DNA from: Botryllus schlosseri
Lineage: Eukaryota
Assembly: GCA_051294905.1 (NCBI GenBank)
Contig: CM119371.1
Location: 29,328,001 to 29,392,000 of the forward strand
Direction: 5' to 3'
DNA length: 64,000 nt
A program made the translations under genes and the position numbers. The notes beneath the pieces were generated by a model, which saw only the letters and a program-made list of their open reading frames with translations, ran no database searches and was not told the origin of the DNA. Shown here piece after piece: positions 1 to 64,000 of the stretch (within the stretch, counting starts at the first letter, position 1; every line of letters begins with the position of its first letter).

Positions 1-527
1 TATCAGATCCTATAACTAACAGCACAATACTGTGATACTAAGATGAGATTGGAACGAGTTGAAACTACTTGGTGAATTGTCATCACCTCATAGTATGTTC
101 GTTCATGCAGTATTTACAGGTTACAAATAAACTCATGTAAATTTAGGTTACAATCTCAGAGTAAATATCGGAAGATGTGGATATTATTATAATAACTCAG
201 TTTAGTACTGCTAGGTGTGCGTATTGTATATTACAGATTCAGTCAGTTGCGATGTTAGGCCTGCACCACAATCCATGGGGTAATTTCATTGCTACAAATT
301 TATCTATTATTGTCTAATTCCATTGCGGCTATATGCTATATGCAGTATACACCATATCAGACATATACATATCGCATGCTGAATTCGAGCAGTAAAGTGA
401 TGTAACAATACTCAGATAATATCTAATTTGTTAGAATATAGCATGCCAACGTTCTGGTTTTATACTGAAATATAACTTATGCGAATTATCCACGTGTTAT
501 AGATCCGAGAAAACTACCATGCCTCAC

Positions 528-673
528 CAGTTCAATTATTTGATGTAAAAATACCGTGAGATTAACCGAAAGGACGTTGTTAGTGTCGTTCACGGGTCTG
601 ATGTCCTTTTTGTAATCCAAATACATATCGTAGACAAGTTTTTGTGCGTATCTCCTATCGGCCGCGAAGGAAT
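528..673 (-). CDS. Internal exon (146 bp) of a Cys-loop ligand-gated ion channel, nicotinic acetylcholine receptor alpha9/alpha10-like; gene continues beyond the left edge
   Basis: Acceptor tttgctttcag, donor GTGAGG. Encodes DSFAADRRYAQKLVYDMYLDYKKDIRPVNDTNNVLSVNLTVFLHQIIEL, colinear with the remembered CHRNA9 N-terminus ([43 protein letters not shown]). Signal-peptide exon not located. Confidence 0.85.
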
Positions 674-783
674 CTGAAAGCAAAGTGTCGTGGAACTTGA
701 TTATTCATATTATAGCGTTGTACAAAATTGTCCATACAAAGCATTGCCGTGGTTACACAAGTATAGCAGGAAAGTATCGTGAC

Positions 784-1220
784 TAGGGCAAGTTTTGTTG
801 CAGTTAAATCCATGGAAAGTTGCATTTACTTTTGACAAAATTGCAGTAAAAAGTTGCATTTATTTTCTCACAAAAGTTGCACTAAAAGGCCACATTTTGC
901 TCGGTTGACTAAACAAAAGGTCAACTTCTCAGTTCCACTCCCGAAATACAGTTTTCCATCCGGATTCTCAAAGGGTCAACTTTCCGGCTCAGCAACCGAA
1001 ATACCCATGAGCCGTGTATTTCACCAAAATCGAAAATTCTTTCATGAAAAATCGAAAAAGTTGCAGAATGTTGCTAAAAGTTGCATGAAACCAAATGGAC
1101 AAAAGTTGCACTATAAGATTCTTTCAAACAGCTTAAAACAGCATTCTACATATCTTCCGAGTATTTAGGAAGCTGCCGGAAGCTGTAAAAAAGTTGCAAA
1201 AGTTGCAAAAACTTGCTCTA
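784..1220. mobile_element. Non-autonomous hAT-like MITE with AAGTTGCA subterminal repeats
   Basis: TIRs TAGGGCAAGTTTT / AAAACTTGCTCTA; degenerate 8-bp TSD ATCGTGAC/ATCATAAC; many AAAGTTGCA copies inside. Confidence 0.7.
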
Positions 1221-2267
1221 ATCATAACATATCAATGGTTAATGGTTATACTCATCTACAGGTATAGAAATTGGAGTCTCACTTACTCGCACAAGCACAT
1301 TGTATATACAAGTAGAAAACATTCTAAGCTGGGAAAGGTAAAATCGGCTTCATGGGGTGGGGGTGGCATCAATAGGTAAATGTCACGACCTCATGAGATA
1401 CCATATAATGACTACTGGCGCAATTCTGGAACCATAGTGTCCTAAATTGTGTGGATGTGAACACAGCGATATCGAACGGATCACTGCGTTTGGGTTACGT
1501 CATACTTTTAATTTGATCAAAGGCAATTTCGCGGCAATTTTTGAACGACTTGCCGAGCGCTACATTTGATTAAACCGGTATCAATCGAATGCTGCTGCTG
1601 TACTGATTACGAAAATATAAATTTTATTCTGCTCGTGGTCCTGTAACCCCCCAACATTAGCTTCGATACGTTAAATCTGTCGTTGTTTATCGATTTTTCT
1701 GGCATTTTGAATGTTGGTTCCGAGGTTAAAATCAACGCGGTAGCCGGTGAGGCGTAACTTTGGTTGTCAGTTTTCGGATAGGTGGTTAGTGTTACTTATG
1801 CTCGATTGGATCGAGAATTATCATAAAAACCAAGCCTTTGCAAATGATCTTCAGACTGGTGGCACTGGGTTGCGGACTAGCTTGCCCACTTAACCACTTT
1901 CAAATCCTCAAAACCGCAACAGTACATTTTATGATCCTTTTTACCTCGATTTGAAATACTTAGCCTACTTTTGCAACGTAAACCATGACTAAGTGATAGT
2001 AAGTTGATAAGTTCGGGCAAGTAGCCATAAATCGCTCGAGCTCCCTCGGAATTCCCTCGGGATTTGATTTCAGCAGAGAATCAACGCGAAATACATACAT
2101 AAATATTTGACACGCAAGTTGCCGATACTGTGACATTTGGTACGCGGCATATAAAAGGTTGGCGAACCCTGGTGCAGACTACCTTAAAAACGATGCAACT
2201 CGTGTAGCCTACACCATTCCAAGGCATAGGTAAACAATGAGCGAAACTGCTCAAGTAGGATCTATAG

Positions 2268-3464
2268 CAGAGGTCTCAAACACGCGGCCCGCGGGTCGCA
2301 TGCGGCCCGCCAGAGCATTTCGTGCGGCCCGCGACGACATTTTAAATTTTTATCAATTTGACAATATATAAGTCTCGCATATATCTTTACAGGTTATGAA
2401 TGAAAATTCCCCCTTAAATTGATTCGAAAGCCTGAAACTATTCATCAAAATTCGCTATCACATCAATTATAAACGCTACCATGCAGTGGAAGATTCACTA
2501 TTTCGCCACATTTCCAATTCATGATCACAAAACCTTACCCTTAGGCTAATAGTGACTGAAATTTGTGAGTTGGACTTGGACGCGAGCTATCTTAGAGTTA
2601 CTCAGACTCGGGCTAACTCGATGGCAAAATGAAAATGACTCGAGTGACTCGGAATGCCATGAATTTGTTAGAACCATGGATGCAACAAACTAATCGCGTC
2701 GCAACAAACTAATCGCGTATCGGGGGAATAGTAATACATCAGAAGGCCGCAGCTTGGTATTTCGCTAACTATGCAAGTAGTTATGGCAACCATTGGCAAT
2801 CTGTTAGTTACATCTTTGGTCGCGAAACCATGTTATTAGGCCACTTAAAGGTACTGAGTACCGTAGTGGTACGGTCCAATGATGTAACAACAATGGGCCG
2901 TTCGGCGTTCCGACATTTCAATCACTAGGACACATTCATTAATATATTTATGTTTTTTTCTGCTCCTATATTTGAAGATATTTGGCCATGAGATCAGTAG
3001 CCTATACTTATCAGAAGTAACCCGAATCCTGGATTGGAATTACAATGCTCAACCTAAAAATGTTATGATATCAGATCGGTCTCTATTTATCAACCAGTTC
3101 AATTCAAAATATTCATAGTAGCTCCAAAATTATAACGCGATAGCTTTTATGATGGCATCATACATTCGTCCGCCCATGTGGTGTTTACATCTTATAATTA
3201 ATATAAATCAAGTACTACACCAATTCTATTCAAATAGTTATAAATGTGATGATTCTTTTCGTGACAGGCCTAAATTGATACAAGAGTAAATCACATTTTG
3301 ACCATGAGTGTTTGTTGGATCGGCCCACTTTCAATAGGACAATTCATTCCCGCCAAATAAGGCCTACATGGAAATACATTGAATACCCCTATAAATGCTG
3401 CGGCCCGCGGCGTCGTCAAAACTGGAAAACTGGCCCGCGAGGACATTTGAGTTTGAGACCTCTG
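2268..3464. mobile_element. Non-autonomous hAT (Charlie/Buster-like) element, 1197 bp
   Basis: TIR CAGAGGTCTCAAAC / GTTTGAGACCTCTG; perfect TSD ATCTATAG at 2260-2267 and 3465-3472; GCGGCCCGC subterminal motifs. Confidence 0.93.
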
Positions 3465-6400
3465 ATCTATAGCCTACAATGCATCATAAAAATAATACTA
3501 ACTCTTGAATGGAATATTGTATCATGTGCATATACGATAAATGAGTAACCGTTATTATTGACCAATAATTGATTAATTGGTAAACTATTTCGTTATATTT
3601 ATCAGTGACAAACCACTAACCACTATTTTAAATTCAGATGTCAGTATCGCGAAAATGCATATAGCTGCTAATCCGATGATTAAACCAGACGTTTCATGGC
3701 TCAATTACATCTAAAATATGAATCGAAAAGAAAGAATAGATAAAAAGACTATAATATCATAGTAAGTTTGACGTTATTGACACCAAAAATCTCCAAGTTT
3801 TAATCATTTTATTATTCGCATTGACAGCCAAACGCCAACACGTTTTAGCGGTACTGGATCACACGCCGAGTCCGTAAATTGGAGGATATTAATTGGATTA
3901 CAAGCACATCCAATCCATATGACACTGGAGAGCTCTTACTCGATACTAAAAACTTTTATTGCTCAGTGAGGGTATCGAGCGGAACATACGCAATTTGAAT
4001 CGATACGAAATGCTTACATTCAACTCCCGATAGTAGCATCAAATATGTCGATATGAAAATCCAGCGCAGCGAAATCACATCCCTCGTAAACAACGTCAGC
4101 ATACCTTGAAATGTTAGTTATTCATGTAGTTATGAGAAGTTAGTGTTGATAATAAAAGCTATATCAGAAAATAGGTGTATAACAGATGATTTAAATGCGT
4201 GTTTTAGCAAACAAGTTCGATGTTAACCTTGCTATCGTTTTAAATGGAAATCCTTAAACCGTTCACTTGAATTTCCCTAAAATCACCCGAAATGAAGGGT
4301 ATGGGCAATGTTGCTGCAAAAGTGTACATATACCGTTGGAGTATTCACGTAATTTTACTGTAATTGCCTTAAGCACCATAACTTGCGGAATGTAGTGAAA
4401 TTCACATCGAATACCACCAAAACGAACATTTTGACAAGGAAAGCATTTTTAAAACGTCCCTTTTAAGCGATATTCATATTTCGGATTGCAAAATAACCTA
4501 GCCTATAGTACAAACTATCAGTATTACGAAATAACATAACATGATCTATAGTCAATATTCAGTATCGTGCTATAGGCATTAACTATGTTTTCACCAATGC
4601 ATGTGCATGGCGATTTCACTTGTAGAAAGATCCAAACTCATACATGTAAACCAACTTAACTCGAATAATTTGGTCAGTAAAACATGAAGCTACTATATGC
4701 ATATTGCATATGCACCAAGTATGTCATTTAGCGTTCGGAATTATTCAACTACCATAGAAGTACAAATTTCCCAAATTGACACGAATTGGTTGATTAGGGA
4801 AAACATAGGCATCCTTCAGTTCAGTTCAGGTTATTATTATGTTTTTCAATTTAAAACACTCATCGCAGTACCCGTCGCGGACTAGGTGACTATCCTTTCT
4901 GATCCAAAGTGGAGATACACTATAATAGGTACGTTTTCGATTTTTGACTTCGCTCATAGCAGTCTAGTCTATAGTCCGTAAATTGCTGGAGCGCATAGGT
5001 CAGAAGTATCATACAAAAATACCAGTATCCTCCAGCGCCATAAATTGACGAAACACGCCGCGACTGTCTAAAAGAACCCCTTCTCGTCCTAAATAAAACG
5101 CCCCTCCCTTCGAGTATCTTCACTTATCATTTACAACCCTCAAGAGAGCAGAGGTCACGCGACATTACGCATTGGTATTGGATATTAGCGATGCCGCTGA
5201 TGAAGAAGATGACAGCGTTCACATATAGTTCTATCGATTTAATATCACCCGCATACTGGAAAATGCGTATCGTATTTGCCATAATGAGTATTCCGACCCT
5301 GTATTCTTAAGACCTGTTCTCATGGTGATGAGTTTCGCGAAATCGATAGCTGGAAATGCCACGCGTTGACAAGTACACGCAACGCGAGGCAGCGATTGAC
5401 AGCGGATGGATGCTAGTGACGGGCGTATCTAAAAGTGCTCGCGCACGTACTAGGCGTCTTTCGTCTTCACGTCATTTCATTGCAAGGGAAAATCCTGCCA
5501 CTCAAAATGTATCCACAAATGTATTCCCATCATCGTATCAAGTTCATATTGGCCAAAATTCACTTTGAAAAAGCAGAATAACGTCTTTTAAGGGGGACGG
5601 GCAAAATCAGACATCAATGTTGCATCAAATTAAAACACAACTGAAATATAATGCTGGTCATAGGCCTACACTTCAAAATATCGTAGATTTGAAGAAGCCT
5701 GCGTACTGCAGCATATATATTTCACCGATGACGGCGATGACACACCCCTATGTAATTATTGGAGATAGCCTACATCCATTCTATTAGCTATACGCGTAGC
5801 TATCCGTTCCACGTATATTGTGTCTTTGATTTAGCTTTTAATTTCAGTCAAAAATATAAGCTGTGTTCACATAATCGTGGAGATTCACAATCCATGTGGT
5901 AATACATATATCCCGATTGCTTTTGCACTAATGGTATAGGATTGGATGGAGACAGCCATAACTCATGCATTTTGTTGAAACAGCGTTTTCTTGAATTAAT
6001 TAGCGGTTCTTCTGCAGAATAATGGCCTAATTCAATGTTTCTTAAAGGACTAACTATAGTCATCTATAGTTTTGAACAACACATCATGGCAAGTCATATG
6101 GGATTGCAAGTTGAAGTCGAGACAGCGGAGTACTTTTTGGTTTATAAGTTGATTCATTAGGTGTGTGGAACAAATTAAAGACTTTCTCCGACACTTTGCA
6201 GCCCAAGCATGACATAACAGTTACCAATGCCACGTTTGCTTCTATTATAATGGTCACATGTACTTATTTGTCAGCGATGAAGCAGTTGCAGCGCTTTCAA
6301 GTCGCATCTGCTAGCATGCATGCCTCATTTTGAAAAATTATGAAGCTTCTCTCCGAAATTGCGAAATGATTAGCAGCACACCTCAGAATCTCTTAGGCGC

Positions 6401-7759
6401 AGAGTTTTGGAATCAAATGATTTCGACTGAATTATCTCAATCTGCCAATGCAGAAACCGAAGGTGCTTACATTTTCGGAAACTTATACAAGAAGACTCTT
6501 ATAAGCCCCCTACTTCGAAATGAGGTTCTACACCAAGAACGGACATTGAATTTCGAATATGGCTATATAGAGGATACTATGTGTCTGTAATATAGATTCA
6601 CAATGCAATGCCAAAAACAAATGAGTCGGCATTGTCTGCCAAAACACAATTAATCGGTCCGCTCTTTCAACATTTTTGTTGCCCGTGCAGTCACTCTAAT
6701 CACATAAAAATAGAAATATAATCCTACGGCCTTGTCTATATATAGAAATCTAAATATTTTATGCATAATATGACGGAGGCTGACTTCAATCATTGGATAT
6801 CTCCACGTCAACTAAATAATACTTCCATCGTGGGTTAGTAGATCGCATTCGAGCACGATTGCTGTTTCTCAATTCCGCGCTGGTAACAAGAATATGAACG
6901 ACTTACAACTTCTTAATCTTCTTCATCAATCAATCCAATAACTACGCAATGTCTACGAAATTCGCATGAAACACACACAACTTTCTGCTCCCAGAGCAAA
7001 ATTCGGCAAGCCCACAACACACGTTGAGAAATCGATCTTCGTGGCAAAATAAACTATACCAGTTTGATTTCGCGTTCCGCGAAACCTGATTACCATCGAT
7101 TTACAAGAGCTTGGCGCACTGGGATGCCGAGTCGGCAAAGTGTCGACTTTATGTAGGTTAACAAATATCGATTGTTTTAAATCAGAATTATCTTAATGCA
7201 GTCGTCTACAAAGAAAATATAGAAAACGGGGCAGTAGTCACGCGTGCGGATAACCGCGAAATCTGGCCGCGTGCAGGACTTAATGGTATTGCATCCGTGT
7301 TCGTCATGCAAATCTTCGAGCGGATGATGAGAGGAGTTGCAAAAGTTGGTAATTTCGGAATGACACACATTTTGATATTGGTCGCTCTTTCGATCAAAGT
7401 ATTATGACATCGTCGACTCTCCATACGAAGCGAAATATTAAGATTGGAAGCGATTGGGTCGCCTTTCAAATACATGGACTTCTACGCGCTATCCCATTTG
7501 TGGAGTATTTCATACACATGTCTGCCAAGTGAATGTATTAACTTATGTGGTTTGTAAGTACGATCTTCGGTTTGGTTGTAACCCCCATGACAGTGTGTAC
7601 ATGTGTTCACATGTAGTAAAATTATACCATCTCAATGCTCCATTATGATTCGTTTTGTCTAGGTAAGTAGCGACCTGTCTTGCGTATTAATTTTCATGCA
7701 GGCTAAATATAGTGGTGAATCTGTCACGTGGTCGCTGTGCTCTAAAATGCAGAATTAAG

Positions 7760-7841
7760 TGGCAGCGGTGGGATTTGAACCCACGCCATTGTAATGACTG
7801 GTGCCTTAAACCAGCGCCTCAGACCGCTCGGCCACGCTACC
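7760..7841 (-). tRNA. tRNA-Leu(AAG), copy 1 (4 differences from copy 2)
   Basis: GGTAGCGTGGCCGAGCGGTCTGAGGCGCTGGTTTAAGGCACCAGTCATTACAATGGCGTGGGTTCAAATCCCACCGCTGCCA; 82 nt, long variable arm, anticodon loop TT-AAG-GC, T4 tract downstream. Confidence 0.88.
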
Positions 7842-8732
7842 ACGCGACGACACGCGACGACATGTGATTTATTACGAATTCTTGATCAATAATTTTAGTG
7901 AATCAATAATCGTCAGATTACATTTTGTCAACGCCGAACGGGCTTTCTACAAACATGTTTGAGAACGTCAATTTCGAAAATTTGTTACCGTCCAGGAATT
8001 CAAACCAGGTCTCCTTATATGCTCAATCTATATCAATCGTCCATTTAAATTTACAGTAGCCTACGCCGTTCCTTGCTGTGGTGCTGCTGTTGAGAATCCA
8101 CTAGACGAGAATAAATGTACCCATTGCCAAACCTTTTTGCTATTCAAGACCGCATTACCCTCACTTCTATAGGTTACATCCGCATATGACAGCTGACAGC
8201 CGTAAAGGACCAACTGAAAGCTAAATATCCGCGTTAAATTTGCTTCGCATCAAATACAACCCTTGTGGTTCGTGGCTAAGGGATATTTATTCGCAGAGGG
8301 GTAAATGAAATGCTAAATTGTGCATGCAATTTACAAAGTAATATAATGTAAATAGCTGCGGTAACACTGCTTTAAAACTTCAATGTTAAAAGCTCCCACC
8401 CAGGACTCACAAACCCTACGGGTAACCGGATCACGATGTGACTTATCGACTTCTCCTCCTTCATACACGGGCCATATTCATTTTTATAGCTTCTCCTTTC
8501 TTCAAATATATCCCTGTCTGCCACAAACTTTGAAATAGGGATTGAAAAGGCACCTCGCGTTGCTACAAAATCGGATGAGAATATGTGGAGATATCTTCAT
8601 ATATAACATTGCACATGATATGTCAATACTACATAATTTCTTGGTTGCTCGTACAAAAAATGATATGCAACAAATGTACTCGTGAATTCGTCGTGAGGTT
8701 GCTTTGAAAAAATTAAAAAATTCACATTGAAC

Positions 8733-8814
8733 TGGCAGCGGTGGGATTCGAACCCACGCCATCGAAATGACTGGTGCCTTAAACCAGCGCCTTAGACCGC
8801 TCGGCCACGCTACC
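8733..8814 (-). tRNA. tRNA-Leu(AAG), copy 2
   Basis: Canonical eukaryotic Leu-AAG cloverleaf with A and B boxes (GTTCGAATC); oligo-T Pol III terminator at about 8707-8720 on the minus strand. Confidence 0.96.
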
Positions 8815-9695
8815 ACAGAGGCTGTCAGAACTTGCAAGTTATTCAGAATTCTTGATCACTCAAGTCCAAAACCGAGTGACGGAGATATGGCTATATACGA
8901 AACTGATAGGAAATTGTAGTTTGGAAATCGGTCCCTTCCAGGAGCTCAAACCCGGTCTTCCGATACTCTATGAATCAATCTTCTAATCGAAAGTTACATT
9001 CTGGCATTCCTTGCTTTGCTGGGGTGATGCAAGTGGGAATACACAAGACTAGAGTGGAGCAAATGTGTCCATTGCCGAAGCGTTTTGCTATGCCGGTCAG
9101 GATTATGTTTACTTCTGAAGGTTCCAGCCTCATGCCTGCGGACAGCCGTGAACAGATTTGCACAAACCACTAGATTTTCAAAAAGCGAAAAGGATCGACA
9201 TGTGAGTTATTCCAAACTCTTGATATTAAAAACTTGGAAAAAATTTCAAAACTGAGAAGTTTGTAACTTCCCGTGACCAATACCCGGTCTCCTTGGTCTT
9301 ATGAGGTGCTCCGCTAACCATATTCCCTAGAGACGCGTGACCTGCGTTCCACCGAGAAAAACCGTGCGTCTCACGAAGCAGTACGAATTGTGAATGGTGT
9401 GCGACCCGCCAAATGGATGACTATAATTCAGCTTGCAGTCTGATTCTTTCGAGATTAGCTCAAATGCGGGTGAAAAATCTCCAAAGGTGATACACACGAC
9501 AACAGAACCCAGTTGAGAATTAAATAGCAGTGATATAGCTTAGGTGCATATGTGCAGATACCTTCCTATACGTCCCACGTCCACTTACGTGTGGGAATCA
9601 TTTGGATAAAAATTTTGTGTTTAATTTATACCATAGTGCAAGTTTCAGGTTAGCCCTGCAGGGTTCCGTGTACCACGGGTGTATTGTATATTCAC

Positions 9696-10358
9696 TAGGG
9701 CTCTTCAAAAATGACTTTTCTTCTCAAATCGTACTGGCTACTTGATAAAATTGTTAGGTTACCGTATTTACGCCTACACACAAAATTTGGTTCAATTCCA
9801 GCCAGTAACCGCTTTGCTACAGGAGAAGAAAGTTTATATTTATTATATAAAAATAAATAATACAAAATTTGAAAATATTTTGCTCACCCCATGAAAGTGT
9901 TTGGCTGTCTATAGAAACGATGCTCACCAAATTTGGTTCAATTCCAACCAGTGGAAGCGGAGTTATTGCCGTCGAAAAATTTGGATTTGAATAAAATAGT
10001 ATTTACGGTGACCGATTCTTTGCTTATTTATTATAGTTGTGGTCACCGTAAATACTATTTTATTCAAATCCAAATTTTTCGACGGCAATAACTCCGCTTC
10101 CACTGGTTGGAATTGAACCAAATTTGGAGAGCATAGTTTCTATAGACAGCCTAACACTTTCATGGGGTGAACAAAAAATTTTCAAATTTTATGTTATTTA
10201 TTTTTATATAATAAATAGAAACTTTCTTCTCCTGTAGCAAAGCGGGTACTGGCTGCAATTGAACCAAATTTTGTGTGTAGGCTTAAATTAGGTAACCTAA
10301 CAATTTTATCAAGTAGCCAGTACGATTTGAGAAAAAAAGTCATTTTTGAAGAGCCCTA
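9696..10358. mobile_element. Foldback-type non-autonomous element with ~315-bp inverted arms (TAGGG termini)
   Basis: Starts TAGGGCTCTTCAAAAATGAC, ends GTCATTTTTGAAGAGCCCTA; perfect TSD ATATTCAC at 9688-9695 and 10359-10366; near-complete palindrome centred at about 10027. Confidence 0.93.
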
Positions 10359-12054
10359 ATATTCACACCCGTACATCGCGATTGCATTCTTAGCAAACAC
10401 ATTGTGTTTTCACACCCGTGTACCACCCGTTATGTACTGGTGTGAATGGTCACCCGTGTTACACCAGATGACCAGACCAAAACATACATCAGAGCTCCAC
10501 CACGGTATAAATCAGACACAATATTTTAATCCAAATGATGCTTGCTCCTAGGGAGGTAGCAAGGTTTGTAGGTCGGCAACGAGGATATATAACCGCGATA
10601 AAATTCATAGTTAGGTTATGCTGTCGCGTACCACGCACTCTTTTCGCTAAGATTGTGGTACTCGGGCGTGTATTCTCCTCAGACAAGCAATATTATATCA
10701 GGCATCGGAACCCCCAAGGTGGCGCCCGGGAGTTTAAATCTATGCGTTAGTTCAATTCTACCTTCTTTAGTTCGAAGGATATAGCAAAATGAGAAATTTA
10801 CATACGGTTACGAACTTAGATATCACGACTTATTCGTACACCTACCCTACTTTCGTAGCCTGAAACAACACAGCACGCTTTCCAGTGGCGTAGGCCTATC
10901 CAGTCCTATGCAGACACAACAAACCTGATTATGGCATGTATTTCGCGGCTATATAGTGTCAGAATCACAACATGGTTTTACCGTCATCACCAAACAAATA
11001 TATCCGGAGCCTGGTATGATATTAGAAATGGAACACTATTTTCAGATGTTGTGGCAGAAGTTCAGATAATATGTGCTACCCGGAAAATATCTCAAAGTTT
11101 TCAGTGATGACCCATTGTTTTGTTGTGTTTTGAATTTTTCGTAAAAGTTTTTTCTACTTATAATTAGATATGTGTCAGATAAATATTAAGATGTGTAATT
11201 TTATCAAAACATTTACCGGACCACGACCTGACATATCGATCACGCCATCCGTCACTTGCCACCTGATTTATTGCTTGCCACATTTTAATATCTTCTTTTA
11301 CTTTCATTCAGTGTGCAATGCGCATGCCTCCTCTTTACATCGCCTAGGCCCAAGTGGGTGTCTGATCTTAAGACTACTCCTAGTCCCTTCGGCATCTTCC
11401 TATCATTTATTGTATTGCAGTCTTGTGATATTTTGAAGCGATGAAATTTTATTAATAAACTTGAACTTGAACTTAAACTTATTTGCAAAAACGCACTTAA
11501 AAACGAGCGGTACCACGAACAAACAATCATGATGATAATTTATCAGTATTATCAGCATCGCAAAACAACAACGATAAACGGGTTTCATCATCATTCATTG
11601 GCATTTGGTACACAAGAGAGTCAGAAATTCTGTAAGCAGCTGGCAGTCATCAACTTATATTCTATGTCAGGTGGAGTCATGAATGCATAGGTAAGCCTTG
11701 TTGTGTCTCTGTCGCTGTCTGGGTGATCGTATATGAAGACACCTGTGAATATTGTGACGTAATTGATACTTTGCAAGCGGCGGTGATTAAAAGGCGGCGA
11801 CGACAATGATGCTGCAGATGGAACGATTCCCGTGTCACTACAGCTCCCATTACCATTGATTGAGTTGCGGTAATTGGCGTTTCTCTCTCTCCCGAGATGC
11901 GAAATTGAATGAGTACAATGCAATATCTTATCGCGCGCCGCATTACGAATTACAGTCTACGTAAATCGAACTACATTTACGCATAATTCACGCTTGACTG
12001 GAAGATGATATTGCCCGAGGAGATATATTGTTATGTGTACAGAGATATGATACG

Positions 12055-12097
12055 TTCACTGAAATGAAGTTATTTTCCTTTGCCGTATTTCCTTGAA
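12055..12097 (+). promoter_or_regulatory. Two GAS-like (TTCN3GAA) candidate STAT sites upstream of the cytokine receptor ATG
   Basis: TTCACTGAA at 12055-12063 and TTCCTTGAA at 12089-12097, 100-143 bp before the ATG at 12198. Confidence 0.35.
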
Positions 12098-12197
12098 TGC
12101 GATAATCAGGCGAGTGCGGTTGCGTAGTGGATATGTGACGCGGAGATGTTTAGTGGGACTTCCATTCACTTGGAAAAGGCTATGTCCGTGTCGTGAG

Positions 12198-15100
12198 ATG
12201 ATTGATGCCAGTTCTGTTGGTCTGCTGCGGTATCTATCGACCATTATCATACTCGTTTCGGGCACTCTATATGCTGAGGAATTAGTTGCAAAAGTCGCGG
12301 GAGATGTTGAGATTCAATGTCCCCCGACGTCTTGCAAGTACAGAAGAAGCTACGGTAACTCCTCTCAAGTAAGTTTACTGATAGAGTCAGCAAGAAAGCT
12401 ATGAAACTATGCTTTAAAACAGGACAGAGATCGCGGAAACGGTATCAATGGTACATTCTTGATGACAAATGTCACATTTCAAGACTCTGGCACTTACGAA
12501 TGTTTGGATGACACCGGAAATGTTACAAGGGAGATACGGCTGACAGTTGGTGGTGAGTACGGGTATATTGCCATTGACAGTAGGCTACGTTATAAACGAA
12601 AATCGTGTGTCCGACCGATCCCAATATCAAGAACTATGTATATAGTAGGATCACATCAAACACTGCATATGCAAATGCAATGCTGAATAGACGAATTCCA
12701 AATTCTTTCAGATGTTCCCGATGTACCGTCCGGGACTTTGTCGCTGCGGACTGAGCCGTTTCTAAAATACATGGACTGCTGCTGGAATGTCTCCCGCTGT
12801 ACCGGACTTGATACCGTTTATTCGTTGCACTACGTTAAACTGTGAGTCCGCCGCAAGCACTTTTTACTAATCAACTTCTATAGATTGCTAGCGAGCTAGG
12901 TTGTTATGCTAATATATTTACCGATTGTATAAATGATCTCTATAGGGATGGTGGATATTGTAGCGGATATCCTGAATGGGTTAGTTTCGGCAAGAAATGC
13001 TTAACTAGAGAGAAGTTCTTTTTAATCAGTTCGAATTCAAGTGTGAATATTCCAGTGCGATTCGAATTGCTGTGATTTTATTTTCCCAGTCCTGGTTATT
13101 GTTATCGCCACGACATTTGTGCATAATTGTTTGCCTTTTGCAAATCAGTTGCGCTCCTGTAGCATAGTACTGTCGAAGACTTGCGTCCTAGAATAAGGTG
13201 ACACGGCCTAGCTCCAAAACGAGCTTGAAAAGAAGATGACATGTGTGTGTATTTTACGCCGCTATACGTGTATATCGTCGAAAACATAGCGCGCACTGGT
13301 ATGAAAGTTCAAATTCCAAGATATTTGCGTGGTGATTTTTTTGGAAATCACCCGTGTACCACCCACGAACATTTGCCCGTAACGAGAAGTCTCAGTGTCT
13401 ATCATTACTGGCACAGCGGTCTATGCAAATACAATCTAATTACGCTCCTTGAATACATTCCGGTAAAGCATAGAATTATTTGCGCTGTTTGATGGAAACA
13501 GAAATTACGGCAGTTTGAAGAATTTCGTATCACTCACATATATCTGCTTGACGAATTGCTGGAGATGTACCGTGTCGTACGTTTTTTCGCCATTCAAAAT
13601 CCGCGTGTCAACAACGCAGTATACCAGGCCTGCTGGACTTCGATATCAAATAAATTTTGAATCCGTTAAATGCGGAGCAGATTTATCATTTTACAGCATC
13701 GAACTTTGTTCATCCTTAAAGAGAGTGCTCCCAATCTCTACTCAGATGTTGACTGCTATTCCTACTCAACGTGTTTTCCTATCGATACTCGAAAAGGGAT
13801 TTGGTTTACAATTATTTGTAGAGGAATTCGATTGTCGCTAACACGTAATACGTAATGTGATTGCGTCATAGATAATTCGCCATCATACTTGGAAGGTAGG
13901 AAATTCTGTAGTAGGGTTTCGTGGATTAGAACAACGACAATCATTTGTGATAACAATATATATCCTGTGTAATAGTAATGACGTCACGGAGTATATCATC
14001 GAAATTGACTATGCTTGACGCGTTATATCTTGCATATTTAACAAACCCTCAGTAATCAATCAATAGTATGCTGCCGGCAGTTATCAGGGCCCGGACGACT
14101 ATCTTAGCAAACGGAAACTGCACCCACTGACTGTGCAAGGAGACATAGCCATCACTGTGACGGGACATGGCTCGGTAGTTCTGAGGCCTTTTCCGTGTAT
14201 GAGCCATGCTGTGAATTTGTGTGATTGGCATGTAAAATGCAATAGCGATAAAGATATGTTTATCAGAAATTGTGCATGTGCATTGTGCAGGTGCACTGTG
14301 CAGGCTTAAAATTATCTTGGCAGAAAACTACGAATGTTACGCGTTAGGCAGGTACAGTACACCGCTAAATATGAGTATTGAATATCTTTCCCAAGCGTAA
14401 TCCATTTTTCAGGGTTTCAGTTCTTCAGCTTCTTCAGTAATTTATAATACTACCGATTACAGACTCCATTGCAGATGAGACATATCACGGGCGAAGTAAA
14501 AACGAAATGATAGCTCACAAACTTTTATGTCAGTCGATCAAGTCTTGTATTATCAGAAATTATGAGTAACGAAGTACATCTACTTTGAAGGAGTAGTCAA
14601 TTCCTTTTTTTTCAATTTGCGGGACTTAATCGAGTAACTCTTACATCCCGCTACTTCTAAGTCTTCTTCGCCATATTTTGCGACTTACTCACTTTTTGCT
14701 CGTAACAGTTTGTCAGTAGAAGTATTATGTTTATTTCAGTGAGAGGGCGACAGAGAGAGTAGGAAAAAATCAGGAAAAAGGTGGGGCTGTTTTCACGGAG
14801 AGTGTGTTCTCGTCAGTACTTTACGTTTACCTCACGTGATCTCCAGTGCGCTCAAACCTAGAATTCGACCAACTCAGAAGAGCATCGTTGTCAACGATGC
14901 AATTGAAATTATAATGTCGATTGAGGTTACGTAATGATGTGTTTGTCGCAAGTTTAGCCTTGACAGGTGATGATTACATGGGTTTCCACGTTACATACCA
15001 CCACCACCATACCTGCATGCTACTGCGATAGCGGATTTTTAAAACATTTACGTTCCGCAATAGCTTATGGTACTAAAGCAATAACCAAGCTATCCTTGGC

Positions 15101-18100
15101 TAACTAATAGCGAGCGACGTTGGAATGACCTGTCCGAAAAAAAACCTTCGTCAATACTTATGCCAGATTGCCAGTCATTGTCGCAATGATATATAACAAC
15201 GCATAACGTTTGCAAGGCCCTGTTGAATTCACCATGCTTTGATGGAGCCTTCGCTGGAACTTGTTTAAACATTCCATAAACCGCAGCCGTTTGCCCTTGA
15301 GCGTACCGCAGATATTTGTGTGAAGCATTTAGTTTTGTACTCGGTCTCGTTATTGAAGTGATCCTCGGACAAAACCACTTACCGAGCCTCGTAGAATTAA
15401 CGACGTACGGCATATCGACTGTTGTCATGTCATGCACCGTAAACGAAAATGGTGAATTCGGTCGATTACCACGATACCGTATTGGGTGTAAATCTGGTCA
15501 ATGCCGCTTTGATTATCGCCGATATCATGCTATATATATGGTATGATGAAGACTTGGAGAACTCGATGATTCTAGTTGTGTAATTAAACCAACTATAGCG
15601 AAATGCCGGTAATCTAATTATAATCTGATTTGTGAAATGTTTCCACGCTCTAATGTAATTTTTGGTTTTCCTGAAAATGTTACAGGAGAACTAGGCCTAC
15701 CTATAGCTCCAAACGAGCCAAGCTTGGTGAATAGACATTGGCTATTTTCACGCTTTTAAGAATGAACTCACAATTGATATGAATTGAACTTGATTATTCC
15801 TACATTTCTTATGCGGATTCAGTATATTCAATTCTAATCTAATTAGGAAACATATTGTGTGGCCATTATACTAATTTTAATCCGATTTAGAAAATCTGAC
15901 AATTTTATAGTTTTCCGACACTGGTGCGATATTTACAAACGGACGCTAATGAAGCTGGTGAAATAATAATAAACATGTTGATTGGAATGTTGGATATAAA
16001 CTGGAACACTGAGAAAGTCCGCATCGTTTCGCCTAGATCCCGACAACAACAAAAATAATTCCGCGTACAACAACACTACCTCCACGGTAGACAATTTCAT
16101 TTCCACAAGCATGCTTATTCAGCTGAGAGCAATTCTTGGATCAGGTGGTTATATTTAGCGCAGTGTTGATTACCACGGTAATTATTTCCACAAAACAACG
16201 TCTCCTACGTGGATAATACGATGCGGCGAGACAAAGCTTGTTAGCAAATCACCTAAAAATAGCGTGAGTCAGAACATGGAAGGAATCGATTATGGCTTGT
16301 AAATATACACGAAGCGATGTATTTTGAGACCTGGTATGCATATTCGAAACATGATATCTACCGGCGGTTGAAAATCCGAGTTCTGTACGACGACATATTC
16401 CTTTCGAGTTTCACTCATTATATAGTGATGAAGTTGCACCTCACGGACTCGTGAGACGATTTGCTTTTTCAAACTACACCGACTGCAACAATATGAAGTG
16501 AAAGGCGTACAATACGATAATAGTAAGAGACACTTGGTAGTAAAGTACTTTAACAATTGAATAATTGAATTCTTCTAGAATCTAGATATATAGGTTTCAA
16601 TATAAAGACGCGGTACTGGTCCCTAGTTTTGATACGCTATTATTAGGTCCGCAACACGGGGATCGCCATGAATTTTACAGTTAAAAAGGTTGTTGTAAAA
16701 AGATAAAACTCGCAAAGTCTTTGGTACATGTATTGCATAATTGAATATTTTCGGGTTACTATCGCAAATTGAACTAGAAGCATTGCAATCATTTAGCACG
16801 GGCACGGGACGCTTTTAACCTCTCCTAAAGAACTTTCGCGGTGATACGGCTGCTAAATTCTGGCGTGATACGATGTCGATTAGGGAGCGATCCAAATCTT
16901 GTTCTGAATGAGAGTTTCCCCTATAAATCCACGCCACGAAATCATTTCATACCACAGCATTCTCCACCTGAAGCCATATCACGGACAGATTTCGCAAAAT
17001 TCTATAGTCCAAATCAGATCCGAGATTGTAATTCCCGAACACAAGCCCGAATCGAATTCCACTCCGCTGTATCGAATATAGCGTGTCACAAAGTGCTGTT
17101 TTTATTAATTAATGAGACATCGCCTATGTTTAGATTGGTTATGCCCATGCAATGGACACACGAAATAGGCGAAAATACGTGCCACAACCGGATAAACGCA
17201 ACCGACTGCGTACCCGGAGATGCCTTATCGATGCAGTGCTGTCGGATACCGATTAGAGACCCTGAAAATTCTCCACGAGAAAGCGAATTCGTATCGTTCG
17301 AAGTAACACTGGTTTCGAGTAATGCTTTGGGACACCGCACCTGGAACGATTCGACTCTGCGGTATTCCCCAAACACTTACAGTAAGTGCATTTTCTATTC
17401 ATTGGCGTCATGACAAATATATAGTTTTTTCCCCGCACATTTAATTTCTTCACTAGTGCTGATCGCATAATTAGTGTTGTTGCTCACTGCTCATATTAGT
17501 CATAGATGCTACTGAATTCAAATTGGGACTGTAGTCACCAATGTTTACCTGATTTAAGTACCAGTAGCGATTTCAGAGAAGTTTCAAACGTACTTCGATT
17601 CGTGTAGGATTGGAGCAAGGATTGAAAAGTAATCAGAAAGTACTACAAATTTCCTTTGAAAAGTACTTCTAAACCTTGTTGCTTTAGAAATTGTACATGA
17701 AACTGATTCATCATAAATCAAAGCCATGATAGTAGTACAAGTACATTGTAATTCGAAAACTTTCCCCCATTATTGGTACTATATTAATTCCTATACTCAT
17801 TGACAATCCCGTATATAGCCAAGCACCATGCATTCAGTCTTGTGTGACATGCACGCACAGACAGCTCAATAAAAACCACATATTTCTGAATAAATAAATG
17901 CAGGCTGGCTCTATTGATATTATAATGCCAGTCAAAGGCATTATGTTGAGAGTAACGGGCATACCCAAGCAATCTTATGTCAGATCTGGCTGTTGATGGA
18001 AATATAACCACATCGAAAATGTAAGAGAAAATGGAATCCTGTAGATGAAGTGCTGGTATTCATAACCATGGGTCCATTCTAATGCGGCTGAGAGGTTCTG

Positions 18101-21100
18101 AATCCTGTGTGGGGAGTAGAATATTTGATAACTTGAAAATTCACAATAAAAAGTATCTCCTAGTAATGCGTCCTTCCACATTTCCCATACATCGAGTGCA
18201 AGTCAAGTCAATAAACAAACGTGACTCTTGCCAGCTCAGCATTGCTGGATGAAACCGACACTTGTATGCTTGCAGTGATCCCACCAATGCCGCTTAATCT
18301 CCGTGCTAACTTGTCATCCAACGGCACGGTCAATATCGCAACCTTCCATTGGGACAGACCGAATATAATCGATATGCGACTGGAATACTACGTGCGTTAC
18401 AGAAAATCAGACGGAGGCTGGATAGTAAGTTTATTATATCTAGTAATCGGTAGAACATAGCTGCAAGTTAACCGTATACCAATTCGCTTTAGGAACTGGA
18501 GCCAATGCCTACCTTAACGAAGATTTTATATCTTGATTTGTCATTCGGCGATATCCAGGTTCAAGTCAGAGCCAAACCTGATGATCTTAAGTATGGCAGT
18601 TACAAAGGAGATTGGTCGAAAGTCGCCAGCGCAACTCTACAATCTAAAGGTGTGTATAATGTGACGTTGGCGTATAAAATATAACGTCTATAACGGATAT
18701 AAGCATATACCGGATCAGTATTATGGATTGAAACCAGGCGGCAATACGTCAAGTTAATCAGAGACCGGCCAAGATGAAGTGAAGTGATTTGCTGATATAA
18801 TATTACAGTGGGTCAAGGTAGCTAGAGTTGTTACTCAAGCAGAAGTAGGAAGATATCTCAAAACTACTGCAAGTGGAAGTTGAAAATAAAAGGCCTGTAT
18901 AGTACTCAAGTAATATTTTCAAAGGATAGCTTTGGATATGCACCCGCATACTTTTAGCAAATAATCGGAGACAGCTACTTTCGTGAATCCTAGGTGTATC
19001 TTCGCGATGAACACAAAATGGATAATGAATAAACTACGTATGGGTAGGGTTTTCAAAAAGATTGTAAGTTACCGTGATTCGTATGCTATTTCACTTGATT
19101 CGAATGACAATTTCACTCATAGACTACTGTCTACTCCCAAATCCAAATTGTAAAGGGAATGTAGTTTCTCTAAAATCTGTCCAAGTACAAGTGGAATTAT
19201 CGTCAAAACATATCCTTTTCAATAAGTAGTTCAAGCAGCCCAAACTGACTTGAGTACTCCGAAAGAGTACAAAAACTCCGTTTCTAACCACATACCCATA
19301 CGTCTTGTATCCTGCGCAGTTGAAGTGCCTTCTTTACGGCAAGATAACTTTTTCTTTACATGAAAAACATTCCTAGATCCCACCGTACCCTTCAATTTCT
19401 ACGAAGTCATCTGCGACTCAACACCAGCCAACGGCAACATCACTATCACCGCCAAGTGGATTTCTCAATACCGAAAGTCAAATCCCAACATACGATACGA
19501 GTTTTCGTTCGATTACGAAAACGGCACGCGTATCTGCGAGGTACTAAGCCTGCGATTACAAGAGGCCGAAGGATCGCTATAATTCTTGCTCGTTTTTAGG
19601 ATGAAATTGTAGAACCATTTCGGGTTTCGTACTCAAAAACTATCCCAAATGTCAATTGTATCGACTTCAACGGCCGCTATTGCAACGCACTCGGTTGCTC
19701 TCCTGACACGAAAGTTCCAATGCGGCCAACACTTGGTAAGTATAGCTTGCTCTACACATTGTGAATAGATTGGGGGAAAATAGGTGTATTCACAAGATAT
19801 CCAAAATAGCGTATTGTGCAAATCAAGTCATCGGTAATTACAAGTAGTAAATTTTGCTTTCAAGCCAATCATGATGGGCGAAGTGATTCAAATACACCAA
19901 TCTTTATGAAGATTTATGCCGAGCGTTATGTGGTTATGATTTCTGTTATTTATAATTATACGTAATAGTTTAGAATTTTTAGGCAGGACTGGCCTAGCAT
20001 AGCCTACTTACTTTTTTTAGTTACTTGGAAATCGATAGTTGTACCTGAAGCTGAGTAGACATTTGCTGAGGTGGTCAAAGTATTCACCGTCGCTACTCAA
20101 GTAGAAGTAGAAGTATCTTTGAAAATTCTACTCAAGTAGAAGTAGAAGTGGCGGTTCACAAGTAAGTAAGTAAGTAAGTAGGTTTTCCATGCCTATTTTT
20201 GCCTAAGAAACTGAAAACTGCCAAGTAGAAGTAAAAGTAGTCTGAAATCATAACTACTTAATAAGTAGTGCAAGTAGGCAAAATCTACTTCAAGTACTTA
20301 AAAAAGTTGAAGTACCTAGTTATTGCGACCACCTCTGGACATTTGTGACGTTACTTCTACTGGAGTAACAACGATGACCACTTTGACCACATCTGGTCAA
20401 TATACGCGTTCTATATTAGTTGCGTATATACTTTCAATATATGGATATCTGTCGCCATTTTAGCGCCTGCTTACGAAGCCGTCGTAACGTTGAAGAAAAT
20501 ACACGATGGTCTACTCGCGTCTTGGCAGGGAAGCAATATCGTCTCCAACACGTCACGAAATTGCACCGTGAAGCTTATATCTCTTCGCAGGTAATGACTT
20601 ATTCGTAAATCAACAATTTCGATGACTTTAGAATTGTACAATATCAATTTTGCAGAAGCAACGAATTGATACACACAGTGATGTCTAAATACGAAAACAT
20701 GTCCTGCGAAAACGGCAGACTCAACATCAGCGCGGAAGTCCTGCAGACATGCGCAGAGTATTTATTCACGGTTTCCGCAATTCAAGCAGTGCACGGCGTT
20801 ATATATGCCACGACGCACAGTTCTGAAATCGTCAACATTATCGGTACGAATTGCCAGAGGAAATTCCGTGATTTTACAATAGTTGTATTATTGATTCATA
20901 GATAACAGCGCCTTGGATAGTGCACCTCTGCGCTGGAACGTTACAAATGTGGATCATACGTCGTTTGCTGTATCTTGGGAGCATACCGGGTGGGATAATA
21001 ATAGTGATTTGCAACCTCGCATTGTATATCGGACCACTGATAACGATGCAGATGTCTACTCAAATGTAAGATTCGTTTTTTCTGTGCATGTTTATCGCGT

Positions 21101-24100
21101 GTCATCTTAACGTATGTTCTGCCGCGCAGACGGTGTCACAGACTAAGTAAGCACTAAGTAAGCTTTGCTACTCAAGTAGACGTAGAAGAACGCCCTTAAT
21201 CGTTACCTAATTACAAGTATACTTTAGACGTGGCGATTTTCGAGGCATGTCAAAACTAGTTCCAGTATAAGCTGAAAATGAAGGGTCTGAAAGGTCTCAG
21301 GTAGGCTACTTTCAGAACGTAGATTTCGTCGCGAGGTCGCACGCTTATAGCAGTTAATCGGAGGTCACTACTTTATAAATTGCAAGATGTGTGTTCGTGA
21401 CCAACACAAAAATACTGATGAAACTACGAATAGTTATATCTATCTAGTCACAGGACTATTTCACACGGTTTTTGTGACTATTGCCCTCGTTATTGAAGGT
21501 GATCAGAACTTATCTCAAACTAGTTTGTACTTTTCAAAATCCCAATGGTAAATAGTAAGTATGGTTTTGTTTAAAAGCTGTTCATGTAGAAGTGGAAGTA
21601 GTTTAAAACATAGCCACTTAGAAAGTAATGCAATTATTGAATATTCCGAAGTATTCAGTTTGTTTTTGACCACCTCCAGATCAAAGTAATCAATCAGTTA
21701 TATCCTCAATTATAAGTATAGGAGTAATGTCGTGACATAGTCAATTCTGGTTGTCAAGCGAAATACTTCTGAATTTGATGCGTGTATCGCGGAAATGCCG
21801 AGAAATCCAATAATGTTACCTTTATAATGCAGGTTTTGAAGCCAGAGGATACAAGCTACACTGTCACGGAGCACATTATCCCTAATGCACAGTACCGCGT
21901 GGGGATTTTGAGCTGTTGCGTTGACGCAGCGTTTTCTGTCTCCGGAAAGCCGATGTGCCTAAAAGCGCCAACGAGCGATTTTGATAGCATCACAATCCCT
22001 CAAGGTATGTATAGTGCACCATATTTTCTTAAAATACACTCAACCTCTTACACCACGTGCTATAGTTCTCTCTGACTGACCGCGTGTAACTAAAACGACC
22101 TTGATTTATAGAACGAATGAGAAACAGCTGAGTGAATACAATCTTTATATAGTTTAAAATGCACATCGTGTTGCGGTTTTGAGCTTCAAATCCAAGTTCC
22201 TCATATGTTTTAAAGTCCGAATACATTAATTACTCATATACTCCTTCTGCTGTCGCATCAATGCCTATAATTGTTAATAATTTTTATTTCAAATTGGAAT
22301 CCGAATCCTTACTAATCTAAGGAATATGACTGTATAAATGGATGCAGTGGAACTTGTATCGGCAATTCTTTAGTCGTTACGTGCGTCATTGTTGACATTT
22401 ATACGCCGATGCAGCCCCACTATCACACCTAGACACTCATCCTGTGTATTCCTATTCTGACCAACTCTAATTTACATTCAAAGTGCACTGGCAATATGAA
22501 CTGCACTCGTAGCTGATATACTTGGCACAAATCCCGTAATATTGTGATAGCGGTGTCGGTTTGTTTGCACACATAAGGATTTAGCTCAAGCTATGGTATT
22601 TTATGGAATCTGAACTTAAAATCCCCGATTATCTAATTTAATACGACTGACAAAAATAGAAACTCAATCCGCCGAAACAAAAACAGATTTTAAAAGCATC
22701 ATATGTTTGTGGGATTATCGTCTGCCTGCATTTCAAACATAGCTTGCCACTTTCCCACACCCAATTAGTGGTTCCCAGCCAGACTGGCCCTGGCCGGGCA
22801 ATAAATTGGTAAATTCACCTCATAATATTTACATAGATCAAAGATGTCAGCGTAACTAGTCAAATACAAGTATAATCCCGTTTGGATTCAATTATAGTAC
22901 AATGTAGTGATTTCAAAGACATGCCAAAACTAATTCGAGTAAAAAAAGAAAATGCAGATCTAAAAAGTACTCAAATAGTTTGAATAGTAGATTTGATCGA
23001 TGGGTCGCATACTTTAACAGTTATTCAGAGGCGGAGAGCTTCGAAACTGCAGGGTACACCTTCGTGAATCACGTGAAATGACCAATGACCTTACAAAATA
23101 CGAATGGGTGCAATTTTCGAAAATATATTAAAGGCTTTTCGTCCTGTTGTCATAGCGTGTTTACGAATAAAATCGATCCAAGCGTATCCAAAAATTTGTT
23201 TTTACTTTACAAAATCTAAAGTCGCTGGAGAAGTCTTGTTAAAGACTATTAAACTGATTGGTATTGTCGGCTATCGTTTGAAACACATGCGCCTATGCCG
23301 TTTGTTAGAGCATATATTGCACTGCATAGTGTCGCTTAATAGCACTGTCGGAATTTAACGAGTTTGTTTGAAAGCATCCGTAGCTTTCAAATATGATTTA
23401 TCCGAAACGAGTTTTAGGCTATACTTTTAAATAGTTTCTTATAACACTTGCATCATATTTATGTATACGCCAGTAGACCAGAAACTCTATATTGCAACAC
23501 CACACAACAAATGCGTTCCACACTTCTAAATAAATTTAAGATTTTATGAGCGCCAAACTCCTTGCATTTTGGAATTGAGTTATAAAATTCCAATATATCT
23601 GACCTGCAAGAAACTTACTACAGACCGGCGGTTGAGAACCACTGGTCTAACACATAACCACTGTATTATAGGCCTATACAAGCATTATTTACCTGACGCA
23701 AACCCGTTTGCAATTTAGTACCGTTCGACAAGACCGCTTTCGCGTCCGTCGTGGCCATCGGTTTGGCGTTCGTAATCTTGACTTTTCTGCTGGTTTTCAA
23801 AAAGAGGAAGAGGCTCAAGCCGCTGCTTTTGGGCGCGACCGAAAGGCGGATACCGTCGCCGAACATATTCATCGCTCTGGATAGAGAAGCCGTATTTCGT
23901 CCGGCGTTAGAACCGCGGTTGGCCGAAACCGAGTCGGAATATCGGCGGAGCTATGCTGAGAATACATGGTAAACGACATTGATGAGTGTGCTGAGTCTGT
24001 TTGTGAAGAAACAGGTTGGAATAAGTTGGCCTGAGTTGAAATGGCGATTGCTGCTAAACTATAGATTGGGATTAGTAATCGCTATCAAGAATAGAACGTA

Positions 24101-26514
24101 GTAGTCTATATTTTTGTCCTTGAAGTATTTTTCGGCATATATACATCGATTCATGATCTACACACGATGTCTGCATAAGCATACGCATACCACGAATGTA
24201 TGGTGTACAATGTACAATGTACATATGCCACTGGACAAGGAAGGTGCAGATATAGCATCGTAAGGCTTTCTAAGTCTTGTACCATCCCTCCATGCTATCC
24301 CGGTAATGCTGAGCGCCAGCGAGTAAGCCATGGATACCATTGTTACTAATCAGCTCTTTGGTCTGACCCGGGCGGATGCTCCACCAGAATGTCATAATGT
24401 AGATTCTAGAATCTAGATGAAATGGAAATAATGCAAGGAGTTGTAATGACTCGTTAGGGTACATCAAACCAACTTCTACCTTGTGGAACGTCTTAGGACT
24501 TCGTGATTTGATGTAACGTTTACACAGAGGTGGTCAGAAACGAATTATTTCTAGTATTCGAAGTATTGTGTAGCGTAGAGTAGTTTTTGCATACATAAAC
24601 CATTTACCCAAGATGTTTAGGCTTTTAGACTATAACTCCACATCGAGGTAACAGTATTGGGCGATTTTTTTTCACCTTGGATTTAGTTGAGAAGAATTAA
24701 AGTAGTTTTTTAAGATATGCTTGCATCGCCTTTGCGAGTGAAATTGTCGTGACAACAGGCCGGAATAGCCCGTGTATCACGACAGCTGAATGTATAATGT
24801 GAATTGCTCACACTTTTAATGTCATTGATCATTTCGCGTTGGTCGCTGAAATGCACCCTATGCGATTTTTAAGTCCCACCTCCGATTAACTATACTAAAG
24901 GTACGCGACACGACCATACCGAATCTAGTTTTTAAAACTACTTACTCGAGAAGATTCCATTTTCTATTTTCATTTCATGAAATTGTTTCGACAGGCCTTA
25001 TAAATTGATATTCCCACTTGTAGTTGAATGAAACATTACGGCGTTATTTCTACTTCCATTTGAGTAGCAGCGCTGACTACTTTTACCATACTCGCTTGTA
25101 ACCTATGCATGAATTTGAGTCATAAACAGCATCGTATGCGCCTTTGCCTACCGCCAAATCTTAGACTTGAAGGACAATACTTCTCAAAGAATCTCTGACG
25201 TTAGTCCGTACATAAAATATGGGCCTACTTCGCGCCCCAACCTTCCGATATTCGAATAACGTATTGCAATTTTCATTCTGGCGACGCCTTCAATAACACT
25301 CGGATTTGAACTTTGCTTTGGGTTTGATAGATCTTTCCTGATCTGAAAAACTTTAAATCCTCGAATTGACTAGATAGAATTTGAATACAATAACCTGACT
25401 CGTTTACGATTAGCGACCTCTTAAAATAGCGGTCATATAAATACGCACTCTAATAGCCTGCGCATTGCTTAGTGTTGGCGCGGAAAGTTTTTCCGAGTTC
25501 CAGCAGCCACTGATAGACGATACGGACGGCGACGACATTTTGGACTACGCTGTAGCGATAGGGGAGGACTCGACAAATAACAACAATGACCATGATGAAG
25601 ATAAAGGTATGTTTAATAAAAGTCCATCTGAGTTCGTATAACCAGAGTCGGTCAGTAACATATACTTTTTTCTTATCTGGAGTACCCAAGTAAATTATGT
25701 GTACTCTGCAGTCTATATAGTACTTACTCACGTTGCTATGTTTTAGGCCACTTTCACCTGTACGTAACGTTTTATATTCAAAACTACTTACTACATCACG
25801 CTTTTGGATTTTGTAAAATAGAAAGAAGTTTTTGGTTAAGTTGGCATCAGTTTGACTAATAAAATTACCATAAAAATAGTCCATGTATCACGGTTACTGA
25901 ATTCATTGTCGAAGATTGTATCAATTTGTAGTGTCATTGGTTATCTTGCGTGTGTCGCATGGATTGCATCTTACAATTCCGAAGTAGCGACCTCAGATTA
26001 ACTACTAAGCGTATGTCAAATCAGACCAAATCTACGCCTTGAAACTATACTTGAGTATTTCTTCGGAGTTCTTTTAACCTCAGCTTGAAGTAGTTACGGC
26101 ATTTCATGGGGATTACTAGTTCTACATATATACAGAATGCAACATACAACTTGTGCTTGAGAAAGCAGCACTGAGAACTTTGGCCATTTCTGTAATCGTA
26201 TCCACAATTACCACGTATTTCTTCGAACAGATTATGACCAGGACTATCCTCAAATCGTCCCAATGAAATCCGCATCGCCAGAAGATCACACCCACACCAC
26301 ACTCACACCATTACAGGATACAAGCAACGATGATCTTGACTCTCTAGCCAACGAGACACTGACGACGTCCTCCAGACAATATTTATCAGAACCAGATTAC
26401 GCTTGTTCATACGCGATAGTTCCAGGGTATTTGTCTTGCACGTCACCCGACGAGGTTGCGGGAATCCACAGCAGCGTGGATACACTGACAGAGTACGCGA
26501 CGTTCGGGATTTAA
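12198..26514 (+). CDS. gp130/LIFR/domeless-like tall class I cytokine receptor, 15 coding exons, about 867 aa (signal peptide, Ig, cytokine-binding module, 3 FN3, TM, Box1, Tyr-rich tail)
   Basis: Phase-consistent GT-AG exons: 12198-12368, 12423-12552, 12712-12841, 17134-17381, 18276-18424, 18493-18649, 19377-19540, 19600-19735, 20464-20590, 20656-20843, 20902-21065, 21833-22004, 23719-23968, 25473-25606, 26231-26514 (2604 nt). Motifs: DSGTYEC (Ig), DCCW, VSSNALG, WDRP..LEYYVRYR, VQVRAKP..YKGDWS, CNALGCS, TM AFASVVAIGLAFVILTFLLVF followed by KKRKR, Box1-like IPSP. The exon 3/4 junction is the least certain. Confidence 0.85.
20066..20337. mobile_element. hAT-like MITE with AAGTA/TACTCAAGTA subterminal repeats (intronic)
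   Basis: TIR CTGAGGTGGTC / GACCACCTCTG; perfect TSD GACATTTG. Related diverged copies at about 14490-14730, 17530-17780, 18806-19290, 21127-21678, 22850-23330, 24525-25095, 25640-26070, 61659 and 63724. Confidence 0.85.
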
Positions 26515-27881
26515 CGCGACCTTAATTCGGTCATTCTGCGTTCACAACAACAGGAAATATGATAGTTTTTGAACGCGGGCCTGACCCAGAGTTTATGGGC
26601 GATTCGACCTGACTGCCTCTTACTCTCATCGAATGTGCTAAACGTCTGGCGGAAGTTTGACATGCTACAAATGATCGCGTTTATTCCCCTATGTCTTCAA
26701 CAATATTGTGAATCTCAAATTGGATTTTGAGGTACAAGTAGGGTTGTCGTCGAAAAGAGTCCAAAATGAGGACAACTCAGAAATTCAACTTTCAAAACCA
26801 ATCTGAGGGCACTTTTGTTAGCCTAGCGCTAGCCGTTAGTGTTTTGTCTGAAATGAAAATAACTTTGTTACCAGTCTCTTAAAACATGATGTATTTTACT
26901 TTTTATGTTTTTATTTAGCTATATGACCGCTTACAGATGAAAATGACATGTAAAATTACAAAACCTTAGTTCACCAGAGTGCATGACATATAGAATACAC
27001 GTTCACCCTACTGTTTGTACCAAAATAAGACGGAAAATGAATGCTCATAAGACAGAGTACCTAAAAGAATAAAATATCTTTTTTATCAGGTCTGTACATG
27101 GAAACCATGGTTATTAAGACAGGGTGGTATAGAGGCTTCACGTGATCTTCGATATTCAGTCACGCGAATGTCCATAATAGCGTATCATACCCCAGGTCCG
27201 ATGTGTTATTAATGCGTTTGGACACGACTCAATGTGAGTGAAGTCTTACAAACCCAATTTTACTCAATATGTGTTTCTGTCCATTCTGTGTTTGTTAACG
27301 AATCACTGGTGACAATGAAGATACGGAATATTATATCCGTTTTGTGGTATTTCAAGAAAAAGTGCTAAATGCATCGTCGTAGGCCGGGTTCAGAAAGCAT
27401 CAAACACAACTTTCACGGATTGTGCTAGCAAACGTTAGCGTTCAACCTCTCGTTGTTGCATGTTCTTATATCTGTAAATTGCTAAATTGCTCATATAATT
27501 ATATTCTATGTTTAATACACCGGTATGTATAATTTGATCATCTCCTTATCGATCATCCCAAACGCATTCGTATAGTCTTAATATTTTTTTCACATAGTGC
27601 CTGCGATACAGTTCAAGCGTGTGCTATTTCTCTTTCAGCGATTTTCTTTATTCACACTGTTTATTGTATATGTTTGGAACGTGCCCCCGAATCGAGATAT
27701 ATGTTTCTTGATTAATCATATGAATACTGACTCAAATATCAGGAGAGTTAACCGGGAACAAGATATCTGTAGATCAGGGTTATATAATAGTTATAGTGTT
27801 AATCTCGTGAAACGCATCAGATGTTTTTACTGGGAATAATATATTGCATCGTCTGCAGGCCACTGCAAAAAATACAAACAT

Positions 27882-28052
27882 CAGGTACTCCGTATCACAG
27901 TAGGATCAATTTTAATTTGTAATTAGGCTGAATGTAATTCAGTACATTTTCCATGTAATTGCAATTGAAGCATATTTATTTTGTGCAATTGTAATTTGTA
28001 AAATTTTTGCCTAATTACAATTTCAATTACAGTACATTGTTATTGAGACCTG
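27882..28052. mobile_element. Small hAT-like MITE with GTAATT/AATTAC repeats
   Basis: Termini CAGGT... / ...GAGACCTG; TSD ACAAACAT/ACAAACAC. Confidence 0.65.
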
Positions 28053-29502
28053 ACAAACACAACATAAATTAAGTAATCTCATTTACATAGGTGTGCTATG
28101 CGTGCCTCAGCTAGACCAGTGCTCTTCAACCGGGGTGGTCGTACACCCTAGGGTGTACCAGAATTTGCAAAGGGTGTACCACTCGGATGGGGTGTACAGG
28201 GGTGTACCAGATCCGAATTACAATGAGCCGATGGCTAGCTATCACAAAGGCAGGTTTATGGGTCAGTACAGGTTGACGCACAGGTTAATGAGCAATATGG
28301 TACGATGTTATCTCAAAGGTAATACTCGGGGATATCTAGAACTCCTAGACTTCTAGATATCCCTGGGTAATACTGTACACCGCTTGATTGTGATGTCATA
28401 AGCAAATATTTCTCCTATTCATTTAGCCGTCGGCAATAGACCAATGGTTCCGTTTGGTGTTGGAAAGTATGCAGTTAACAAACATGTGTTCAGCTATAGC
28501 AGGGGTGGGCAATTATTTTACTCCGCGGGTCAAATGAGAAGTAGAAAATACGTTGGCGGGCCGAGTGGAAATTTTTAGCTATATTATCCAGTGTGTTTCA
28601 ATTTCTAAATTATATTGTTAATATATGCTGCTCAGTGTTGATGTTACCTAATGACGAAGTGGCGGTTAATTAATGAAATAGCTATCTGCCGTCATGATTC
28701 GAAACAATGTTAAATATGATACGTTTTTAACTCTTTTTAAACCCCTATCGACGGTCTTCTATTAAGACACTAAAACAGTTGTTCTCGGACTTATTTTAGG
28801 AACGCCCCGCTTCATGATAGTGAAAATGTTCACGCCCAATCCAACGGATGGTTTAATGCCATGGAAGGTTATAGTTGTTGATGAGGGAATTCTATAATAT
28901 CAAATTTGGACAATACACAGAGCAATAATTATACTATGAGCTTGGAGTAAATCGCGCGGGGCGCGAAAAAAAAATACATTTAACTTCGGCTTCGCGCCTC
29001 CCTTCAGATGCTTTCGCGGCCCCCAGTTCGAGAGCCACCGCACTGAAATGTATATGGGATAGTACAAAGCTTGGTCGCTGTATTCCGAGTAGTATGCAGC
29101 TCGAATAGCCTTGATGTTGAGCGAAGTTTGCAGTTTTCCTAAAGTTCGCCCTCTCTTGACCGAGAGATTTGTGTTTTTGTCATAATTCAAACCCTTACTT
29201 CCGCCGACATGATTGGCAAAAACTAAAATGACGGGTCTACCCCTAACTCCAGTATACAAATGTTAGTGCGATAAAGGCTCCATGAATTTCAGCTTTCGAT
29301 TTCCTCTTTTTGACATGAACTTTCATCCTTTATGGGTGATAGATATTAGGTATGATGATGATGATGAGTCATATAGCAGTCGCGAGCACTGATTGACTGG
29401 TTTTACCAACTACAGATTTGGAAACGCCTCACGCTACGATTTGAAACTCGTAACGTATAATGCGTAATGTGACAATCGCAACTAAGAAGGTTTGACCTAA
29501 AC

Positions 29503-30814
29503 CAGGGGTCGCCAACTCAAAATGGGTCGCGGGCCACTTTTCAAAATTCCTAGAGGACGCGGGCCGCATGACATCAATATCGAGATTAAAGTAGGCTACG
29601 CAGTTTAACAACCACGTCTGATAACTCTACGTTATTACAATGCTGTGCTCTCTAACATGGGCGACGGACATAGTCAGAAATAACATTTTATTGAACACAA
29701 ATACAACAAAAAATATCAAGATCATCTATTTCATTATATTTTGAACTATGAGCGGTGCACGATACCTGACAACACTCTGTAGCAGCTAAAACCGGGGTGA
29801 CCAGCTATTTGCTATTCACGGCCGCATTTCAATTACTCATATAGCCTGCGGCCGCATTCCGGCGCATAGTCGTAATGAGCTAACTGGGGCCAAATGGCAA
29901 ATACCAACATTAAACTGTCCAGTGTCCATGTCCATTGCCGGTACACTTCGGACTAATGTATTTACGCATATCGGCTTACTGTGCGCACCGAGACCGTTAC
30001 TAGTCATATTATAAAGAGTCACATGGACGCTACCTGTAATCGCGCGAAGCGCTAAAAAATTTTCTGGTTAATTAGTGAATTTCGTCATTAAATATTAGTA
30101 TAGTTTCATGTATAACTGTAAAACATTTATCCTTTTTCGGCCAATGTGATCAGATTCACCGGTAGAGCTGATGCAGCGGTTGTCTTCGAAAACTCAGGGA
30201 AGTTATTATTGCTGTGCTGCATCTTTGGTTGGGCCAATTCTTATTAGTCCCTTTTGTTGCATGCAGTTATTTCTTGACCTCCCATCAGATTTGTCGACAG
30301 TAGATTCGTAAATTAAATTTGCATATTGACGGCCGCCAAAACATCCTATTTGAATTAAGTGTCGACGGCCGCATAATTTTCCTTCTACTGCCGCAGATCG
30401 GCCACCCCTGCATTGAAGAATCGATATTGGGGTTAGCTAGACACGGTAGTCTACTTGCTGGAAAACTATCTCCTCGTAAAGCATGGTCTTTTGGAGAGCC
30501 CGAAGTAGTTTTTCAGGCGTCTCGGTCTTGGCAGTGGTGAACCATTGCACGTCCAGGCAATATGCCCATTCATACCAGCAAAATCTTCCTCAGTGGAATG
30601 ATATTACCACGCCGAAGCCGTATCAGCTAGTGAGGAATAGTGATATTGGGCACACTAGAATGGCTTACTTTGAACAACAACAATAATATCAATTTCAGCA
30701 TTTCAAAATGCTTTACCAAGCGTTTTCCGAAATATTTCCAGATCAGGCCGCGGGCCGCAAAATATGACCTCGCGGGCCGCATGCGGCCCGCGGGCCGCGT
30801 GTTGGTGACCCCTG
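29503..30814. mobile_element. hAT Charlie-like element C nested in B
   Basis: TIR CAGGGGTCGCCAAC / GTTGGTGACCCCTG; perfect TSD ACCTAAAC. Confidence 0.92.
29792..30410. mobile_element. Probable older hAT element D nested in C
   Basis: Termini CCGGGGTGACCA / CGGCCACCCCTG with ACGGCCGC subterminal motifs; no recognisable TSD. Confidence 0.5.
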
Positions 30815-32616
30815 ACCTAAACTATGGAAAGAGTGATTTCTTATGGATTTAATTGTTGCTCATACTTTGCCACAATGCCTTTATTTTGAATCTGGAGTAC
30901 GCATGAAAGGTATGTAGGAAGCGTATAGTCGTGACATATTAATGAACAGGCTTCAAAGCAAACGAATTGTCTGTTTAGTTGATGCAGCCTAAATTTTAGT
31001 CCACGCATCATCATTAAAAAAGCAGGTTGTATGTTAAGAATTCCAAGCAACCTTTCGCGGGCCGCACTTTGCCCAGGTCTGAGCTATATAGTCATTTGTC
31101 TTTAAGTGATTTTTGAGGAAACCGCCGCGATAGCTCAGACTTCTTGAATCGGTACTTCCTACCCGGCCTTAATAAATACCGCAATGCACATGAATGAAGT
31201 TACGTAGCCAGCCAGGGTCGAAACAGCTTCCATGTTGAAATCGAAACCCTTTTGTTTTAAAAAGCCGATTTTATATCCAATCTTTCGCCATACATTTGCA
31301 ATTTAGTATTTTGTTATTAGTGATGCCAATTAGCGACAATAGACTGTGTATAGCGGCATACGATCTGAGGTTACTGACCTCTCTTCCAGCCCATGTGCTA
31401 CTATCGACTGTGTGTGGTGTGAGGCAGGCCTTGTACGCAGTAGGCTGGTGCGCCTGCGATCATCGCTGATCTGAATTACCGCTTCTGCAGCAGTAGCTTT
31501 ACTTACTTTCTCCCCAATACTGTTACATTTAGGTTGATTATCGTTCGTAATGTCATGCTGTTTTGGGGCTGACACGAAACATATTCCAATTTGCGTGGCG
31601 GGCGGCCTAACTGGCTGCGAATAAACTCTGTGGCCAAATACTATTTTATTCAAATCCAATTTTTTTTTACGGCAATAACTCCGCTTCTACTGGTTGGAAT
31701 TGAATCAAATTTGAAGAACATCATTTTTATAGACAACAGAAAAATTTCACATTTTTCGTTATTTATTTTTAGATAATAAATAGAAACTTTCTTCTCCCGT
31801 AGCCATGCGGCTACTGGTTGGAATTGAACCAAATTTGGTGTGTAGGCTTAAGTTAGGTAACCTAACAATTTTATCAAGTAGCCAGTACGATTTGAGGAAA
31901 AAAGTCATTTTTGAAGACCCCTAATGAACAGGGGTGTACGAGTTTTGAGCAAACGTTAAAAGGGTGTATCACGTCGAAAAAGGTTGAAGAGCACTGAGCT
32001 AGACAATAGGGATGGTGTGAACGTCAGTGTGGGTGACAAAAATATAAAGGTGAACATTCCGCTCAGCTCCCGAAATGACCGCCGGAGCGGCATTTCAGTC
32101 GAATTTTGCTATAAATATGACCAAAATTCCCAAAAAAAGTGGACAAAATTTCAAAAAAGAGGACAGAAGGCCGTCCTCCGAGGACACTTTCAGAAAAGTA
32201 AAAAATGGGGACAAATCCTCTTTAAAGAGGACGTAAGGTAACCCTAGGCAACGATATCAATTTATTTGATTGGTTGAATAAGCATCATTCGCTGACTACC
32301 TAGATGTAGTGTATTTAGCTCTTGATGTTGTGTGATTGCAGGTCAAGCTCACAGCAGAGAGTCATAAATATTCACAAAAGGACAGCTGCATCTTTCGAGC
32401 AAACTTTTGTAACAAAGCAAGTAAAATGTTTGGTGCATGCTCGTCTAGTATTGATTTTTTTATGCTGCGAGCGCCATGCATAGAGTGGCCCGCAGTTGAA
32501 ATGAAATAAGATGTTATAATGAAGTGAAAATTGTAATATATGAAAAAAGGTTCACAGTGCAGAACCTAACCTACCAATATAGATAACTAACCTACGGAGG
32601 TTATAGTTATCTATAC

Positions 32617-34454
32617 CAGTGCTCTTCAGCCTTTTTCGGCGTGGTACACCCTTTTAACGTTTGCTCAAAACTCGTACACCCCTGTTCATTAGGGGTTTTC
32701 AAAAATGACCTTTTTCCTCAAATCGTAGGACTGGCTACTTGATAAAATTGTTAGGTTACCAAACTTAAGCCTACACACCAAATTTGGTTCAATTCCAACC
32801 AGTAGTCGCATGGCTACGGAAGAAGAAAGTTTCTATTTATAATATAAAAATAAATAACGAAAAATGTGAAATTTTTCTGTTCACCCCATGAAAGTATTAG
32901 GTTGTCTATAAAAATGATGTTTTTCAAATTTGCTTCAATTCCAACCAGTAGAAGCGGAGTTATAGCCGTCAAAAAATTTGGATTTGAATAAAATAGTATT
33001 TGGTCAGAGTCTATTCGCAGCCAGTTAGGCCGCCCGCCACGCAAATTGGAATTTATTTCGTGTCAGCCACAAAACACCATGACATTACGAACGATAATCA
33101 ACCTAAATGTAACAGTATTGGGGAGAGAGTATAGGTAAAGCTACTGCTGCAGAAGCGGTAATTCTGATTAGCGATGATAGCAGGCGCACCAGCCTACTGC
33201 GTATCAGGCCTGCCCCACACCACACACAGTCGATAGTCGCACATGGCTGCAAGAGATGTCAGTAACCTCAGATCGGATGCCGCTATACACAGTCTATCGT
33301 CGCTAATTTGCATCACTAATAACAAAATACTAAATTGCAAATGTATGGCGAAATATTGGACATAAAATCGGCATTTTAAAACAAAAGGGTTTCGATTTCA
33401 ACATGAAAGCTGTTTCGACCCTGGCTGGCTACGCCACTTCATTTATGTGCATTGCGGTATTTATTAACGTTGGGTAGGAAGTACCGATTCAAGAAGTCTG
33501 AGCTATCGCGGCGGTTTCCTCAAAAATCACTAAAAGACAAATGACTAGCTGAACACATGTTTGTTAACTGCATACTTTCCAACACCAAACGGAACCATTG
33601 GTCTATTGCGTATTGCCGACGGCTATATGAATAGCAGAAATATTTGGTTATGACATCACAATGAAGCGGTGTAAAGTGTTACACTTGAGATAACATCGTA
33701 CCATTATAGAATGTAAACGTGGAATGGCAGCGACCGATTTTGCAGCTTCGTTCCGCTTGGCTGAAGCTTTACTCAGACTTATTTTACGGCAGCTACTGTA
33801 GGATTTCTGGCAATCCAAAAGTTGCCTTCCAAAGCTCATAATTTACTGAATCTGGTTTCGATCGAAAGCTACTGTCGCACTGATTCCGAAAATGTAAATA
33901 AAAATATGATCAGGCACTGAACCGCTTAGAATTCGCCCTCTAAGTCTGAATTATCGGCATTGTCCGAGCAATCGAAGAGCCGCAATGGGTCATTGTTATG
34001 GTCATTGTTTTGCGGTCATCCGATTGTTCTGAACAATGCAGATTTTAGATGTTGAGGGTGGTTTTTCATCTCAGTATGGGGCTTCACCATATTTTGATTG
34101 ATATTTTAGAAATCAGTGCGACAGTAGCTTTCGATCAAGACCGGATTCAGTAAATTCTGAGCACTGGAAGACAAGTTTTGGATTGCAAGAAATTCTACAG
34201 TAGCTGCCGTAAAATAAGTCTGAGTAAAGCTTCAGCGAAGCGGAACGAAGCTGCAAAATCGGTCGCTGCCATTCCACGTTTACATTCTATAGTACCATAT
34301 TGCTCATTAACCTGTGCGTCAAACTGTACTGACCCATAAACCTGTCTTTGTGATAGCTAGCCATCGGCTCGTTGTAATTCGGATCTGGTACACCCCTGTA
34401 CACCCCATCCGAGTGGTACACCCTTTGCAAATTATGGTACACCCTAGGGCACTG
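32617..34454. mobile_element. hAT element A, copy 2, inverted relative to copy 1
   Basis: Left TIR CAGTGCTCTTCAGCC; right end internally deleted (ACCCTAGGGCACTG); perfect TSD ATCTATAC; sequence is the reverse complement of A1. Confidence 0.9.
33705..34291. mobile_element. Element with ~190-bp TIRs and 7-bp TSD nested in A2 (P-superfamily-like, inferred)
   Basis: TATAGAATGTAAACGTGG... / ...CCACGTTTACATTCTATA; TSD GTACCAT at 33698-33704 and 34292-34298; absent from the matching site of A1. Confidence 0.85.
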
Positions 34455-34778
34455 ATCTATACTACCAAGGTTAGTTTGTGAACGCGAACCTCTAAATTTC
34501 CGAGGTCACACACCACACACACACATCACGAATGTGAACCTCACGTTCTCACTATCCCTATTATTCAACCACCTACCACCTACGGAATTAGTAGGTTAGT
34601 TATCTATATATAGGACACTGGTTGTGGTGACATTGAATCGACCATTCTGACGTGCGGTTTCGTTCTCACTCCTACCAGAGCCACTGGGTGGCCACTCTGA
34701 TGAGGCAGCGAAACCAATAAGCGCGCGAAGATTGTTTCCTACGAAGCTTTCAGCCGACTGTGCAACGTAATACTGTAC

Positions 34779-34803
34779 AGAGAGAGAGAGAGAGAGAGAG
34801 AGA
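34779..34803 (+). repeat. (AG)12 microsatellite forming the LINE 3' tail
   Basis: Read directly from the sequence. Confidence 0.9.
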
Positions 34804-35383
34804 ATCTTTATTCGTATACATTACATATCAACATAACACTACAAAAATGTAACAGTGAAATGCGACATGCAAGGTAGACGGGAGGCTCGATATGACATAG
34901 TCTTCAGAGCCGAGCCACCCGGGACAGGAGCAATTTTCACAGTCGATAACTAATGAAAAAAAAAAAATTAAAATAAACGAACGAAAGGAAAAATAAGATA
35001 CAGTATCATGGACCAATTTGAAATACAACGCAAATACAATTTAGCGGTAGTTAGACATAAGAGAATGAAAACATTGTTTTTTAAAAGCACAGGAGTCTAA
35101 ATTGCGGAGATTAGGTGGCAGCTTATTCCAAACATTGACACTAATAAAACTGATTAAATTTTGTACTAGACTGGTAGAGTGGTGTTGCACAGACAGAGAC
35201 AAGTTAGAAGAAAATCTGGTATGATGTTGGTGGGTATCTGAAGGTGTCTTGAACAGATTATCAAAATATAGTGGCAGTTCACCCTGATGATATATAGCTA
35301 TGCATGAATTTCATTACCTCGAATTTGAAAATGTCTTCCACTTTCAATATTCTAACGCTACGATACATGCTATTACAATTCTC

Positions 35384-36255
35384 GGCACTTCTTCGATAGT
35401 AGGTAGACATCGAAAAGTGTTCACCATGACCACCGGTGAATGTTTTCCATGAACACGAACAAAAATTTATAAACGTCAAAATATTTTTTTTTGCGTTTGG
35501 AGAGGGTAATGGTCAAAGTTGGGTTTAGGGTATCCCAAGATTAGAGTTGGAGTATTAGGGTGGGAGGGGGGATATTAGGGTTGGGGTTAGGGGGATATCA
35601 GGGTTAGGGAGGGAGATATTAGGGTAGGAGGTGGGTCAGGTTCAACGTTGCGATTAGATTACCCCTAACGGGGGATTAACCCACCTCCAATCTCCCTTTC
35701 ACCCAACCCTAATATCCCCTCTCCCACAGCCCTAATATACCCTAACCCCAACATCCCCCACCCACAACCCTAATATCCCCCCTCCCGCAACCCTAATACC
35801 CCCCTCCCGCAACCCTAATATTCCCCCTCCAACAACTCTAATATCCCCCTCCCGCAACCCTAATATCCCCTCTCCCGCAACCCTAATATCCCCCGTCCCG
35901 CAACCCTAATATCCCCCTTCCTAATCTTTGGATACCTAACCCCAACTTTGACCCTAACCCACCTCCAACCCCCCTTTCCTCAAACCTTAATTTCCCTCTT
36001 TCCCAAACCCTAATATCCCCCCTCCCATAACCCTAATTTCCCCCAAGCCTAACATCCCCTCCCAAGCCCTAATATCCCTCTTTCCTCAATCCTAATCCCC
36101 CCCCCCCAACCCGACCCTAATATCCGTCTCTCCAAAGACACAAAAAACAACAATTCATTTTGACGTTTATAAATTTTTATTCGTGATCATGGGAAACATT
36201 AATTGGTGATCATGGTGAACACTTTTCGATGTCTACCTACTATCGAAGAAGTGCC
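35384..36255. mobile_element. Merlin-like non-autonomous element with internal telomere-like minisatellite
   Basis: ~100-bp TIRs GGCACTTCTTCGATAGTAGG... / ...CCTACTATCGAAGAAGTGCC; perfect 8-bp TSD CAATTCTC; GG..CC termini. Confidence 0.85.
35550..36125. repeat. ~23-24 bp minisatellite AACCCTAATATCCCCCCTCCCGC, G-rich on + left of about 35660 and C-rich right of it
   Basis: Repeated CCCTAA/TTAGGG cores with poly-C or poly-G runs; strand polarity switches near 35660. Confidence 0.9.
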
Positions 36256-38151
36256 CAATTCTCATATCTAAATTTCGGACAGAGAATTCGTATGGCTCGG
36301 TTTTGCAAGACTTGCAATTTCTGCAGATGTTTTTTCGCAGCAGGTCCCCAAACTAGGATCCCATAAATGAGATAGCAGTGAATTAAGGCATAGTAGACTG
36401 ATCTGAGAGTCGAGATATAATAATGGTCAGGCCAGGCAGCATGTTAATTTAAGGCTCGATCATACGCAATGCGACCAGATCGACAACGAGCAATGGGATG
36501 GAGCATTTATTTGTTATATTGATCGCGAGCGCCATTCCTCCGGCCGAATGACGATGCGACTATGCAGGGGTCGGCAACCTTTTTTGTATGCAGCGTACCA
36601 AAATGTCAAAAAATGTGAAATTATTACCAACTGGCCTGCTCATCATTTATAACTTGTCTTATTTAGCGTTTCAACTAAGGAATCCCACCAACCGCTTATA
36701 TCTGCAGCTGGCAATGGCAACGGCATCGGTTTTGCCAGTGATTCTTAAATTCTTCATTCTTGGTCGCTACCGCATTAGACATATCATAATATCGTGTACG
36801 TAATATTTTTGCCATTTATTTATTAGTCACGCAATGATTGATCATCTGTGGACTGTGGTAATAGCTTTGGTCTTTTCGTTTCCAAGCCAATCAATGTTGT
36901 TACGATGATTCTGATGGCCTGAACTGATCTGATGATGAAAATTGTGTGCACTCCTGTATATAATTCAAGTCGGTTTGGTGTCACATAGGATTGGTCTGAC
37001 ACTAATTTGTCTCTGAAGCTCCAAAGGTCACGGTAAAGGCTGTCGTTGCTCCAGATAAATTGGAATCGCTTATAAACGTAGCCTACCAGACGAAACTAAA
37101 AGAATATCTCTTCATGAGACAAGCGCTATTTCAAGCTCGCATTTCGACACGGGTCTCATTACGGTATTATTCATTTTCCTCAATGGGTCTCATTTTACAC
37201 GTGCAGCTCAAGCTGCGTGCGTGAGCGTGGACAGTTGACATATCAATGTTAAACGTTCAGGCAGCACGAGGCGATTATTTTATTTCAAGGTTTTATCGCG
37301 TCAACCATTTTGGCAGCGCACGGAGTTGCGTGGTAGCATGTCGCCCGAAACGTTTTATCTATAGGTCCTCTCTTCTATAGCCTGAAAATGTCCAGAGCCT
37401 AAATGCCAGTTCATTTATAATAGTCACGCTCCAGCAGGCTGCACGCTGCACACTGAAGCATCCAAATGGTTTCAAACTATATCAAGTTGCCATTCTTCCA
37501 TAATACGGTCAGACTCATTTCTATATACATGTGGATATTTTTAGGTTCCCACATTACAATCTAGAGGTCGGGTTTCAATAAATCGCGGACAAGATTTTTG
37601 GGACATATAAAATCTGACCCAGAAGAGTGAGAAGACTATTTTATTTTGATTTACGAAATAAGTTTGGGTCGCCTACGAGATTGCTACATTTTAAAAACTT
37701 CTGTTTCACTTCTGCTAGAACATGGTTGGTTATAAAATATCTCATTTGCTTCAAATCATTTGGTGTGCCATTAAAAATCAACCTCCGGACTATAGAGACT
37801 GTAATGTGACGATAGCGTGATGGTAGGCCCTACCTATTTTGTCGATCTGGTTGCCATGCTGAGATATCGATTTGTGTGCTGAGGGCAGTGGGCGTGATAC
37901 ATATGACAAGGCATTTGCTATTTATTTTGAATTATAGTGAATGGCGATTGTTGTAGACAAGACAGAATGCATGTGGTGTTGCATAGCGATTGGTGTAATA
38001 TAAATAGTCTGATTTGCTGTTGTGGTAGCGAAAGTACACTAGCACCAGGTTACTGTAGCTGTGTGTGCTCTGGTGTAATTGGTTTGGACATGGATACGGG
38101 TGGGTACCTCTGTGTCTTCACATCATTGACTCTGTTTTTAGACCTTGCAGC

Positions 38152-38465
38152 ATGATTTTAACTCCTGACCAGAAGCAATTATTGGCAATTTTGTGCATCC
38201 GAAGAAGAATGAGAAAGAAGATGGAGGCGAGATCGATCTGGGAACATCCCCTTTTGCAAAGGCGAGAACAATCCATAGAGTATCCCAGGTTGGTCATTGG
38301 TCAAGGAATATGAATTAGAATCACTGTCGGATCACGCCACAGCAGTTTCATGATCTGATCCAACTCATTGGGAGAAGATATTGTCAAACTCGATACCAAC
38401 TGGAGGAAGGCTGTGTCTTTAGAAGAAAGATGCGCAGACACTTTGAGATTTCTTGCGCATGGGGG
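38152..38465 (+). pseudogene. Degraded PIF/Harbinger transposase N-terminus
   Basis: RSIWEHPLLQRREQSIEYPRL, then after a frameshift RITPQQFHDLIQLIGEDIVKLDTNWRKAVSLEERCADTLRFLAHG, matching the Harbinger/HARBI1-type pattern WVHP..R, F..L...I.K.DT..R.AI...ERLA.TLRFLATG. Confidence 0.8.
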
Positions 38466-39099
38466 TCCCATTCAGAACAGGCACTGGATCCTATCGACTT
38501 GGCCGCTCGAATATATCAAACATTGTGAGGCGTTCTTGAATAACATACGCTGGACAATGGTCTTTAGAGCATAAGTAACCAAAAGAACTTACAGCTGACA
38601 ATTGAATATATATGTACGAAGAATGAAAAACGCTGATTAATAATTATCATTAGATGACCCAACACCCAAGCGCTAAATTAGAATTATAACTCGCGTCACA
38701 AGGAACACGGAAACCAAGAAAATGCCGTAGGCTACGCACATGCTAACATCAACAAAACAATACTAATGACCAAATTAGACGCACCGTTGCCTACATCTCT
38801 GAATTGTCAAGAACTGTTTCGTTAATCAGTCTGTTACATGCAGAGAAGAACTGGTGTATTATACTCGCATTAGGACATATTTGCGTTACAGCGATTGATA
38901 CGAAGCAAAACAGCCTGTTCGTAGCAAAGAAATATATACCCATTGTAAATGCGCAACGACGCGAAATACGAAAACTACTCGCATTAGGCATGTTTGAATT
39001 GGTATGACTCTAAATATTTGCTGTCACGAGGAACATGGCTTGACTTCGCCGAGACGCTCAATGGCGTCGCAATTAGTACGCGACGTTAATCGCTATTAC

Positions 39100-40566
39100 C
39101 AGTGGCGTAGACAGGGGGGGGGGGGGTAATCGGTGTCCGATACCCCCCGTTTCCAAGCTCGAAATACCCCCCGTCTTACGTATATTTCCATTGATCTAAT
39201 ATTTCTTGTTCTAATTCGATAATCCCCTAATTTCCGCGCGGCATCATCACGCCATCGATCAATCAGACAATGCAGTGCGGTGATGCCTTTTTCTCATATT
39301 GTTCTCTCGTCTACGGAAGCCCGAAAAACGCATCTCACATGGCTCTCCCGTCTCATCTGAACGATATTATCCAGTTACAGAACCAGAAGTCACAGTAACA
39401 ATAACACTCGCATTGAAATTTCGAAACCGCGCGAGTTGGTTTTCGTGTTTGACAGTCTATTGTCAACAAACGTTCAGAACATGCGCGCTAGGCTTGTATC
39501 ATTAGAGATAGCAGATCCCTACAGTACCAAAACAGATCGTACTAATCAAATGTTCTGTATGGAATCTATTATGTATTGATCCAATTTGCGATCATTTAGT
39601 TCGGTTGTTGTGTGTGGGTTTCCAGATCTCCAGCCGTTTCGTGTCTCAGGCCTCTGGCACATCTGCTGACTGTCCTATTATAACGCGCTTGGCCAGTAGT
39701 AAAACATTGGAGGCTAGGAAAATTAGGCCGCTCTGTGACTCGCGGCGCGTGATAGTGCTACTCGATGTGCTATTGTAATAACCAGAAGTTATAGTCTTGG
39801 CCTCGACAATTCGCAATTGTCACTTCTACACCGCAAACGCGTTTAGGAATGCATTTTGATCGCGAGCCTAAGCCTGCGCCAGGCCACTGTGATGCAAGCA
39901 CAAGCTCGAGCGGTAATTAGTCTTTACCATCTCCACACACCATCTTGGCAGACAGTAAAAATCATATTGATTTAAAACAAAATTAATCCAGATTGTTTGT
40001 ATCAAACGGCAACAGACTATAATTCATTTGCATATCTTCACTGTTCGAGTGTTCGTCTTTGAGCGCAAAATGGAGAGATCTTCCACTGTGTTGTAATATG
40101 ATCTGCGCGCACTTTCGTGATAACATCCTCGCTTTGGTAATTAAGGTCAAGATACCTCGCTGCCATCGAAATTTGTTTGCTCCTTCCATCTGATCTGATA
40201 CATTGTGATTTGCGAGGTGATCGTCGATCACCTGCTGCGGTGAGTCATGATTCGAGCGCACTTTGTATCAAAATCCGCGCGCATGAAACTCGCTGTCGGC
40301 AAATAGTGGCGCGCAATGGAAAAGCGCCTTCCGTTTGTTACTGAAGCATGCGACTGCGCATAATAGAGCTATATTTTAAGATAACTGGCAAATGTTCATG
40401 TGTGTAAAGACGTAAACACAAACTAGATTATCTTACCCTTGTTGTATCGGTATTTGTGTGTATTAAACCGCAATAAAGTGGTTAGCATAACGAATATCAT
40501 CTTTTCAAAAAATATCCCCCGTTTTAATAAATATCCCCCGTTTTTTTTCGGCTGGCTACGCCCCTG
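39100..40566. mobile_element. Non-autonomous hAT element (CAGTGGCGTAG termini), 1467 bp
   Basis: CAGTGGCGTAGACAG / CTGGCTACGCCCCTG; perfect TSD GCTATTAC. Confidence 0.9.
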
Positions 40567-40600
40567 GCTATTACTTACCGGTGGTGTGATTATTTGAAAC

Positions 40601-41495
40601 CAGGGTTGTAACCAAATCACAATTATCTGAGTCGCGAGTCAATCTCACTTTTATAGTCGAGTCTGAGTTATGGTATTATGACCCAAGTCATTGCGTTGAC
40701 TGCTCAGTTTCCAGTTTAAGACTTGTTAAAACCAACTTTTTATAACTCGGCTTGGTGATATCGAATGTACGCATCAGGGTTGTATTGACTCGAGTCATTT
40801 TTCTAAAAATGAAAAATGACTCTACTCGAGTCAATTTGTGTATTGACTCGACTTCTGCTCGAGTCATTGCGCATGACTCGGACCAAGTCATATGACTTGA
40901 GACTGGGTCTACCAAGACGGGCATTTCATTGTAATTTCGAAGAATGGTAAAGTTGTCACGCTATTGTTATTTCGTCTATCAGTACTGGTAAACTACCGAA
41001 AACTGTAAGTGACTAGTGAGGAACATTAGTATATCATGAATGCGAAGCTATCGATATCACCGAGCAGAGCAGTAAAAAGTGGGTTTCACATGACATTATC
41101 TCGGATCTGATAAGTAAACACAATGACTTTGACTTGAACTCGACACCCTACTCCGTGACTTGGACTCGGTGGTAAATTGAAAATGACTCGACTTGACTCG
41201 AGTCAAAACTTTAAACTTGTGATTCGGAACCTCGTGACTTGGTTACAACCCTGGTACGCATTTGTGATACGGTACTAATTTTTCTCGCTTTTCACAGATT
41301 CTGGTCGCATTTTCAAGTACCGCTACCAATAGACAAAATACCAATATTGTGGTTGTGGTTCCTTTATACTATTCTTCGAAATTACAATTAAATGTTGGTC
41401 TTGGCCGCCCGAGTCTCGAATCATTACACAGATTCACTTGAGTCGTCAGAAAATCGCGACTAGAGTGGAGTATGACTCGAGTCATTACAACTCTG
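40601..41495. mobile_element. hAT-like MITE of the GACTCGAGTC family (outer copy)
   Basis: CAGGGTTGTAA / TTACAACTCTG; TSD TTTGAAAC/TTGGAAAC. Confidence 0.8.
40775..41253. mobile_element. Same-family MITE nested in opposite orientation
   Basis: CAGGGTTGTA / TACAACCCTG; perfect TSD GTACGCAT. Confidence 0.9.
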
Positions 41496-41892
41496 TTGGA
41501 AACCATTCGAGGGGGTTCCAGCTATTAATTTATATTTTCGGAATCAGTATGAAAATATCTTTCTGTTTAGTTTAATTTTGCACTCTAGTCGCGAGTTATG
41601 GGTGGAAATATTTCAATTCAGAATTACATCGAATGAACCTGAAGTCCCAACTGGAAGCACCACTACCAAGGAGTATCCGAAGCAGGCTGTGAAGAGTAGA
41701 AACGACTCGCGTTCACATTTAGTAAATGGTTAGGAGGAAAGATTAATGCCCGTATTTGATGATGCCACCATTCATGTAATTTTACGTTAAGAATCCACGG
41801 ATAGTAGTGATGACTGCGCACCGCCTGCTCGAGTAAGAAAACGGAGACGGGGAGTAAGAAAACGGAGAAGGGTTGCAAAAACTATCGAAAAA

Positions 41893-42048
41893 ATGTCGGA
41901 GACTTCCAGTGACGAGGAGAAACCAGACTTTGACAAGCTGTTCCTGCTGAGCTTACATGACTCTCTCAAGGCACTGCCAGAACCCCAAAAATCGAGATTC
42001 AAAATGGATGCGGTTAAGTTGATGCTTGATCATCATGCTGCTGACTGA
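41893..42048 (+). pseudogene. BESS-motif fragment, probably from the MADF/BESS accessory gene of a Harbinger element
   Basis: MSETSSDEEKPDFDKLFLLSLHDSLKALPEPQKSRFKMDAVKLMLDHHAAD* fits the BESS pattern D..FLLSL...LK.LP...K...K; the upstream frame is disrupted. Confidence 0.65.
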
Positions 42049-43296
42049 TTATTATGTACTGCGTGTTTGTTTGTTTTGAACGGCAGCCACCAAACTCTTT
42101 CGAAAATTTAGCCTGGGAGACCGATTGCAATAATTCCGATATTTCGTGGCCATATCAAAGTGAAAAAAATGCAGTTGGAAAAATGCCGAAACCATACACA
42201 AAAGAAAAAGTAACAAATGCAATCGAAGGCGCACAACTACAACATACACACATCCTTGACGAACGACTACCATATGATCCGGATTGCATACAAAAAAAAA
42301 CACGGCTCTATCAAGTATGCCGGACCTCAAGTGTGAAAAGGTAGCTCGCCAGCTATCCGACAGTTATTGAGCATGTCCACCAGGGCTGTTCAAAAATAAC
42401 CCTTTTTCCTGAATCTTGCTGGCTACGTGATTAAATCGTTAGGTTGCCTTGTATAACGACGCACACCATATTTGAATTCATTCCAACCAATATTTGCGGA
42501 TTTCGTACAGTTTGTAAATTTTGAATTTGCCTAGAAATGCCAAGAATTTTTTTTTAAATTTTTCTGTCAACCCCATGAAATTGTTCGCTATCTTCAAAAA
42601 CGATGCAAAACAAATTTGACTCAATTCCAGGCCATAGAAGTCGAGTTATTTCAGTTTTTCTTTGATAATTCTGGTATTATCCTTGATTAACATTAAACGC
42701 TCTCGTATTCGACATTTCGTGCTGGTGACGTCATATTTTGTGTTACGATTGTTGATATACGCTGTTCTTTTGAATTCTCTACTAGGTGCTGAGGGGTACT
42801 CCACTAGTTGCTGACGAGTGTCAGCCAAAAATATTCGGGTTCATTTCAATATGAATATACTATTCGATTCTACGACAAATGTATGCAACTTGAATGTAAT
42901 TTTGGAAACTTCATTAACGCTGCCTTCTTGATATCAGATATTTATACGTGATTCTATTGACGTTTCTGCAAGGTGATGGTCGCGAAGTCCTGGTAAAGGC
43001 CACTAGCTCGATTGCAACTGCATTTTGGAATTGATAGCACCAATATATTTGTCTGATCGGCAGATAACTTTTTGTGGGCTGGCGGTTGAGAACCATAACC
43101 ACTACTGCTCTAGGCCAAGGTAGGTGTCTGATTGAAAGACTTCAGGTCGTTTCGGCACCCTCCTATCTTTTCATGATATCGCAATCTTGTGGGGTTTTGA
43201 TCTGATGAAATTTGAATAAAATGATACTTACATTTTGTTGCTATCAAGTCATAATTGTGCAGGGGTCAGCCAGATTGGGTTTCTCGTGGTAGGCCT

Positions 43297-45066
43297 CAGA
43301 CATGGGGTAATCGCGATTAGTAATCGTAATCGATTACGACGATTACAGCATTTTCAAGAAATAGCAATCGATTATATTCGAAAAAATCCCGAAGTAATCG
43401 TAATCGACTACTTCCAATATTTAATCGATTTCTTTGTGAAAGAACGATTACTTTTTATTTGTACAAGGACTGTGACATAAACTGAACACTCGTGAACAAG
43501 GAAGAGATATTATACCAGTTATTGAGAGCGTAAACGTCTGATTTTTAAATGCCACTGGTCATTATTACGTCAGAGGTAGCCTATTAGCTTTGCTCGTCTT
43601 TGCGTAAGAAGTGTCCACTGTCCATACATAGTAAATACATATTCGATGTACATTATTGTGATTGTAAGAAAACCCATCGTGCTGTATATCGGGTTATCAA
43701 TACATTTCAGACACCACTACCTCGCAACAGGATAATTAATCACCTCAGCCCAAGGTAAAATAGCAGCTTTTGTATTGATGTTTGGTTCTGCTTAGTTAAA
43801 CTATAGAATGTAATAGTTCTATATATATATAGTTCTAATTCTATAGCTAAATATAGTTCTACCGTGCTGCTTGGCGAGCAGTAGGCCTATATGGTACGAA
43901 CGTAGGCCTACACCAGACAAAGGTTTGAAATTTTGTACTTGTCAAATAAAACATTACGGTTTCCACAACGAAGCATTAAAATCAACAGCTGATGATATAT
44001 ATCAAAACCGAGCCGTTGTTTTGCCGTTTTCGTAATGGAACTTGCATTACATTATCTGCATCAAGTTGAAGGCAGAATTTTGTGTTCACTTTCTCGTATT
44101 CTCATATCATTCTACTCAAAACGGGCGCCAATCGCTATTTCGCAATTATTTATTGAACATTTGGACCTGCCGCCATAGCCATCGGCTTATATACCATGTC
44201 AGTGTGGGTTGTAGCTAGAATCAGGATCAAAACAGCAAACGTTTCCCCCACCCAAACATTGGTCTTGGGCCCCCATAGAGTATAGTCAATTTTGAAGTTG
44301 AAGATTGAATTTAATCAATAATATTGGTAATTGCATTATATTGCGTTTTTAATCCTATCTCAGCGCCCGATGGCCAGATTTACCTGAAGAGCAGGGGGCG
44401 CGTAGTTCATAATTATGACATCTGGTATCTTGGAATAATTAGTTTATTGTATGTTGTTAATTCGTGACCTCCGGTCTGTTATACAGCCAAAAGATATTGA
44501 TTGTAGTGGCCCAAATATAGCAGAATAAAAGAAAAACTTGCGTGAGAGGCACACACAAATTGTCATGTCTAATGCTCTGTGGATGCCAGGGTGGCATTTG
44601 CATCGTGGGCTCAGATTGAAAGGAATAGACTGTTAGTCACGCCAACCCAGCGCGGCTATTGACAAGGGACACATTATCTTTTGAGTGCCCTCCAACCACG
44701 CCCCCACCCTATTGGGGAATTTGGGGTGCGGCAGTTATGAACCTGGCAAGAATTCAAAACGTGTGCGATAAACCGTCCTCTATAAAATGGGCAATGGGTA
44801 CATTATGACGAAACAAGGAAATGTCCCATCTTTTGTAAAGACAGTTGTTCTATCATTAGGCCTTTTCAGAGCAATTCATGTATTGTCTTCCAATATAACT
44901 ACTACGATGCAAAATAAATGTAATCGTGAGTAATCGTGATTACTTTTCCAATGTAATCGTAATCGTAATCGACTACTTCCTGATTTTGCTGGAATCGTAA
45001 TCGCGTGATTCAGAAGTAATCGTAATCGCAATCGATTACATTCATGAAGTAATCACCCCATGTCTG
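43297..45066. mobile_element. Non-autonomous hAT-like element with GTAATC/GATTAC subterminal arrays, 1770 bp
   Basis: TIR CAGACATGGGGT / ACCCCATGTCTG; perfect TSD GTAGGCCT. Confidence 0.92.
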
Positions 45067-45300
45067 GTAGGCCTACTCAAGCGCAGCCATGACTCTTTAA
45101 AAACTTTTTAACTGATGCAGATGTTTCGCTGGTAGCACAGCATATTAATTAGATGCTTACGAATGTCACAAGACTGTGTTATTATAACTTGTGCTTGGGC
45201 TCTGGTACGCTGCAGAACTCGTGATTGTTGCCGAAGATTATTTCTGCGCGCCTTCACAATGTCTATCTGCTCTCTGAATAAGTAATTGTATGGTGTCCGC

Positions 45301-45781
45301 CAGGGTTGTAATGACTCTAGTCATGACTCGACCCGAGTCGTGATTTTTTTGCGACTCGACTGACTCGAGTAATTTTTTCAAATGCGTAAAATGACTTGTC
45401 TTGAAATTTTTGTATTGACCCGACTTCAACTCGAGTCTTGTGCATGACTCGAGACTAGGACTGACAAGTCTGATATTTCATTGTAACTTCGAAGAATAGT
45501 TGAGTTACCACGTTATTGGTATTTCGTCTATCAGTCTTCTCTTCAGCATTGGGTTCTACTAACTTATGTAAAATTCTTCGGGGGGAATCGAAGGCCTCGG
45601 ATACTCATTTTTCTCACTATTAACATGTTACTTGAATCGGATAAACAACAATTACTGGGCCTACTTTTCAATTATCGGTCCTGATATGCAAGACTTGGAT
45701 AGGTCATACAGAATTTGTTGAGTCATATCACTTGGGTCATTTTCCGTATTCAAGAAAATGACTCGAGTCATTACAACCCTG
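45301..45781. mobile_element. GACTCGAGTC-family MITE
   Basis: CAGGGTTGTAATGACTC / GAGTCATTACAACCCTG; TSD not preserved. Confidence 0.8.
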
Positions 45782-46599
45782 ATGGATACTAATTAATTCA
45801 TTGATTCTGTCACGGCTGTGTGGGACAGATCTGCTGCTAATTCGACATGGCAAAACAATACAGAAAGCTACACATTCCAGGTAACAAGTGTCAACAGGAC
45901 AAATTGCAATATAATACAACTTCAATAGCATGATTAGATGACTGATTGCCAGCACGGCGCAAGGTTGGCATAGTTCAGAGATATATTTATTTAGCAAGGT
46001 ATTCCAGCTTCAGCAAAAATTCTGCATTCAATAGGAAATAGACACTGAACCACGTGTGTGATTAATCAGTAGCACTCTGGATGCTGAAAAGTAGCTGTGA
46101 TGGCGTAAAAGAATTGAATGAAACAGTTTCTGCGTGGACTTTTCGAAGGCTACCTATTTAGTATTTGTTGACATTTTGCATTAGCCACGAAGATGAATCC
46201 TGCTATTTAGGACACAGTCACCTCTGACAGACTGGCAAAAGAATGCGACTCCTGGACCAAATTTACTTTTTGACACTCCTGACCAGAGTGGTTTTCAGTA
46301 GAAATGAGCAATATGATTCTAGTGAGCAATATAATGATTTGAACAGCGAGAGATTATTGTCTGAAGTACTAAAATTTACGATCCTTTCCACTAAGAGTCA
46401 ATTTATCAACAAGAATTCTTGCTTCAATACTATTTTTCCCATTGTGATATCACGGCATCCAAAGTACGTAGCACAGAGCAACGATTGCTGGTGGAAATGA
46501 CAATTGACATTCGTGAAACTGATCAATTCACAGCGTTGCCACAAGGTGCAATGAAATCGGTATATTTGATAAAGTGACGTAATATCTTCATTGTAATGT

Positions 46600-47243
46600 A
46601 AAATTTTGTCGAATTTAATTGGCTACCCCATAAAACTGTTCGTTTGTCTAAAAAAACAACAACGCTAAACACCAATTCAGGCGAAATTCCAACCTGTGGA
46701 AGCGAAGATATTGTGGTAGAAAGTTCTGGATTTATGTGATAAAAATGAATATAATATTTTTTTCGGATTTTATTGGTTACCCCATGAAATTGGTCAGTTG
46801 TCTGAAAAAAACGATGCACAACAAATTTGGCTCAAATTCAACCAGTGGAAGCCAAGTTATTGGAGTACAAAATTTTGGATTTGAAAATAATAGTGGCAAA
46901 TTCCTTATTGAGAGATCTAGCCACTGTAAATAGGCCTACTATAATTTGAAATCTAAATTTTTGACATGAATAACTTCGCTTCTACTGGTTGGAATTGAGC
47001 CAAATTTTTTGTGTATATTTTTTTCAGACAAACGAACAGTTTCATGGGGTAGCCAGTGAAATTCGAAAAAACTTTTTCTTTATTTTTATTCCTAAATAAA
47101 TCCAGAACTTTGTACTACAAGAACTTTGCTTGCACTGGTTGGAATTGATCGAAAATTGGTATGCAGCATTATTTTTAGGTAAATTGATAATTTTATCGAG
47201 CAACCAGTAAAATTTGAAAAAGAGAGTTATTTACTGAACAGCT
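46600..47243. mobile_element. Diverged copy of the TAGGG foldback family (boundaries approximate)
   Basis: Inverted arms with CAAATTTGGCTCAAATTCAACCAGT modules, centre near 46915. Further copies at about 42381-42655 (partial) and 57710-58236. Confidence 0.75.
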
Positions 47244-47472
47244 ACGTGCATATGAACGTATAAAAGGTAGGCCTACATATTTCAACGCTCCACATCAGTC
47301 ATACTCCTATGACGTTATCACTTGTGCAGTCAATTTTGCCCAACGTTCACTTCCTTCTTCCACTTGAAGTGGTTTGACATGTGTCAGAAATGTCTATTTC
47401 GATCCGTAATCGAGCAGAAACTTAGGGCGTTCATTCTATTTTGACCACCTACGGTTCAGTCCAACGTCGACG

Positions 47473-49281
47473 TCACCAGACAAAAGGCGCGCGTTCCCGC
47501 AAAAGTTTAAGCCCTTGAGACTGCCACTCTTTGTTGGTGACCCAGCACTCGTGGGCACTTTCCAAACAGGACAGCACGGACCCGCCTTTCCACGCCACCA
47601 CGGACGGGTCTTGATCTTTCGGCCGGACCACGACTTCGATTTGAGACGCGAGGTATTCTCTTGCCGGAGATAACGGAACGTGGTCCTTGATTTTTTGATG
47701 CATAAAATGGTCAACTCCGTCAAAATGAGCAAGACCGCCACCTACTACAAGAATACACGAATACATCCGTCTTTTCAATTCGTCCTCGTAAGATAGAGGG
47801 GTGTTTTCAATACTCCACACGATCGCTTGATGCAACGGCATCAAACCGCTAGGTGCTAGAACATCAGCTTCTGAAGTCTTTACAGTGCCGGAAGTAGTCT
47901 CTTCTTCTATCTCTTCACTGTTCTCGTAATCCATTCTTTCCACGTTTTGCTCGGAGAAAAAATTCGTCTGCTGCTGCGATTGGTAATCCTTCATCTTACG
48001 AAACGACCGACCATCATAGTGTTTGTTACGCGTTTGGAAAAGGTAATGCTCGTCTAAAGGATCTTCTGAATCACCTGGATTGCGTAGAGCTAAATGCACT
48101 TGAGACTTGGAAGGTTTTAAGCCCAGCACTTTGGGATAGAACAAACTCAGAGGGGCTTGGGACGTCTCGTCACCCAAAGTGATGGGATACAAGATTGAAG
48201 TTTGACCCGGACGCCGTATATGAAACTCTTGCTTCTCTGGGGTTTTACTATCTGGTTTAATGTGGCAGTACGTTTCTTTCAATTCTTCCATAAGCAAAGC
48301 ATCCATTCTATCATCGTGATCGAACTTGTGATACGGTAACGCGTTGCGTTTTAGCAGCTTTGCGAAAACGCGTGTAATATCCTTACCACCGATGTCTAAC
48401 CTTATACTCGTGCTTTTATGAGATATACCGTCCTCTATGCAGCTGATAGCTGTTTTTTCATGCCCAACATCTACGACGCATGCGGTCGCAATTCCACAGC
48501 CGTAAGTGGAGCAGACAGATTCTTGATGCACCAATACCGACGAAAAATTCAGCTCGTTAAATAGCATGTGCACCATTTCCTTTACGTGAGAATGATGGTA
48601 CAAGTCGGGTATCAAGAGAACGCAACGGAAATTCGACAGGTCTTTGAACGGTATAAGCAAAAACGTTTCTATTGCGCTTACCCATAATGTTGCCAGACTT
48701 GTGATTACAGACGATAATGACCCGTAAGGTCCTTTGTGAATATTCAACTGTCCTTTTACAATAGGCCAGTGGAGGTCGTAGCAATCATTTTCATCAATGT
48801 ATAAAGCATCATCACCTATCAAATACGGCTGATGCTTGCTTGTATCTGTCCATGTCCAGCCGCATCCTTCCGAGAGAACCTCGGGCTTTGATTTCTTGTT
48901 GCATTTGGCGAGGTATTCCCATCGACACACAGGTCGTCTAAAATACGAGACTAGGACGTCGTCAATTTCGTTGAGACCGCCAAAATTTATATTCCTTTGG
49001 TCATCTTCGTATTCGCATGAATCTCTCGACAGAAGAGATTGTCTGACCGCTTCTTGTTGACCTGGTTTTTTATGACGCCACGCGATCACGTGAGGTACTA
49101 ATGTCGGCTGAGGATCGGAGGCTCGACCTAAACGGAGGTGCGATGATCCGGGTTGCAATACGATAGTAGACTTGGCTTGACCTGTGGTACTTTCGATATC
49201 AAACGTGTCGCCTACGCTGTCTTCGTTTTGAACAGGACTACTTGAGAAGGACCTCGATGCAGACGACGCCTCCAACGCCAT
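47473..49281 (-). CDS. ACTR8: Actin-related protein 8 (INO80 complex subunit), intronless, 602 aa
   Basis: IVLQPGSSHLRLGRASDPQPTLVPHVIAWR, VHQESVCSTYGCGIATACVVDVGHEKTAISCIEDG, KRRMYSCILVVGGG and the C-terminal LLRERAPFVW are typical of Arp8. The first in-frame ATG is at 49281; the ORF track starts earlier at a TTG. Confidence 0.96.
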   Translation of the reverse strand: MALEASSASRSFSSSPVQNEDSVGDTFDIESTTGQAKSTIVLQPGSSHLRLGRASDPQPTLVPHVIAWRHKKPGQQEAVRQSLLSRDSCEYEDDQRNINFGGLNEIDDVLVSYFRRPVCRWEYLAKCNKKSKPEVLSEGCGWTWTDTSKHQPYLIGDDALYIDENDCYDLHWPIVKGQLNIHKGPYGSLSSVITSLATLWVSAIETFLLIPFKDLSNFRCVLLIPDLYHHSHVKEMVHMLFNELNFSSVLVHQESVCSTYGCGIATACVVDVGHEKTAISCIEDGISHKSTSIRLDIGGKDITRVFAKLLKRNALPYHKFDHDDRMDALLMEELKETYCHIKPDSKTPEKQEFHIRRPGQTSILYPITLGDETSQAPLSLFYPKVLGLKPSKSQVHLALRNPGDSEDPLDEHYLFQTRNKHYDGRSFRKMKDYQSQQQTNFFSEQNVERMDYENSEEIEEETTSGTVKTSEADVLAPSGLMPLHQAIVWSIENTPLSYEDELKRRMYSCILVVGGGLAHFDGVDHFMHQKIKDHVPLSPAREYLASQIEVVVRPKDQDPSVVAWKGGSVLSCLESAHECWVTNKEWQSQGLKLLRERAPFVW

Positions 49282-49810
49282 TTTCGCAGCAATGAAATAA
49301 AATCCCCGCGTTGAAAAGGGTGAAGTCCCTAAACTAAACAAGATTAGTGAAAAAGAACCAGCGGTGCGTATGATTCAGTCTCCCATATCGAGATCTTGTA
49401 CAATGTACATCTCCTCGGACAGTCTGTTATATACGAAGTGACGAGAAAATTTACCATAAATCTGAGCTTAAAAGTAGCTGAGCGAATCATAAGCATTGGC
49501 TTAAGCTGCCTTAGCTATGAAGCCGGGCGTGTGAACGTCTCTCTCTCTCCTTGTCCGATGTGGATCCCCACTAAACACTACCAAGATTGTAGGAACGGTA
49601 ATAACGCACGCCGTTTAATTTAACAAGCATATCATCATGCTACCTTCACCTTTATAACGAAATAAAAGTAAATCAAAGAGAGTTGTGTTTCGTGAATATA
49701 TTCAAACCGCAAGATGCCGTACGTCGACTCCAACGAGAATGCTATTCAGATATGCTTCACTAAGCATAAGCATTATTGCCGACTTTCGTTTTTCGCTGTG
49801 GCGTCGATGT
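49282..49810. promoter_or_regulatory. Probable bidirectional promoter region between ACTR8 and GNPDA
   Basis: Divergent gene arrangement with CpGs retained; candidate 5'-UTR donor GAT|GTATGT at about 49809 could pair with the acceptor tctttacag at 51148. Confidence 0.45.
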
Positions 49811-51186
49811 ATGTAATATGTATATTGTATATGCTGTTCAGCACTTCAGATATCTGCTGAACTGTTTCGTTTTAGTACGTTAATTTACCCATAGTACAGT
49901 CTAGTCGTAAGCATGAGCATCTAGTGGTACCCGTATTGTAAAACATACGGTAACTAACTCTGACTCACTGTTTGGAATCGGTGTCCTGTGCTCACACTAT
50001 ATTTTATTTTTTATTCAATTATTTTAACTTGGAAAATCATCGCTGCTCACCTGATATTTTGTATATTATTGCCTTGAAATACTGGTATTGTGCGGTACAG
50101 TGATCTCACTGCTCTGATGTCCAGTAGGATATGTGCAATTCTGTTGCATGTATTATTGCTGAGACAGCTCAGTCCTGTATAGAATCGGTGTCCTGTGCAT
50201 GTGCTCACACTATATTTTTTATTAATTTTTAATATATTACTTCAACTTGAAGAATCTTCGCTGCACACCCAGGCAAAACGTAACGAGATTCCAGTAGGGA
50301 GACTGACTAAGCCATGTTGAAAGACGTAATTCATATCAAGGCTGAATAATAAGTACTAACCAAGTTGTGAAGTTTCAAAGCAAACGTTTCTGGTCAAGTC
50401 AATCCTGGCTAACCTAACCCATCACTCTCATTTGTATAAGTGCCAATATCAACCAGTAATTATCCTGTGGACAAGAAGATTTTCATGATCATATCATCGG
50501 CAGATTTGAATTACCGTACTATGTAGAAAATTTTCAGTTTTTTCGAAATTGGATTATACAATTGAATAGTATATTCATATTGAAATGAACCTGCATATTT
50601 TTGGCTGACACTCGTCAGGGGTAATCTTCAGCAACTATAGTAGAGAATTGGAAAGAACATTGTATATCAACAAAACAATCGTATATCACAAAATAGGAAA
50701 TTGGATCAGGGTATTAAACGGCAGCACAAGTCTTTCCAAATTATATTTGAGTTAGAATTTTTAAATTCATACAAATGTGGAAATTAAATTGAATTGCGAA
50801 TAGGAAAGGGTTACAACAAGAATCAAGTTCAGTCCATATGAAGTCAGAGTGCATTTTCATTTGCAATGTCGGGCTCGTTTTACAAGTCACTGTTATATGC
50901 TGTCTGTATCTGTAGTGTTTTTAGGTGAACCACACGTTATATTAAAATTAAAGGATAGAAACTTTTCTCTGATTAGACCAGAATTAGATTACGGTACTGG
51001 CTTTTCACGCTAATTAGTGCAATTAGCCAACTAGAATCTACTTGTCCAAGTTTGATCATTGAGTCAACACCGATCAAGGACTGTTCTATAACACTAATGT
51101 GCCCTTTTCTACCTCACCTGGAATATTCTTCTCTCTCAGTCTTTACAGTTGAAATAGCTCTATATTTTTGAAGTATTACCGACATC

Positions 51187-51996
51187 ATGCGTTTGGTCAT
51201 TCTCGACGATTACGACAAAACCAGCGAATGGGCCGCCAAGTACGTGCGCAACAGAATCCTACAATTCAAGCCTGGACCGGAAAAATACTTCACTCTCGGA
51301 CTACCGACAGGCAGCACGCCTATGGGGATGTACAAAAAGCTCGTGGAATTCCACAAGAGAGGAGAGCTGTCTTTCAAATACGTGAAGACGTTCAACATGG
51401 ATGAATACGTCAAGATACCTCGCGATCACCCGGAGAGCTATCACTCGTTTATGTGGGATAACTTTTTCAAGCATATCGACATCGATCCCGCAAACGCTCA
51501 TATCTTAGATGGAAATGCTTCTGATTTAATAGCTGAATGCGATGCATTTGAGGATAAGATTAAACAAGCTGGGGGCGTCGAATTGTTTTTGGGTGGTATA
51601 GGTCCAGATGGACACATTGCTTTCAACGAACCAGGATCTAGTCTCGTGTCTAGGACAAGAGTGAAGACACTGGCTAAAGAAACAATCATTGCAAACGCTA
51701 GATTTTTCGACGGCGACTTATCCAAAGTACCGACGCAAGCTTTGACGGTAGGTGTGGGCACTGTAATGGATGCGAAAGAAGTAATGATTCTTATAACTGG
51801 AGCTCACAAAGCGTACGCTCTGCATAAGGCTATAGAGGGCGGTGTCAACCATATGTGGACAGTGTCTGCTTTTCAGCAGCATCCGAAAACGATATTCGTG
51901 TGTGATGAAGACGCCACCATGGAGTTGAAGGTGAAGACGGTGAAGTACTTCAAAGGACTGATGGCGCTTCACAATAAGCTTGTCGAGACTCTGTGA
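51187..51996 (+). CDS. GNPDA: Glucosamine-6-phosphate deaminase/isomerase, intronless CDS, 269 aa
   Basis: Motifs [57 protein letters not shown]1 versus GNPDA2 cannot be distinguished. Confidence 0.98.
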
Positions 51997-53883
51997 AACG
52001 GATCGGTCTTATCGGTGGCCATTTTGTGAACTTGGCTAATTGGGATTTTTGGTAATTCTATTAATAAGCTTGTTGTATTGTGAGGTGTACTCGTGCTAAA
52101 CAGCAGTGTTTTCCATGACACAATTTGGTTCGCATCACTGACTCTGGTTTTGGTTACGGTTGGGGGTCATGAATATGTAGTTTTGAATTGTCGAGAGAGA
52201 TTTCAGATGTATGAGGTAAAGGAAATCTGTTCAAGGAAGAGCAAAGATGTGACCCTTATATGCCTTAAGCCCAACTTTAGATATTATAAGCCCACAAACG
52301 AGGTTCGCACTAGCTAGCTACGGGCAAGTTTCATTATAATATAATGTAGCAACAACGTACTCAGGGGTTCAACCCCTCTTATTTTCTACTATTGCCTCTA
52401 TCTCTAATGTTTCTTGGCTCATTTGCAATTCGTAGCATGCCGGTACATTTCAACCAAAATATGATGGTTTTTGCCCCAGTCAGAGTCAGTGATGCTCATT
52501 AACCATGTGTCATAGGATGAACTGTAAAATATTGCAATTGTTGTGGATGGCGAGCACTTCTTAATGTAAGAACCACCCAATTTACTGTATCCATAAATGG
52601 TTCAGACATTTCTGTGCTTGTCTGTAGGCTATGATTATGCTGTGTTGACCTATATTTCCTTGCAGTGGAAACAAATCAGTTGAATTAGATCACACCAATT
52701 TATCTCAATATATTTTTTAAAATGTATACGACGGTATATTGGCAGAGTGTTGTTGATTTGACCTTTCTTGCCGATTTCCGTCGGCCATTTCTCGATATGA
52801 TTTGACAGTAACCCGACCTTGACATCTTATCTGAAAAGTCCACATTTTGACTACAAGCAGGCCGCTGTGTCATGCATCCAATCATTATATTGCAGCTTAC
52901 CGTATCTAAATCGTGAATAATATTGCAATGTTTATCAGTGTTTGAACGGTGTGTTTGGGTGTTTTGTACACTTAATTCGGAAGCTGTTTGTTTTGTGATC
53001 ATCTTGTGAAATGATATTCGTTAATGGGTTTTACACAACACTATCCTTCGTATTTCTGTCGTTTACCTGTATTATATGATACTGTACGTGGTATTGTCAC
53101 ACTGTAGATTCGTATTTTAAATTCTCTCCACCATCTTACACACTTTCGCTAATACGTTTAATATAGAAATAACAGGGGTTGATATGCAATAAGGAATCAT
53201 GAAAATATACTCCACTGATCATGGATGTTGGCTGTAATAGTGTAATATATCATCAGAATTGTTTTGTGATTGCTGTCTATTATTTGCATTCGAATTTATG
53301 TGTCGTATAGAACTGTGTTGTATGTTTGAATGTTGTGTACTTTGGAGCATGCAAGAGGAGAATTCCAGTGACTTGTTTGAAAATATTGTATCAGTAGGAC
53401 TTGGAGTTTTTACCATTGTTGTCATTACTTTTTTTCAGTCCATTGAGTGTAATTTCTGTCATTTTCTGAAGTTGGTCAATTGGTACCACGTACCAGTATG
53501 GCTTGTGCTAATGTGCTATGGATGATCTTAATGAAAAAAATCTCGTGTGATTCTCTGGAGAAAGTAGGCTTATGTGTGATTTTATAATGTATGTGCATTG
53601 GCATTGTGCATGATTGAGGGCTGCGGCTTTATTCTCACCTATGCATAAATGATGGTGCTCATAAAAGCTTGATTCGCCAACCTCGTCAAAGCAATTGCAG
53701 ATCATAGATGTAGGCTAAATATGGCCATAATTGATAACTGTATTGTATAATGTATCTTATGTGTGGATCTGGTGTGTAGTAGCATTTTGTTACGTCAGAT
53801 CAAGTACGGTACCGTATGTGTATTGTGTAATTGAATTACATTTTGATTCCTTGCAGACTCGCCATTAATCTATTTTGATAATT

Positions 53884-56800
53884 ATGGCTGACAGCAGGCG
53901 GAAAGATCCACAGAATACGGATCAAGATAAAATTGCAGCTCACAAAGATTTTTTAGGTATGATATGAAGATTTTTTTCTTTTTTTGTTTTCTGCAACTGA
54001 TGTAATGCGATACGATATAGCAGTGTTATCAAGGCTATAGTTATGTCATAGCTGACCTGACAAAATGATGACAAGAAGGATGTTTTAAATCTCTTACCTC
54101 GCGTGTAGTCGATTAGTCTTGATATCAGTCAATTTTCATTTGAATACACGGGCGTGATTATTTTTGAAAAATGTATAATAAAGATGCCTCTGACTGTGAC
54201 GAGGGATTTGTGATTTCTTCTCAGATATTATTTATGTAGGCCGACCAATAGCTCGAGTCTAGTATTGAGTGAGAATCTATTATTAGAGTAGCGAAGGTAT
54301 ACTGCTTCACACAAAGAGTAATATTTTATGAGCAAAATATTGTTTGAATACCTTGTTTCCACCGTTAGAGCATTGAAGCCTCTGTTGGTGATAACTTTCC
54401 GTCGAATAATATGTGTTGCACAAGGCTGTTAATGTCATGGTAAGATATTTCTGTCTTGTAACCATCATTGATTAACCCTCACTGGTCAGTGCGGCGAAAT
54501 AGTATTGGTTTAGAAATATGAGATTATTTTGGATTAATTGTAACTGATGTCATTTTACTAGTTGCTGTAAAATTGCAACATATGTGAACTTTACTAGGTA
54601 CGGTATTACTACTGTTATGGCGTCACGCCAGCTGGTGCTTGAGCATCTGACTCGAGGCCTAATGGTTTACTCGGAATCCAATTATTTAGTTACTCAATTT
54701 GCCCCATCCTTATGTAGGCTATATTAATGATGTCTTTGATTTTGAGTAAATCTTGTGGACTCATGTCTGAAAATGACCTTATGCCTTTCAGAGAAATTTA
54801 ATGTTCGCCAGCACACCCGCTCTGCGCTTTTGAAACTCGTGGAAAATCGGCCCGAAAGTCCTCTCCTATTTCTGGCCGAATATTTCGATTCGATATCGTC
54901 CGAGAGCAAGACCGACAAGGTAAGCGTGCCTCCGTGCAATCATTCTTGGCCTGTTGTTAGTAGAAGGCAGGGTTGTAATGACTCGAGTCATGATTTTCTG
55001 ATGACTCGACTTGACTTAGTCATTTTCTCAAAATACGGAAATGACTCGATGACTCGAGTCAATTTGTGTACTGACTCGACTTGGACTTGGACTTGGAACC
55101 AAGTCATATGACTTGAGACTCAGACGGCCAAGACGTCTTTCATTGTAATTTTGAAGAATAGTAAAGTAACCACACAATTGGGGTTTCGTTTATTGGTACT
55201 GGTACTTGAAAATGCGACCGTAAACTGGTAAAAGTGAGGAAAATTAGTATATTATAAATGCCAACCATTCGCTAGGCTATAATTAAAAAGAGTTATAAAA
55301 AGTGGGTTTAACAAGACTTTAACTGGAAACTGAGCAGTCAACACAATGACTTGAACTCGAGTAATACTACCATGACTCGGACTCGACCCTCTGATAGCTG
55401 ACTTCGACTCGGACTTGACTCGGTGGTGAATTGAAATGACTCGACTTGACTCGAGTCAAAACTATAAAAGTGAGATTGACTTGTGACTCGGAGCCTTGTG
55501 ACTTGGTTACAACCCTGGTTTGAACTTTTCAGAACATTACTATAGTTATTGCTATTGCTAACAGTTGTTACTCAATAGGCCTACTTGACTTGGGACTCGA
55601 ATGACCCAGGTGCTTGATTTTGCACAGCCCCCTCCTTGCAATAAATAGTCATGGAAATATCTTCATCGGTTTGCCCATTTCATGGATTTTTGGGAATGAT
55701 CAATAAAATGACCTAGCGTTGAGCAAGCCTTCAACTTTGAATCATCATTTCAGGTTGCCAATGCTACGAGAATATTATCGCTGTCTCACCACACAAGTCC
55801 TGCGTTCAATTCCAACGTCGTGCAAGCCTACAACACTCTCAGCGCGCCAAGGAGTGAGTTCGATATTGCTTGTGTGCAGACATAGTGTTTGAGAAAAGTG
55901 GTATAATACTATAATATTGTGTGATACAGTGAGATATTCACTGCTCTTGAGATAGTACTGTAAAGATACAGTCTGGTCTTATAGAACACACAATATCCTA
56001 CTCCAATCTAAATCCCACAGCTCTCGGAATTACTGATATGGGATGTTGGATTCTACATGGCTTTGGCTGATAAATCCAGTAGATTCAACAGAATTTGGAG
56101 AAAAATGGCAGTCTTCCATTTGGAAATGCCTAGCTAACGCAGTGAAGGTTTGATCCCTATCAAACTCTGATATAAAGTAAGAATTGAATGCAACTTCACG
56201 CTAATTGATAAACTTAGCACTATTTGACTATTATTGTATCAATATGTTTTGCCAAAATGCAGCAAAAATTACGGCGGCAGACCAGCAATATTGAATTTTT
56301 TTAACGCTTGAATCTAAATCTACGGTATATATTTTCTGCAGAGCTTCCATTAGCAGATCTTAGCAATTTGCTTACTTCATTCTTTTTAAAATGAGGATGC
56401 AGCCTAAAGTTTGCCTATTGTAACAATGTAACATGATTGTGTTGGTTATATACACATTACACATGGTTCGTTTGGTTCTTTTATGCTGATTGATGAAAGC
56501 TGAGCTGGCAATGTCAGCATAGTAACTCAATTGGATCCAAATCATCATTTAGATGGTTGACCTTGTTATAAGGATTTTAATGAAGTAGCCGACCTGAATC
56601 TGTTGTTAATTTTGTCACACCCTGTAATAGGCCACATCTCATCAATAGTATCAGCAAAACCATACATGGAGTATCAATTGTAATGATTCCATTGTATTAG
56701 TGAGAGACAATTTCGTCCAGTACCGAAATTATAAGCCCAAGCCTGCCACTAAGATATTTACCCTTGAAAATTATGGTTTTTATACCTCTATCCCCGCCTT

Positions 56801-59129
56801 AGGAGTCTTGTAAACTCAATTGGTCACATCTTGGGCACGAAAAAGTCATATGAACTATGCAAGTTCGTGGGAACAACATTGTTTGTGAATTTTTATCGAT
56901 GTGCATCATTGTCTTGAGCGTTATGAAATCGGTATATTTTAGAAAAACAAAATAATGTCCGATGTGATGTAGCTGGCAATGTATTAATCTCCTTGTGATT
57001 GAATACAAGATAGGAGTCTACTTAGTAGAATTTTCCATGTTACTCGTCATGGTGTGTCTTGTCGTACTATGTGATACTCCTATTCCAAACTCTAAGCTTA
57101 TTACTCTATTCGATGTCGAATCACTCAGTTACCTGGTTTTGCTTACCAATCAATTCAGTTCCACTGTAAGAATAAATCTGTCCGATATCCTCAGGTCCAG
57201 TTTTTCCAAATCCTAATTCGTTTTCCGCACCCTAATTCGTCTTCGAATATGGCAACAGATCCCAGCTCGAAAAAACTGGCCAGCAAAAGAGTCGGCATGA
57301 TAGGCTCCGTGCACGAGGAATTCCTACGCGCCATATGCGGCAACATCCCGGAAGACTTGAGCACCAAGCTCATAGACAAAGTCAGCTGCAAGTGGAACGA
57401 AATGGTGCCGTTCGAGGCGTTCAAGTACAGCGTGACGGTCGCTTACGTTTTGCAAGGTATGGAACATTTTATTTTCTACGCCAGTGGTTACCAACCTCTT
57501 TAGCTTGGGGTCGGTTGCATTTAAAAACACATTTTCAGAGATAGTAGAAATAAAGTACTTTGTTATATGCTAGTCTCTACTGTACTGTCAAATGTTGCGG
57601 AATTGTGCTGTTGAAATTCCCAAATTTGATGATTCATTTCACAAACTAATGGACAATCCCCTAACTGGGAGGAAAGTTGATTTGTATTGACGTACCGCCA
57701 GATGCGAATCGCTGTTCAGTAGTTTTTTTTTAAACCAAATTTTAGTGTCTGCTTGGATAAAATGGTTAGGTTGCCTAAAAAAGCACTGCACACCAATTTT
57801 GGCTCATTTTCAACCTATAGAAGCATTGCTATTTAAAATAGTTTTGGATACATTTTATATACAAAATTTTTCAAAAATTCTACTGGCTACACTATGAAAT
57901 TGTGAGGTTGTCTAAAAAACCGATGCACGACAAATTTAGATCAATTCCAGCCAGTAGAAGAGATATTAGTGGAGTACGAAATTTTTAATTTGAATATAAA
58001 AATAGTAGGCCTAGAGCACTAGGCCTATTTACGGTGGCAAATTCTTTAATTTATTTATAATAAATCTACCCTGCCGTAAATATGATTGAAGATCCTAAAT
58101 TTTGAACACCAATAAGTTCGCTTCTACGGGTTGGAATGGAGCCTAATTATTTTGGAATCGTTTTTCCAGATAACCTAACAATTCTACCAAGAAGCCTGTA
58201 AAATTTGAAAAAAGAAGTTATTTTTGAACAGCCCTACGCGAAGTAACAGCTCGGTCTTTGCTGTAACGCTTTTTTTTGTCTGCAGACTTCTTGGTGTTGA
58301 CGGAAGACCTGTTCAAAACGCTTAGTGGAAAAAATGAAGTGGCAGACAGGTGAGCTTTGGCCTATATAATTTCCAATAAGACGCAGCATAGCTTTGCGCT
58401 ATATGCTTCATATGCTGCGATACAGCCGATCGAGGTTTGAAGTCTTCCATAGCAGAAAACAGCATCGAAACTATAATACTTGATGACAAATTCATTGTGG
58501 CGAATTATGGTTTTGAATTTGATACATTCTTTCCGTCGTTGGGACCTTGAACACTCTGGCCTTATTATATTCAAATTGCCGATGTCTTCCATCTAACATT
58601 TAAGGGTTATTCATATTGAATATTTGTGTAGGTACATATGCGAGGCCACGATGGAAAATTTCAAATACTCGTTAGCATGTCACGAAACTCCTGGCTCGCT
58701 GTCCGTGATGGAAGCGGGTCGACGGTTACGGCCTGACGCGTTGGCCAATGCTATCTTACAGGTGGGGATTGTTTTTGTGATATATTTTCATATCCAGTCC
58801 ACCACAGTATAGGTGTAACTTGTTCAAATAACAGTTTTTGGGGCAAGAATAATTACTTTTGACACTGGAAATGATGTTTGCGTCACTTGAAATGAGTGAA
58901 ATTGTCATAATAACCGCATGAAATATCCCCTGTATCATGACAAATCTGCAATCATCTTATACGCTTGTATGCAATCAGCTTATTCCTGTGCATCGTTTCT
59001 TGATTAAAGTTCAATTTCATTTTTCAGGCCAAGGAAGACGAGGGAGACGCCAAGAATTACATGGAAATCCACGAGTTCATCAAAGCGATGGCTCTTTTGT
59101 ATTTGGAAAATGTGCAGACTCTGAGATAA
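53884..59129 (+). CDS. TPGS1: Tubulin polyglutamylase complex subunit 1, 7 exons
   Basis: Phase-consistent exons 53884-53956, 54792-54919, 55754-55853, 57259-57456, 58286-58349, 58632-58761, 59028-59129. Motifs ALLKLVENRPESPLLFLAEYF, SHHTSPAFNSNVVQAY, EMVPFEAFKYSV, MEAGRRLRPDAL. Confidence 0.9.
54968..55517. mobile_element. GACTCGAGTC-family MITE in TPGS1 intron 2
   Basis: CAGGGTTGTAATGACTCGAGTC / GGTTACAACCCTG. Confidence 0.85.
57710..58236. mobile_element. TAGGG foldback family copy in TPGS1 intron 4
   Basis: Right end TTTTTGAACAGCCCTA; inverted modular arms like those at 9696-10358. Confidence 0.75.
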
Positions 59130-59530
59130 TAGGTTTTTCTTTTCGATTAAGCCACGGATGTATTTGAAATCCTGATGCTGTCAAGTTGTTAGTTGTGAAA
59201 TATCGGTGGAAATGAGCGCTGGCGTAGCCAAAGGATGCTTTCCCTCCTAAATTTTCATTCTTGCTACCTACCCCTATGGAGTTGGGCACTTGGAGACGCG
59301 GACAGCAGATCTTGACAAAGCTAAACCAATTTCGAATCTTTGTGCGGCCGTGAAATTTAAAAATACCATTATTTTATTATATGCTTTGCAAGTTTTTAGC
59401 AGTGGTGTTCTGGTTTGTTTGCGTAGCATTATAGCACAAAATGTCATCCTGCTTAACATATTGTCTATGCGTTTACAATATATGATGTTGTGACTCATCA
59501 CGGTACCTATCAACATATCTAGTTCTAGAA

Positions 59531-60343
59531 CAGTGGTTCTCAAAGTATGGGTCGCGACCCAAACATGGGTCGCGGAGGGTCAGAAAATGGGTCGCGACAT
59601 AGTGATTCAAATCTGTCAAAATTCAATTTTCTTAGTGGATTATTGCTTCATCATACGCATTTCATTTAGCTTCTTAGTGGATTATTGCATCATAAGTGGT
59701 TTTCTAAGAGTTTCAATGGCAGCGCAGCTACACTAGGCGTAACTACTTAGCCCAGTAGCTGCTAAAAAGACTAAGTTAAGGAATGGAATGCATTTTGATC
59801 GCGAATCTAAGCCTGCGCCAGGCCACTGTTATTCACATGATGCAATCGCACAAGCTCGAGCAGTAATTAGTCTTTACCATCTCCACACACCAAAAATACT
59901 ACACCATCTTGGCAGACAGTAAAAATCATATTGATTTAAAACAAAATTAATCCTGATTGTTTGTATCAAACGGCAACAGACTATAATTCATTTGCGTATC
60001 TTCACTGCGTTGCGTCATGATTCGAGCGCGCTTTGTATCAAGGCTCGCAATCGCCTCGATCCTGGAGACGATTTGCGCATTGCGCTCAGTAAGATAGAGC
60101 CGTGCATTGAAAATATTATGAAAGAGAACTTTCAGTTTCATCAATCACACTGAATGAATGATCTGTCTCTAATAAATTGTTCTCTCATAGTACTGTGTAC
60201 TATAACTGGTTGTCTGTGTCTTATCTGAAAAATTAGCAGAGTGGTAACATAAAAAATACATTTGTTTATGTTTGAGATTTGGGTCGTGAGGTGATCATGA
60301 AACTCAGATTTGGGTCGCGCTCAAAAAAGTTTAAGAACCACTG
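59531..60343. mobile_element. hAT Charlie-like non-autonomous element, 813 bp
   Basis: TIR CAGTGGTTCTCAAA / TTTAAGAACCACTG; perfect TSD TTCTAGAA; GGGTCGCG subterminal motifs. Confidence 0.93.
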
Positions 60344-60844
60344 TTCTAGAACTTTGTGCTTTTGTTGAAAACTGGTACCTTGTTGTAGCATACAGTTTAT
60401 TTTTGTAATTTTCAGAACTGTCTGCATCTTTATTTTAGTAATACCGTTACCTCTCTTATGCGCTACTGTGTGTTCCAGACACTCCACTGTAATTTTTACT
60501 GATAGTTATTGTGCTTGTGCGTTCCTGTTTTGCAATCTGATTAATGGAGATGATCCTACATTAGCGACTTTGTTTAAACTGTTTTTGATTTGCATTTCGA
60601 TTCTTTCCAATACTACTGGGACCAAGAGACATAACGACTGTAAGATTTTGTTATGCTTTGGCCGGAGTCGAATATTTAACAAATTTCAAGATTCTACTTG
60701 ATTGTTGTATTATTTTTGGACGTTTTACCATCACCGATGGTTTTTATTAGTGACCGTGCTTTGGTGCGTGATTTTATGTGAGCTTATGAGGTAAAATATT
60801 TTTCCAGGTGGCAGTATTGTAATGTGATATCTTAGGGGGTTAAA

Positions 60845-63650
60845 ATGATTGTGAAATGGCGGCTGATGTCTTTCTACTTCATGAGCATCGTCGGAATACT
60901 GATCTACCTCAAGGTAAGTCTTTAATTAAACGGTATTTGAATACATAGGCTTACATGATTTTAAATCCACTTGTTATTAAAGCCCAACTGCTATATATTC
61001 GGGCTTATATCTTTCTAAGTAGAAATATTGGTATCCGCTAACCTCAGTCAATGGTTATTGACCTGTCCGATAATGTAATCTCTCCTGCTGTGTTCCAATT
61101 AAGATGGTTTTCAGTACTGTTGAACTGATTGACGAGGACCATCGGAGATCGGGTTAAAATGCTTTAAACTTGTGTATCCTGCACCAAAATATATGCCTGT
61201 TAGATTGGAAGTACTAGTTTTTTGCTCAACTACGGTTTGATGGAAAATAACGGGTTTTGCTTGACAAATCACTACTAATAATTATAAATTTTGTTTGAAA
61301 TATGTTGTTTTGATATCTGCCGAGAATATTGGCTGCATCGGCGAAATATGTTGTATCAATGATACCTTCATTGACTCAAAATTATAATATCTACCCTAGT
61401 TGTAGGCTAACCTTGTTGCGATGTCGCCATGACATTGTTCTTATGAATTAGTGTTTGTTTTTAGGGATTTTTCCCGGTCAAGATATCTCGTGTAGGTTCA
61501 AGCTCGCTGAGAGACATTCCGCCAGTTCCGTCTGACAAGGACACCATCGCGTTGAGCCGTGTGGATTTCTCGCAAGGAATTTACGACCAGGAGGGACCTT
61601 TGCAACCAGGTAGGCCTGCAGTGGGCGTTGGGCGAGTCTTGCTAAGTAAGAATTTATCAGAGGTGGTCAGTGACTAAGTATTCCTACTTTTTGGAGTACC
61701 TCAGCAGGTTTAGGTGTTTTTTTTTGACTTGGGTGCCCACGCTGGTTACAAACGTCAAAATTTAGCTGGAATTGGATTCTGTTGTTTTGTACTAACTGTT
61801 ATTAAGTCTGCAACCTGGATCTGAACTATATAGCGGGACATGAAAATCCTGTATGAATTTTGCTATTTTAGCTTAGCTTTGAGACAAATACTGTCGAAAT
61901 ACAATCATTTTAACGAGCGGAAGTTATTACGGACGCTTTTCATTTCAGACAAAGCATTATCGCCGCTTCAAACGCCCCTTTACTCCAAATTGGTGATGGT
62001 GGTGGTCAATGCGCTACGTGACGATTTTGTGTTCGGGTCACTCCATCTCTTGGACACACCGTTTATACGCAAGTCACTGTTGAACGGTAACGGCATCGGA
62101 TTTTTCTCAAGAGCTATGTCGCCAGCTGTTACATTACCTAGAATCAAGGTAGATAACTTTCAATGATATAATGTCATAGCTCTGGTGTATAATAACTTTA
62201 TTTTCAAGTAGACCTAACCTAATTGATGGGGTGTTGGTTCACAGTGACAATCATTTTGCGCTTTTGACATTGCATCCACTGCATCAGTGCTCAATTTTAC
62301 TTGAAAAATTAGTAATTTGCCTTTAATTTTTATTTCGGTACATGAAGAAAAAGTTCCACGGAAACATGTCGCTTCTGTAGCATTTAATCCCAAAACTAGC
62401 TTTCTAGCGTAAACGGTTGTCAAGATATGGCAAAATTAGTCAAAATTATGGCAAAATTACCAGTTCCGTGTGATTGCATGGCCACTAGATGGAGCCAGAA
62501 CCTTAAAACATTACAGAAGTATTTTATTTGATATTCAGGACCGTGAATATCAAAAATATTTTCTGAAGTTCAAATTTTTCTATATGTCATTCTGTTGCGT
62601 GTAGCAAACAAAATCACGTCATAATACTGTGGAAAAGTAGCATTACTTCCTTACTCCCCGTTTCGAACTACTAGTGCTGTTTTTTATGTTTTAGAGTCTG
62701 GTTACCGGCAGTGTCACCAGCTATGCGGACGTCATCCTCAGCTTAGACCGGGCCAAGCCACTGAGGGAGGACAACCTCGTGAGCGGCGCGTTCGCCCGGG
62801 GCAAATCGATCGTCTTCTACGGTGACGAGATGTGGACCGACATGTTTCCGGGGAAGTTCAAACGACAGATCCCGGTGTCGTCGTTTTTCCTGCGCGATTT
62901 CATACGGGCGAGTAGACTTTGTGTTTGTGTTGGTGGGTTCGAGGCCAGTGTTGTTCAGGGTGACTCTCCTGTGGTTACTGTTTAAAGTCACTGGGATTCG
63001 CTGTAAGTTATTGAGCCTAGGTCTTAATGTGTTAAGCTACGAGTGTGTGATTTATACGGGGGCTGGGAAAAATCAGGCAACTGATTATCGGGTAACGAAT
63101 GTAATATTGGGCTTCTAATCGAGTCAAGTACTCAGGTATCAATAATTATGACTTCACAACCGTATGAATGATATGTGAAGTTCAAATATCTGCCTTTTAT
63201 GTGACCCCAAAGATTATAATGCCATCTCTACATCACATGAGGAATATTTAAGTAGTATTTATGGGTCATACGTATTTCCATGCACTTCGTGACAATGGTC
63301 TGGAATGATCATGACTTCGCAGATAGGTCATTACCACAAACCACCAGTAGCTTTTTACTACATGCAACAAATCATACAACCGATCGAGTTTTCAAGGCTT
63401 CCTCTATTGATAATACTATCAGAACTAGAGTTATCGTAGATAAATTAACCCTTTGTGACCAGCATCGCATAATCTTAGTACTCGAAATGTACTCGGAGAT
63501 GTGTAAGAATCCGCTTATTCACATTGTATGTATACCGATAGGTGGATGACATTGTGGAAGACGGGATTCGCAAGGAACTGAGCCATCCCGAACACTTTGA
63601 CATCATGATCGCAAACCTGCTGGGCCTGGGACACATCGGGCATGTCGTAG
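60845..63650 (+). CDS. PIGG: GPI ethanolamine phosphate transferase 2-like (PIGG-like), first 5 exons; gene continues past the window
   Basis: Exons 60845-60913, 61465-61609, 61949-62148, 62695-62907 (GC donor), 63542-63650. N-terminal TM followed by KGFFPVK; motifs ALRDDFVFG, VTLPRIKSLVTGS, IVFYGDEMW, SFFLRDF, GHIGH. Active-site residues are altered (see findings). Confidence 0.88.
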
Positions 63651-64000
63651 GTACGGTAATTGCCAAGTTACTGTTATGGTTTCGTTGTTTTAATATAAAC
63701 TGCTTATGATGTGTTAGCAAGACCAGAGGTGGTCAAAGTAGTAAGCTGTACTGAATTACGAGTAGCAGTGGCCATTTCCATCTCCATTTACATGTTAAAA
63801 CTGCTTTAAGCGGAAGTAGTATATGAATGGTCTGGAATGTACTCAAGTAGGTAGTTTTATAAAGTTGATTTTGCCGAGGGGCCGCTTACTTTTAGCACTT
63901 CTTTAGAGGTGGCTACTATTGAAGTGGTAAGATGTGTCTTTGCTAATGCAAAATGACTAAATACGTTACAAATAAGGGGCAATCTTTGAAAATATATTCA

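Follow-up and report, generated by a model that had tools for sequence, protein, structure and literature searches.

The 64,000-nucleotide stretch of Botryllus schlosseri analysed here (the window) ends inside a gene that is likely the ascidian orthologue of PIGG, and in it two aspartates predicted to be zinc ligands are replaced by asparagine and glycine. We favour, at a probability of about 0.55, the reading that this PIGG is dead or nearly dead as an enzyme and has been maintained for a role of its membrane domain other than catalysis; the argument runs through sequence comparison and through mutants of related enzymes. In two full-length relatives, Styela clava PIGG and an unnamed protein (P0094), erosion is confined to the catalytic half.

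Gene structure and transcripts

The gene has five coding exons on the + strand (60845-63650), whose spliced frame is open for 245 codons and extends beyond the window end. Its parts are as follows.

60845..60913, + strand: coding part of exon 1, with the start ATG and an N-terminal membrane segment (MIVKWRL...IYLK) that aligns with the Styela N-terminus
60911>61463, + strand: exon 1-2 joint, GT..AG, one contig of run X1
61465..61609, + strand: exon 2, which encodes the GFFP motif and the luminal stem
61606>61946, + strand: exon 2-3 joint, GT..AG, contigs of runs X1 and X2
61949..62148, + strand: exon 3, with strand 1 of the alkaline-phosphatase fold and the nucleophile helix
62695..62907, + strand: exon 4, spanning the YGDEMW and SSFF region and bearing T165M and E190R
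62908-63541, + strand: intron 4, GC-AG (GC donor), introns 1-3 being GT-AG
63542..63650, + strand: exon 5, with N194I, H214N, D219G and H223 kept; continues past the window

The initial annotation had placed a PIGG-like gene at 61949..63650. The PIGG-like character stands; the start lies upstream, at 60845. Its description of frame and splice sites as intact agrees with the 245-codon open frame and with spliced contigs for three of the four introns.

The window protein comprises the first 245 residues of a PIGG family member, in which alignment finds an N-terminal membrane segment followed by a luminal alkaline-phosphatase/NPP domain. It matches hedgehog PIGG (P0001) at 36% over 232 aa (blastp, E 2e-44), exon 3 by itself reaching 47% (tblastn, E 3e-10), and the named matches that were looked up were all GPI ethanolamine phosphate (EtNP) transferase 2/PIGG. 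Searches of Pfam and PDB with single window exons gave no significant match, and exon 4 as query found no homologue among 41 candidates.

Four of the 24 listed runs were compared over 60700-64000. Two of them, X1 and X2, are presumed to be RNA and hold intronic as well as spliced pieces. Their contigs skip introns 1, 2 and 4; intron 3 is not among the listed joints. The skip of intron 4, 634 bases in an X2 contig, fits GC..AG after a shift by one. Two X2 contigs span 63550-63651 and carry 46 extra letters, which, going by the record coordinates, would be the next exon. Near-identical copies occur among the X1 and X2 contigs together with copies about 5% different, probably alleles or very close species.

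Neither 63630 nor 63614 is among the 8 G>A and 2 A>C places of run X2, and its two exon-5 contigs therefore read neither Asp219 nor His214. At 62008 no change is among the variants listed, a listing that omits 35 rows, though other changes of the same contigs are listed, which suggests that the Asp codon is absent there too. The variants listed in exons 2-4 comprise 16 synonymous and 6 non-synonymous changes (pN/pS 0.12, binomial p 2e-6), and these exons are under purifying selection. Expression, an intact frame and purifying selection, all of which are looked for in a pseudoenzyme, are thus found together in the window exons.

The raw runs X5 and X9 hold almost only repeat reads, with 2 reads on exon 4 (X5). 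In all four runs very high depth with many loose ends marks three intronic places (about 61657-61699, 62389-62439 and 63281-63323) as dispersed repeats.

Predicted active site and tunicate relatives

Residues are numbered as in mammalian PIGG (D74, T113, T115, H214, D219, H223). The positions that bear on the predicted active site are these.

62008-62010, + strand: Asn92 (AAT) where the DALR motif has Asp (D74), a predicted Zn2 ligand, giving VNALR
62122-62133, + strand: PAVT for PTVT, with Ala131 (GCT, 62125) in place of the first Thr (T113)
62131, + strand: ACA, Thr133 (T115), the predicted nucleophile, kept
63614-63643, + strand: NLLGLGHIGH for HYLGLDHIGH
63614, + strand: AAC, H214N
63629-63631, + strand: GGA, D219G, a predicted Zn1 ligand lost
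63641, + strand: CAT, H223, a predicted Zn1 ligand, kept

VNALR with AAT at 62008 and NLLGLGHIGH with GGA read in the window just as first annotated. The change from PTVT to PAVT is likewise real, and it affects the first Thr, the nucleophile being the second.

The ligand roles come from comparison with two-zinc phosphodiesterases. PIGG profiles align their motifs to Xanthomonas NPP, ENPP5/6 and PafA with E-values of 1e-6 to 1e-2, matches that are weak but in register. The register D..R.D, P..T, D..GH, DHG is common to the NPP/PafA enzymes and the PIGG profiles, whereas 2 of 7 ligand positions are non-canonical in the protein described here, and its Styela relative has a membrane-embedded C-terminal half. 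Seven metal ligands are described for NPP3 (PMC6052110). By alignment D74 is predicted to serve Zn2 and D219 to serve Zn1. The SHG His (H277) we take to be a metal ligand as well. Structure searches found no structure of PIGG, PIGO or PIGN, so these roles are assigned by analogy. The second PTVT Thr is identified as the nucleophile because PafA chains 5tj3 and 5too differ at the aligned residue and T79 is reported as the PafA nucleophile (bioRxiv 2020.11.24.383182).

Mutants of these enzymes bear on what the replacements would do. In mouse ENPP1, Ala at each zinc-binding Asp or His except H362 is reported to abolish activity on both substrates, and H362A keeps ATP hydrolysis (PMC9173814). By alignment D200 and D358 would be the ENPP1 equivalents of D74 and D219, and H362 that of H223. 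PafA D38G, probably the D74 equivalent, has activity that is still measurable (bioRxiv 2020.11.24.383182). MCR-1, a bacterial PE-dependent transferase, uses Glu246 at what is taken to be the D74-equivalent site, and one-zinc structures of MCR-1 and EptC exist (PMC7347692).

Canonical PIGG/Gpi7 (Ciona, Clavelina, Phallusia, vertebrates) is like the window protein in its N-terminal membrane segment, GFFP motif, luminal domain and nucleophile Thr; unlike it, the DALR Asp and the DHIGH Asp are present. Exon 3 as a phmmer query against 1.84 billion representatives gave 78 matches, with Asp at the DALR site in 76 and Asn in 2. The substitutions were then followed in 150 aligned rows (the window and 149 proteins of at least 500 aa, isoforms included, from our own homologue queries). 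No row other than the window and four Styela records has D74N or D219G, and T113A, T165M, N194I and H214N are confined to the window. Asn at the D74 site was seen also in a Logan fragment (P0007) that is 71% identical to the window and has PAVT too. In a MetaClust protein of 576 aa (P0036), H269S and H277T appear in one alignment and DHG and SHG are intact in another, probably a duplication or alignment artefact.

The closest named relative is Styela clava XP_039252036.2 (55% over 251 aa, E 3e-90), which carries both D74N and D219G and whose closeness points to a stolidobranch ascidian as the most likely source of the window. Its full length is known, and its automatic name is 'GPI ethanolamine phosphate transferase 2, catalytic subunit-like'. 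It keeps T113, T165, E190, N194 and H214, whereas the window has changed all five, and it retains T115, H223, the full membrane half and the DHG and SHG motifs, whose counterparts in the window gene fall past the window end. Five of its 7 predicted ligands are kept (T115, H223, D268, H269, H277). A profile search with the ascidian sequences scored 8000 candidates and gave 707 matches, of which the best 120 were listed; new among these were Phallusia, additional Ciona records, a canonical, tunicate-like protein (P0095), and P0094. The PIGGs of Ciona, Clavelina and Phallusia are canonical. P0094, of 968 aa and 56% identical to Styela PIGG, keeps 6 of 7 predicted ligands: both aspartates (D74, D219), DHG and SHG are intact, and H223L, E190T and an altered SFFV segment are its changes. 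A scan of JGI metagenomes with exon 3 gave 595 pattern matches, 0 of them confirmed; the ESM Atlas had no match of at least 0.9 and was uninformative.

Even with three ligand columns removed, the window groups with Styela and P0094 in one clade (100/100) within a tunicate PIGG clade (100/99). The trees leave out PIGO and PIGN, and the full-length tree is a quick version. On full length the window pairs with Styela (SH-aLRT 90). Without the three trait columns Styela pairs with P0094 (87/81) and a window-Styela pair is not rejected (p-AU 0.17); a single origin of D74N and D219G therefore rests on parsimony. The stem branch of the clade is long within tunicate PIGG, and the window branch measures 0.95 vs 0.27 for Styela.

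Where the relatives changed was counted over columns whose conservation among 119 non-tunicates is at least 97%, 62 of them in positions 64-223 and 46 in the membrane half (126 rows; isoforms, duplicates and proteins below 850 aa dropped). The catalytic-half columns were changed in 26/62 cases in the window, 15/62 in Styela and 22/62 in P0094, vs 3-5/62 in Clavelina, Phallusia, Ciona and P0095. Membrane-half changes amounted to 3/46 in each of Styela and P0094 and to 2-8/46 in the four other tunicates. Fisher tests of catalytic vs membrane half, which are post hoc and treat non-independent columns against a vertebrate-heavy reference set, gave p 0.018 for Styela, 0.0004 for P0094 and 0.23-1.0 for the four controls. 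N136S, S139A and W208F, in the conserved pocket region, are common to the window, Styela and P0094.

Pfam places PF01663 above cut-off in Styela PIGG, and PF19316, a C-terminal multi-pass membrane domain, in both Styela and P0094; by homology to Styela the window protein would carry the membrane half too. A fold of Styela PIGG predicted from 65 rows had pLDDT 86.5 and matches alkaline-phosphatase-superfamily domains. It is no test of activity, because a deep canonical alignment would yield such a fold anyway. A fold from 6 rows was poor (pLDDT 45.9) and was discarded, and an overlay alignment of three exons was dropped, its score being too low.

Proposed retained function and alternative readings

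Canonical PIGG takes EtNP from PE and attaches it to mannose 2 in the GPI precursor (PMC7125958, PMC8222316, PMC11466713). With one predicted ligand of each zinc site gone, this transfer would be lost or nearly lost, as the ENPP1 mutants suggest by analogy. The loss of a different predicted ligand in P0094 (H223L) suggests that catalysis is no longer constrained across the clade. The membrane domain would be retained, possibly to bind PIGF or the GPI precursor lipid. The same D74N and D219G in Styela speak against both an error and recent decay. In human cells PIGG is reported to be dispensable for GPI-protein display (PMC8222316), and from the normal display in PIGG-knockout cells it follows that a lineage could drop PIGG catalysis.

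PIGF stabilises PIGG and also PIGO (PMC8222316, PMC7125958). The most plausible retained role would be a putative one in binding PIGF and influencing PIGO, which takes up about half of the probability given to the main reading. PIGG and PIGO reportedly compete for PIGF, according to Shishioh and colleagues in 2005.

Several observations weigh against a dead enzyme. Five of 7 predicted ligands are kept in Styela and 6 of 7 in P0094, and in a long-dead site more losses might be expected. The residual activities of ENPP1 H362A and PafA D38G point the same way. The purifying selection measured in exons 2-4 suggests that the luminal catalytic half still matters.

Those observations leave a sizeable but lesser chance that the enzyme has been rewired, with one metal (D268, H269, T115, and Asn or water for D74) and weak activity or activity on a new substrate. 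The nucleophile Thr is present in the window, Styela and P0094, DHG and SHG are present in the latter two, and the shared pocket-region changes would fit a new specificity. Loss of a single ligand can shift specificity, as in ENPP1 H362A (PMC9173814), and one-zinc structures are available for MCR-1 and EptC (PMC7347692). Among the top fold matches to the Styela model was YejM/PbgA, a membrane protein of bacteria that carries an alkaline-phosphatase-fold domain. Its regulatory role is a precedent for such a domain in regulation. YejM/PbgA differs in its topology and is only about 15% identical; no activity had been reported for it before the description of a Mg-dependent phosphatase activity (PMC7576196). 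On the other side, ENPP1 requires the equivalents of both Asp residues (PMC9173814), and the lesions of the branches differ, D74N with D219G in one and H223L with loss of the SFFV segment in the other. The window adds T113A, T165M, E190R, N194I and H214N, and T113, T165, N194 and H214 are unchanged in all other rows covering them. Differing lesions and these extra changes look like released constraint rather than one new site.

It is unlikely that the gene is a dead duplicate and that an intact PIGG lies elsewhere in the genome. The clade would then be a paralogue family, possibly with a Styela type and a P0094 type, and its long stem branch, of a kind often seen in duplicates, would fit, P0094 being a possible paralogue. 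One Styela clava PIGG was found, and no second, in the best 120 of 707 matches (8000 candidates scored), the other tunicate PIGGs all standing in the top 8; 0 of the 75 parsed exon-3 matches (of 78) is Asp-bearing and close to the clade; and the 64-kb window holds no second PIGG copy. The suggestion that the gene is the sister of an active paralogue accordingly found no support. Far less probable still is pseudogene decay, a mistake in the assembly, or the restoration of Asp codons by RNA editing. The long window branch, the near lack of exon reads in X5 and X9, and an AAT codon that is in principle editable to an Asp codon would suit it; against these stand the open frame, the spliced contigs, the pN/pS of 0.12, Styela with its same two changes, and the X2 contigs without Asp219 or His214, probably joined by an unaltered 62008. 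A-to-I editing is in any case unable to make an Asp codon from GGA.

For the PIGG kept without its catalysis, the earlier wording 'conserved but catalytically dead or altered' still describes the protein well: splicing, purifying selection and the sharing of both losses with Styela speak for conservation, and mutagenesis in the NPP family for the loss of activity. We consider it possible, at less than even odds, that the sea-squirt branch of Styela and its kin made its only PIGG a pseudoenzyme and so exposed a non-catalytic function, such as PIGF buffering or GPI-lipid sensing. A lineage that dropped the active site and kept the protein would separate the catalytic from the non-catalytic roles of PIGG. 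If there is no second copy, the branch's GPI anchors are predicted to be without EtNP on mannose 2. Such a non-catalytic PIGG function may exist in humans as well. In humans, PIGG loss leads to a neurological disorder and to the Emm-negative blood type. The word 'catalytic' in the database label of the Styela protein is doubtful.

No description of this altered-ligand PIGG was found in the mostly open-access literature searched; the papers on PIGG that were consulted describe it solely as a catalytic subunit. A PIGO/PIGG double-knockout assay exists (bioRxiv 2020.11.26.399477), for which Ciona (active-type) and Styela (altered-type) PIGG are a ready pair.

Neighbouring features

About 490 bases upstream of the PIGG start codon lies an 833-base MITE-like element (59521-60353) with 24-base terminal inverted repeats that are 96% complementary. 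Two other genes of the window are single open frames and apparently intronless. The first, at 47473-49374 on the - strand, encodes an actin-related protein (PF00022, E 3e-33), which we take to be ARP8-like. The second, at 51172-51996 on the + strand, encodes a glucosamine-6-phosphate isomerase (PF01182). At 41791-42048 on the + strand a short frame encodes a BESS motif (PF02944, E 1e-7), and the - strand carries a pair of tRNA-Leu(AAG) genes at 7759-7841 and 8732-8815, separated by about 1 kb.
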